Part shown: positions 1 to 64,000 of the stretch, one piece after another
Layout of the letters: every line of letters begins with the position of its first letter
How positions within the stretch are numbered: position 1 is the stretch's first letter
NCBI GenBank assembly: GCA_052426225.1
Contig: JBNJNM010000011.1
Location: 5,146,001 to 5,210,000 of the forward strand
Source of the DNA: Zancudomyces culisetae HAW-14-8
Lineage: Eukaryota; Fungi; Kickxellomycota
Direction: 5' to 3'
DNA length: 64,000 nucleotides
Notes under the pieces: model-generated
Databases searched by the model: none
What the model was told of the DNA's origin: nothing
Seen by the model: only the letters and a program-made list of their open reading frames with translations
Made by a program: the position numbers and the translations under genes

Positions 1-151
1 ATAGTTTTGAACTGTTAATGAATTGTTAAACAGCCAATAAAAATTGTGTGCTAAGACTTTGGTAGCTGGAAAACTGAGTTAGTATATCCTTTCGCAAAAA
101 AAAAAAAAAGCATATCTAAAAAGGGTAGGATTTAATGTATTCTTTAGTTAC

Positions 152-797
152 CTCTATAGAAAAGTATCCCCTGTCAACATAGTCTCCCATAAATAGATAG
201 TTTGTTTTTGCAGGATTTCCCCCCACTTCGAATAGTTTTATCAAATCATAGTATTGTCCGTGAACATCGCCACATACTATTATTAAAATTCAACTTGTTA
301 AATATTGGTTAGGTTATAATAACGTCGCTATACCTTGGTTGGATTATCATTTTAGACCGAAAAAAAAACAGATAAACAAACAAACAAACAAACAAACTTG
401 TGCTAAAATAACGTTTCTTACTTGTAATAGGTGTAGAAATTGTCAGCATGTTGGGTTCAGTAGTCAATATTTCTTTGCTTTTTTTTAAGATTCTCAATGC
501 TTGATCTTCGCTTAGTCGCCCTTCGTAGAAAAAAAACTCTTTAATAAACTCACAATTTGGTTTTTCGTCATCGTTGTTGTTGAAGATTTCGGAATCCTTC
601 GGCCTTTCACTAATTGGCTCAGTCACGTTTTTCATTACTCTATCGGTAGTATTAATCACACGTCCATCCTCCAAGGTAAAAGTGACGCTGGTTATTTTTG
701 GGATTTCTTTAGCTTTTTTCTCGGAATTCTTCAGTGATAACGAGTAATCGACCATATTTTCATTTTTTTGGCTTTTACTTTTTACATCTGTGCTCAT
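152..797 (-). CDS. CNA1: Calcineurin catalytic subunit A (PP2B), 5' exons; gene continues beyond the left edge of the window
   Basis: Exon 1 797..422 ([40 protein letters not shown]), GTAAG..ATAG intron 421..277, exon 2 276..152 reading [42 protein letters not shown]. Contains the PPP motifs GDxHG and GDYVDRG plus a calcineurin-type N-terminus. Confidence 0.93.
374..397. repeat. (AAAC)n microsatellite in calcineurin intron 1
   Basis: About six AAAC units read directly. Confidence 0.8.
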
Positions 798-3700
798 CTT
801 GAATGCGCTTTATTTTTATTATTTTTTTATGTTTATAAGCTTTGGTTTTTTTGATTTTGGATTTTCTTTATATCTTTGAGATTCTATTAATACAAATTTT
901 AGGTTGGTTAAATTGAACGATGTTTAAACTATCAATAACCTTTACATATTATAAATAGTATAAACCCAAGTATATTTTTTTAAACAAGCCTGGTAGCAAA
1001 TTTGCTGAAATATATATTTTTAAACTTTTTTGCCACATACAATTCGATAGCAAATAATATTGGTCTAAAATTAATTACCAAATAAAATGTAGTTGCAGGT
1101 TTTAGGCGCTAGTTACAGTATCAAACCTGCCCAACGATTAAATAGGTGCAATAGTAAAGTGAAGCTTAGACCACCATTTTAATGAGACATTTACTCACCT
1201 TTGTGCTATTTTTGTTGAAAAATGTAATATCTCTCGCCTGTGCTAAATATTATTTATACGTCTTTGAAAGTAATTGTATCACTCTTTAACACATATATAA
1301 CAGGTTGGCGCCTTACGTAGGTTCTTTTTAAAACTTGATCAATCGTATGGATGGTGTATTTTCGAGAAAAATTCATTCCATAATTTCGCGTGTTATATCT
1401 CGCCAATTTAAAAAACAATACTAGTTTGCTTTTAGCTCCTGGTAATACATATCCTGGATTATTATTTATATCAACAAGTGTTAATCCTATCTTAAATTAT
1501 ATTTCTCTAGAAACGTTAACTAAAAGGATTTAAGAGTTTATTATATTATGATACAACCCCTCTATAAACGGATAAAGGAAAAGTCAGCTTTATGTGGTTG
1601 TAGAATAAATAATAAAAAAAACTCTCACATTTATTATCAAAAAAATACATGTTTTGTTGCACTCTATGCAATAGGGTGTTATTCTTGGTATGATTGTCAA
1701 GGTGAGATAAACATTCAAACGTATTCGCAGAGAGAGCGTTTTTACCAAAACAATTTGGTTGCATTAAAGTAGTTCAAAATATCACTGTTGCATTCAGCTC
1801 AACTTCATTATGAAGCCAAAACCCTTATTTTTCTGTGTCTCTACTGAGTTTGCTCAATAACCTCTGCTAGCCCAATAAAAATGACTTTTTACGCAATATA
1901 GAGCTGTTTGATTGAATAGTCTTTACCTTCAATAAACAAATGATATAATAATATTTTCATGGCAAGGTTTGTTTAAATTAAAAATGTCATTTTGCGAACC
2001 TTGGTAGCAATAAAAAAATAGAGGAAATGACATACCTTTTAATACAATGGGATATCACATAGGATATATGGTATCCAATTGCCATATTTTTAGGATAAGT
2101 CTATAAACAACCAAACCCATCAAAAACTGCAAACTTAGACATAAATTATTACTGGCTGTCTCGGAGGGTATGCTTGCAATCAAGAAATGAAAACATAATA
2201 CCATTTAATGCTGAAAATATTTGTGATGAATAGTGGATTTTTGAACCAATGGTCGGGTATGAAGTAGAAATCCAAAATTTTTTTGAACTTTCAGGATTAG
2301 CAATTCACCATACATCCAAAATGGGGCAAGTAGAAGTAAGAGCAAATAAAGGATTTGTAAACAGAGTTCACTTAAAAAGAGCATTAGAGAAATCTCCTGT
2401 CCAATACCAAAATAACGAAATACATGTAAACCTTGGGATTGCTAACCAAGCGGGTTGACAAGATAAACAGATCTGCTACCAACGTTAATGGTAAACTGTG
2501 GCGTTTTTACTTGATTTATTTGCGATCTCTTCTCCCCCCCCTCCCATCGCTTAACGCATACTATTTCTCTGGTTCGCAAAGGTTTAAATTAGTACACATT
2601 TTACCGTAATTGAGTTTGCGGTATACACTTCATTTAGGCAACCTCACAACTTGGCTGGATTAGTTTCGATTCAACTTGAAAAACCAGGATATTAATCGAG
2701 CTACTCAATTTTAATCAGAACCCTCTTTTACGGATAATATACCATTTTTTTGAAGCTTGGCCTGCTCTCGCATCTGCACTTGCTTCAAAAAAATATTACT
2801 GACAAGTTTATATATTATGTGTTATGTGCAAATACATCTAAATGTGTATGAGGATTAACAAACCTTCACTTTTTCTCAGCTAGTGATATCATATTCAGAT
2901 TTAGGTATACTGGTTATCTCTATATTGTAGTGTTTAAAAAACTTAACTCTCTTCAACCAAAAAACCGTCATAGTTGAGGGGAAGGAGAAAGTACCAAGTT
3001 GATATATATGCATAACCGTTGCGTTATACAAGACGCTTTTTTATATACCTTTGTTGACAGGATGTTGGCAAAAATTTTGACGTTGGTTGATTATTGTGTA
3101 TTTTTTTTTCCCAAGCTGTTTGAATACCTATTTCCTTTCTATACCACTTCTTGTTAAAATCAATATGTATTGGTTGTACTTTTCTAAACAAAATGTATAC
3201 GCTTTATAAAAACCATCCTTGGTTATAGTTGGTTTCTGAAATCACGCTGACATGGCTTAGTGTGCATTATAATTTTGAGGTTAATACCTTTTAAACGCAG
3301 ATTTTCCCAAACTTTGCTTTATTATAGTCAGATGAACTTGGAGGTATATTTAGTATTGCATCTGTAAAAAGTCTAGCTAAAACGTACCCATCCAAACCTT
3401 GCTTTGAACTCATCTGTATTCTTGTAAGCCAGTTCCTGCAATAACACCAATTTATCTCCTCTTAATGAAGATAATAGGACCCAGGAATCGTTATGAGTTA
3501 ATATTGATTTAGTTCTTGGGATACTCCACACCATAGTTACACGAATATTGAGTATTTTGCTGAGGCTGTGATACCAGTACAAGTATTATAATGCATATTT
3601 TACACAAGAGTGTAATCGAAATTAATAACAACACCATTTTACCACATTAGAACAAGTGATCAAGTGCTTTTTTTAACTGGGTTTGAGCTTAGGTTTGGGG

Positions 3701-3936
3701 TTGGTTTTAGGTACGAGCTTAGTCTACCGTGGTTGTTTTATTTCAATGTTTATTTCTGATTGTTTAGTTGGTTTGGTTAAGTTCAAATGGTCAGAAATGC
3801 TTGGAATTTTATTTATTTATTTATTTTAAAAAATGTAAGCAAATTAAAAAGTCATGTTTTATAACGGGAATTGGCTTCGTTTTCTACAACAACAGCAATA
3901 TATAGTTGACTTTTTTCTTCATACTCCATTTCAAAA

Positions 3937-4581
3937 ATGGAACATAATGTTAAAAAGGGAATCAAAGAAAGCACAAATGCAACGACAATAGATGCATTTT
4001 ATAAATTAAAAGAGTATTTACAAGCCGAAGTAATTAGTAAGTAGCCTGAAATTGAGAATAGATTTCGACTTGTACGCCATTTGAGACGTCTTTTGTTGTA
4101 TTTTTATCAATTAGTAACTATTGGGTTTAAACTAGATTCGGCAGAGGATTTGACATTGTTAGAAAATGTTAATAACGAAGTGCAAAAAAAGTACCAGAAT
4201 CTGATAGCGCAGACACAGCTTTTGGTCTCCCAGGTATCCAAGGCTCAGCACCACTGTGAGTATTAACCGTTTTTTTATTACTGTATTCCAGTATTCCAAC
4301 TTTTTAATTTTTTTTTTCACAATACCAGAATTCTAACCAAAGATATTAATTATCAGTTAAAGAAATAGACAATTGTATCACAAGAGTAAACGATCTGCAT
4401 GGGCAAATACTAGAGCTTGAGGCTTTAGCCAAAGAAATCGAAAGCTATGCCCAGCATTTAGGTTAGTGTCTCTTGGGTTGAATAAAAGTATATAAACTGA
4501 TTACAAAATTCAGCACTTGACCTGCTAATATATTTTTTACAAATAGAAAAAAAATTCATGCAGTATCTTGATTCAAACTAA
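3937..4581 (+). CDS. BLOC1S2: BLOC-1 complex subunit 2 (BLOS2), 4 exons
   Basis: Exons 3937-4036, 4136-4255, 4357-4461, 4547-4581 with GT-AG introns splice in frame to MEHNV..AFYKLKEYLQAEVINSAEDLTLLENVNNEVQKKY..ILELEALAKEIESYAQHLEKKF. Matches the BLOS2 pattern YLxGEL..EDYxLLENMN..KY..LE..A..LDxY...LE. Not recovered whole by the ORF track. Confidence 0.85.
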
Positions 4582-5026
4582 AAGGCATCAACTACCCTTT
4601 TCATCATCATCGGAGAATACTCCGTTATACTTTATGTAGCTCTTTGGTGTAAAGTGTATATGTTGTAAAATCTTTTTTTTTGTTCCTCTTAAATAGTACG
4701 AGTTGAAAATATTGTGTATCATGAGAAATAGCAACTTAAAATTTTCATTTTTGTTTCTTGGTCTAAGCTTAACTTCATTTTGGTCTTATATATTATAGAA
4801 TGTATTATCATGTTTGCTTGAAAGCTGAATAAAACAATGTACTATCCCATCCCTAGCAGACCATGTGTTATCTGTTAATAATGTAGCCAGTATTATTTGT
4901 AATAGAAGAAATCAGTGGTAGTACAAAGTTTTTAAAAGCTATCATCAATAAATTTCCAGTTTAATACTCAAAATAAATATTAACGTTGGTTAGAATCTAA
5001 ACCGAGAAGGATCAAGATTGTCCATT

Positions 5027-5663
5027 ATGGAGACACCCACAAAAGCTTCGAAAGTCGCACCGCGAAACAGTAGTAAGTTGGTGCTTTTATACTCTGTATG
5101 TATGTATGTGTATGTGTATGTGTATGTGTGTGTTTATTTTTTATTTTTTTGGTTTTTGTACTTTATGTCTTATTTGCTTAAAACGATAGCACCAAAACCG
5201 CTCTTCAAGCAAAGGTAAAGTTAACCATTTTGCTATGCTACGTCACCAACCAGACCATGCTTGTGAATAGATTCGAGAAAGATACAACTGAGCTCGAAAA
5301 CGAGGTAGAAAGGCTCGAAAAAGAATGTGAAGAGCTTGAAATGAAATGGGGTAGCAGGTACGTTTTGGCTGTGGTAGTATCATATCAATTATTAATCTCC
5401 TCTTAGGTATATCAACAATACTGCAAATAACTAATAGAAGCATTTCTGATGCCAAAGAGCTGGTAGATAAACACATCGAAAACCTTCATGAGTATAACGA
5501 AATCAAGGATGCCACGCAATTGATTATAGGAAAGGTAGGACTTCACAGTTAATATATAGAAAGCTGAGGATACAGAAACTCATTTTCCTACAAATAGCTA
5601 GCCGTTATCGAGGGGAAAACAATAAAACAGCTACACGAGGAGTACGGGGTGGATGAGGAATAA
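5027..5663 (+). CDS. SWI5: Swi5/Sae3 DNA repair and meiotic recombination mediator, 5 exons
   Basis: Spliced product METPTK..FEKDTTELENEVERLEKECEELE..DAKELVDKHIENLHEYNEIKDATQLIIGKLAVIEGKTIKQLHEEYGVDEE*. HIxxLHEYNEIKD is the Swi5/Sae3 signature; all introns are GT-AG and phase-consistent. Confidence 0.9.
5095..5133. repeat. TATG/TG microsatellite in Swi5 intron 1
   Basis: tgtatgtatgtatgtgtatgtgtatgtgtatgtgtgtgt. Confidence 0.8.
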
Positions 5664-6206
5664 AGCGATTTCCAATGCATAGCAACCTTGTACTCAGTAT
5701 TTATAGAAAGGCAGGAATTAAAGCTGTGGATCTCGGGATTCGAAAGTTCAATTTAACACAATTAGGTTTTTTTCTTTTTATTTAGTTTATCTTTGGCTGC
5801 AAGTCGAGTCTATGTAATTAGTAGGGCTACGTATATAGATAAAATGCAATTAAAAAACACTAAAAACAGCCAGGTAGGTTGCAATATGAACTAGCTTTGA
5901 AATGAAAATGGTACAGTTGCTTTGCATTTTAAAGCATAAAAGTTCTCGTTTGCTAGTAAAATTTTTGTAGAAAACCCACCCTTTAAAGTATTGGATAGCA
6001 AGAAAAAAAAATTTTATATCGCCAACTTTCGTATATTTCAATCAATTAATAACAACAATAACAGCAATACTGATTAAAAGGTAGAAACATATATACGGTA
6101 GCAGGAATAGAAATTATCTAGATAATCAATCACACAGAATTTTAGAATAAGCACTGTAAAATAGCGTTGGTCATACTGTGACAAAGCATTAACAAAATAA
6201 AATAAA

Positions 6207-7847
6207 ATGCGGGAACCAAAGTTAAACGCGAAAGAAGAGTATGCAGTGATGGGCAGTGAACCATTTTCGCAAAATGAAGTCACAACTGGGGAAGAAAACT
6301 CCCGCTCCGATACCCAGGAAGCCATGAAAAGAGCAAAACAAATGGCCGAAAGGGTATTATCGGAGAAAACAGCTGGAAAAAAAAGAGGTTTTGACGATAA
6401 AGGGGAAGTGGACGAAAGAACTAGAGGGGGGAGCAGACAGAGGCGAAGAAACAGATGGGGGGATTCTGAAAGCAAGGTGAATATTCCAGGAGTTCCAACG
6501 GCAATAACAGCAGATATGACGAAAGAGCAACTTGAGAACTACACGGCAATCCTCAGAATCGAAGAGATTACACGGAAATTAAGGCTTGGGGACTATCTAC
6601 CCACTGCAAAGGAGCGATCTGTATCACCGGAGCCAATATACAATAGCGAGGGCAAGCGAGTCAATACCCGAGAGTACAGGTACAAAAAGAAGCTAGAGGA
6701 GGAACGCGCGCAGCTTATTGAACAGCAGCAAGCGCGAAATCCAGGGTATCAAGCGCCATCTGACTATCGCAAAACCACAAGGTTCAGTGATAAGTACTTT
6801 TTTCCAGTCGAGCAGTACCCTGATATCAACTTTATCGGGATGTTGATTGGTCCCCGAGGCAACACACTCAAGCGAATCGAAGCCGAGAGTGGATGCAAAA
6901 TTTCGATTCGTGGAAAGGGCTCAGTCAAAGAGGGCAAGACGCGGAGCGAAGTTATGCTCCCAGGTGCTGATGAGGATCTACACTGTATGGTGGTTGCAGA
7001 TTCGGCAGAAAAGGTGGCACGTGGAATTAAGGTTATCAAAGGTATCGTGGCAGAAACGTGCTTAAACCCTGAAAGCCATAACGAGTTGAAGCGGCTTCAA
7101 TTGCGAGAGCTGGCGTCGCTAAACGGTACACTACGCGAAGACGACGAAACGGGTGGGCTGACGTGTCCCAACTGTGGGCTGCCTGGCCATCGCCGCTGGG
7201 AATGTACTGCACAACAAAACATCACTGCATCGACAGTTTGTACAGTATGTGGTGGACATGGCCATCTTGCTCGCGATTGTATGGTTAAGAACGATCCACA
7301 TTTGTTGGCTGCGAACCGAGAAAAGGAAATGCAGCTCAATACCGAATATCTCAGCCTGATGGCTGAGCTCGGCGAGTCCATTCCACCACCTACCTCTGCC
7401 TCTACATCTACCTCCACTTCTACATCTACCTCTCTCCCTCCTTGGGCATCCGCGCCTGCCTCTAATCTCAACACTCTGGCACTTCCGCCACCACCAGCAC
7501 AACCTCATTCCCACTCACATTCACATTCACATTCACATTCTCGCTCTCATCCTCGCTCCCATCCTCGCTCTCATTCTTCATATCCATCTGGCTCCTCTCG
7601 CCCGTTTTATTCCAATATGGCTTATGGTCATCCCCCTCCTCCCCTCCCTTCTCACATCCACTCACATCCCCCTCCTCCCGCCAACCAATATCACCACCCA
7701 AACCCATCTTTATACTACCCTCCTCCTCCACCGCCTCCTCCATCATACTTTCCCCCACCACCACCCCCTCCACCTCGCTCCCCGCCACCCCCTCCACCCC
7801 CTCCTACTTCTCCACCGCCACCACCACCACCACCCTCTTCTATGTAA
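6207..7847 (+). CDS. MSL5: Branchpoint-bridging protein / splicing factor 1
   Basis: RRRNRW ULM, RSVSPEPIYNSEGKRVNTRE helix-hairpin, KH-QUA2 (NFIGMLIGPRGNTLK..IRGKGSVKEGK; QLRELASLNGTLR), two CCHC knuckles (CPNCGLPGHRRWEC, CTVCGGHGHLARDC) and a poly-Pro tail. Confidence 0.97.
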   Translation: MREPKLNAKEEYAVMGSEPFSQNEVTTGEENSRSDTQEAMKRAKQMAERVLSEKTAGKKRGFDDKGEVDERTRGGSRQRRRNRWGDSESKVNIPGVPTAITADMTKEQLENYTAILRIEEITRKLRLGDYLPTAKERSVSPEPIYNSEGKRVNTREYRYKKKLEEERAQLIEQQQARNPGYQAPSDYRKTTRFSDKYFFPVEQYPDINFIGMLIGPRGNTLKRIEAESGCKISIRGKGSVKEGKTRSEVMLPGADEDLHCMVVADSAEKVARGIKVIKGIVAETCLNPESHNELKRLQLRELASLNGTLREDDETGGLTCPNCGLPGHRRWECTAQQNITASTVCTVCGGHGHLARDCMVKNDPHLLAANREKEMQLNTEYLSLMAELGESIPPPTSASTSTSTSTSTSLPPWASAPASNLNTLALPPPPAQPHSHSHSHSHSHSRSHPRSHPRSHSSYPSGSSRPFYSNMAYGHPPPPLPSHIHSHPPPPANQYHHPNPSLYYPPPPPPPPSYFPPPPPPPPRSPPPPPPPPTSPPPPPPPPSSM

Positions 7848-8326
7848 TTAGAGTTTTTTTCTTGTACTACTTGATCTATTATGTACACCGTTATTTTGTA
7901 CTTTCGAAATCGGATTTAATCGATTTTTTTAGTTTTTTCAATCGATAATTACTTAACCCATTTCCCCAGTTCTCGGTTGGGTTAATTTCTAGCATTAATT
8001 TGGTTTAAATTCTAGAATAGTTTTAATATTCCTATACTATATAGCCCATAGCATCACAGTCTAGAAACTAGTTAATGTTTATATTTTATTTATAATGCCA
8101 AGTAGGGCTGGCTGTTTCAATTACTAAAGTATCTTGGCTCTTAAAATTAGTTCTCTTTTCTTAACTGCATTTTTTTTTTGAGAGAGCACACTATTAAATT
8201 CTGGGAAAGCCTATAAAGTATTTTTTTCTTCGCCATCGTTACCTCTTTTTGGTTAGTAGCACAAGTCGTTAAAATAGACAGACATTCGAAACCATTATAA
8301 ACACTACTTGATGAAAATATATAGTA

Positions 8327-10952
8327 ATGTCGAAAGAAGCTCTAGAGAGTTACAGGATTTTGGACGCAAAAACGCACTTGGAAGGTTTGTACTTTCTATT
8401 TTTTCTAATACACCCACCCTGTTCGTAGTAATAGTTACTAAAAACATAAAATAATAGCGACACCCGAAGATATAGGAGATTGGATAGAAGGGTCGCCTGT
8501 TCAACCATATCTACAGATCCAAGACGATGATACATCCTTTTTTCTTACCAATGCAATCATTAAGCTTTACAAACCTGGCACGCTCATAAGTCGCGATGCT
8601 GACGCTGTTTCTTTGGAAAAAGATTCCGATCAGCCCAACGTTTGCAATCAACCCCATATTGAAAACTCTGGCGATAGTACTAATATTCCCAAAACACCTT
8701 TTCAAAGTATACCACATCAAACTTATATTGATGATATCGAGCAATATTCATCTTCCCATAAAATTGAGGATCAAGAATCCTGTTATGTTTTGAAAGAAAC
8801 AATCGATGCGAATACAGCCGATCCATTTTCATTAAAGTCATTTGGCTCACAGATTAGCCTATACTCAATGTTTGAAAAGGATTTAATCATTGCAAGAGTC
8901 AAGACAAAAGGAATTTTGAAATCTAATTCCGAAAATATTTGTCATCCTTCACCATCAAATTTGAAAAGTTCCACATCATACCAAGAAGCCTCTAGTTCTG
9001 ATCCAACTCTTACAACACATGGTCAAAGCTTACCTTTAGCATCAAAGCAGCGCAAAGATGTGGGTTTGGATGATGGTGGAAGTACTGAAAGCGAGTGCAA
9101 CTATTTTTATTATAATGCTCATTACTTAAATAGTTTGCTTTACGACCTTGATCTCAAAAACAGTTCAATATCTGGCTACACAATATTCAATGTAAGTTAT
9201 GTTATTTTCAAGAGATGTTTCATACATAGGATAAATAGTTTTGTGCCATAAATGATTCTTATGACAGGTAAATTTTCATAGCCATTAGATCAAACCCAGG
9301 TAATTGAAAGTATCGAGTATTTCCGCGTAGGGCGGTTTCTAAATTGCAACTATAGTTATGATACTATCTCCAAAGAACAAAAGAAAAAAGAAATGTATAA
9401 CAGGATAAAAATAGTTATAAACCAAGCAATGTTGAAGAAGCCTACTCAACTTTCAAATGAAAAAAACAGTATTGATATACATAATGATTCAGGTCTAACC
9501 CAAGAAAGCGGGAAGATGCGTGATAATATACTCAAAGTTCCCGGGCTAGTTGACTTTACTCAATCAAAACCAGAATCAGAGCCCGAACAAGACCCCAAAA
9601 CCGGGCACTCTGTATTGAATATGGAAGCTGATACAAACCATTTGAAAAAACGCACAAATAAACAAGAAAAAAAAAATCATGGAGGTACTCTAAATACAAA
9701 GACAAGGGTAGAGTATTATCAGAAATACAAAACCGGAAAAAGAATCTTTCATTCTAAAAAAGAGATAGCGGATATTGTGAACAGAAAAAATCTTGAAACC
9801 TTAATGAAAATGATTTCAGAGCAAAATATTGAAGCACTTGACAAGGCCAAAACCTTGAGCGTTTCAGAAAATTTTAAGCTCATAACAGTAAACAGCAATT
9901 TCAGGCAAAGTAGTGAACAACCTAAAGTGCCTAAGAAGTTGCCACATACAGACAGCATTAGTGAGCTAATTTCGTCTTGTATACCGGACTCTGGATTCTT
10001 TATAACTCCATTTGTATATACACATATAATGCACAAAAAGTTGAATAGATTAGCAAAAATCAAAAAGTGCGTAAAAGTTCTCCAAACACCTATTCAACTT
10101 GATACAACAGGTGAATTTGAAAAACTCAAAGCAGAAGAAAATCATATTTTTTTGTCAAACAAAACTTTTCAAACTCATGGCTATACTCAACACCATTCTG
10201 ACTCCAAGCAAAGTTCGAAATCAAGATCCTCAACAGACACAAATATCATGTCAAGCAAAAGTTCCACAGACACAAATGCTACAACCGAAGATCTATATGG
10301 AGGAGGGAGGCAGATACATAACTTGGATCTAAACGTACAAAGAGTCTATCGTGCCTCCATGAGCCATCTTAACACGCTTTTTGTGTACAAAGCCGAATAT
10401 ATTTGCAATAGTGATGAATTAAAAACAAACACCGATTTACAGCAGTATTTTTTAAATAACCAGCTCCCTGATGACTATAACATTGAAATGGTTATTGTCA
10501 AGGATGTATTCTCTATTTCAGAAAACAAAAATATTAATTGCAAGATAGGGCTAATGAATAGTGAAAATACTCAGTGCACAATTGCTCATCCTTTATTTAA
10601 GGATAATAGCGTGTTTATTAGCATACTAAAAAGAGATAGCGGTGTAAACAACAATGAACATAATGGTGCGTTTCTTCCTTCCCTGCTTACCCGGATTAAA
10701 AACATATTTAAATCCAAACCTATCACACAGAATGATGAATTGGGGAACCACCAAGATGTTAACACCGAAATTGTTAGCAGATTCACACCGCAGTCAGAGT
10801 TAAAGCAAGAGGAAGATCACAAACGCAGTTGGAGAAATAGATTTCTTGGTGGCAGACTTTATCTAGGTCTTGTGATACTTATCTCGCTTAAAGTTATTTT
10901 GATTCTGTATTTAGCTTTGAGGATACACTACATGCATAAAAAAAAAGCATAA
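8327..10952 (+). CDS. DUF5092-like protein with C-terminal transmembrane helix, 3 exons
   Basis: Exons 8327-8384, 8458-9191, 9282-10952 join in frame, merging track ORFs 8613 and 9393. Motifs TPEDIGDWIEGSPVQP, DPFSLKSF..KDLIIARVKT, YYNAHYLN..NPLDQTQVIESIEYF and KAEYICNSDEL..QQYFLNNQL recall DUF5092 from memory. Hydrophobic tail LYLGLVILISLKVILILYLAL. Confidence 0.65.
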
Positions 10953-11584
10953 AAGATTTATGGGGAGGCATATTTCGTATTGTGTATGTTTAACTTTTGT
11001 TTAGTCTCGTTTCTCTTTCATAATCACAAAAGAACCTGCCAAAACTGCACCATTTAATTTTTCTGAAAAATAATAGCTCAGTGATTAATAACCCATTATC
11101 AATGGGATAGGATAATCAGATCATAAACTCCTCAATATAAACTATGCATAAAAAATGTAAATAAGTCGAATGTTGACCCAGAAAAAAGCTATATAAAAAG
11201 AATTTGAAATGGATAGACCACAAACCCAATTATTTGTGTTTTATACCCTTCCCATAGACGCACGCATACCGATTTTTTTACGCATAAAGTCTTAGTCGTG
11301 TCGCTATTGTTTCTAGATGATGTGCCCAGGTTGAATAGCGATGTCACATGTGACACAATTTGGTGCCAAAGCATTTCTGGTCATACAAAAAGAAAAGCTA
11401 CAATAAGGGCCCACCAATTACATGGCAATATTGATTTCCCACATTTCTGAATGGACAAGAAATTGTGCTTTGGCTAGATTTTTTTTCTTTAAGTAACCCC
11501 ACTCCCATAGCTGGCATTTGCCTGTTTTGTATTAGAATACGCGAGTTGTTTTACTATTTAAATAGCTGGTACAATGTAAATATA

Positions 11585-13326
11585 ATGCAAGCAATCAGAA
11601 AAATTACTTCGGGAAAACTAAAATGGTACAAGGACGATAATACTGGGATCGAGCTCTGTCTTTCGTGTAATATTTATCATTCAGCTTACGATTTGATAAA
11701 GGATGGTTGTCTGTTTATTCAGGCATTATAGATTTGTACATTTTTTTTAAAAAAAATAAAAAAAATAGATATCACACCTCGAATAATTGGAATGAGCTTC
11801 CCAGCGACTGGACTTGAGCAGCTGTGGCGACATTCGTACAAAAATGTAAAGAGGTATGTGTACATATTTGTGGAAAAAACATTTATTATACATTTTACCT
11901 AGTATAACTATATTTTTGCGGATTAACAGCTTTTTAGATTTCAACCATCCCAATCGGTACAAAGTTTATAATCTGTAAGCATTGAATCTGTATTTAACTA
12001 CTAGTATAAAGTTAAAATTTTCATTAAACGCGAGTCATGATGGCAAACCCCTAGGTGTGAAGAACGCGCATACCCTAATACATACTGGGAAAAGACCGAA
12101 AGGTATGGATTTTTTGATCATAGCACTCCCAATATTGAGCAAATGTTTGCGTTTTGTCAAGATGCAAGTGAATGGTTGGCATCCAACGCGGAAAATGTGG
12201 TTGTAATTCACTGTAAAGCTGGGAAGGGAAGGACAGGGCTTTTTACGTGTGCCTTACTTTTGCATTTAAAGATATCTCGAGGATATGAGGAAACTATGTA
12301 CATCTACGCAAGGGAAAGGACAACTGATGGCAAGGTAAACTGTTTTCAGGTCGAATGGCTATGCCGACAAGTTGGCGGGTGTATTTTTAGAATTTTTTAT
12401 AACCCCAACTGTGTTACTGAATATTTTATGGCACAAACATAGGGAATTACTATAAAGAATCAAATTCGCTATGTTGACTACTTTGATACTCTTGTTAATG
12501 AGATGAGCGGGATTTATGAAAATATTTCAGTTAACATTGGTTCTATTCATCTTTATTCTCGCAATGAAAGAGTTGGTAAATATTGTCCTGATTACATTTT
12601 AAATATTGTTATAACCCCTTTCTCTGTACAAGAGTCACTAAAAAAAAGATGTATTTGAATAACAGGAGCTGTCTATAAAATAAATTTGACTGATAGTAAA
12701 AATAAGATTTTACTGTCCTCGACTGACTACGAATCTCTTTATAAGGTTTTTTTTAATTTTTATTTTCACAAGTATAATCGTTATTTTAATATAAACGTGC
12801 TCGTCTCATATGACTATAACGTGGAATAACAGATACAACTCGATTTTAGGTTTGTAGCCATTGCAAAGAATCATACTGTACTTTTCTATTTCCGCTTACA
12901 TTTAGTGTCAAAGGGGATTTCAAATTAGAATTCCAAGTCCTGACAAAGTTTCTTACTGTAATTGCCAACTCCATTATTCTGTATTTGACATACAAAATCA
13001 AAATTTATTAGTACCAAAAAAGTATAAAACCCACTTATTCATCAAATGGTAAACCAATGATATAGTTCGACTATCCCCAGGTTAGCTTGAATACCACGTT
13101 TTTGAATAATAGTTTTGAAAATGAAACTTTGCGTATTAGCGAATGCCCATACTGTAACCGTACAAATCCGGATTTGGCACCATGTTTTAAAGGAGTAAAA
13201 ATTCCAGGGCTAAGTTTCCAAAACTACTCGACAGTTATGTTTCTTGACAATGTGTTGGATTGTAAAAGCTTTATTTTGTCACCCTTTATGTTCTCTATTT
13301 CTTATTATGCAAAGAATGATAGATAA
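11585..13326 (+). CDS. TEP1: PTEN/TEP1-type phosphoinositide 3-phosphatase, multi-exon (3' exon boundaries approximate)
   Basis: Spliced MQAIRKITSGKLKWYKDD..ELCLS|YITPRIIGMSFPA..|YKVYNL|CEERAY..FFDHSTP..IHCKAGKGRTG..RERTTDGK|GITIKNQIRYVDYF. HCKAGKGR is the PTEN P-loop; C2-like exons follow. Confidence 0.9.
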
Positions 13327-13416
13327 TTCAGTAGGAGTTGTTCTATATACAAGATTATTTAATATTACGAGTGTATCTTGGCAGTACTAGAATGCTTCAT
13401 AGCTGAATACCCACTA

Positions 13417-14154
13417 TTAAATGAGTAGTGCGAGTAAAAAGAGTTCTGTAATGGCAAATACAAATGACTTTATCGAAAACGAAGATAACATGGAAATCCT
13501 GGAGTCACATCCCGACTCACTGGCTAAGTTTATTATGGTAGTGCTGTATCTTTGAGTGTTTTGGCATCTATCGGTATTTTTTGGTTTCAATACAAAGTAA
13601 TTCGCGCCGATTATGTTCATATTGCAATCAGATGCAAACTTTTGGATATTAAAATTGTCTCTAGATCCGGGTGTTGCAATGGAGGGAGTCATATATGATT
13701 GAGCTGCAAGCACAAATACGTACGTTTCTGGTGAACAGGCGACGGGATACTCAGGAGGATTATAGGGAATCCCAGTGTCGTTTCCCAAATTTATATAGAG
13801 GTTTGGAATATTGACATTCAGATAGTATAGTTTGTGGTTTAAGGTAGAGTTCTGGCTTACTTTTAGTAGAGCCAAAGTATAGTAGCCTCGTGGTTTAGTA
13901 GCGTAGTTAAATGATGGCAATTTGGAAGTTTGGTTTTTTGCTGGATCGAGCTCTGTCCCGAGTACTACTGAAATGTCGGTATAGTCTACCAGGAGGTTTG
14001 TAGTCGGAAAAAAATCCTCGGAGAGGACAGTAGGGATGATTCCGCTTTTTTCGAGCCGTGAGAGAATTGTTTCTTGGTTGTATGTCTGGGAACGTACAAA
14101 GCTCTGATATCCGTAAAGTAATAGCAGCCATGCCTGCATTAACTTGGTTCTCAT
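13417..14154 (-). CDS. Secreted, probably GPI-anchored PEBP-family protein with degenerate ligand pocket
   Basis: Signal peptide; LEKSGIIPTVL..FPTTNLLVDY..LGTELDP, YYTLAL, LNVNIP, YNPP, YVFVLAAQ, RDNFNIQKFA, IGANYF are PEBP hallmarks. Hydrophobic C-terminus follows an SESG small-residue site. Confidence 0.75.
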   Translation of the reverse strand: MRTKLMQAWLLLLYGYQSFVRSQTYNQETILSRLEKSGIIPTVLSEDFFPTTNLLVDYTDISVVLGTELDPAKNQTSKLPSFNYATKPRGYYTLALLKVSQNSTLNHKLYYLNVNIPNLYINLGNDTGIPYNPPEYPVACSPETYVFVLAAQSYMTPSIATPGSRDNFNIQKFASDCNMNIIGANYFVLKPKNTDRCQNTQRYSTTIINLASESGCDSRISMLSSFSIKSFVFAITELFLLALLI

Positions 14155-14805
14155 TCTGATAATCTAATTTATACGTACTTTTGGGCCTTTTTGCAATTAA
14201 TTATGAGAGGGAAGAAGAGGGGAGAGACAGAAAAACAGTATATATTCATAATACGCAATCGAGTAAAGCACGAAAATTGAACTATTGAGTGAACGGATGT
14301 GTTATTCTAGTAAGGATAAATCAAGTACGTAATTTGTCAACTAGATGGAAAAATTCTGATAATAAAGAGCATATGTACCAAATATGAGGTAATGATGGCA
14401 AGAGAAAGGGAGGTGGGGGGGGGAGGGGTAAAGGTCAAACCTGTTTACAATTCCCATTCTTATTTTTTTTGTGTAAATCTCTAGTTGATTCGGGGTCTAG
14501 TGAACCTGTATTTATTTTTTCTGGCGTGACAATCAACTTGATATCAAGGGTCTATAGACTTAACAATCGCTAACTTATTTGTGGGTTTATTGAAAAGGGA
14601 TAATCTCAATTGAAAATTGTATTTACCAAGCCATTACTTTGACATAAACGGAAACAATGGTGAAAGCTTGACCAATTTTCACAAGGTATTGAAGTGTTAC
14701 TATTATATCCTAGGGTTATTCTGTGAGTTTATAAAAATAGCAGTTAAATAGTGTAATGAATAGTAGGTTAGTGAATAAACAAATAGAGTAAAATAAGATA
14801 AACGT

Positions 14806-14859
14806 AGAAAACAGAGAAAACAGAGAAAGCAGAGAAAATAGAGAAAATAGAGAAAATAG
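14806..14859. repeat. 9-bp tandem repeat (AGAAAAYAG)x6 just downstream of the FAS stop codon
   Basis: agaaaacag agaaaacag agaaagcag agaaaatag agaaaatag agaaaatag. Confidence 0.85.
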
Positions 14860-14887
14860 AAAAGACAGAAAAAAAGGTCGAAAAAAC

Positions 14888-17800
14888 TCAGGTGACAACC
14901 AAGGCACAAGCTATGGCCGAATCATCAGTATGGCTAATCGATACAACCACATTTACAATGCCATGTTCCTTCAGATACGCAGATATGGGTTGATTCAAAA
15001 CCACCTTGGGTGCGCCACTTCCCCCTTGTTCAGTTGGAACGGCCCTTATTTCGACATCAGAGTTGGATAGTTTTTTAATACATCCCAAAGATGGAGAGGA
15101 TTCGGGAGAGGATACCTTACAGATTTTTTCAAGATAATCGTATATGGAGTTCAGTACTGCAGTCTTTGCAGCTAGTTTTCCGGCAAAGGACGCTCGTGGA
15201 GATGGGCGGGATTTGCAATAGCTGATTTCGAGTTCTGTAAAATGAGTTTGAATAAATTCAGAATCATCGACACTAATCGATTTAATATGTATGATCTCGG
15301 TGTTTGGACGAGGAGTAAAAGTTGGAGTTGATATAGCTTGATGTGGTTGTGGCTGTGGCTGTGATTTAGGAATTTGAGTGTGGGTAATAGAAGCTGGCGC
15401 CCGAGTATCCTGTTCTACAGCGTTCGCAGTAAGAGATTTTATTGTTGCGTACACATGGCTTGGTGTTACTATGGATGTTATTCTATTAGATGTGTTTTGC
15501 TCAGCAGAAATCCTAAAGGTGTCAAACTCAACGCTGTACTCAGCACGAGCGTTTGGATTTAAAAGAATGCTGACTTCATTGGATTCGTCGTAGAGCCTCT
15601 GTTTCTCAGTCAAGTATAGTTTTGTTGTTGTCATGGTGTTGAAAAATATTTTGTTAGCATACATATTTCTTTTAGAAACCTTAGATTTGTATTCAAGATA
15701 TTTATCTTCAGAAATGGATGAGAACAGGTAGTCTGGGTTTAGAACTAAAATTTCGGCCCCAATTTGTCCAAATCCAAGTGATTTCATCAGACATGCTTTT
15801 ATGAAGGGTTTTTTTATAGAACGAGAAGGATGGTATACATAGAAGTGATCCTCAAACTCATTCGAAATATTGTCTGCGTTGTGACTACCAGGAATAACAC
15901 CCGTTAGTATTGACTGTAATACGCCATTAATAGCAAATGCAGCAGCTCCACCCTTTGTATGACCCATTAATCCCTTTTGACTGACGGCCGGACAAACGTT
16001 TCCATAGGTTCTTCCAAGCTTTTTAAACTGTGAGGCTAGAACTTCGGACTCGTTGTTGTCGTTTGCAGCTGTTGAGGTTCCATGACAGTTTACAAAATCA
16101 ATGTCGTCAGCAGTGAGGCCAAATGCGGCTAATGAGCCTCTAATAGGAGAAATGGAGGGGTTTTTAAGCCAAAAGTCATAACTCCAGTAATCCCGAGCGT
16201 TCTTTTTGAGTCTGGAGTACTGATCATTTAGAAAGACAAGTTTAGCGTTAAGTTCAGAAATCTTTTGAGGACTGGTGATATTAATTTCATTCAAGTCGTT
16301 TAAACTTAAAGATTTTGATGAATGTCCCGTGAAATCTGTAATTAAGGTGTTTAATTGATTGGAGAACCAAGAATCCACTTCTTCAAGTCTTTTTTTGAGT
16401 TGGCGCCTTCGATAGCTGATATTTAGCAGAGGATTGATTATAGAGCGCGGGGATTCGCGAACACTAGTAATCAATCCCTTACCAGGGGCGGGAAAAGATC
16501 TTCCAACCTTATCTGAACTTGTTCCAGAATATGCAATAATACCATAAATTGGTAGACCAATTTCCAACGCAGTAGCAGCAGTCATCAAAATTTGGACAGC
16601 AGAGCCTTGGCTGTCCATAAAGCCATGCCGCGTGCTAGTAAATGGTCTACTCATTTCTTTTGCTGTTCTTCCGCAAGCAAAATCCGTTGTAGAATTGGCA
16701 GTAGCTTGCATATTAGCAAACTCCATGGAGCATTCTTCAGTTACATCGTCGTGGCCCCCAGAAAGCATAATTTTGGCTTTTCCTGTTATTAGAGACTGGA
16801 CAGCAATGTCGATGGAAACAGCCCCAGTGGCACAGGTGCCAGATGGAACAACAAACGGACCAGAGGATGGTAGGATATATTTATTCACCCAATTGGCCAT
16901 GGAGCTGCAATAGCACTCATCAAAAACACCACCTTCGATGTATTCACTATTGTAGCGTCTTTTGAGTGTTGTGAAGGCAAGTTTTGAACCACCAACAGCA
17001 GATCCGATAGAATTTCCAATTTCTGAAACATGAACAAACTTGAATAATTCATAGGGATCCTCAATGCCTGCTCGCATGAATGCATCATTGGTTGCAACAA
17101 GACAAAATGCAGTCAAGTCATCAATTCGCTTGCAGATTTCGAGAGGGAGGCCGTACCTTTCAGCAGTCCAGAACTTTGGTACCAAACCAGAGACAAACCA
17201 TTCAAACTTTGAAGCCTTTGGAAGAAAGATCTTTGTACCAGCCAAGAAACGCACAAACCAGTCATCGCCACTACCCTTCCAGATTTCCACAGTCTCCTTG
17301 TGTTTGAGTTTGAAGTAGCGAGCCTCCTCTTCTGTTGTTTTTATTGGCTTCATCTTTTCATGAATAACAACTTCGCGGATAACTTTTCTGCAATCTGGAT
17401 CATAACCTTCCAAGAGTTCGGGATCAACTCGTCTAAGTCCGCTGTGTTCAGTTATCAATTTACCATAAATCAGCTTAATCTTTGTATCCTCAACAGGGTC
17501 ACCAGATTTTGCATCGACCCAACCCTGGTATCGCTGGCCGTTTGGAAGAGTACCACGATGGTATCTTATGAAACCCATAATCCAGCCCAACATAATACAT
17601 CCATCATTTGAATATTCGTCATGGATTTCCATATCCCACCGAGTCTCTGCGCTTCCAAATGGCCCAACTTCACCAAACCCTACAACCACTACAGTCTTAT
17701 CGAGGTTTAGCATTTCACCAACACCAAATTTTTCTTTTAGCTCCGAATAGTCTCGTAGTTTTGGAAAATCTATTCTGAGATTTGAGCGTTGCTTGATTTC

Positions 17801-20800
17801 AACTTGTTTATATATATCCTCGACATTCTCACCTTCTGTCGTTTTGAAATCAAACGAAGTTTCATATTTTATTTGCTTTTGAATCAGGCTTTGATTGATT
17901 AAATCCTGTCGAATCATAAATGTTTTTTTGCTGAACTCGAGAATAAACCCAAACCCACCGCTAATATCTGCATAAATTGGTCGTTCATCACAAAGCCTTC
18001 GAATCTCTGGATGCAAAAGCCCAAGAACATTAAAAGCAACCTCCTTAGTCGAAAATGTCTTTCCTCCTTGTTTCTCCATCCCTTCAGCAAGAATATTGTT
18101 CTGGTTCATAAGCCCAGTTCCGCGTGCCCAACCTACAACTACACCCGCAATCGATATATATTCCCCCCAGGATTCGGCAGCCCACTTGTCAAACAATGTC
18201 TCCAGACCGATCTTGCTTTCAGCATACAGCCCATCTCCACCAAAACCGCCATGGTTGAGTGACAACGGCACGAAAACCATTGTCGAACGCATTTTTATCC
18301 CGTATTTCTCTTTGTTAATTTTGACTCTTCCAATTAGCCGCAGTATATTTACCATCATTGTTCTGTGTGCCACCTCTGAAACTGAATCTAGATTTGTGAT
18401 GTCTTTACCTACTTCTGACATTGCACCAAATGGCACTACTGCATCTAAAATCATTCCTAACCCTCTGCTCTTCTTTGGTAGAAATATGTAATCAACTAGT
18501 GAATTAACATCCTGTTGTGACGACTGATTAAAAGGAAGTAGTGTTAAACTGGAACCCTTGGAGCCATACTTTTTATACAACTTTTCAAACCGTTTGGCCG
18601 CCGAATAGCTGAATTTTGATGTTGTGGCAATGACATTTGCGCCACCCATCAATAATGCTTTTACAATTTCTATTCCTATAGAGCCTTTTCCACAACCAGT
18701 AACTAACACATTTTTACTAGCAAATGTAATTCCATTGAATGAAATATCCAGTAATGCACCAAGGTAATACAGCGTACTTGCTTTATCATAATTGAATGTG
18801 TCGTATCTATGACGCCGTCGAAGATGTAAGAAGGGTAAACGGTCTTTGTAAATCATTGAATCTGCAAACTTTACATAATCCTCAAACAAAAGACCAGACT
18901 TAATATGTGTCTTTTCAACATTGTTCAGTGTCCTGATCTTGGTTTTAAAACCATCAGTTTTGTTTTTAACATTGCGAATTTCATTTGATATTTTCTCGAG
19001 ATCGTCGCTAGTGAGTTTTTCTGGCAAGTTTAGTGCGGCCGAGAGTTTATGGAGCAGCTCTTCAGTAAGCAGATGCTGTTCGTTTTGTTCGTCAAATCTG
19101 TCTCCAGTATCTATACCAAATGTCATTGAGTTTATATAATCAATAATGTCGTTTATTCCTTCACGCTGCACCTCATTATACTCAATATCACCCTTATTTG
19201 AAATGGTTGTCTTGGGTCCATAATACTGCATAATTCCATAATAAAGTGGACTCTTATCGACAGCCATCTCGCAGCTCTCCAACAAATCACTCAAAAACAA
19301 CTTGAGTTGAACTATGTTGTAGTGGTTATGTAGGTTCACCAGCTTGTTGGATTCTAGCAGTTTAATTTTGTATTTAATGGAAGCAACAAGGCGAGGTGTT
19401 GATTTATTCACAAAGTATGGCTTTTCAGAATCCAAATCTCCTGCTTTTACATCAGTTGTCAAATTTAGCGTATCATAAAATACCCGCTCAAGTTGCCATT
19501 CTACCCAGTTCCAGTATGAATCAAATATCCGACACTTGAGTGATGTGAAAATAGGTTTGATTCCGTCACTGTATCGCTCATCGTACTCGGACTCCCAAAT
19601 ATCTAGCTGGTGCTTTGCTTTGCGGTAGCTTGCTTCAATATCATCCAAGGTGGTTAAAGATTCATTGGAAACATCCCTTCCCAAAAAATCTGAAATTGCT
19701 ATTTGCTGAGACGACAATAACTTTTTGTAGTGCGAAACATACTCGTTAAACTCTTTCGAGTCAATGGTAACCCCAGATGTACCAACATTTGATGTTTCAG
19801 ACTTTTGAGAATATTGTATTCCAAATATTTTAGCATATTGATTGGCAACTATTTCCAACCACGAATTCATGTCCTTTTCATTTGCCAATCGGTTTTCAGG
19901 TTCAAATGTAGTTCCCAGCAAAAGCAAACAGTCAGCACGCAATGGACCTAGTCCGTACTTTTTGTTTAGCATTTCCTTGATCTTGGGAATGGTAAATCCA
20001 CCCGGCATCTTTGAGTTTACCAACTTTGACACCCTTACAGATGAAAATGGTCCCAGTCCGCCAGAAGAGTTATTAAGTTGGCCAAAAAGCTCAACCAGTG
20101 GCATTTCCTCAGCCTTATCAGGTAGTTGATTTTGAAACTCTTTTTGTAAATCACTGATTATTTCATTTTGCATTGCTGATTTGCCATTGACTAGGTCCTT
20201 AATAGATTTGGAATCGGAAATATCAGTGTAACCTTTTTTCAGCTTTTGAGCAACTATAGAGGTAATGATTTCACGAGCTGTGATTTTTACATCTTCTATT
20301 TGTGCAGCTACTCCTTGAGATATATTCCCATCGCCAGAACTGTTTTCGAGAGCAGGGCTGTAATGTAGATCAGCTGGTGTTGCTGTTGGTGTTGCTGTTT
20401 CAGCTGGTTTGGTGACTTGTTCACTTGGACGAGACGTTGAAGTCTGTGTGCCTGCAGCTTCACTTTGTTTGTCGGTAGAGAGCTTTTTACTGGATATTGG
20501 AAGAGAGGCGTTTGATTCTTGAGGTTCGTTGGATTCATTTTGTCTGTTGGCGTGATAAATGAATTCTTTATCGCTAATACAATGTAGTATAGTACGCTGG
20601 ATTCCCTCCAAATCGTCTTGATCCTTGAACTTGGCATGTATCGTTCTTGTTGCCATTCCAACCAACACGGAACTGGGCCCGACCTCAATAGCTTGTTCAA
20701 TATTACAGTCTCCGAATATGGTATTTTGAGTTTCAATCCATTGAACAGGGCTGGCAAATTGATATGACAACAGTTCAACCAAAAGAATGTGGCCCAGTCG

Positions 20801-23800
20801 TTGTTTCTCATGTCGATCAGCCAAATGTGATTCGTCCCAATGATCAATGACCTCTCTGAGGTGCGGTGAATGGGTAGCACTGTAGACCATTTCAAAGTAT
20901 GCTTTCGATACAGCAAACATCTTTCCTGTTACATTTGGAATATATCTACGTTCTAGCTGTTCAACTACTACATTTTCCTTTGTGATTGATTTGTGTAGGA
21001 ATTGTCGCATCAGTGGTACCCCCGACAATAGAAAAGAGGAATGGAATGGCACATCAATCCCAGGAATAGGAATGGTACATTTGCTTCGAGTTAGGGATAT
21101 ATACCCATTGCTAGCATTGTACTTTTTATCAGATTTAGCAATTATTTGGCAAATTGTCTTTTCTACAAACGCACTAAATTCTTGCATCATTTCTGTATCA
21201 ACTATATCTTCAGACTCGGTATCATGACTTTTCTTAAATATACCATTTAATTGTTCTTTCTGGTAAAATAGAACATCTGTTACCTGGGAAAATATGTCCA
21301 GTAACACCAGTTCACCAGCAATCACATACTGCCAGTTATAAATGTTGTAGTTTACAATCTCCATTAAACCAGGTCTTTTTTCTTTGATCATATCAACAAC
21401 CTTTTCAAACATCATTTCCATGAATTTTGAAGCTATTCGGCTTGGATTGAAGGCAACCATTCCGTACTTACTGGCTCCCTCCTTATTGCGTTCTACAGAT
21501 AACTGCATGGCCAATCCGCGATAAAACACCAGTTCAATCATTGTTTCTACTTTTACCATTCCACCCATAACCAACAATGCGCAGAATTCTCCAAGTGAAT
21601 GGCCAGCAAATACAAGATCTTTGTGCACAAGGTTGTTGTTCAACATATCCTGCGATGCCGCCATTGCAAAAAGCATAATTGAGGGCTGGGTAAACTGTGT
21701 TGCATTGAGAAGACCTGTTGGCGACCTGAATGTATAGCTTTCACTGCGCTCGTTGATTTCTGGAAAAATACTTATATACTCGGATTCGCCCTGTTTATTG
21801 GTTATTTCGTATCTCATATTTATATACCTGGTTCTAATTTCCTTACCCCTTGAACCCCCAAAATATATAGTCTTTTCGCTTGGGTTCAGTCTGATTATCT
21901 CCAACAACGAGAATCCATATAGATCGTCCATATACTTGTCAACCGAATTCCAGATTTCTTTCACAGCTTCCGAGCCGTTGTACAGATCCACACCCATATT
22001 AACCACTTGCGAACCTTGCCCCGTAAACAGGTAAGCTGTTTTTGGTGGATTTATTTCTGCAACACCCTCCAGTACTTTGTTGCCAATGCTGGTGAATGTT
22101 TCAACTTTGATTATTTTTCGTCCATTGCGCATGCCTACATGTGTTAATTTGGTTTCTAAGGTGTCTCCTGGTAAGACCATGTCCAAAAAGTTCACTTCGT
22201 ACACTGCTACTCGTTCTGGATGGCCCTCTGCAGCGCATGTTTCCACAACTCTTCTGGTCGCAGCTGAAGTCCACATTCCATGAACAATTGTTCCAGGAAG
22301 TCCACTAAGATTGGCAAAGAAGATGTTTGTGTGAATAGGATTGAGATCGGCTGTAACCAGTGCGAATTCCTTATTTGAAATCCGAGTGTGGCTGATTGCC
22401 AAATGTCTCAAATCTTTGGGAATTGCTGAATATCCTCCATCTTCAAAATATTGTGGTTCGTCAAAGGGCTCTCCGTTTCGTTCTAGATATGCCAGTACAG
22501 GATTACCATATGCATGTCCGCTTTCATAATCTACACATCCAACCTCAACAGGAAGGGTGTTTTGAGATAAGACCTCGACCGATCCAACGGTTTTTACGCT
22601 GCTAAACTCCTTGATGCCTTTATATCTCACACTACTAACCAAATTAAAGACAAGTACTGAACCAACTTGAACCAACCGATTATAGTTTTCTCCGGCTATT
22701 AACCATTCTTTACTTTGCAACACCTTCAAATCCTCTTCTGTGTTTAGCGATATTTTTGCCTTGGTTTCGTCTTTTATGCTAAAAGTATTTTGGTAGTCAT
22801 TGAATTTACCTCTGAACAGCGAGCTTGTAACAACTTTGTAATGGGGTACTCCGTCTTTCATTAAAATTCCCTCGGAGGTTGTCATCTTCCCCATTGGGCT
22901 GTTTGTAACTGATAGTAATCTTGCAGTAGCACTTAAATTATCGCTGGTTTTGAGCAGTTGGTAATCACAAAGTGATTCCAGTTTTACCGAGTAGTGTACA
23001 ATGTCAAGCATGTTTGCATCTGCGCAATTGTGTGATGCAGTACAAATTGCTCCCCACAGAATACTGAATACAAAATCCATCGGAATATATGAATAGCCTT
23101 CTATGTTGTTGTATACATACTGATGCGATGTATTATCCACCACTTGACAGAACTTGGCTACATCTTTTGGGCTAACAATAACACTATTTTGAATCACAGT
23201 TCTTTCTCCAGTCTCGTCAACGTGCATGGTATATTGCTCCGGATGATGCACCCATAGCTGTTTATAAAATTCGCTCACCCGTGAATTCCTCTCGTTTACA
23301 ATTTCATGAATCAGAGCGTATGGGGTCTCTGGTTTATATGAAAACTTGAAAAAAACACTATAAGTATTAGCGTCTGGCTTGTCGTTCATAGTGATTGTGA
23401 TTGTTTTATCCTTACATTCATACAATATCTTTATACTTTTGAAATGATGTTCATTTTCAACACACAGCTCCGTAGGATATCCACTATCATCAAAGTGTAT
23501 CGTGGTTGTGGTTTTGGGAATAGGGGCTAGTGTAGATCTAATATTATTTTCTGTAACGTCTTCTCCCCTAACTATTGACCGCGAAAAGAGCAAAGCAGAC
23601 AGCCACGACTGCTTGCCACCACAAAGAACGCTATACCACTCGTCACTTGTAGGCAAACGATCTGTATCATCCTGAAGTAGTTTAAATGTCTTTTTATTTG
23701 CCATCGAAACACACTCAATCGTGCCCGGAAGAGTTTTAGTTGTGTTTACACCAATCTCAACTGAGTATTCGATCTCAGGTACTCTGGTTTCATCACCTTC

Positions 23801-26800
23801 GTACATTGTATTCAAAAGAGAACGAATGTGACTTTGATTGATACCATTCAAGATATCAGAAACTGGTTCATCAACCACGTTTGCATACGAAACGGCCACT
23901 GGCCCCTGTAAAATGCATACTTTCTGTGCATCTTGACCCACTACAGAGTCCAAATATTCTGACTGCCACAAACTGTCCTTTTTAAACCAGGAATCAAGGT
24001 TTTCATCCAAAATGGGAATGAATGGTACTGGCTTTCTGCCAGAAATCTGACATATATCGAGAAAATAATGAATATCTTGCAACAAAATGTGTACATAACC
24101 ACAATCCTTATATGATTCAGTGATGACACTAGTTGCCATCATTGGGTTTAGTATTTGATTTCTGGAATGTAGCACTGAGCTCTGATTTGGTTTACTAAAC
24201 CTTTCTTCAACTCGACGCAAGAAGTCTTCAAAAACGTCCATATATGAGGAATGAATCCATTTATCATTTTTATGATCAAACATCAAATCAACCATCCTAA
24301 ATATAACTTCTGAGTATGTCATCTCTTCCAAATCGCACACATCTCCGTTTTCTTTACGTCCAAACCAAGGCCTTTGATAATCCTTATTGAGCCGCCCAAT
24401 GATATACTCCTTTTTCTGCTTTAAAATCTTTTTTCTCTCCTCGACAGGCAGACTAAAGATGGTTTTATCAAGCTCATCCCAAAGCATCACCGCTCTATTA
24501 GCAATCATATGGATTGGCTGGCCGAGTTCAGAAATCACAGAGATGATCCCACCAGCTGGTCCATTATATGTGTCTGCCCACTTTATATCCGGAACACCGG
24601 GTGTGTCCACTATCAACTGTTTCACTTTATAACTTGTAGGACATTCTTTTGCAACCATCATCCTCGACCCAAGAAGAATACCATCAAATGGCATTCTAGG
24701 TCTTTCATAAGCCATACTCCAGTCACCAGTAATATACGGCAATGTGTCTTTATCGCCACCAAACCCTGATCCCGCGACCAAAACAACGTTTTCGCACATC
24801 CTAATCTCGGCATATGTTTCTAAAATTGGCTGGTGGAAATCTTCGGAGCTATGGTGCCCACCGCCACGCCCGCCTGTCCACTGAAGAATAATATTCATTT
24901 TGGGGTTATTTTTAGCCACTAAAACAACCTGCCTTATAGATTCAGCATTGCCTGGTTTAAAAGAAATATGCTTTATTCCGCATTGAATCATTCCTTCAAT
25001 TAATTCGGTTGATGTTTCCAAACTAGGAACACCTGCCGAAATACAAACTCCATCGATTGGAGCACCCTCGAGTCTCATTCTGTTTAGCAGCGGTAGCTGA
25101 AGACTTGCCATTCTTGCGTTCAAGAAAATTACATTTACTGTGATCCCATCACCTGGTCCAATGTTTCTTCGTATTTTTTCAACCTCCTCTCGTAGTGATG
25201 CCTCAGAATAATGACCTCCACCAGCAAGCTCAATATGATAGCCAGAATTAAGAACAGACGATACAAAATCAGACCCAATAGTCGATGGTGTCATACCAGC
25301 AACCATGATATGGGGCTTTCCTAGAAGTCGTGTCATGCGTGTGTCAAGCATAAGGCTTCCGGTGTACTTATTTTGCACTATTTTTGGTCCAAACTCCTTT
25401 TCCCAGTTTTGACTATATGTCACAGAATTAGGATCGTTGTTTAACAAATCTACAAGTGTTTTTGTATCTTCAGGTATAATTTTATTGGTACTTGCAAAAA
25501 TGACTTGAACACCAGTGCCCAGTTTGTTGTTTGCGGTCAATGAGCCAATTCCTGAAATTCCACCAGGACCAAAGTCAACAATGTGTGTAATGTCTTTTAA
25601 CTCTGTTGCCTTAATCCAGTCTAGTTTCTTTGCGCAGATTTCTTCGATAAGCGTTCTTGTCAGATTCTTACATGTTACCAAACTTCTACCATCAAACGAA
25701 GAATACACTGGAATGAGTAACTCTTCATTTGAAAATTCACAATTGTAAACTTTTGTAAAGCGGACCATTTCCTCAACGTATTTTCTCAGATGTTCGCTAT
25801 GAAATGGGGCCATAATGTTCAAAAACATCGAACTTGGGATATGCGATCGTCTCAGTGACGATGAATCAGTTTTCAAATTCTTGTTTTGTCTTGTGTAAAG
25901 CTCGTTCATTTTTCTTAAAAGCAAAAGGAGCGAGTTTTTGGGACCAGAAACCACAAATGATTTTATTCCATTTCGTATTGAGACATAATTCTTTTTTTCC
26001 GGCTTTAGTCCCTTATTTAGCGAAGCTGTCAAAAGTTTAAGCTCTTGGATACTTATCTTGTCGACCAGCAGCATATTGCTGGGCTTTCCTAAAAATATTT
26101 TTTTATCAATTATCGGAAAGCCCGTGTCAAAGGCGTCATCACGAAGCCTCTTTTGAACGACATTGCCCAGAATTGATAAAATTCCTAGTGCCTTCAATGA
26201 ATTGAAAATATAGCTCTTTTCGTCAGTTGATGATGCAACGGCGACTGCCGCAATAGAGCCCTGGCTATGACCAACAAATCCTTTGAAATAGCCTGAAATA
26301 CATCCTGGTGTAGATGACAGAGATTTATATAGCACCATGTAGCTTATTAGCTGCAATAATCCGATCAACGGAAAGCTAACAGAGACTTGAGAGAAAAACT
26401 GACTATCTGGAACTGGTTCCTTTTGTTCTAACCATTCGAGTATATTAAGCTCCTTTTCAATAGAAATCTCTTGATCTATGGCTTTGAAAATGTTTTTCAA
26501 ATATGTGGATGCCTCCTTAACAAATGGGTAAACCAATGGTCTGTAAGTGTTATAATATTCTTTTATTTCTTCAAAATAGTTGTCTGTAACCCCTTGTCCT
26601 CCAAAAACGCCAAAAAGCCCAACAGTTCCCTGTGAAGCCAACATAAGCAATTTGCTTTTTGTTATACCAAGCTTATCTGAGTCGCCATCTGAGTCGTTGA
26701 TACACTGACTCAGCGTGAAATCTGATTCCACAAACAGTTTAATATATTCTTGTTGCAAATCGTATTCATAGTCTTTTACGCCTACATGTATGTCATTATC

Positions 26801-27082
26801 TTTTAAGTATCCTTTTTTCAGTTCTATCAGCAATCTTTCCAATATTTTTACATATTGCTCAGTCTCTAGATTTGGCTTGCAGTTATTATTAAAGAACTTT
26901 ATAAAATCAAGAACCACTCTTAATCGAGACCCGTCGTTTTCATCAAACACTAGGTGTTGGTAGTCGTTTTCCTGCTGAAATTCCAATGATATTTGATACA
27001 TATAGTCATATATACCACTATCCACTTGTATGGGACAGTTGTCCTTGTAAAGATATATTTTGGAATATTTCTTGCTCTCCAT
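14888..27082 (-). CDS. FAS2: Single-chain (fused beta+alpha) type I fatty acid synthase: AT-ER-DH-MPT-ACP-KR-KS-PPT, intronless, 4064 aa
   Basis: AT GHSQG; ER GGRGGGHHS; DH TADLNPIH..LPGTIVHGMW; MPT FTGQGSQ, GHSLGEF, VPFHS; ACP GKSAMQNE; KR VTGCGKGSIG, YAESK; KS SGTCATG, HGTST, GHTKG; C-terminal AcpS-like PPT (SFAG..AAK.., VSISHTD). Confidence 0.97.
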   Translation of the reverse strand: MESKKYSKIYLYKDNCPIQVDSGIYDYMYQISLEFQQENDYQHLVFDENDGSRLRVVLDFIKFFNNNCKPNLETEQYVKILERLLIELKKGYLKDNDIHVGVKDYEYDLQQEYIKLFVESDFTLSQCINDSDGDSDKLGITKSKLLMLASQGTVGLFGVFGGQGVTDNYFEEIKEYYNTYRPLVYPFVKEASTYLKNIFKAIDQEISIEKELNILEWLEQKEPVPDSQFFSQVSVSFPLIGLLQLISYMVLYKSLSSTPGCISGYFKGFVGHSQGSIAAVAVASSTDEKSYIFNSLKALGILSILGNVVQKRLRDDAFDTGFPIIDKKIFLGKPSNMLLVDKISIQELKLLTASLNKGLKPEKKNYVSIRNGIKSFVVSGPKNSLLLLLRKMNELYTRQNKNLKTDSSSLRRSHIPSSMFLNIMAPFHSEHLRKYVEEMVRFTKVYNCEFSNEELLIPVYSSFDGRSLVTCKNLTRTLIEEICAKKLDWIKATELKDITHIVDFGPGGISGIGSLTANNKLGTGVQVIFASTNKIIPEDTKTLVDLLNNDPNSVTYSQNWEKEFGPKIVQNKYTGSLMLDTRMTRLLGKPHIMVAGMTPSTIGSDFVSSVLNSGYHIELAGGGHYSEASLREEVEKIRRNIGPGDGITVNVIFLNARMASLQLPLLNRMRLEGAPIDGVCISAGVPSLETSTELIEGMIQCGIKHISFKPGNAESIRQVVLVAKNNPKMNIILQWTGGRGGGHHSSEDFHQPILETYAEIRMCENVVLVAGSGFGGDKDTLPYITGDWSMAYERPRMPFDGILLGSRMMVAKECPTSYKVKQLIVDTPGVPDIKWADTYNGPAGGIISVISELGQPIHMIANRAVMLWDELDKTIFSLPVEERKKILKQKKEYIIGRLNKDYQRPWFGRKENGDVCDLEEMTYSEVIFRMVDLMFDHKNDKWIHSSYMDVFEDFLRRVEERFSKPNQSSVLHSRNQILNPMMATSVITESYKDCGYVHILLQDIHYFLDICQISGRKPVPFIPILDENLDSWFKKDSLWQSEYLDSVVGQDAQKVCILQGPVAVSYANVVDEPVSDILNGINQSHIRSLLNTMYEGDETRVPEIEYSVEIGVNTTKTLPGTIECVSMANKKTFKLLQDDTDRLPTSDEWYSVLCGGKQSWLSALLFSRSIVRGEDVTENNIRSTLAPIPKTTTTIHFDDSGYPTELCVENEHHFKSIKILYECKDKTITITMNDKPDANTYSVFFKFSYKPETPYALIHEIVNERNSRVSEFYKQLWVHHPEQYTMHVDETGERTVIQNSVIVSPKDVAKFCQVVDNTSHQYVYNNIEGYSYIPMDFVFSILWGAICTASHNCADANMLDIVHYSVKLESLCDYQLLKTSDNLSATARLLSVTNSPMGKMTTSEGILMKDGVPHYKVVTSSLFRGKFNDYQNTFSIKDETKAKISLNTEEDLKVLQSKEWLIAGENYNRLVQVGSVLVFNLVSSVRYKGIKEFSSVKTVGSVEVLSQNTLPVEVGCVDYESGHAYGNPVLAYLERNGEPFDEPQYFEDGGYSAIPKDLRHLAISHTRISNKEFALVTADLNPIHTNIFFANLSGLPGTIVHGMWTSAATRRVVETCAAEGHPERVAVYEVNFLDMVLPGDTLETKLTHVGMRNGRKIIKVETFTSIGNKVLEGVAEINPPKTAYLFTGQGSQVVNMGVDLYNGSEAVKEIWNSVDKYMDDLYGFSLLEIIRLNPSEKTIYFGGSRGKEIRTRYINMRYEITNKQGESEYISIFPEINERSESYTFRSPTGLLNATQFTQPSIMLFAMAASQDMLNNNLVHKDLVFAGHSLGEFCALLVMGGMVKVETMIELVFYRGLAMQLSVERNKEGASKYGMVAFNPSRIASKFMEMMFEKVVDMIKEKRPGLMEIVNYNIYNWQYVIAGELVLLDIFSQVTDVLFYQKEQLNGIFKKSHDTESEDIVDTEMMQEFSAFVEKTICQIIAKSDKKYNASNGYISLTRSKCTIPIPGIDVPFHSSFLLSGVPLMRQFLHKSITKENVVVEQLERRYIPNVTGKMFAVSKAYFEMVYSATHSPHLREVIDHWDESHLADRHEKQRLGHILLVELLSYQFASPVQWIETQNTIFGDCNIEQAIEVGPSSVLVGMATRTIHAKFKDQDDLEGIQRTILHCISDKEFIYHANRQNESNEPQESNASLPISSKKLSTDKQSEAAGTQTSTSRPSEQVTKPAETATPTATPADLHYSPALENSSGDGNISQGVAAQIEDVKITAREIITSIVAQKLKKGYTDISDSKSIKDLVNGKSAMQNEIISDLQKEFQNQLPDKAEEMPLVELFGQLNNSSGGLGPFSSVRVSKLVNSKMPGGFTIPKIKEMLNKKYGLGPLRADCLLLLGTTFEPENRLANEKDMNSWLEIVANQYAKIFGIQYSQKSETSNVGTSGVTIDSKEFNEYVSHYKKLLSSQQIAISDFLGRDVSNESLTTLDDIEASYRKAKHQLDIWESEYDERYSDGIKPIFTSLKCRIFDSYWNWVEWQLERVFYDTLNLTTDVKAGDLDSEKPYFVNKSTPRLVASIKYKIKLLESNKLVNLHNHYNIVQLKLFLSDLLESCEMAVDKSPLYYGIMQYYGPKTTISNKGDIEYNEVQREGINDIIDYINSMTFGIDTGDRFDEQNEQHLLTEELLHKLSAALNLPEKLTSDDLEKISNEIRNVKNKTDGFKTKIRTLNNVEKTHIKSGLLFEDYVKFADSMIYKDRLPFLHLRRRHRYDTFNYDKASTLYYLGALLDISFNGITFASKNVLVTGCGKGSIGIEIVKALLMGGANVIATTSKFSYSAAKRFEKLYKKYGSKGSSLTLLPFNQSSQQDVNSLVDYIFLPKKSRGLGMILDAVVPFGAMSEVGKDITNLDSVSEVAHRTMMVNILRLIGRVKINKEKYGIKMRSTMVFVPLSLNHGGFGGDGLYAESKIGLETLFDKWAAESWGEYISIAGVVVGWARGTGLMNQNNILAEGMEKQGGKTFSTKEVAFNVLGLLHPEIRRLCDERPIYADISGGFGFILEFSKKTFMIRQDLINQSLIQKQIKYETSFDFKTTEGENVEDIYKQVEIKQRSNLRIDFPKLRDYSELKEKFGVGEMLNLDKTVVVVGFGEVGPFGSAETRWDMEIHDEYSNDGCIMLGWIMGFIRYHRGTLPNGQRYQGWVDAKSGDPVEDTKIKLIYGKLITEHSGLRRVDPELLEGYDPDCRKVIREVVIHEKMKPIKTTEEEARYFKLKHKETVEIWKGSGDDWFVRFLAGTKIFLPKASKFEWFVSGLVPKFWTAERYGLPLEICKRIDDLTAFCLVATNDAFMRAGIEDPYELFKFVHVSEIGNSIGSAVGGSKLAFTTLKRRYNSEYIEGGVFDECYCSSMANWVNKYILPSSGPFVVPSGTCATGAVSIDIAVQSLITGKAKIMLSGGHDDVTEECSMEFANMQATANSTTDFACGRTAKEMSRPFTSTRHGFMDSQGSAVQILMTAATALEIGLPIYGIIAYSGTSSDKVGRSFPAPGKGLITSVRESPRSIINPLLNISYRRRQLKKRLEEVDSWFSNQLNTLITDFTGHSSKSLSLNDLNEINITSPQKISELNAKLVFLNDQYSRLKKNARDYWSYDFWLKNPSISPIRGSLAAFGLTADDIDFVNCHGTSTAANDNNESEVLASQFKKLGRTYGNVCPAVSQKGLMGHTKGGAAAFAINGVLQSILTGVIPGSHNADNISNEFEDHFYVYHPSRSIKKPFIKACLMKSLGFGQIGAEILVLNPDYLFSSISEDKYLEYKSKVSKRNMYANKIFFNTMTTTKLYLTEKQRLYDESNEVSILLNPNARAEYSVEFDTFRISAEQNTSNRITSIVTPSHVYATIKSLTANAVEQDTRAPASITHTQIPKSQPQPQPHQAISTPTFTPRPNTEIIHIKSISVDDSEFIQTHFTELEISYCKSRPSPRASFAGKLAAKTAVLNSIYDYLEKICKVSSPESSPSLGCIKKLSNSDVEIRAVPTEQGGSGAPKVVLNQPISAYLKEHGIVNVVVSISHTDDSAIACALVVT

Positions 27083-27919
27083 TTTTGTGACTTTTCTTTC
27101 TTTATGTCTGTATTTGTTCGGAATATTTATGAGTGTTAGCTTGTTAATGTTCTCTTGGGTTTAATATATTATTGTAGATGTAAATTATTTCAAACGATGT
27201 ATACTGTAAATTGGTATTAGGGCTAAATGGGACAAATTATTTAGTGTTATATTAGTTGCTTTTTTTTAATCCGCTTACAACTTTACATTTAATCAAACAA
27301 TTTCCTCACATAGTTTATTTTTAGAAATAACCCATTTAAATACACAAAGTTAAAAATGCGATCGAATAATATTGAATTAGAATTTTATTTTAGGCTTCTG
27401 CTTGCAAATTTAATTTACCGCGTGCAAATAGGAAATTTTAATTTTTGTTGTCCAGGCTGGAAATAAATAGTGGTAGCTTTCAAAGATAGCTGTAACACCG
27501 TTATCCCTATCCCCTTCCCCCCCCCTCGAAATTATTGTGTAAACCGCATCGATTTGTCCAAAATTCAATAATTAGACCACAGTAAAGTACATTTAATTGC
27601 TCTTAGTAAACCAGACAACGACTGTATATCGGCTTAATTTAGACTTTTTCGATGCATAAATCCAAGATAACCATGGAATTTAATACCAAATAAGACTAAT
27701 GTAATGCCGTTTTTATATTGAAGTTCATGCAAAATAAAAAAATACTAATGTCAAAAGTCAAAGATTCACAAAATGGTGTTTATTTTTGCGCTAATCTTAC
27801 AACCTAGCATTTGAAGGATTGTGTAAAATTTTCATTCGGAGAAAGTGTAAACAAGCTATTAAAAGTCTATAAATAACAATGCGTGGTACAGTATAAATTT
27901 GTATATGTAAACACAAATG

Positions 27920-29065
27920 TTAATACTCAAAGGGTTCATCATCCAGGCCCAACCACTCCTCCACCTCACCGTCCTCATTTGCGTTGAAAAGATCGTCATA
28001 AAATCCTACAAACTCACCATCGACGTATATCTGTGGGAGAGTCATATTCCCAAGGGCTTTGCGTTTCACATAAGATTTGGCTTGCTGATCTGCTGCAATG
28101 CAAACAAAATCAAATTCAATTTCAAATGCCTCCAAAATTCGAAACACCTCTTGGACCTCCTTCTTGTATTTCCTATTTCCAGATACTGTAGAACCATACA
28201 CACGAACCCGAGGAGGTATATATTCTTCCTCGCTTTCACCTCGACCAGAGTTCCCACCAGTAGCCCCTGGGGGATCCAGAGTACTATCATTTTTGCTAAT
28301 TGACGTTGGATTTTCACCTTGAATCTCTAACTTTTTGAAACTCATTTCTTTGCTACTGTCAGATTGTGAGCTCAAAGATTCAGATGGTATGATTTTTCCA
28401 GCACTAGAAAGTTCATCTGTTGTTCTAGTTAAAGTTAAGGCCTCATGTACTTCCTTTGTATTTTTAGGTGTCTGTGCGTTGTCAATTTTGTTCTCTAAAG
28501 TATTGTCTGCTACGACTTTATCGTTCTTTACACCTAAGGAACTTTTCCGTTCTTCTAGATCATGTATATCAACGGCTTTGTCCTTTGAGTCTATACTACT
28601 AACCTCGTTCACCGTAAATTCCTTTTTAGATGAGATATTATCACTGTTTTTTGGCATACATAAATCATCCATATTGGTTTTTGGACTGGATTCAACCCCT
28701 CCATCCTTTTCTTCATAGCTTTCTGGTAACGCCCCACTAGCTGTTGCAGTGATCTCTATATTGCTTTTTTGCAAATCACCAAAGTTATCCGCGAATTTAA
28801 TGTTAGTGTTGTCATCTAAGTTGTTGCTATGTACACTGATTGCTTCGATTAGATTGGCAAGCTCTTGTTCTTTTTTATCATTAGAAATGTCACCATCCAG
28901 TACCTTTCCAGAGTTCCCTACTCCGCTGGTTTTATCTACATCGCCTTCATCTTTGACCACATTTCTGGTCATCGTTCTACGTCTGTTGGAAATGTCACCA
29001 CCTATACGAATTGTCATTTGTGTCAAGCTGTCCGTTCTCTTGGACGGAATTTTTGCAGGATCCAT
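27920..29065 (-). CDS. SH3BGR-like (glutaredoxin-fold) protein with long disordered N-terminus
   Basis: C-terminal RVRVYGSTVSGNRKYKKEVQEVFRILEA..IAAD..LPQIYVDGEFVGFYDDLFNANEDGEVEEWLGL matches the SH3BGR pattern. No CxxC motif. Confidence 0.8.
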   Translation of the reverse strand: MDPAKIPSKRTDSLTQMTIRIGGDISNRRRTMTRNVVKDEGDVDKTSGVGNSGKVLDGDISNDKKEQELANLIEAISVHSNNLDDNTNIKFADNFGDLQKSNIEITATASGALPESYEEKDGGVESSPKTNMDDLCMPKNSDNISSKKEFTVNEVSSIDSKDKAVDIHDLEERKSSLGVKNDKVVADNTLENKIDNAQTPKNTKEVHEALTLTRTTDELSSAGKIIPSESLSSQSDSSKEMSFKKLEIQGENPTSISKNDSTLDPPGATGGNSGRGESEEEYIPPRVRVYGSTVSGNRKYKKEVQEVFRILEAFEIEFDFVCIAADQQAKSYVKRKALGNMTLPQIYVDGEFVGFYDDLFNANEDGEVEEWLGLDDEPFEY

Positions 29066-30558
29066 TGTATTTTTCTACTAGTTACCTATTTTTTCAACAA
29101 AAAAAAAAGGCTTGCATCGCGGATTACATTTGACCAACTGGATTTTTGGTACCTATCCAAATATATATATGATATTTACTTGCTGGTGTTTCCAACATAC
29201 ATTGCCCTTTTCCAAACCCTAGTCGGAAATCATGCCCAAAAAATCTTATTTTTCTTTATCCAAGTCTGGATTTAAAGTGTTATTATAAGGGTTTACGTAA
29301 TTTTTCTAAAAATGAACTTCCCCAAACCTTTCCACAGAATGCGGGCTTTGTTAACTGGATAAACACAGAAAAGAATGTAAAGATGTTGCGAGGTTCCATC
29401 GCCATTCTGAGTTAACTGGGTAGTTTCCCTTTATTGCTTTATAGTTTTCATTTTTGTCTGGTATCTGGAATGGTAAAATTGCCAAAACTCCCAGACATTT
29501 TTTCATTTTCATTCATTGTCAATGTGTAAATTCAAAAATTACATTTTTCATGGTGCCTTAATTCGCTGCTGGAAATTATTTGCATGATAAATGGCAATCC
29601 TTATTTCTTTTTCATTTATGTTTATTTGACGTTTATATTGACAACCCACAGTGTTGTTACTACAATATATTGTTTAAACACTATCCAAATATGGGCTTAC
29701 CAAATATAAATTGCTTAGATATATCACAAACTACTTTTACATGTACTTGTGATTTTGGAAAAATATCATGATTTGTGCACAATTAAAGGAGATTTTCAAC
29801 CACAGTTACCCAAAAATCGCTGGCTACCAAACATCATCCGCGCTTTTCCATCTACTAAAAATCATCCAGTGCTAAACTAGTTGTGCATAGAGTTAGCTGC
29901 TTATTACGAAAATATTGAAACTGAAATAAGCCACACAAAAACAATTACATGTATTGGTTACCAATATCACCGCTGTTGTCCCCACCCAGCTCTGTGAAAT
30001 GTCAAGTAGATCTGACATTTATCCAAGGATAACTTTTTTTCCAACGCAATTGAACTGCCTTCCGTTTTGGTAAATAAAGTATATATTTGTTCAGTAATCT
30101 ATTTCTTATATCTCAGTTACCTGTTCATAATGTATAGTATAGCTAACAAACATTTACATTTGCATATCAAAAAGCCCCTCTCTCACCCCCAAAAAAAAAG
30201 TAAAATACCCTTATCGGCTATTAATTGGCCAAATACAAGAAATCTCTAATGTTTTTTCTGCGAATTACTGCTTAGTGGCAGAGACATCTAAATGTTAATT
30301 GGCTATCAGACTTTAAATCCAATTGAAAATAAGAATAACGAAATCAATATTGAATTTTTTATTTTAATATTGAGCATTTACCTTGAACACAAATTCTTGA
30401 AATAAAAAAAGACTACAAAATCGTAAACAATAAAGAGTAAACTTTCCTGGCAGAGCCCCCAAAAAATAAATAAATAAACAGAGTAAACTCGAGATTAAAA
30501 GGCTAGTCTATTATCCACTGCTATACTTTGTTCACATTTTTACTACAATCATTTTGAA

Positions 30559-31696
30559 ATGAGCGTCGGTACATACGCACCCATTCTTAATAGAGGGCTT
30601 CGATATACTGAAGAGAGCATGAAGGTAGGAAAATTGTTGAAAAGAACACTTAAGGATTGCTAAGATTGGTCGATTATTTTATCTGAGCTTGTATTCTAAC
30701 ACTTACCTTATAGCTCAACGGAAGATGGATTTCGATTCTTCATACGACCTGTGCATATGGTAAGTATTAAACACGTCTATCCTACTACAAAAATTTGAAG
30801 TAACAATGTCTGCTTGACTGGAATAGCCGCATTTTTATCGGCATTGTTCATTGGTTGGAAGCTCCATTTCTTGAAAATAGTAAAAAACCAGCATTATGGC
30901 TATCCACAGGTATAACTCTGTTTATTTATATACCAACCGTTAACATTCGACAAAATATAAACATAATTAAAAGCAAATTAAAAACCCGTATCGAAAATAA
31001 AACTAGGAATGGTTTCCAAGTGTGAGTGCATCGATTGGGGATAGGTATCCAGAAAGAAGTGTATTTCAGATTCTGATCGCACTTACTTGTCCTTTCAGAC
31101 TCATGCTTTTGATATTATGGTACTATTGTACATCTCAGGGAGCTCGAGGTCACGCTATACACACGAAAAAGCCCGTTATTCTATTTATTATAGGTTTTGT
31201 ACGCACTGTAACCTGTGGAGGATGGGCTTATATAACAAGTAGCGATGATCATGATGCCCATGATGTATTTATGATATTGTACATGCTCCTAACTCTCCCC
31301 TATATGCTTATGTCCATTTCCACAGGCTCTTCGCTGACCTTGCTATCTAAAATTAGTCCAAGCACCTCATCCACTGCCACTAAATACAGAAAGATTGTGG
31401 CGAGTGCATTTTTTTTGGCCATTGTGCCTATGGTCTACTATTTTATTCAACACAAAGTTCACGCCGTCGCTGGAGGTAACAATCTTATTTTTTTAAGTGT
31501 TTATATGACAAAATCATTGAAAAGTTGAAAATACGTGCTAAAATGTTGTACATTATCTATAGCATACTCGATATACGCCCTGTTTGAATGGCTTCTTATA
31601 CTGCTTGATGTCCTATTTGATCATATGTCTATTTATGAATTTGAGTTAGTAGAACTTGCTATTTCAAAGGATTTGAACATTTCTAAAAATTTATAG
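30559..31696 (+). CDS. CWH43: Stand-alone Frag1/PGAP2-like protein (N-terminal domain of fungal Cwh43), 5 exons; GPI remodelling
   Basis: Spliced WISILHTTCAY|AAFLSALFIG..KIVKNQHYGYPQ|EWFPSVSASIGDRYPERSVFQILIALT.PFR..RTVTCGGWAYITSSDDHDAHDVFMILY..FIQHKVHAVAG|AYSIYALFEW..DVLFD. Stop TAG at 31694-31696. Confidence 0.85.
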
Positions 31697-31817
31697 GATA
31701 TTTTCAACCTTTATTTGGTTTTTTTTAATATAGTTAATACCTAAAAGCATAAACTTTGAATTCAGACTAATACAAATCCCAGTTATTTTAATGTACTAGC
31801 AAAACCACACAAAAAAG

Positions 31818-32799
31818 CTATATAAACCCTTGACTTGGTGAACACAGCTTTTGTTGTATCAATAACATTTTTTTAACGAAGTACTTGTCCATAGTTTTTC
31901 TAAGGTCGATGGACTTAATTAGATCATTATTAGGTATTCCAAATAACTCGTTGGAATGAAGCTTGAACTCAATCAAAGGTTGTAGTGTAGAATTTGCATG
32001 AAATAAAAAGGGAACATCCTTTTGCAGGGTCGGTTTGCTTATAACTGGTCTATTAGACTCGACTGTGAGGTCCGTATTATCACATGTTTTATATATTGAC
32101 TTTATGCTACTCCAGATAAAAGGATATTCTTTGAGTAGCTCCTCAATAATAGATACACATTCTCTGTCAATTTTACTTAGTTGGGACCATCTATATTCTG
32201 TTTAAAAAAAAACGGATTAATTTCAATAAACTACATCAATCGCTTAGCTGTAAAATTACATGCACTTGCCATATTTTCCGCATCTAACAAGCTCGTATAC
32301 CTTGATTTCCTCTTTTGATAACCTTTCATTAATGCCGTGTGGTAGTATAAAGCTGAACTTGAACACACTAGCATATATTACATAGTTAGCCATATATAGC
32401 TACGAATTAGTTATACCATCTTGCCTTACCTCGAAAACATGTTAACTTCACTATTTACAGATGCTAAACTTGAACCACTTAGGCTTCTATAATCATCTAT
32501 TGAACCTATATCATCTATAAAAAAATAGCACTGTTTAAACATTGGTTTGGCAAAAACGATAGTTTGAAAGTATAACAACGATGACTATTATTGATCTTAC
32601 CATCCAAACAACTGATTACTTCTATTTCCGAATCGCTATCATTGGCTGATATTTCGACCTCAGGTTTTTTGGGCTTGGTTATATATGAGCCATCCTCAGA
32701 CTGTACTTTACTAAAAGATCCACATTTCAATGGTTTATCCCCAATGTTTAATGCATATGCGGGTACTTTGGTTTTAATGTACTCTGAGTTGTACGCCAT
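31818..32799 (-). CDS. Hypothetical protein, 4 exons, third intron GC-AG
   Basis: Exons 32799-32601, 32514-32430, ~32352-32270, 32197-31818 splice in frame (MAYNSEY..CLD|DDIGSIDD..MFSS|FILPHGINERLSKEEIKVYELVRCGKY|EYRWSQLSKIDRECVSIIEELLKEYPFIW..). No family recognised. Confidence 0.6.
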
Positions 32800-35700
32800 T
32801 TTTTTATATTAAGAATTTTAAGATGTTACATAAAGTCAAGTAAAAGAAGCAAAAAAAGCAAAAGACATCTTCAAGAGCACGCTCTAAATTAAATAACAGC
32901 ATTCGATAGTTAATAGATACTTTACAGTGTACCATGTAGATAAAAAACTATAACAATCAAACTGAACCGCATACACTTTACATCCCAGTTTTTAATTAAA
33001 TAAAGCAAAAATATAAATAAAATAATAAAATTACCAAAAATAACACAGATATCATGTTCTGCTATTGTGTATTTTAGCTTAGTAATGGTATTCGCGTGTA
33101 GAATACATTATATTTTTTTTTTTGTGACTAAAATGACAATTAATTTTTATTTAATAAGAAAGGTACTATGTTTCTATATATTGGGACTGTTATCTGATAA
33201 CTTTTATCTTTTCTTCATATGTGCAAACACGCTTTCCCCACAATTATTGGGAAAAGACATGTATGTAGTTCACTACATTTGCCACAAAAATTTCTGATTA
33301 ACCTCGCCAAAACTACAAAACCATATTTACTGATTTTATTATTATAGAGTATAATTAACTTGAAATGTCAGTGGGTACTTTAACGATAAAATAAAACGTT
33401 ATAAAATGCCACTCAGTAAGTTATTTTTAATGAAATTATTAATATATTGGTAGGGTTGTACAAATGAATCTCTGATGAGAGGGAACCAGAATTTGTGAAA
33501 GTGTAACTTACCCACTCATCACAGTATATGTATGAAAATGTAGTGACTGTCTAATACTTGTTTGTGAAAAACAGAGATATTCCTAAGGAACCATTATTCT
33601 ATCACCAACCATTATCAACCTTTAATATAGTTATGGTACTGTACAATACCTCAACCTGAGGACCATTCTTTTCAAGATAACTCCTTGTCTGCTATTACCT
33701 ATCACAACTCGGTTAAAAGAAATTTAATATTTTATCGGTTGTTTGTATGAAATAAACATGTATGATCAAGTTTATGTTTTGGCATTGTTAAGAATAAAAG
33801 GTTTGAAAAATTACAAATGTCTATACACCAAGTATGCAGTTTAATCACAAACCTATTGCTTTATTTCTAGAGCTTTTATCATAGCTAAGGAACGACAAAA
33901 GTTACCAGAACTTAAGTATGACTTCACAACTTTTTATTTATAAAAGTCCACCTCTTTGTGTTTATGATACAATAGATGATTCGATTGCTAACCAAAAAAC
34001 AAAATATTTATTTGGAGATTTAGAGTTGTAAATAAAAACGTTAAATTCTTAAAGATGCTTGTGGCTAAATACTATTAACATAGCCAAAAATCAGCAATTC
34101 TGAATGTAATACTTTGTAAAAAATAAAGTCATAGATGATAGTAAAGTATGAAGGTAAAAAAATATGAAATTTATCCTTTTAGTATTATTCGTTTTTTGTG
34201 GAAATGTTTTACATGGAGTAAGGTATATTTTAGTATAGTTGTCAACCTGAAAATAGCACTGAACGCCCCACAGCATGAAATTTGCAATGGAGAAAAGAAA
34301 CCAAGTTAAGGAAATCACGCACTTGAATATAAATTGCTTGGGATAAGAAACCATTGGTCATATCTAGATTTATTTTTTATGATGAATCTGTTTATTGCAA
34401 ATAACCCAAGCTAAACATCTTGACTAGAATCGCATTCAATTGGGACGAAATGCTTTCAATTGCAAACATAAAAAGTTTAATGAATAACCTAAAACTATCC
34501 ATAGCAATGACAATATGGAACATTTTTGCGGATGTGCAGAAATTTTATTACCAAACAACCCCCTACATGTTTACTAATCATTTGAACACGGGATGTAATA
34601 CAGTAACTCTACTATCTATGATGATAGAGTAAGCAAATAGGAACCTAGGATCCAAATGATCCAAATAATCCAAATAATCTGATTTCGACCCAGGTTGAGC
34701 ACACGTCATCAGAGTCTCAAAATGTACAAAATCAATCTCGTATTTAGTTTTCCTTAGTTTTATTTCAATTTAATAATAAACAACGAGCAAAAGAGCTTAA
34801 AGCAATGACAAATTGAGTTGGCGTCAAAGGAAATAGTTACAATCCAAAAATAGTCATATAACTTCCAAATAATAGCAATGTGATATTTCTATTTTTTTCG
34901 TTTTTTGTCAGTTTCAAGTTCATAAAGTAAATGATAGATTTCACAGTTAAGGAGCAGTTCTAGGCTGTGCTTTACGTATATTTATTCAAATTATCGGTAA
35001 TACGCACTGCCAATATATCTAATATGAATTTTTATTCTGAAAAAATGACGTGTTTGTATTGGAATATCCAAAGTGTTGTGAGCCGAAATTCCGTGCTCTG
35101 TTAAGAATAGTATTTTTCTTCCAATACTTAATTCGATTAATCAACTATTTTTTTAATTTTGTCATTGGTTGGCTAAAAATAACATGTTGTTAACCTAGTC
35201 AAGTATCTAACTCAGTACAGTTGAAAATATTTTTTTAGGTGTTTAGTTTATTGAGCTTTTGGGGTCTCGCTTTGTTTAGAATTACCTTTAGAGCAGTTAA
35301 CTGTTACCGGCATTCCTAGAATGTCACTTGATTTAGAGTGCAAATACAGCACATACCCACTGTTTCAGAGTTTTGAGTTTTGAAGTTTAGTTTTAGTTTT
35401 AACAGTATAGTTGATAGCATGACTAAAAGATTCTTTTACCATTATTGGGACAGTTCAAACTAAAAAAAATAAAGCCTATTGAAAAAATACTTGGTTTGGT
35501 TATTCATTTGAAAAAAATATATATCCAGATTCCAAAGAACTATTGGGTATTTTTTTACACCTTGAACAATGATTCAGCCTCAAGTATATAAACGAATTTG
35601 TTGATTCTGGATTCTGGGTTCTGAAATATGGAAAATGGAAAATGGAAAATGGAACTAAAATTTTGAGTATAATAGGCAAGACGGCGCATATCCAAACAAC

Positions 35701-36026
35701 AAAGAGTTTTGGGAATTTTGTTTTCCAATTTAGATAATTTTAAAATTCGCCAGTAATATTGACAGTATGGGTGATCTACTATTTTATTTGAAGAATGTGC
35801 CAATAAATCATCAAAAATTAGCTAACACGGACTTGCGTCAAAAACAAGAGGAAACAAAAAAAATCATGTCTGTTTGAATGTATGCTTTAAACAATACTAG
35901 CAAATACATAACAGGACTGTGCCTATTTATAAGAAATAGAAATGCCATTGTAAATAATTACAAGAAAGAATAAATCATTTAATTGCGCAAATATGACATG
36001 CTAACAGTAATACGAGACAAAACACA

Positions 36027-37820
36027 ATGAAAAAGCACACATATTACGCACTAATGCTGACCAAACAGGTCATTAAAAACTGGGTAATTATAAGAATTGA
36101 ACAGAATGTGATCTTCACTTTACTCCACCAACACACACAACTGGTTTTAGGACTTTTACTGAATGGAATTATAATTATACGGGTTTTATGCTTGGTATGG
36201 TGTAATTCTGTCAAGGAAGGGTGTGATAAACACGCGTTTCTCTGTACCTTAAATATATCATATACAGAAGCATTTGTTGCGATTTTTTTATATGTCCTAA
36301 GTAATAGGCTATTGATACGAGGAATTAAAAAGCGAATTGTCGAAAACATGCAGCGTGGAAGGGAGGGAACGGTAAAAGTTCGGAAACTCGAGGATGTGAT
36401 GATGGACGATAAAGTAGCTAAAAATGTAGCATCAAGGAAAAAGGGAGGAAAAGGCTTTATTAACCTCCCAGAATATGTAGAATCCTATGAATTTAACGAT
36501 GGTGTATTTACAGTGACAATTCCTACAGGAGAAAAGCTATTTGTAGTTGGTGGGAAGTTTATGAGGGAGTTTATAAGCCTTCCATCAAATATGTTTAATA
36601 AATCGAGAATATTCTTTTTCGGACTATCGCGGTACTATGCTGTATGTTTGGAGGATGAAGCAGGGAAGTATAAAAGATATGGAATGCTTTTTTCATATTT
36701 CATATCCAAGATCGATTTACCCGAATCAATAGATACATCCCAAGACGTAATCGCACGAATAATTAATTATGAAGTTAGTAAATATATAAAAAACAAAGAT
36801 ACTGGGGCAGCAATATTTAATGTCGAAGGAATGTTAAGGAATATAGTTTTTTATACATTGCTGTTTCGCTTTTTTGGTGAAATAGGAATTACAAACAAAA
36901 AATTGGTACAGACAATAAAAGGCTTTGTTTCTGATCCAGCAATTTCATCAAATTATAACTGGACCAAAGAAGCCTTCTTCAAGTACAAGTTTATTCGAGG
37001 AAATTATTTGACAAAGTATCTAGAAACAGCAGTTATGCTTCGCACAAACCATCCGAAACACACACTACCACGTGATTTAGTACAATTTCTAGCTTCAAAC
37101 AAGGAGTGGTTTGATCATAAGGATGCACATATTATTTCATATTCACTATTACTGGTTATAAGAAGTGGTGTATACTTGTCTACGGTAAAACTACACAGTG
37201 TTCTTACGGAGTTATCGCTACGCAAAGATGTATTATTAGAGTTACGAAAGGAGCAAGAAGATATAATGTCAAAATATGGATCCGATTTAAAGTACGCACA
37301 CTTGGATCAGATGATTTATCTAGATGCTTTCATTAAAGAAGTTTTTAGACTATCAGCCTCTGCAAAAAACCTACTCCGTAGAGCAACCGCCGATATTACA
37401 TTATCTAATGGTGTTGTCATACCTAAAGGTGGCTACTCAACATTCAATATGCATTCGTATAATAGGATGCATTCATTATTTGGAAAGAATTCAACAGAGT
37501 TTGATTATAAGAGACATGTCCGAGCAGGTGCCTCGCTCAGCGACTGCTCTCCTTATAATTTAGTATGGAGTGCGGGACCTAGGATCTGTGTTGCACGAGA
37601 ATATGCGGTAGCAATTTCAAAAACAATTATGGCGATATTAATTCGAAACTACTCTATTGAGAATCTGCTAAAACCACCTAAGGGATGTGAGTACACTCCA
37701 CTTGATTTCAAACTTGGGTCTTTCGGCCTTTATTTAGAAAGGCTAAATGGCCAAAAAAACAAATCAAAACATAAAACTAAAGGTGTTACCAGGCAGAATA
37801 GGGTAATATTTGAAGAGTAA
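36027..37820 (+). CDS. Cytochrome P450, atypical (5' end uncertain)
   Basis: K-helix YLDAFIKEVFR (ExxR), LSNGVVIPKG, heme ligand WSAGPRICVARE, preceded by LRKEQ. Hydrophobic N-terminal segments. Confidence 0.88.
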   Translation: MKKHTYYALMLTKQVIKNWVIIRIEQNVIFTLLHQHTQLVLGLLLNGIIIIRVLCLVWCNSVKEGCDKHAFLCTLNISYTEAFVAIFLYVLSNRLLIRGIKKRIVENMQRGREGTVKVRKLEDVMMDDKVAKNVASRKKGGKGFINLPEYVESYEFNDGVFTVTIPTGEKLFVVGGKFMREFISLPSNMFNKSRIFFFGLSRYYAVCLEDEAGKYKRYGMLFSYFISKIDLPESIDTSQDVIARIINYEVSKYIKNKDTGAAIFNVEGMLRNIVFYTLLFRFFGEIGITNKKLVQTIKGFVSDPAISSNYNWTKEAFFKYKFIRGNYLTKYLETAVMLRTNHPKHTLPRDLVQFLASNKEWFDHKDAHIISYSLLLVIRSGVYLSTVKLHSVLTELSLRKDVLLELRKEQEDIMSKYGSDLKYAHLDQMIYLDAFIKEVFRLSASAKNLLRRATADITLSNGVVIPKGGYSTFNMHSYNRMHSLFGKNSTEFDYKRHVRAGASLSDCSPYNLVWSAGPRICVAREYAVAISKTIMAILIRNYSIENLLKPPKGCEYTPLDFKLGSFGLYLERLNGQKNKSKHKTKGVTRQNRVIFEE

Positions 37821-37999
37821 ACTTACAATCTTCAAAAAAAATAGAACCTAGAAAAGATAAATGTCTAGGGAAGTTGGTATTGTCGCTGCCTGTATAGACA
37901 AAATTTTGTATAAAATATGTTTAGCAGCTAATAGTCCGGATTGATTATCACTTTTAAGATGGGTTATTTATCACTAGGTATTAAATTATCCAAGATTTT

Positions 38000-38810
38000 T
38001 CAATAGTTTTCTACAATGGTTTGGGATCCCCGCTCGCTGGCCAGGATCGGAAGAATTTGAGCCAACAGCTCCCGCTTTGGAATACCCAGCAGCGAACAAG
38101 CCCAAGAGTGTAGGCCTGACTGTGACAGTCCAGATTGTTGAGAGGTGGTGTTCATGGACCCAGAAGATATGGGAAGTGTTCCAGTGCTATTTTCTTTACA
38201 GGTTGGTGGTGAATTGGTAGAGTTGGAATTTGTAGGGCTTGTAACAGTTGAGTAAGATGATGACGCTAACAACCCTTTCGTATTTGGTGGGACTAATAAC
38301 TCACTACACAAGGCTAAAATTCGTTCGGCGGAACCATTCGTAGCAAGCCAACGCGCATAGAGGTTTAACCAGTACACCATTTCTTCAGGACAACCGAATG
38401 CCTTGCTATTTAGGTACTGTGATTCTACATGGCTTAGGGTTAACTCATCAGTGGTTTTCCTATCTAAAGTGGATTCGTCCTCAATAGTCGTATTCAAAGT
38501 ATGTGAATGGTTCATAGGCTAGCTAGTTGGTATGCCGAAAATAGGCTGTTTGGGCGTGAGTGAAAGAATGATATTTTAGAATTGAGATGCTTTTTGGGAT
38601 CGAAAAATTTGAGCCAGCTGTTGTATCCAAAATTATAAGTGTACACATTTACATTTGAAAAAACCAATAAAAAGCGTTCTATTCGGTAAATTTAACCACC
38701 AGCGTCGTATCCCTTGGCAGCTAGCACAATTGACTGTTTCAGTACAACAACCATTGGCTAGCAAGAATAAAGGGTGGTTTTGCATATACTTGAAATATGC
38801 CACTATCACT
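38000..38810 (-). pseudogene. HIR1: HIR1/HIRA C-terminal fragment, disrupted
   Basis: TLSHVESQ..EEMVYWLNLYARWLATNG..RILALCSELL..W..LLGIPKRELLAQILPILA matches the Hira C-terminal domain. An in-frame TAG lies just upstream (38519-38521); further HIRA-like text (LLVFSNVNVYTYNFGYNSWLKFFD) is in a shifted frame. No WD40 repeats seen. Confidence 0.75.
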
Positions 38811-40619
38811 CGGATTTTCGAATGAGAAGAATGTTTTTCTTTTTTCAGTTTAGGAACATGACCTGGAAGAATTATAAGGATTACATATTCTTTTTCTTTC
38901 CGACATTTTGAAAAAATAAGTGAACGGGCGTAAAGATCATTTTCACTTTATCAGAAACCTCGAGTCAACGCCTGGTGAGTATGGCGCCTCTAGGGGGGTT
39001 GAGGGGAATTGATAGAGCAAATGTTGTGTATAATCAATTTTTAGGTTTTTTGAATATTTAAATGTTAAGAAAGAAAGAATAAAGAGAATTGGCCCATTTA
39101 AAAGGAATCGATTCCAACTGAGGTGGACTCATCGTGTATGCAACGAAGTGCGATAATATGTCGAATATTCAAAAAAAGTTACACCGCTTTCCATCATCAA
39201 CATCTACAATTCGATACTGAAGCAGTTTTTCAAATACAAACATGACATTCCAAGTACTATCGTAATTAAAAAAAGACATATGAGTTTATAACACATACAG
39301 TTAGTGATTGTATCAAAACAAGGGGGATGGGATACTCTGCATCCATATCTGGTGATTTAAAAGTTATTTTGGTACCAATTTGATCATCACACCTATCCTC
39401 CGTGCCATAAACTCCAAATTGATCAATAAAATTTTAGAAGCAACTATCTTTACCAAATTTGTCAAAAACAACAAAAATCTGGCGCTACTTCCGCAAAGCT
39501 ATCACAAGTGTACATTACTTGCATTTCTTGCATATTTTTTTGGCTAAGCGTGCTTAAATTTTCATACTAACTCTTCAAGGCTCGTGAATGCTATTGGTAA
39601 ATAATAGAAAGTTTTATAATCCAACAGGATAACGAATTAAAATAGAATGTGATATAAACGAAAAGATAAGGGCACTGTTTTGATATTATTTTTATTAAAA
39701 ATGCGTCAGTATCAGTTTAAAGCATTAATGTTTGCGATAATATCAATGCCTGTAGTTTAAAAATGTGTTATCCTGTTCTAAGCATAAAGTCCCACTAAAA
39801 GAGTAACATAGGAGCTTAGAGTTTCTGTAGAGTTTAAATTATGATCTGCACCCACAAGTTTAGATAAGAAAAATAAGAAAGTAAACGAATTTTACAGCTG
39901 ATACTAGACGCTTGCTGTACAAACACAAAGACATTAACTACTGTAATTAGTCTCAGGTCATAGGATTTGTTAAAGAAATCTACAATGTTTCAAGTGGTCA
40001 TCATTACGGGCAAAGCTACTTAAAAGTTGTATTGCTGAAATCGAAGAACATTTATCAGTTTTTAGTGTCTCTTTCTTTTTATGAGTATTACTCTTACTTT
40101 TTACTTTATCGGCTGAGAAATGTAACTTGAGCGTACAAAAAACGTAATATTAAATGGGAATAGATTAAATCAAAAATTGCGTTTTCCATAGCTTTTTGGG
40201 ATATATTTTGGTTTATCCAGTCTAGTGTCAGTACAATATTATCTATTCTTGAGCTATTTTACCAGTAGTGTTTATCATATCTGAATAAATAATTAACTAT
40301 TATAATTTAAATTCAAAATATTTAAAAAACCACTTGTGTAATATTTATAATTGAATAAAATCAATACTTTTATTATTATGCGAACATCCAAATACAATTA
40401 TGTGTATCAATCTTTATTATAGATCAAAGATCGTTTATTAGTTACTCTCTTTTTAACTAATAGTTTATTCTATAGCAATATAAAAAAATTAAACCAATAT
40501 TGAAAATTTAAACTTAGAGCTTTTACACTAAATGATGTATACAACCAAAGATATCTGTATGATAATTTATAAATTAAATAACCTAGCTAAATAGAGGAAA
40601 TTTGAACTTTAACCGATAT

Positions 40620-41230
40620 CACCTGGTTCTCTGTTGTCTCATTACTATTACTTGAGCTAGGTATAGGTGGGGATCGAGTGGGTCATAGTTCTAGCTGATC
40701 AATCAATCATAAATAAGCTTACATTTCATCAAACTAAACATATTATTGTACTAATAATGATTGAGTACTATTTCAAGTTAATAAATTCTGAATTCAATAA
40801 CTTTGTATGTATATACTCAAACCCAACCAAGCAAATGAACCAAAAAATCTACCATGGCGTATAGGATGATAGGGAACACAATGTATAGCGCTAAATTTGT
40901 TGAAAGTGGGCACTATTGGTACTCCGAGTCGATTCAATGTAGCCAAGAATTGACCCAGCGTCAAGACAGGAGCGGGTTTGGTTGGTGCTGAGGAAATTGT
41001 AGATGTAAATCCGTCTCTTGTCAGAACGCCTGGGATTGTCAATTCAAGAACTGTAGTTAGGTTTATTTTGTGACAGCTACTTTAAATTTTGAGATTTAGG
41101 TACCAAGAATAGGCAAATTATCGACTATAAAGTCAGGGATGATTATGTTTGATCAGCGGGTTGTTTGTGGAATAGCCTTGATGCTTCTCGTTTGTAGGGG
41201 TTATTAAATGATATGGTTTTCTTTTTTTTT
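40620..41230 (-). pseudogene. Decayed coding remnant, possibly PEBP-like
   Basis: Fragments NIIIPDFIVDNLPIL|VLELTIPGV..TSTISSAPTKP across a GT-AG intron-like gap, then LYIVF..AMVD and YDPLDPHLYLAQVIVMRQ in other frames. No intact ORF. Confidence 0.25.
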
Positions 41231-42968
41231 AGATCATTTAGCTAATACTCAAGTGTTTATGAATGCAAAGTATAAATGGCTGTTAATTGTGTTTATCTTC
41301 ATTACACATTAGTTTTTCTTAATTATTTCTAGAATGAAATACCGAATGGGTTTTTATAATCTGTTTTATTTTTTCTGAGTTTGTTTCTTTTCATCTCATT
41401 AATATCTGCTTATATAGAGCACCCCAAACTATTAGCTATTAAATAAACGCTTTGAGTTTTTTAAAGAGTTGTTTTTACAAGTTTTATACTTTTTAGGTAT
41501 ATATCTACACAAAACTGATGAATAGAGTACATATACCACCATACCTTGTTTATTTAATTCAATAAACTAGACTTTTTTAATTTGATTAGAATAGATTTAG
41601 TTTGACACCAAGTTCTAAAATTTCGATAATAAGTGCCAGTGCTCGCCAAATTCTTTATCAATTTTTTGCATTATGCTGTATACATCATGCTATCTAGTTC
41701 TTAACATTTGCCTGTTCTTATTTCAATATTTACACAGAACATTGAACATTATTATGTTAATATTATTAGAAATCCGTATTTACTTGGATTAGTTTTCATC
41801 AAATTTCATATCAACAGGGAATGGAATGAAAATTATGGTTAATTCAACTGATGGATTGCACTATTTATACTTTGAATAATATTAATGTACATGTGATTAA
41901 TTCTCAGATTAAATTACGTATAATGAAAAAAGAAAAAGTATCATATTGTTGCTGGTGCTGGTTTTACAAGGATTTGCAATTTAAATGGGACTCAGCACTC
42001 AAGTGTCTATAAAATTAACTGGTGATAAAGTCCATACCTGGTATTTATATTGAAATGTTTGTTCAATGTAGTTTACTCTGTACGAGTAATTATTTCATCT
42101 ACTAACGAGACGTTTGGAAAGGGTGTTGTGAGGATTAGAAAGCATAAAAAGTTGAGAATATTACAAAGTTATTCACTTTAATTTCTAGGTTTGATGTAAT
42201 TCTTTGGTTTCACATCGGATTGTATATTATGTATGAGTACCTGACTAGTCTCTATAATGATATATTATTTTTAACTTGCTAATACTTTTTGAAACAATAA
42301 TAATTAGCCAACTTAATTTTAGTAATTTTTTTTTGCTTAGCTTATCAGGTTGCCCTATGTAATTTTGTGCGCTGATGCATCTCTGACTCTGATGAAAGTT
42401 GAGTTTTGGTTTACATACTAAAAATAACTAGAGCAATAATAATTGTTCTGTTAATGCTTTCTATAACCTGGAACGAGTTACAATGTGTGATGGGGTTATG
42501 ATTTACAACAGTTTTATTTGTTTCTGTGATACTTTCAATCGGAATATGGTGGGTACAAAGTTTATAGAGTGGTATAAAAGTGATATTCAGATAGATATTA
42601 AGTAGGGTTGTCTTTTTGTAGTGTTTATTTGATAACTCGATAGTGAATTATATCAGTAGTGCTTTTGTTTTTAATATTTTGAAAAATCGTTTTACTTCAA
42701 TTTTTCCGAGCTAAAATCTGTAAATATTTTACAAAATATACTTTAATAGCGAATTTAAAACAACAATTGCCTACTGCTCATCGATCAGTAGTACTCAGCA
42801 TCGTATGAAGATGTTTGGGATCTAAGTTTCAAATATGTAATTAATCCATAATATTAATACCGTATAATAAAATTTATCTTAACCAAAAGTACTACCTTCA
42901 TATGCTATAAAATTAAATACATAATATCCGCTACTTGTTATTAAAACAAACATGACAACATTCACTAA

Positions 42969-45152
42969 TTACACTGAGCACGCGTCATAAATGTTTGAAA
43001 GTAAACGTTTTTGTGTTGATTGATACAAAGTATAGCCTTTTCCATATCCAGCTACCTCATACTCAAGAAATAACAATATAAACAAAGATTTCATTGATGC
43101 TCTAGTACTCCGCTTTGACCATGAATAATATTCTGGTGGTTTACAAACATTTAGAATGTGAAAGTTATCCGTATCAATATTGTCAGATCGCCCTAATAAG
43201 ATTTTGGTGTTATTTGATAGTTTGCGTTTGTCCTGGCCTTTCTTTCTCATGTCAAGATTGGGTTTTTGATAAATAAAATCCAAAGAAATGTTGACTGATT
43301 GCACTAAATTCGTATACTTCTCGTGATCGACAAAATCTACAGGCGTGCTAGAAAAATGCATATAGTGTGTTAGCGATAACACACGTAAAGGTATTTTATT
43401 GTTTGACAAAAGACAACACCTGCTTCCCGCAGATGAAGGATGAGCTAAAATGAACCAAGGATTCACATCTTCCTCAGTTATTGCACTGTTTACAATAATA
43501 CTGGGCACAGGACTAATCATCCTATTGGTGTTGTAAAAATACTGCTTTATCCTATCGATCTGTGTAAGAAATTCTTGAAATATTCCCCTATTTGGAAATT
43601 GCGGTTCGAATTTTTGCAATAGCATGAGAATAAAATCTCTATTTTCGATAACATCCCTGTACTTTGAATGATCTGTGATGTAAGCTGCATTAATGAGTGT
43701 CAGTGATATCCAAAAAATCAAAAAAGGAAGATTCAAATCCATATACTGTGTTGGAATATTAGCATAACCCCATTTCAAGATCTTTACACCTTCAAGAGAA
43801 TGATCAATGCATAACATCTTTGCCACTTGTACGCGCCAGGGTTCGTCATAAAAACACTCTACGTATAATATCTCAGTCATACACAAATGGACGGCTGAAT
43901 TTATCAAAGCAAGGTGCAAGCTCCACAGCTGAAATATCAGATTCTTGACAGTGGCTTCATCAATTATAAGAAAGTTTGCGTTCTCACATAACTGAAGTTT
44001 TTGAAGTGTGTCAAATGTATACCTTCTCAGCATCTTCGAAATAACGTTCAGTTGCTTTGAGAGATCCGTGTACCTTTTAAAATCGAGTTGATAGTCTCGT
44101 TTAATCATATAGCTTCTTCGGTTTCGAAAAGCACAAATTTTGTTATGCATACCAAATACTATACATCTCATTTTTGTTATATCCGAGTTCACTCTTCTGC
44201 TTTCGCTGGTCCTGATTAATTGTATATTTTCCACTAGTATAAGTGTTTGCGTTTTGTATTCAACCCCATTTCTCCATTCATAATCGTTTTTTGGGAGTTT
44301 ATTTGCGTTTTTTAAAAAACCATCATAAATAGTGTGTTTAACGAGTCCAGCTTGAACGCTGTTGTTAAGATATACCATCCAAAACATTCTCCGCTTAAAC
44401 TCCATTTCATTCTGTTCCTGTGTGGACTGCTTCAACCCTAGATAAGCACTTGAATCAACCTTGTGCAATCCAAGCATGATACATGCGCTGTAACATTTCA
44501 TTAGATCGGTATGTGTGATATGGCTAAACCTGTTGAAGAGTTTTTGTTCAAGTAAAGCTTGGAGACACCACAAGTGATTCATTTTGAATTTATTCTGTCT
44601 ATCATCAAGCACTTTCCGGATGTAGTTCACCATTTCTCCCACTTTTTTAGCGCTCAGAAATCTTGTTACTCTGGATTCCGGCAACAGTTGTGTTCCAAGA
44701 ATCAATATTGAATAAATCATGTATCTAGGAAGTCTCAAATTTTTTATATTTTCTATCAGCATGGGTACTCTAACGGGTATCATCAGATTTGGTGTTGCAA
44801 ACACACAGAGTTTTGTGGTTTCTATCATGAAGTTCACCAGATTTATCATGTGTGTTTTGATGGTTTCATCGTAGTAGGCTTCATAACTAAAATTTCTGTT
44901 ATCTATCTTTTTTATCAGCACATATTCGTATATTTCCTCGTAAATCTTATCAAAATTAACTCTTGAACTACTGCTGTCCAGTTTAAATCGTTTACTGTTG
45001 CATAAAGTGGTATGTATCTCTATAGCCTTGGTCTCTACGCTAGCAACAAGGCTTGTGACCTTGTTGATCGTCATCATCCTACTCCTTCGGGTCGTTGATT
45101 TTTCCGGGGCCATCGGACTTACTATAGTATAACTGTAACTCTGGTTTCGCAA
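42969..45152 (-). CDS. Fungal-specific transcription factor (Fungal_trans/MHR-like) domain protein; no Zn2Cys6 cluster seen; start uncertain
   Basis: MIYSILILG, LGLHKVD..EMEFKRRMFWMVY and LPKNDYEW are the typical middle-homology-region pattern (LGLH..ExRRRxFW..Y; LP..D..W). Confidence 0.7.
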   Translation of the reverse strand: MRNQSYSYTIVSPMAPEKSTTRRSRMMTINKVTSLVASVETKAIEIHTTLCNSKRFKLDSSSSRVNFDKIYEEIYEYVLIKKIDNRNFSYEAYYDETIKTHMINLVNFMIETTKLCVFATPNLMIPVRVPMLIENIKNLRLPRYMIYSILILGTQLLPESRVTRFLSAKKVGEMVNYIRKVLDDRQNKFKMNHLWCLQALLEQKLFNRFSHITHTDLMKCYSACIMLGLHKVDSSAYLGLKQSTQEQNEMEFKRRMFWMVYLNNSVQAGLVKHTIYDGFLKNANKLPKNDYEWRNGVEYKTQTLILVENIQLIRTSESRRVNSDITKMRCIVFGMHNKICAFRNRRSYMIKRDYQLDFKRYTDLSKQLNVISKMLRRYTFDTLQKLQLCENANFLIIDEATVKNLIFQLWSLHLALINSAVHLCMTEILYVECFYDEPWRVQVAKMLCIDHSLEGVKILKWGYANIPTQYMDLNLPFLIFWISLTLINAAYITDHSKYRDVIENRDFILMLLQKFEPQFPNRGIFQEFLTQIDRIKQYFYNTNRMISPVPSIIVNSAITEEDVNPWFILAHPSSAGSRCCLLSNNKIPLRVLSLTHYMHFSSTPVDFVDHEKYTNLVQSVNISLDFIYQKPNLDMRKKGQDKRKLSNNTKILLGRSDNIDTDNFHILNVCKPPEYYSWSKRSTRASMKSLFILLFLEYEVAGYGKGYTLYQSTQKRLLSNIYDACSV

Positions 45153-47610
45153 CGTATTATTCTAGATTGCTAGAATACTCAAGTATTGCCAAGTTTAAAA
45201 AGTAATTTATCAAAATATTAGATAGAAAGTAACTGCTTCAGGATTCTCATTTCTTTAAAAAAAAATCCTTCGGTGTTATTTTGTATTAAAGCTTATATAG
45301 TGACGGATTTAACAAAAACGTTGCAAATTGGTATATTTATAATAGATTATAATTTGTTCTGGATCTGTTTATTTGACTCAATCGATCTACTAGTAAAAAA
45401 AAATTTCGCTCTAAAATGTGTATCATTTGACAAACATACTACCATTCATAAAACTCATGGTGGTTTTGATAAGTCTTTGTTCCTTAATTTGCTTATGACT
45501 TGACACACCGATATCAAAGAAAATCCACACCCATGGTTTCATGAATAAAAAGGTGGGCATGTCATCTCGGCATTACAAGCGTTTATTTATTAACTTTAAT
45601 CAATCAAAAAAAGTCACAACTGTTAGCATTGAGGTCATTCAAACATTGGTAGTGGTTTATTCATTTGTTAGCCATGACTTGTGATGATAATCTTTTTTAT
45701 GTAGTTATTATATATTACCAAAAACAGAATAAATTAAATTGAAAGAAACACTAATCAAGAAAGTGTAACTAAATGAAAATCTGTTTATTGGGTTTGTATA
45801 TTAGGAAAATTGTGAGATTTTTCTAAAAAGGTAAGAATCCGTTTTTTCGGATGTTGATATTATATTTTTTTACCTAGTAGGTTTGATAGAGAATTGATGG
45901 ATTGAAAAATTACTGAAGATTTATAAAGTATGGTGTTACAGTTATAGTTTGGTAGAATATTATGAAAAGCAATAATAGTTGTATGAGTAGAAAAATAAAC
46001 TTAGCCCATCTACCACACACGTTTACTACCCAAAATTAAACTTGAAATCCATTGAAACACATGCGTAGTACAGCAGTGGACTCGGTGAACATGGTAAACA
46101 TTTCAAAGCGTGTATTATTAGTGGCATATATGAAAAAAAAATTTTACTATCAAAAGCCAAAAGTTGAAATCTTTTGGTCATTTGATTGGGTATTTTTGAA
46201 AGATGATAAAGTGTAAACACATCAAGCAAACTTTTCTATTCCTGTATTTATTAATAATTTTCATACATTCAATCAATCTATGATTGTCTTGATATGTGCA
46301 ACAACTGTAGAATGAAGGGAAATCGGTTAGAGAAATATTAAATAGAATTCGTTTTTAAAGGATTATATTTTTTATAAGTACTACAATCGCATAAAAGAGC
46401 AATAAAAATACACAGAAATAAGTTAAGGATTGATGGCTTTGGCAACCCACTACTACTAGGATATGAAGTTCCTTACATTAAAATGCTATTTTTCTATCTA
46501 GATAGCCTTTCACTAATTCAGGTGATAAACCCTAACTCAAATCCACTAAAAAAATGCAATACAAAAAAGTGAACTCTTACTTCGAATCCATAAATAATTA
46601 TGTGTACCACTAATTTAATAGAGAAGATTTACGGTAAAGCTATTGGAAGTCAAGTGGTTAGAGTTTTCCCAAAAATAACCAATTAATATAATTATTTTTG
46701 CATTAACACTGGTTTTTCTGTGCTGATAACAGAATTAACACCAGAAATAGCCAAGTTTAATACTGAAATAGTAGTATAGAAAAGGACATGTAACAAACTC
46801 GGTTTTTTGAGTATCAACTCTTGATATCCTATAACCATTGATTATTGAAACTGTATTACTATTGAGCTAGAAAATTGTGGATAGGGTGGAACGCACCTAT
46901 AGTTGAGTTTGCATAGTAGTCTCGAGTTTTTGATAATTTAAAAAACTTTTTTGAACTAGTCTAGATCAATGTATTTAAAATTAAATAAAAGGATGAGCGG
47001 TTTGTATGTGATATTCCCAATTAAGTACAAAATAACCAAGGTTTAGCAAAAAAAAGTGTTTTTAGCCAAATACACAGTAAATTATCATTTGAAGGTAAAC
47101 GAAAGTTTATCTATCCTAACGAATAAGAGAAGCCTTTGCAAGCAGTAGTTCTAAATTCGTGTATATTTATTTTCTAGAACAGAGTGCACTCATAAAATGA
47201 AATAGGTGAGGTAAAATAATACGCTTACTATGCGTACAATTGGGTTGTAAGCTCAAAAATAAGTTCAAGAGAATCGTTTTTTATTATATTATAGAAGAAG
47301 AGTTAGTAATTCCTGCAAAGCTAATAATTTTTTTCCAAAACTTGGTCTAGATTATTGTCAATATTTAGGTTTGAATTTTATGTTGCCGATCACTGCGCAT
47401 ATTTAAAGAAAAAAGTAGCGTTTTAGCACACTTTAAAAACAAATTGGGTCTGGACAGTTTGTAATATGAATATCGAGAGTCACAACGGGTAGTTCTGCCC
47501 TAAGTATAATAGAAAATAACTATATTGCCAAGTTCATAAACTTAATGCTTCTGGTGAATTTATTTTCATAGTACAATGCTTTTGGATACATCACGTAGCT
47601 CGTGAAAATG

Positions 47611-47628
47611 TATATAAACTGCTGCTTT
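47611..47628 (+). promoter_or_regulatory. TATA box with N5-TGCTTT element
   Basis: aaaatgTATATAAactgcTGCTTT about 100 bp upstream of ATG 47714. Confidence 0.6.
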
Positions 47629-47713
47629 TTTCTTACAAAAAAATATATATCTGCTTTCCGTTAAAGCCTAACAATTCAAAATAGAATAGAATAAAGAAAA
47701 GAAAAACTAAAAA

Positions 47714-48160
47714 ATGATCAAATCAGTAATCCTTAGCGCCTTGGTAGTTAGCTCAACCTTTGCTTACAGCGTACAGAATGCACAGAACCAAGATGTACAA
47801 GCATCAGGTGAAAACAATATCTTGGAATCCAACTTCAATGAAATGGACGACGAGTGCAGACCCAGACGCAGAAGAGTCAGAAAGTTGACACTTGAATTGT
47901 TTTACAACGATAACTATAACGTTCCCCAAGGTACTTTCAAAGCCAAACCAAATAGGTGCTATGCGGCACCACAGTTTTCATCAGTAAGAATGAGTGGTGT
48001 GAGTGGAACTAGAGGTGCCATGTTGTACTGCAACCAGGCTAATTGTACAGGTAGATGCTTTGTCGCACTTAGAAGCGCAGGAAGCCAAGCCAATGGTATT
48101 TATGGACAACTTGGTTGTAACCGTGCAACATCTTATTCATGGATTTCTCCATACTTTTAA
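47714..48160 (+). CDS. Small secreted Cys-rich protein, beta/gamma-crystallin-like family, paralogue A
   Basis: Signal peptide MIKSVILSALVVSSTFA, Q/N/acidic pro-region, polybasic RRRR site, mature LELFYNDNY..RCY..FSSVRM..GAMLYCNQANCTGRC..SYSW. Confidence 0.8.
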   Translation: MIKSVILSALVVSSTFAYSVQNAQNQDVQASGENNILESNFNEMDDECRPRRRRVRKLTLELFYNDNYNVPQGTFKAKPNRCYAAPQFSSVRMSGVSGTRGAMLYCNQANCTGRCFVALRSAGSQANGIYGQLGCNRATSYSWISPYF

Positions 48161-49692
48161 ATTTTGAAGCAATAGCTGCTACCGCTTTTGAGTTATGTAG
48201 TTTAATTAGAATATTTAGATAAATAAATTACATACATTAATCAACTTTTCAATTTAAGTGTGGTTTCCAATATTAACTTCAGATTGAGGTTAGAGAGATA
48301 TTTTCAAATCAATCGTTTAATTCAAAATAAATTCAATCAGGAATGTCTCAATTATCAGACACAATATTGTGTGTATTACTCTATTTATTAATCAAATAGT
48401 TTTCTAGATACTCATTTTTTTCGATTAGTTTTAAAAATAGTTTTGGACAAAACACACAAGATGTAATAATGAAGTTGGGTTCAAAATCTAGTACATAATG
48501 ACGTGCGAATTAAAAATATCAAATATAGTTTGCTTTAAAATGAAAAAAGTATATTTAAAATAAGATTTAAATTGATAATCTAGTTGTTTTAACTCAATTT
48601 CAATTATTTGAGTTAATCGGGCAGAAAATAAGTGTGGATAATTGTGTTTGTTCATCTATAATAATAAGCATAGTTTCAACCAACCAAATCAATGCTTTTA
48701 AGTTCAATATTACAGGATGAAAACAGAAATGATTTACTTGCTGAATCTATAGATTTTTGGTTCTCTTTTGACTAACACATTTTTCGAGTATAGTGAGTTT
48801 TACGGGAAAATCATGGATAAGCTTCTGGAGGGAGGAGTTAAACCTTAAGCTTTCTGGAATTATTCGGGATACTAAGACCTCTTGAGCTAAAGCAGTAGCT
48901 TCCACATGCAGGTTTCTGAACAAAGTCTTTTTCACCTTGTTACCTAGCAGTGAAAAGCATTAATTGTAGTCCCACTCCCCTTGAACCAATATCCCTCAGG
49001 TACCGAGTATTATAGAGAGTTGGAATGAAGGTGCGATGAACTTAGTTTAGTTGATTGTTATTTTTATGAACTTTTTGTCATCTAAATAAATATTACTCAG
49101 TCAGAAAAACAATATTTTGTAAATATACAATAAAAAAATTTAATTGTATTGTTATCTATATGTTCCTATTGTTCGTTTGAAGCAAATTTACAATAACTGT
49201 ATTGTACTTACAGTGCTAGAACGCTTTTCTTTTATAAAACCAATAATAATATTTGTCCTCAATTCTTTTCTTTTTTCCGGAATGCTTGTTATCATTTTAT
49301 TTATTATTTTTCTTTTATCATTTGCTCACCTTCTACAAGAGCTATGCTTCAATTGAAATTTGTCAAATATGTTGGTGTTCAGCTGTTTGTACGAGCGTGC
49401 ATTCTATTTTATGTTTAGAAATATTAAGGACGAAGGCTAGCTGTTAAACAAAATAAATCAAAACGTTCTGCATTTTCGTGGCTGTACTATAATCATAATA
49501 GTGTTTGACTAAAAATAATACTTTCACGGTTTGTTATTAGCGCAATAAACCATCAAGATGATGTTGTGGTTTATAACAAAATTTCAACCTAGAAGCACTC
49601 AAACCCAACTCCTTTACGACAAAAGCATAGTTTAAATTAGCAATAGTTGTAGTATGTTTTGGATCTTGATATTCTAAAGTGCAGAAAAAAAC

Positions 49693-49712
49693 TATATAAC
49701 AGGAATTGGTTT
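49693..49712 (+). promoter_or_regulatory. TATA box with TGGTTT element
   Basis: aaaaaacTATATAAcaggaatTGGTTT, 80 bp upstream of ATG 49773. Confidence 0.6.
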
Positions 49713-49772
49713 CTTTACCATTTTATCAGACAAACCTAACCCTCAAATTATCAACCACTCGAAAAAAGTAAA

Positions 49773-50351
49773 ATGAAATCATTAACCCTTTCCCTAACCG
49801 TATTAGCACTTTCAGCTGGAACCGCTATTGCAGGACGTAGCGGTGGTCACGGAGGACATCATGGAGGCCGCCACGGTCACGGTCACCGAGGATACAGACA
49901 CAGACACAGATACTGGAGAAATGGAATCTGGTACGATTACCCAGTTGCATACGCAGTAGCAGTACCAGTTACAGTTGAAGCCGTTGGAGCCGTCGGAGCC
50001 GTCGGAGCTGTTGGTACTACCTATGGAACTGGTGCAGCCGTCGCAACAGGATATGATAGTGGAGCTGTTGGAGCAGTTGGTGCAGTTGGAGCAGTTGGTG
50101 CTGTTGGCACTGTTGGCACTACATATGATGCTGGTGCCGTTGGAGCAGTTGGAGCTGTCAACACTGCATACGGAGCTGGTGCCGTTGGTGGAGTAGGAGT
50201 TGTTGGTGTAGAAACATACCCATCATACTACCCATTCTATGATGGCTTTTACTTTGATAGATTTGGTAGAAGACACAGACACAGACACGGTCACAGATGG
50301 CGTCACAGATGGGGTCACAGACATGGACACGGACACGGACACAGACATTAA
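49773..50351 (+). CDS. Secreted His/Arg/Gly-rich protein with (AVG)n core
   Basis: Signal peptide MKSLTLSLTVLALSAGTAIA. HG/HR repeats at both ends, Tyr/Trp-rich spacers and central GAVGAVG repeats. Synonymous codon variation within the repeats supports coding status. Confidence 0.85.
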   Translation: MKSLTLSLTVLALSAGTAIAGRSGGHGGHHGGRHGHGHRGYRHRHRYWRNGIWYDYPVAYAVAVPVTVEAVGAVGAVGAVGTTYGTGAAVATGYDSGAVGAVGAVGAVGAVGTVGTTYDAGAVGAVGAVNTAYGAGAVGGVGVVGVETYPSYYPFYDGFYFDRFGRRHRHRHGHRWRHRWGHRHGHGHGHRH

Positions 50352-52708
50352 TACAGACATTGTCACAGAATAGTTCACAGACAAGATCGTCACTAACCGG
50401 AGAAAGCGGTTATGATGGTGGTAGCATCCAAGTAATCGACACTGTTTAAATTAGAATTAATGAGTTTTGCTTTTTTTCAATCATATGCTTCCTTTTTTTA
50501 GAATGTATGTATATATTCGCACAAATAGTAAATAAAAGCTTACGAATTAATAATGTTGTTACAGGTATTTCATATACTCGATTTTTCTACAGGGTTTTGT
50601 CAATTGCTATATTGTTGTGTCGTTTGGAGAAAAGCAGTATTTCTTTTGCTCAGAATGATTTAATTATTATTTTAAACTTTCTCATAGTAAGCAAAGTGTA
50701 AATCTTTACCACCCAAAACCTTCAAGCCTTATCTGTACTATTCAATCAATATTCAACATTATCAATTTTAGTATAGTAAGATATGGAAATATTGATTTGG
50801 AAAAAAACAAATATTATTTCATACTAGCTTTATATTCTTTTTTTCAATCTGTCTCTAAAATAGTTCAATGAATCCATTAATTCAGGTATTCATATATATG
50901 AGTTGGTTCGTAATAAATATAAATTTAGATAAGGCGAATACTACAATTTTCGTGTAGTTGTCATATCTTTAGAAAAACGAGTGAGATGCAGGGTGTTGTA
51001 AAACATTTCCCTTGGAGTAGTAATTCTTGTGAAGCTTAATTTTATGAGACTAAAAAATACGTTTAGATTGATGTTTTCACAAGCCGAGTTATATAGTTGA
51101 GTTTTTTATTTGACAGGTACAATTGACCTTGAAAAGAGTAGATGAATTAACTAGATTAAGAATCTGGAAAAACTAGTAGCAGAAAAACTAGATTGTTCAG
51201 TCCGAACAACTATGCGTCAAGCTCAAAGTAACAATATTGGCATCGAACCAAGAATATACTGGTATAGGTTCGATTAAAATTACTAGCGCTGTTTTTATTT
51301 GGTCAAGTTATACTATTTATAGGCGAATGTTACCCAAGTAAATATTTTTGAAATTGAAATATATTTAGTTGGACAAAGTTAAAATCTGGTATTGTTATGC
51401 AAACCACAGATACAATTATGCCCAGCCTAGTTCAAATATTGGAAAAAAAACAAAAAAAATGAATATCGGTTTGTATACAGTTTTTAAACCTGTATACCCA
51501 GTTTTAAAAACCTAGTATTGCTATGGTAAGATGGTCAAAAAACGAGTAATTAGTTAAACATTCTATTAGAGACATAAAATGGTACTCACATAGTTGCATT
51601 CTGGTAGGTGAAATTATTCTTAATACTCAAATAAAGATAAAATTTTCATTCATACTTAATTCTGGTTGATCCTAGCAACAGTGTCATCCAGTGTTCTTTT
51701 ATACAGGGTATTCACATCAATACTTCTAACGTTGTAAAACGAGGTCGTGTGATTGTAATCATTCTATGTATTTTTGATCTGATTGCAACTTTTTGTCCAA
51801 TTTTCTGTATTGTATACGGTTTCTCGCAAAGATCAAGTTAGACCAAAGAATCTTATTTTTTTATTGCCCATGTTAATCTGACAGTTGGATCTTGAACATC
51901 GAATAACTGGTGTGCATACATTTTATTGTATTAAGTAATATATAACTATAAGTAGCTAGTGGTGTGTGTTTATAAATTTTTGTAACCTCTGCATAGCTTT
52001 TATCTTTAATTGAGTGTACCAGCGAATTAAACAGATTCGTTAAAACCGGTAATTTTGTTAATATAAACACAGTAGCATATCCAGAATCTGCCCTCTGACT
52101 CAAATAAGAAACGTTTTGTTTGCAAAATTAATTTGTCGTAATCTATTGACTCTTCTCAAGAAGCAGGCCTCAAAAACTAGATACCTATTATCAACAGCTC
52201 AACAGTGATAATCTAAATATCTGTATTTCCAAAACTCAATACTCATTCTCAGCGGATTCAAAACACAGGGAAAACCCATCTGATTTTGACCTGTTTATTA
52301 GAAATGCGAGCATAAGTAGTGGTGCTGGATTTGTTTATCCTTTGTGCAAAGATATTCAAAACATGCTAGTGCTACCCACGAGATCCTACTTCAATAGTAT
52401 TGTCATTAGCTGTCAAACTGGAGCCATCACAGATATATTTTAAATACTTTTCAAAGAATATTAGCTTAATTCTTACTTTGGCTACTACTCATACTTATAT
52501 TACAAAAAATCTACCCAATCACTATAAAAATATTATCATATCCGTTTTTGTATACCATGATCTCCATTTTAACGCAAGTTGAGTTAATTATAAAACGATT
52601 TTATTTAAAATCTGTTTTTCAGGTAATGTTTTTTTAAATCTGTAGCAAAAATTAAAGTACTATGCATCTAATGGCCTATTTGGATGAATGAAATCTATAA
52701 CCTATAAA

Positions 52709-53170
52709 TTAGGTTCTCTTAACCCTGAGCCAAGCGAATGAAATAGCTCTCCTTCCTACAACTTCGGATATATTGGAAATAGTCTTGGCTGATGATCTAC
52801 GGACTATCTGACATTTACCGGTACAATCCTTATCCCCGCAAACCAAGATTACTCCCTTTCCTGGTTTATCCAATCCACTCTTTCTTCCGACCTTGATTGA
52901 TCCGAATTTTCTTGTGTTGTAGCACTTTCCACGTCTGATACTGCGCTTTTCGTATCTGTTAACAAAATCGGCAGCCTTGTACAATCTAACAGTTGTTCTC
53001 TTGGCCTTGCAGCGACGATGCATATCGTTGAATTCACAGCCAGAGAGATTGTTGCTGTATTCGGAATTAGCAAGATCATTATTTTGATTCTGTTGGTTAC
53101 CGCTCATGTTTACTGCACTGGCTAAGGTTGAACCGAGGAGCAAAGCACTGATTAATACTGACTTGAACAT
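52709..53170 (-). CDS. Small secreted Cys-rich cationic protein, crystallin-like family, paralogue B
   Basis: Signal peptide MFKSVLISALLLGSTLA (close to paralogue A), N/Q pro-region, KR site, mature VRLYKAADF..KCY..FGSIKV..GVILVCGDKDCTGKC..ISFAW. Confidence 0.8.
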   Translation of the reverse strand: MFKSVLISALLLGSTLASAVNMSGNQQNQNNDLANSEYSNNLSGCEFNDMHRRCKAKRTTVRLYKAADFVNRYEKRSIRRGKCYNTRKFGSIKVGRKSGLDKPGKGVILVCGDKDCTGKCQIVRRSSAKTISNISEVVGRRAISFAWLRVKRT

Positions 53171-53270
53171 TTTAATTTTTTTTAGTTTTCTTTGATTTGA
53201 TTTGGGTTGCTCTGATGTATTTGCTTTTTTTCTGGTGGAATACTGCCGTGTATTTTAAATTATGTGGAGA

Positions 53271-53288
53271 AAACCATACCCTTATATA
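53271..53288 (-). promoter_or_regulatory. TATA box with N5-TGGTTT element
   Basis: Minus strand aaaagTATATAAgggtaTGGTTTtctcc, about 110 bp upstream of ATG 53170. Confidence 0.6.
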
Positions 53289-55392
53289 CTTTTGAGTGAG
53301 GAAATATTCTGATAGTTTAAATTGTTTTCACACTAATGTATGGTATAACGAACTCAAATTCTAATAATTTGTATAAACTTTAATATAATAGTAAAACTCT
53401 ATTGAAGTAAGTCCAGTTTATTAAAATTGCAGTCTAGAGTAGTAGCAATATCACAAATATATCTTTGAACACTTCTATTTTTTGCAATAATACTGCATTC
53501 TCGGTCACTTTTTACATTTAGTTTATTTGAATAAACCCATCCATAAGTTCCAGGAATATCTGTTGTTGTTGTTATGTGTATATTAGCTGAGACACACTAC
53601 TCTAGACATTTCACTAAATTAAAACCATGATGACTGAATGAAAAATCATCAATCTATTTTTTGTACTGGCTAAACGCTATCTGAGCTTCAAAAAAACCAC
53701 AAAATAAGGAAAACTCCGGTTATAGAATGAGAGTAGTAGTTAATACTCTGGCTCTTTTCCGTTTGGTGGAATCTACTCTTTATAATACAATTTTCAATGT
53801 TTTATTCATTTTATTATAGCTAGTCTAGAAAGGTGAACTTGTAGATCATTTTTTGTATTAACTTTAAAAAATAAGATAACCTAGCCAGTTTATTTATTAA
53901 AAGTCAAGAGCTACCCTATAAGCAACAGAATGAAATAAGAAGACTTTCGAGAAAATGGAGCTAGTACTTCGATACTCATTTTGGTGGGGTTTCATTTCTA
54001 CCGCAATATCATTTACTTTGCTATTGTTGGAGACTATAATTCTACTAAAAAAAGAAAGAAAAATAAAAAAAATTAGAAGAGCCGAGATTCGGTTACGTTT
54101 AAATGAGTGCTTTTGAATACTTTGGAGGGGGCAGGGTGCGTGAGAGAGCCTTGGCACTAAGTTGGTTTTTTGTTTAATTAATACTCCTTCATTACGATTT
54201 AATCTTTATTATACTTGATAAATTACATGATGAAGTAGTACTGTTTCTATACCAACGTTTATTTATCCTTTTTTAGTACTAGTACCAAAAGTATAATAAT
54301 TTGTGTCTATTTATTGCGGATAACACATAAAAATAAACACAGAAAACCTAGTAGTTAGAATAGTGCCAAAGAAAGACAGGAAAACAGTCATTGCTCAGAT
54401 CTAACTAGCCAATTCAGTAAATATATTCTTGCCAAGTTTATACTGGATGAGTGTAAAAATAACCTGCTTTCAATGGTAATGAGACGTTGATGAACTCAAC
54501 CAACTACAAAAAACTAAAAAGCATACGCTAAAAATTCAGATACATTGAGCAAGAATGATTAGTTACCTAAAATCCAGTAAAAGAAGCGGTAATATTTAGA
54601 TATTATACAAAAAGAAATAAAAAATACGTGGATGTGGTGTGCAAATTAAGTTGAATATTCATTTTAATAGTAGTTGGAGATGATAGAATTGAGGATATCG
54701 AGCATAGTGCTACCAAAGTAGTGGGGTATAGAATAAATATAGTACTAGTTATGGTTTTCTCAATAATCTTCACATATTGAAATATGTATGTAGGCGAATA
54801 AAAACAATGTTCGACAGAAAATATAGGATAAAATATTAGAATCTAGCCGTAAGTATGACAATCTTCATAATTTAAATTCCTACTATTAATGTTTTAGTCG
54901 ACTGTTGTATATCAGAATTTGTATAACGATCCCATTTCAGTTATAGAAAAGTCAAAAAAAGCTATACTAATATATTTATTCTCCACTAATGAAGGCTGTT
55001 TCGAATCCTCATCATTTTCCTCGTTTTTGGGTTTTGTTCTTCCCATATTTGGCGATATTATCGCTAAAATAGGCTAATGAGCTGTACAGAAACTGTTATT
55101 TGAAATTATTTTATTTTGCTTTTATTCTTTTTGAAATGGATTAATGCACAGTTGTATAAACACATTATGGATCAAAAAACCAAAATATATAAGATAGGTA
55201 CAATAACTGAGTTTATCTGAAGAACAGTGCAAGTTTCCAACCAAATCGTAATGGTATATTATTAAATTTTATTATGTGCTAATATTGGTAAAACTGCGGA
55301 TATAAAAACCGGTATTCACAATCTGAATTAAAGTAGCAGACTTTAAAAAAAAGATAAAGTCGATACTGAAAACTAACAGAAAAACTAAACAT

Positions 55393-56205
55393 TTATTTGC
55401 ATGGACAGGCACAACACTCGGCGGATGCTGAGGTTGCTGGGCTACTGGTTGACTTGCTTGGTGATACTGGAGTGCTAGTAGCAGCCTTTGTAGATGCAGA
55501 GGTGCTACTACCTGCGGGTGGTGGTGATGCTCCACCAGCATTGACAGTGATACTTGGTCTTGAATTTAGCAGATCAACGCCGTTTTCGTAGTTTCCATTG
55601 AATTCTGCAACTACTGGTGTTCCTGGCCCATAATTAGCTATCAACAACTTCTTTCCTGTAAAACTACCCCCATCAACTCCCTTGATAGCAATATCTGCAC
55701 AATTCATGTAATACTCGCGATTTCCGCTAGCATTTATCCATGTCCATGCAAATACTGCACTGTTACTTGATGGAAGATTAGATGGTAATGGAATATCATA
55801 TGACAATACCTCTGCATTATTTCCAGATGTCTGACCTTTAAAGAAGCAGTACCTGAGCACATCTTTGAGCACAACAAATGTCTTTCCACCATCATACGAC
55901 AGAGCAAATTGACAATGTCCACCACTATGAGCAGCACCGCCTGGCTGGAACTTGACTGTTACTGTGCTTCCAGCTGTCCATGTTTCAACATTTTTGGACG
56001 ATTTTTTATCTGTTTTACATAGTGGTTGACCGACTCCAGATGAAGTACCAATCGGTTTAGCTATATCGTAATCCACAGGATCACCAGCCGGACACAGCGA
56101 GTTGTTTGGTGATAATCTTGGACATGGTTTAATCATAGCCATGTGGGAGTATACACCTGTTGCAAATAGGGTTACGAGTACACCGAGATTGAGTTTTGAA
56201 AACAT
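55393..56205 (-). CDS. AA11-family lytic polysaccharide monooxygenase (chitin-type), secreted
   Basis: Signal peptide ending GVYS followed by His1 (HMAMIKPCPR); second brace His in GGAAHSGGHCQFALSYD; FAWTWINASGNREYYMNCADI with the axial Tyr; S/T/P linker and a Cys-rich tail. Confidence 0.9.
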   Translation of the reverse strand: MFSKLNLGVLVTLFATGVYSHMAMIKPCPRLSPNNSLCPAGDPVDYDIAKPIGTSSGVGQPLCKTDKKSSKNVETWTAGSTVTVKFQPGGAAHSGGHCQFALSYDGGKTFVVLKDVLRYCFFKGQTSGNNAEVLSYDIPLPSNLPSSNSAVFAWTWINASGNREYYMNCADIAIKGVDGGSFTGKKLLIANYGPGTPVVAEFNGNYENGVDLLNSRPSITVNAGGASPPPAGSSTSASTKAATSTPVSPSKSTSSPATSASAECCACPCK

Positions 56206-56361
56206 TTTGTGTGTTTTTACTATATGCTGTACTGTTGTTTTTTTTATTGTCAGTCGAGGTGTTTTACCTGCAGTTTCAACTTTGAAAAATATATTTTAAG
56301 ATTGCTACTATGTTATGCAAAGTATGAATGCAATTGATAAAGTACTTGAAAAATTGGAGGG

Positions 56362-56379
56362 AAACCAGGGATTTATATA
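56362..56379 (-). promoter_or_regulatory. TATA box with N5-TGGTTT element
   Basis: Minus strand aaaaaagTATATAAatcccTGGTTTccctcc, about 170 bp upstream of ATG 56205. Confidence 0.6.
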
Positions 56380-59039
56380 CTTTTTTGGTTTGAATATTCC
56401 AACTAGCTTAATACTTTATATTTTTGTTTTTTAAAGTGCGTCATAATCCGCAAATTCACACTTCAACAGTGTAAAATGACAAGTTCAAAATTATGGTGCT
56501 GTACATATTTTCCAGCTTTGCTGAGGTTTAGCAGTGGATTGGAATATATGAATTTAAGAATACTGGTATTTCCACTTAGAAAAAAACCAGTTTATGTTGG
56601 TTTAAATTATCGAATAACATAAAAATCCACATCCAAACATTCAAAGCTACCCATATTAAGGGCAGTTTGCATATCCACCCTTTTTAATATAATAAATGGT
56701 TATTCGAGTGGCTCAATGTAATTTTTTTCTAAACTTATAGCAGTTGTTCCATAAGAGTGGCATCTTAATTATCCACCAACTGTAAATAAAATGAATTGGC
56801 TTGATTTGCTTTTTATTATTTCTTGAGAATTAGTGGTCTTCCTAGCTTATGGGTTATGCACCTAACCTCTCATAAATTGTGTATTAAATTATTTGCATAA
56901 TCTATGCAGCAATTTATAATGCCCCTGTAAAGTATTGCTCAATTTATCTACTTTACATGCTCTTTTCAAGTGGCATATATTCCGGTAGAATTAAAAGGGT
57001 TTACAAAAGTAGCTGATTTATGAGTTTAGTTTTATTTTGACTAATACTATTGGGATAGGTTTGATGATTCAACACAATTCTTACCAGATTTTTGCAGAAT
57101 AGTATGTCATATCCTATATAAATGCTTATAAATTTTTTTTTCAGCATCAATCGACAGGTGGATTAGACCTTAGAAAATAGCTTCAAGCTAAATGACTACT
57201 GATTTGAACACTGCAGTCTATTATTATAACAACATACTGATCGTGGTTGGTACAGATACACTAATTTCCTCTAAATTTTACACAAAAATTCAAAGTGTTT
57301 AAATGAAAATCATTTGGGTTGTTGGTCTGATATTTTGAGTAGAGTATCCATCTCTTTGTAGATTACTAGCAATGCAAATGTCTTGATTGTACCTTATCGA
57401 CTAGATAAACGTAATTTGAAATTAACGCTAGACATATAAGTAGATATTTGAAATGGATTAACCACAACACATATAACCAATATCATACAAAGTTATGTAC
57501 TGGATGTGTAAAATGCTTCTTTTACTCTTTTAACTTTTAGCATAAATTGTTTTTTAGTAGATTTTAATTTCATATCGGAAAGAATGTTTAATATTATAGG
57601 GTTATCCCTAAAAATAATTTATTTCTATCGCACTGGAGACAAATCAATTCCAATGCCAATGATAGTTGTATACTCTCGTTTGTCCTAAAATATTTTATCT
57701 TTACTTATTTAACTAATCTGGTATGTAGTTGTAAGAAAAACACCATTCTATCAGAAAAGCACTGTTAAAATATAGATATACAACTCTAGCTATAACTAGA
57801 TATATCAATTCTTATAGTTTTTTTTTGATATTATTAGAATTTGTATGTTTCATTCGATAATAAAAATATATTTAATACCTTGTAGATTTAAAACTAATTA
57901 CAGTACCTTATACAGCTGTTGTGAACTGAAATGAGAAAAGATCCCACGGGTTTAGTTTGGGATGGTAGGATAAACGATACTTTTAAATCAAGCTTTATAT
58001 CATTATATCTAACAAGAATCAATAAAATTTATTTTTTGGTTCCAATTCTAACTCATTTTGGTACATTACTCAACATTGATAATAAAAATAATACACAAGA
58101 CCGAAATACGTTTAATTGGTATTTATTTTTTTATACAAATATTATATAAACCAGATCACATCATTCCATCATTTACCGTACATCTGTACTGGAAATAGAA
58201 AAGAAAAAACAAGTTATCAGCATACTATGCTTGTGTCTCGTTGTATTTTTTTTTTGACTATTTAAATCATGGATATAGACTAATTGCTATAATATGCTTT
58301 TTTAATTCTATTATTTGATTTTTAATAGAAATACAACATATAATGCCATGAAATTTACAGGACTGTAGTGAACCTACAACTTAAAATTTAATAGGCACAT
58401 TAAAGGTTGAAGATATAATTCTAACAAAATAAAAGGCAATAAGATCTTCTACCGAGTCAAATGAATGAACTTCAGACCAGTTAATATTCTTTGAACATGT
58501 TCCGGAAATAATAAAGACAGGAAAAAAAGTGAAGGAAAGTGGTAGTGTAGGCATGATCAAAGTTACTATCCTTAGTTTAGCTGAACATACTGAGTTTCTG
58601 ACATAGAATCGTTCAAACCAAGGTTGTTATCATAGATCTACTCAAAATAGAATATTCACTTTGAACGAACAACCAGTAGGTATGTAATCTTCTAGAAAGT
58701 CGACAAAGAATTACATAGTAGATATTATATGGGATTTTTTACCTACTAATCTTTGTGATATTTTGTAAATTTATGGCAAAGTGAAATTCATCTTTGTGTG
58801 AGCTAGTCATATTGTCAACTATGTTAAAGTTTATATGCTCATCAGTTTGGAAACAATTGATACTTTATTAAAGTATACCTCCCAAATAAATAAAAATGAC
58901 TTTTGTCGTGTGTTCTGGGTTGAATTCCAACTTAATCCGATTTCTTGGGAATATATAAATATTCAAAGGAAATTATTCAATTATCTAAAAATGAAATGAA
59001 TTTTATTTAACCATTAACAATCAAAAATATGAAGATTAT

Positions 59040-59745
59040 TTCTGATCATAAAATGAAGGAAATAGTCAGATCAAAAATCCAAGAGAAAAATTACAAAATG
59101 AAATAAGGACATAAAAAGAATTTATTATTATTAGTATATTTAATTAAATTAAAGAGTATTAAATCGACTATGAAAAATGAGTCAAACTATGAGGACGACC
59201 ACAAAGCATAATATGAAGAGATAGCGGATATATTAAATATTAATAGGATAAGATTAGTAATAGTTTTAAAATTAGCAATTAACATATATAAAAGCCAAAG
59301 AGATCTCATTAGGAGTCTCTTTAGCTCTTTTAGTAGTTTAAAACATATTCACAAAAGTAAGAAATAAAGACATTGAACAAGAAGGATTCTGTTTAATACA
59401 AGTTTATTGAAAAGTAATATAATCATATAATAGTGCTACGGCTAAAAGTTTAAAATAGTAAAAGATAAAAGTTTAAAATTACTAAAATCTCATGTCAGGT
59501 CTTATGGGTCATCTGCGCGCTGCCATCATCCAGAGATTCAAGGATGAGGGGCGGTACTCCTCGGATAGTGATCGTTCCGAAGCTACTTCTATGGAAATAG
59601 AACCGGAAGCGTCACGTGATCCATTCTCTTTTCTTGAAGGAGTGGTTCAAAGAGAGATGGATTCCATGAGAAACCCGACTAAGGAGCGTGGCCAGTCCAG
59701 CCACGTCCGACACTTTACTACCAACTAAGTTACGCTATAAAGTAA
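59040..59745 (+). mobile_element. Possible retroelement remnant (LTR-like segment, PBS-like site, truncated gag-like ORF 59492-59728)
   Basis: A-rich stretch with TATATAAAA and AATAAA, then tagtgctacggc (PBS-like but TAG rather than TGG), then an abruptly higher-GC 78-aa ORF that stops short. No RT or integrase seen. Confidence 0.3.
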
Positions 59746-59749
59746 TAAT

Positions 59750-60109
59750 TTATTCATTAGCAGCTTGACCAAATGCTACCCATTTCATTGAAAGGGGCGG
59801 TGTGGGGAGATCCAAATGGAAGTCCCAAAGACCGGTTCTTATAAAATTGGCGTTTGTTGTACATACACCACAACAGTCCTTTTCTGTACACATCAGTAGT
59901 GCTCCTGATATATCAGTGGGGTTAAGGTATTGCGCCGATCTGCCTGGTCTAACATTATAACATTGATGTTTTACCATGTGGAGTTCATCCACAACAGCAC
60001 CAGAAAATCGATAACCTTAAAATATTTTGGCGTGCAGGGTTTGGAATTTAGCATTTACTGGAAACGTGGCAACTACGGCCGCGAGAAGTGCTAGTGTTGA
60101 CTTTACCAC
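59750..60109 (-). pseudogene. Pseudogenised paralogue C of the secreted crystallin-like family
   Basis: One frame reads (V)VKSTLALLAAVVATFPVNAKFQTLHAKIF*GYRFSG..HQCYNVRPGRSAQ..GALLMCTEKDCCGVC..LSMKW. TAA at 60017-60019; the in-frame start is GTG and the overlapping ATG at 60109-60111 is out of frame. Confidence 0.8.
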
Positions 60110-62460
60110 ATTTGATTCTTGATTTTAATTATAATTGTGAGAAGCTAATGCGCTGATGCAGTATGAAAATGGTGATGACTAAAATGTTTTTTTGTGGTTC
60201 TTAAAGGAACTTCAATTGTTGATGTACATCTTGTTTCAACAACATTCTGAACGTTTTACACTCTTTCCTTTCTCTCTGTTACCTCTATGCTATCCTTGAA
60301 ACTGCGTAAGGTGACCAATTGTAGTGTTTCCAATATATTTTAAAAAGTCTTCAATTTTTAGAAAGTCGACAAAGCATCTAGGTTTCAAAGCATTAGGCTG
60401 AATGAAAGTGTACTAAAAAATGATAATTTAGGTGTTATGTAATTCATAGTTTCTAATTTTAATCTTTGACAACTTTTCTATATTTGCTAGCCTCGCTTAC
60501 AATGTAGTGGTATACTAGAACTAGTAATCTTATAAGGTAGTAGAGCAATTTTTTCTGCTCATGAATTGTGTCTTATCGTAATTGGTAGATTAAAAATAAT
60601 TTTGTAATTATGACCTAATACTACACTAACTCTGTTCCGATAGTTTAAAAGCGTTTAATTCATGCAAGTAAAAATGGTTATGTAATCAAAATAATAAAAA
60701 TATCACACTCAAAATCGATTTACTACTTGAGAAGGTTTATCTAAAGCGATATTTTTAATTCATCTAAAAACAACACTATTCCACAAAATTCCCATTAAAA
60801 AGAGAAATTAGACCCATAAACTATTATACGTCCTTGAAAAAGATGTAAAACCGACAAAATGATCCGTTCCTGCAATTCCAAGGAATATTACTCCTTAATT
60901 CCATTCTTCCCGACAAGAGGTGGCCATTGGGTTTAATTATTAGATTGGTAATAGTTACAAATTTGTTACAAATCTAAAATTACGTTTCTATACCTCTCAC
61001 CAACGAATACACCAGATAACTAACAAGGCCAAAGAGCGTTTTAAAAGACAAGATAGATTTCGAGTTTCTAGCCTCGAGAAAGACAGCACTTACACTAATA
61101 AATTATTCAAAAGCATTTTCTATTAATAAGTGAGTAGAATTAACCCGTGTTTTAAATCAAGGTGTATTATCAATCACACAATGTGATGTATTCATATGCT
61201 AATGATGCTTTCAGTTTACCTAATAATAATGGCCTTAATATATCTCGATACCAAGCTATTTGAAAGCTAAAGTAACGTGCAAAACATTCTTACAAAGATA
61301 GAAAAGAACGGAATCAAATTGTTTTTAATGTCTAAATAATAGCCTTATGAATAAATATTTACATGTTTTCATCAAAAAGAGTACACTTGGCTTATAATTA
61401 TAAGTAAACAAAGCCCAATAAAGTAATATTAATCTTTATATGTGGCATGGTCAACCAGGAGACTACCCTAGCCTCATACTTGTTTTTATTTAGTATGTAA
61501 ATACTGGAGTTTCAATAGTATACTCCAAGGCGATGGTTCAATTTATTGTAAAATTGCGAGTTTTTAATTTTGATTCTTTTTCCTACATTATCAATGATTG
61601 TTTTTGTATGCTCATTAAATCTTAATTTATAAAAGGTTAAATTACCTAAATTAGAATCATGCGCCTACCTAGTCTTGAAATTAACATGTAGAAGAGCCTA
61701 ATTAATATGTCAATTATCTCTAAAGGCATAAATATAATTCGTACTATAATCCCGAAGTGAGGTTAATAACCATATTTGCTTAAAATGGGCCAATCAATTA
61801 AGCGCTAGAATTTGAATGACACTTCCAATCAGTAAGCACTCGGTACATCTATCATTACAAATATTCTCGTATCACAATTATATAGGTAACTGCAACATAT
61901 TCAACAAATTATAAATGCTGATTACGATATGATTTAAAATAGAATATGCAATTTCAAAAAAAACAAGCGTACTTCGGGTCATCTAGTACATGATAAATAA
62001 TTTACAAACCCTGAATGCCACCGGTACCGTTTATACTGTGATATGTCTTTTTTTAGATTTTACATTTCCCTCAAAAACCGGAATAGATTACTAAAAATAA
62101 TTTTTTTTCTCTTTCGTTCAAATGCAAACGGCCAAAAATATTGATTCTCTAAGTAAAAGCCTTTGTATTTCTTTAATTTTTAGAGAACATCAAGGTAAAA
62201 GCATTGACATTAGGTATCATAAAACAAGTTATGCCCATTAAATGTTAACTCTGATACCTATTAATCAACTTTTTAATTCATGATCTAAAAACAGTTGTAC
62301 TATTTTGAGCGAGCTGTTAGAGGAACGATTTTCCGATTAATTCGGATATCATGACAATAGTTGTAAGTCATTGTTACCAGCTATCTAGCTATTTTCACTA
62401 GTAAATTTTAATTCTATACACCATTATACTTACAAAGAAGAGGAGCACAACAACAAAAAG

Positions 62461-62478
62461 TATAAAAAGTCCAGATTT
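62461..62478 (+). promoter_or_regulatory. TATA box with degenerate N5-AGATTT element
   Basis: aaaaagTATAAAAagtccAGATTT, about 110 bp upstream of ATG 62573. Confidence 0.5.
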
Positions 62479-62572
62479 TTTTCAGAATCCTATTCTATAC
62501 AATTCAAAAACATTTACAACTTTATCCTATATAAAAAGTGAATAGCTTGAAATAATCAAAAAATAAAATAAG

Positions 62573-62995
62573 ATGGTAAATATTTTGTTGACAACCGCAA
62601 TTTTGATTGCCTCAAAGCTTGTAGCTGGTGCTAGCATTCCAGATACCCAGACATATATTTCTAAAAGGCAAGACGACGACAATCGCAACATCTGCTATGG
62701 AGACAATAAAAAGCAATACCCTAACAAATTTCTAAATATTGAAATGTTTGCACAAAGGTCAAGGATAAATACAATTGGTTTCAAAACAATTAATCCAAAT
62801 CGTTGCTATGTCATGCCAACTACTGGTTCCTGCTTGCTTAATGGTGGTACGCCTGGTGAAGGAACAATAATGTTCTGCACTGGAACCAACTGCGATGGTT
62901 ACTGCCGGGCTCAACCAAGACAAGTCTGGTATACCCCCGGAGATATGCAGAAAGATATTGGAGGGCTTGCAAATTCAGTTTATTGGACAATTTGA
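62573..62995 (+). CDS. Small secreted Cys-rich protein, crystallin-like family, paralogue D
   Basis: Signal peptide, pro-peptide ending KR (Kex2-type), LNIEMF..PNRCY..GSCLL..GTIMFCTGTNCDGYC..ANSVYW. Confidence 0.8.
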   Translation: MVNILLTTAILIASKLVAGASIPDTQTYISKRQDDDNRNICYGDNKKQYPNKFLNIEMFAQRSRINTIGFKTINPNRCYVMPTTGSCLLNGGTPGEGTIMFCTGTNCDGYCRAQPRQVWYTPGDMQKDIGGLANSVYWTI

Positions 62996-64000
62996 TAAGT
63001 GATGAAAGTGCATTACTTCACGAGCCGTCAAGAACGCATTTAAATTTGCATAGTTACTCTTATTTTCATTATATCATTCACATTTAATTTAGCTACTATT
63101 TTATAGCATAGCATAAAAAAACTTTACAAAAATATATTCTCAGAATTTGTTTTTATATTAAATTAAAGCTGATCTGAAGATCTTTGAAGTATATATTGTA
63201 TTTTTAGTGATATTATAGACAAATTATAAAACAACTTAATATATCTATGGAGACCGCTTAACTCTAGATTTTTGGTAGTGAAGTACCTAAAATGTAATTT
63301 AACTTTGTATATGAAATCAATTAGTCTATTAATTTTCTTAATGTAAATATGCTATTGTATCTAAAGTATATCGAACACATATGGACCATCAAAAATTGTT
63401 ATTAAAATGTATTCATTAATCGAGGAAAAACAGTGTAACTGATTTGAATCGTAAAGTAAATAGCACTAAAATAAAAAGTTATACAAATAAAAACCTCGAT
63501 AAAATCATCTCATCTTAGCTTCTTTAATCTGTTGATTGTAGTACTAATTTCCATAGTTGCAGTCTATTGAGAAACCTAAAGTAGTTTAGATCAGACTCTA
63601 TAGATGTTTTATTTTTGGTTGCTGTTTTAATCTAGTAGAAATGTTTTATGCCCTACTTGGAGGCTATTGGCTACTAAGATATACTCGAGTAAAACAACTA
63701 TAGTTTATAATTAACAATATTGTGTACTATTATAATGTTCAGATGCAACAAATTAACTTTTCTAAAAATTTTATTAATTTTATAGAACAAACTCAAATGC
63801 ATAACTGTCAAATAAGAGTATCAATAAAATTAACTTACAAATTACAACTGATGAGAAATCCAATATGTTTAATATTTTGTTATTAATGTATGCATCGTCT
63901 ATTTAGGCTAAACTCGACTTTGTTCTCTCATAAGTAGATAATGAATTAGGCCTTGTATCATTTTTCAATATTTTAAAATATTCCAACTATTAACATTCAT

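Follow-up and report, generated by a model that had tools for sequence, protein, structure and literature searches.

To our knowledge, all characterised fungal type I fatty acid synthases (FASs) have six equivalent ketosynthase (KS) sites. Defective FAS chains can complement one another within one oligomer, as in the interallelic complementation of yeast fas2 and in animal FAS dimers engineered to have a single active subunit, and cases are known in which reciprocal loss has fixed a heteromer of paralogues. The fungal PPT is active solely as a multimer, and the KS dimerises it before the barrel closes (PMC6972935). In AcpS, the CoA site lies between chains, with Lys51, Pro86, Ile110, Ser111 and Asp112 provided by one chain and Asp8, Glu57, Lys61 and Gly64 by the other (PMC3447402). 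KS pockets also draw on the neighboring protomer: the FabB pocket is closed by Q113′ of the other protomer (10.1101/2022.04.04.486996), the acyl channel of KasA includes a partner helix (PMC9519891), and residues 127–132 of FabF lie in an ACP-docking surface that is provided mostly by the monomer not being served (PMC7138838). The long pocket of FabB cannot exist in both subunits simultaneously, and in type II PKSs residues of the chain-length factor (CLF) end the tunnel (PMC9006962). In yeast FAS, the substitutions G1250S, M1251W and F1279Y shorten the products, F1279Y having been taken from Aspergillus C6 producers (PMC5353594).

The window analyzed here is a 64-kb (64,000-nucleotide) stretch of the genome of Zancudomyces culisetae, an insect-gut fungus of the Harpellales. 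From the way in which its FAS gene and a second gene of the same genome have lost opposite parts of the same sites, we consider it probable that the two encode an obligate heteromer of single-chain FASs, organized like a KS/chain-length-factor pair, in which the window FAS is the KS-active half.

Results

The window FAS is one of two unlinked paralogues

The window FAS is encoded by an intron-free reading frame that is open throughout its 4064 amino acids. Its features are as follows (positions are those of the window):

14888–27082, minus strand: fungal type I FAS in a single chain of 4064 aa, AT-ER-DH-MPT-ACP-KR-KS-PPT; of the two paralogues, the one with an active KS
25643–26635, minus strand: AT domain with GGQG, GHSQG (Ser at 26264–26266) and PFH intact; erased in the sister gene on contig C12
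19823–25630, minus strand: ER-DH-MPT-ACP block with about 99% DNA identity to the sister (gene conversion), except for a divergent patch at 24047–24265
15713–17722, minus strand: KS domain with Cys-His-His intact (triad at 16832–16834, 16082–16084 and 15959–15961)
16994–16999, minus strand: A1250-V1251 pair; the Ala is a gate-adjacent change common to the active copy of S. mucronatum, the Val is the norm of the lineage
16847–16960, minus strand: eroded segment equivalent to yeast 1263–1300, intact in the KS-dead sister; putative wall of the partner's pocket, by homology to FabF 127–138
14891–15310, minus strand: half-site PPT domain, keeping G1811, GAP (15008–15016) and SISH (14930–14941)

The protein has the complete fungal FAS set of Pfam domains, including the scaffold insertions, which identifies it as a fungal type I FAS, and its KS matches 2uv8 with E=3e-178. 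The catalytic motifs of AT, ER, DH, MPT, ACP (Ser), KR and KS are all present. The PPT is the exception: D1772, E1774 and E1817, which mark a self-activating PPT, are missing from the window FAS and kept by its sister. An earlier note on this DNA had reported an intact KS Cys-His-His and MPT Arg (VFYRG), as well as Ala, Val and Tyr at yeast Fas2 positions 1250, 1251 and 1279, the positions engineered in yeast FAS (PMC5353594). The former is confirmed. The latter holds as well: window 16505–17101 aligns without gaps to residues 1216–1414 of S. cerevisiae Fas2 (2uv8_A), the yeast number being the window FAS protein position minus 2112, and this places A1250 at 16997–16999, V1251 at 16994–16996, Y1279 at 16910–16912 and C1305 at 16832–16834.

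An independent earlier assembly of Z. culisetae contains proteins corresponding to both paralogues, P0208 (99.3% identical to the window FAS) and P0207 (99% identical to the sister). P0208 carries the same KS segment save one N>S, and a sequencing artefact as the source of the odd segment is thus rejected. Between strains, the unconverted half of the window FAS differs from the second allele by 24 synonymous and 9 non-synonymous changes (pN/pS ~0.11). The gene is under purifying selection, and this ratio rejects its decay as a pseudogene. An AlphaFold model built on a 16-row alignment had a pLDDT of 44. The neighbors within the 64-kb window include BBP/SF1, SH3BGR and a cytochrome P450 (36027–37820, ~9 kb upstream of the FAS start) that nothing ties to the FAS; we saw no clear gene cluster around the window FAS, and no synteny or cluster around its orthologues.

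The genome holds three FAS genes: a canonical copy on contig C21, the window FAS on C11 and the sister on C12, which is unlinked to it. A further 78-kb contig, C16, is a haplotig of the C12 region, with the same flanking genes and a FAS that is 99.5% identical, and does not add a fourth gene. The C21 FAS clusters with the housekeeping enzymes of Smittium and is ~44% identical to either paralogue. The window FAS and its sister fall in a second Harpellales FAS clade (support 100/100), to which Furculomyces boomerangus and Smittium simulii each contribute a single complete, unsplit orthologue (P0002 and P0004, respectively). The window FAS is accordingly neither an orthologue of the housekeeping enzyme, a separate gene in a different clade, nor canonical in its tunnel. 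The earlier note had named a sole FAS in the genome as grounds for abandoning its view of this gene as a specialized paralogue; that possibility is rejected, and the separate canonical gene and the second clade both favor this part of its interpretation. A limited literature search found no description of these Harpellales genes. In the C21 gene, a one-base frameshift interrupts the MPT at ~1249010, just after PFHSSFLL. It is probably an assembly error, because the gene is otherwise highly conserved; were it genuine, the fungus would have no intact cytosolic FAS apart from the split pair.

In the C12 sister, the KS Cys and the first His are both replaced by Tyr, the AT is erased, and the Asp/Glu residues of the PPT are kept. 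It retains the stretch equivalent to yeast 1263–1300, F1279 included, and close to the interface some of its residues are bulky or unusual (F1250, F1257 and P1280). The two genes share ~99% DNA identity over amino acids ~485–2420 and are saturated at synonymous sites outside this region; 4-fold sites differ by 1% inside the block at 19823–25630 and by 50–80% outside. The duplication is old, and gene conversion still acts on the pair. It is unlikely that the shared middle is a product of long-read misassembly; in the older assembly, each of the two proteins is incomplete and starts inside the block. A patch of ~70 amino acids in the ER region (24047–24265, aa 940–1012) escapes the conversion that homogenizes the surrounding 5.8 kb, and is possibly a contact surface specific to each paralogue.

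KS losses are mirrored between paralogues in two species

Upon comparison with 117 reference KS domains, the erosion of the window FAS exceeds the variation among the references, which bears out the claim of the earlier note that normally near-invariant KS stretches are rewritten. The segment carries D1267S, D1273G, Q1276D, F1279Y, L1290Y, S1293P and K1299V. In the references, Q1276, T1282 and L1290 are invariant and D1273 is ~100% conserved. No reference (0/117) has lost two or more of D1267, D1273, Q1276, F1279 and W1286; the window FAS has lost four.

A second pair is found in S. mucronatum. Its P0003 has an active KS and a PPT that is deleted outright, and its P0039 has a dead KS (Cys>Asn, with both His lost) and a complete PPT in the DNA. 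In both species, a partner that lacks the catalytic Cys/His yet keeps the interface segment is therefore present (C12 and P0039). In both active copies D1267, D1273, Q1276 and F1279 have been replaced, by residues that differ between Z. culisetae and S. mucronatum (S/G, G/R, D/L and Y/L, respectively); all four are kept in both dead copies and in both unsplit orthologues. The loops around the catalytic center show the reverse pattern, being kept by the active and lost by the dead copies. We compared the losses of the two pairs across 246 conserved KS columns. Losses seen only in the active copy were shared between the species 8 times against 2.8 expected (p=0.002), and losses seen only in the dead copy 27 times against 9.1 expected (p=2e-11). 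Overlaps across types (active versus dead) numbered 1 and 3, with no excess. Within 1263–1300, which is essentially the stretch flagged before any paralogue came to light, active-only and dead-only losses stand at 12:2, compared to 41:94 elsewhere (Fisher p=8e-5, species pooled); taken by species, the segment test gives p=4e-4 for Z. culisetae alone and p=0.08, not significant, for S. mucronatum alone.

In trees of the linker-KR-KS(N) portion (region 2431–3340), the paralogues pair within species, and a grouping of active with active copy is rejected (p-AU 5e-5); trees of the KS alone are weak (p-AU 0.07 and 0.04). Two independent duplications, one in Z. culisetae and one in S. mucronatum, are likely from these sequences but fall short of certain, because past conversion could mimic pairing within species.

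The location of the segment suggests why it would be lost from the active chain. Residues 1263–1300 align to FabF ~121–158, with D1273 at FabF 131 and F1279 at FabF 137/138, and the docking residues 127–132 of FabF are homologous to yeast 1269–1274. We presume that F133′ and I138′ of FabF line the partner's pocket and that fungal F1279 does likewise. By this homology, 1263–1300 would serve the pocket of the partner KS subunit. In the window FAS it would face the sister's dead pocket and therefore be free to drift.

Each paralogue keeps half of a PPT site

The PPT is a second split site, independent of the KS. The window FAS has lost GxGxD-x-E, W1813, E1817 and K1821 from its PPT and kept G1811, GAP and SISH. 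The C12 sister is the exact reverse: the Asp/Glu/Lys residues are kept and the GAP/SISH half is lost (SISH has become NIVF). This division matches that of the AcpS site between two chains, with one set of residues in each paralogue. In S. mucronatum, where the active copy (P0003) is without a PPT, both halves are predicted in the dead copy, and both are there. Loss of the PPT alone proves nothing, because PPT-less FASs are common in Kickxellales. A Pfam ACPS scan of the Z. culisetae genome found a sole stand-alone PPT, an AcpS-type, intron-containing gene on C7 (~908500) that is probably the mitochondrial ACP transferase.

Among the Kickxellales, the FASs of Coemansia and Martensiomyces (P0007, P0009, P0043, P0099 and others) are much expanded, lack the PPT and differ widely at 1250–1251. 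One of the Martensiomyces proteins (P0001, 3210 aa) matches the KS query with about double the score of the other hits, as if it had two KS domains, and may be a fused gene model.

Tunnel residues 1250, 1251 and 1279

The earlier note had read the three tunnel residues as substitutions of a chain-shortening type. For position 1251 there is no substitution: Val is the commonest state (65 of the 117 references) and is also found in the genome's own housekeeping FAS, and hence tells nothing about chain length. Val is the usual residue in these fungi, and M1251V as a derived change is rejected; sharing of the residues with the housekeeping FASs of relatives, which the note had itself listed as counting against its reading, is what we find at this position. 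Position 1250 is non-Gly in 31 of the 117 references, mostly paralogues; it is Ala in both KS-active copies (Z. culisetae and S. mucronatum) and Ser in S. simulii. G1250A is thus a genuine change, on the side of the tunnel that the chain itself provides; it is a plausible chain-length change and the sole remaining hint of shorter chains.

Tyr at 1279 is rare, occurring in 1 of the 117 references and in 6 of 141 more distant representatives that served as a wider set, all six of which have S, A or C at 1250. The window FAS shares this hexanoate-synthase-like combination of a small non-Gly residue at 1250 with Tyr1279. However, its Tyr does not sit inside an otherwise intact partner-facing segment, as D1267, D1273, Q1276, L1290 and S1293 are lost; in the Y1279 homologues elsewhere the surrounding segment is intact, with an acidic residue at 1273 and N1281 kept, whereas the window FAS has lost the whole stretch. 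By analogy with the bacterial enzymes, Y1279 most likely faces the partner's dead pocket, because the stretch is lost in both KS-active and kept in both KS-dead copies. With V1251 ancestral and Y1279 in an eroded stretch, the short-chain reading of the window FAS is weak. Nor can the direction of a shift in chain length be called: G1250A could shorten the chain, and a freed second pocket could possibly lengthen it (PMC9006962). A cleaner candidate for a chain-shortened FAS is P0004, the second FAS of S. simulii, which is unsplit and combines a natural G1250S with the canonical F1279.

Discussion

A model for a split FAS

These observations suggest a model in which the second, non-housekeeping FAS of the Harpellales was duplicated and each copy kept just its half of one composite site, because the KS and PPT sites span two chains. 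The window FAS chain would contribute the KS triad with its surrounding loops, the GAP/SISH side of the PPT and an AT that works; the C12 sister would contribute the Asp/Glu/Lys side of the PPT and, with residues 1263–1300, the wall of the functional KS pocket. The working tunnel would then be lined by A1250, V1251, T1304, V1335, C1339 and F1343 from the window FAS and by F1279′, P1280′ and F1257′ from the sister. In assembly, A:B dimers would form via the KS, and one composite PPT site would activate the ACPs prior to trimerisation; only mixed A:B dimers would be activated, because it is the KS dimer that brings the PPTs together. The simplest outcome would be a 3+3 barrel in which three KS sites work; the sister, whose KS is dead, has also lost its AT, as would suit a chamber that lacks KS activity. 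P0039, the dead-KS chain of S. mucronatum, keeps its AT, ER, DH, MPT and ACP motifs without conversion, and a simple silent-chamber model therefore leaves it unexplained. We infer the cross-subunit roles, the co-assembly, the 3+3 stoichiometry and the co-expression from the sequences. Expressed alone, without its partner, the window FAS would likely fail, and its product is not predictable from sequence.

One refinement of the heteromer, rather than an exclusive rival to it, holds that the asymmetry is adaptive: one KS site was given up, and the working tunnel takes a fixed, possibly longer or unusual chain. The restriction of the FabB long pocket to one subunit at a time and the role of CLF residues in ending the type II PKS tunnel (PMC9006962) would fit, as would the sister's bulky or odd F1250, F1257 and P1280 and a split that seems to have arisen twice in the same direction. 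Yet reciprocal decay after duplication yields the same pattern with no adaptive gain, the residues differ between the two species, and Furculomyces and S. simulii still have an unsplit orthologue; we regard adaptation as a possibility to be entertained with some doubt. It is equally speculative that the Harpellales twice turned a homo-hexameric FAS into an asymmetric 3+3 enzyme with a CLF-like chain, a split PPT and a distinct acyl product in the insect gut.

The co-occurrence of A1250 and Y1279 in homologues with the hexanoate-synthase-like pattern (6/6) counts, as does the lack of linkage between the two genes, against the heteromer and invites a different explanation, namely a stand-alone homomeric FAS, trans-activated like HexA, in which A1250 and Y1279′ would narrow the tunnel to give C6–C12 chains. 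We consider this unlikely. It draws on the shortening effect of G1250S and F1279Y in yeast and the origin of F1279Y in Aspergillus C6 producers (PMC5353594), on the recurrence of the pairing in 6 of 141 representatives, on the presence of a canonical FAS to supply C16/C18, and on the integrity of all catalytic motifs but the PPT. But the other Y1279 homologues keep the acidic 1273 and N1281 where the stretch is gone from the window FAS, the active copy of S. mucronatum has Leu rather than Tyr at 1279, V1251 is ancestral, and this explanation accounts neither for the mirror-image conservation of the dead copies nor for a PPT divided into reciprocal halves. Co-assembly of each paralogue with the housekeeping FAS, and not with the other, is very improbable: the housekeeping chain does have both halves of both sites, but it is only ~44% identical, and an exact mirror image between the paralogues would be unneeded. 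Slimmer still is the chance that both paralogues are decaying independently, with frames kept open partly by gene conversion, which would suit their long branches and homogenized middle but is largely refuted by the low pN/pS between strains in the unconverted half, by 0 stops in 4000 codons despite saturated synonymous sites, and by losses that are spatially complementary and recur in a second species.

If the window FAS and its sister do form a heteromer, KS/chain-length-factor pairs have had a second kind of beginning, this time within a megasynthase. Nature would have tested more than once whether neutral reciprocal loss gives rise to obligate heteromers, with the unsplit orthologues as controls, and the pair could serve as an engineering scaffold that lets either side of the acyl tunnel be altered independently of the other. 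The mirror pattern also maps the KS and PPT residues that work across subunits, and it advises caution: reading tunnel residues from a single chain is invalid when the partner is a different gene.

Comparison with known systems

Fungal type I FAS is itself known, and what is new here is probably its reciprocal split. In domain order and catalytic motifs, the window FAS is the same as S. cerevisiae Fas1/Fas2 and the single-chain FASs of early-diverging fungi. Those enzymes are built from identical KS-bearing chains, and their six KS sites are all equal; in the present case, two paralogues apparently share out the KS wall and the PPT. Like Aspergillus HexA/HexB and StcJ/StcK and the engineered yeast FAS, the window FAS is a non-housekeeping enzyme with a small residue at 1250, Tyr1279 and no complete PPT of its own, a likeness judged by residue pattern. 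It differs from the hexanoate synthases in being a single chain, in its ancestral Val at 1251, in the eroded 1263–1300, in having a KS-dead sister that keeps F1279, and in that no cluster is evident. Compared with the complementation of yeast fas2 and the animal FAS dimers, which involve laboratory mutants, the arrangement proposed here would be natural, fixed and arisen twice.

The KS/CLF pair likewise joins an active KS to a condensation-dead duplicate that makes the acyl tunnel complete (PMC9006962, PMC6638757), as the dead chain would here. In contrast to the adjacent genes of bacterial type II PKSs, the present partners are domains of 4000-aa megasynthases whose genes lie unlinked on C11 and C12; Tyr or Asn replaces the Cys of the dead copy, and the PPT is split as well. 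Judged by its reciprocal halves, the window FAS would thus work like the KS/CLF heterodimers without being a member of them.
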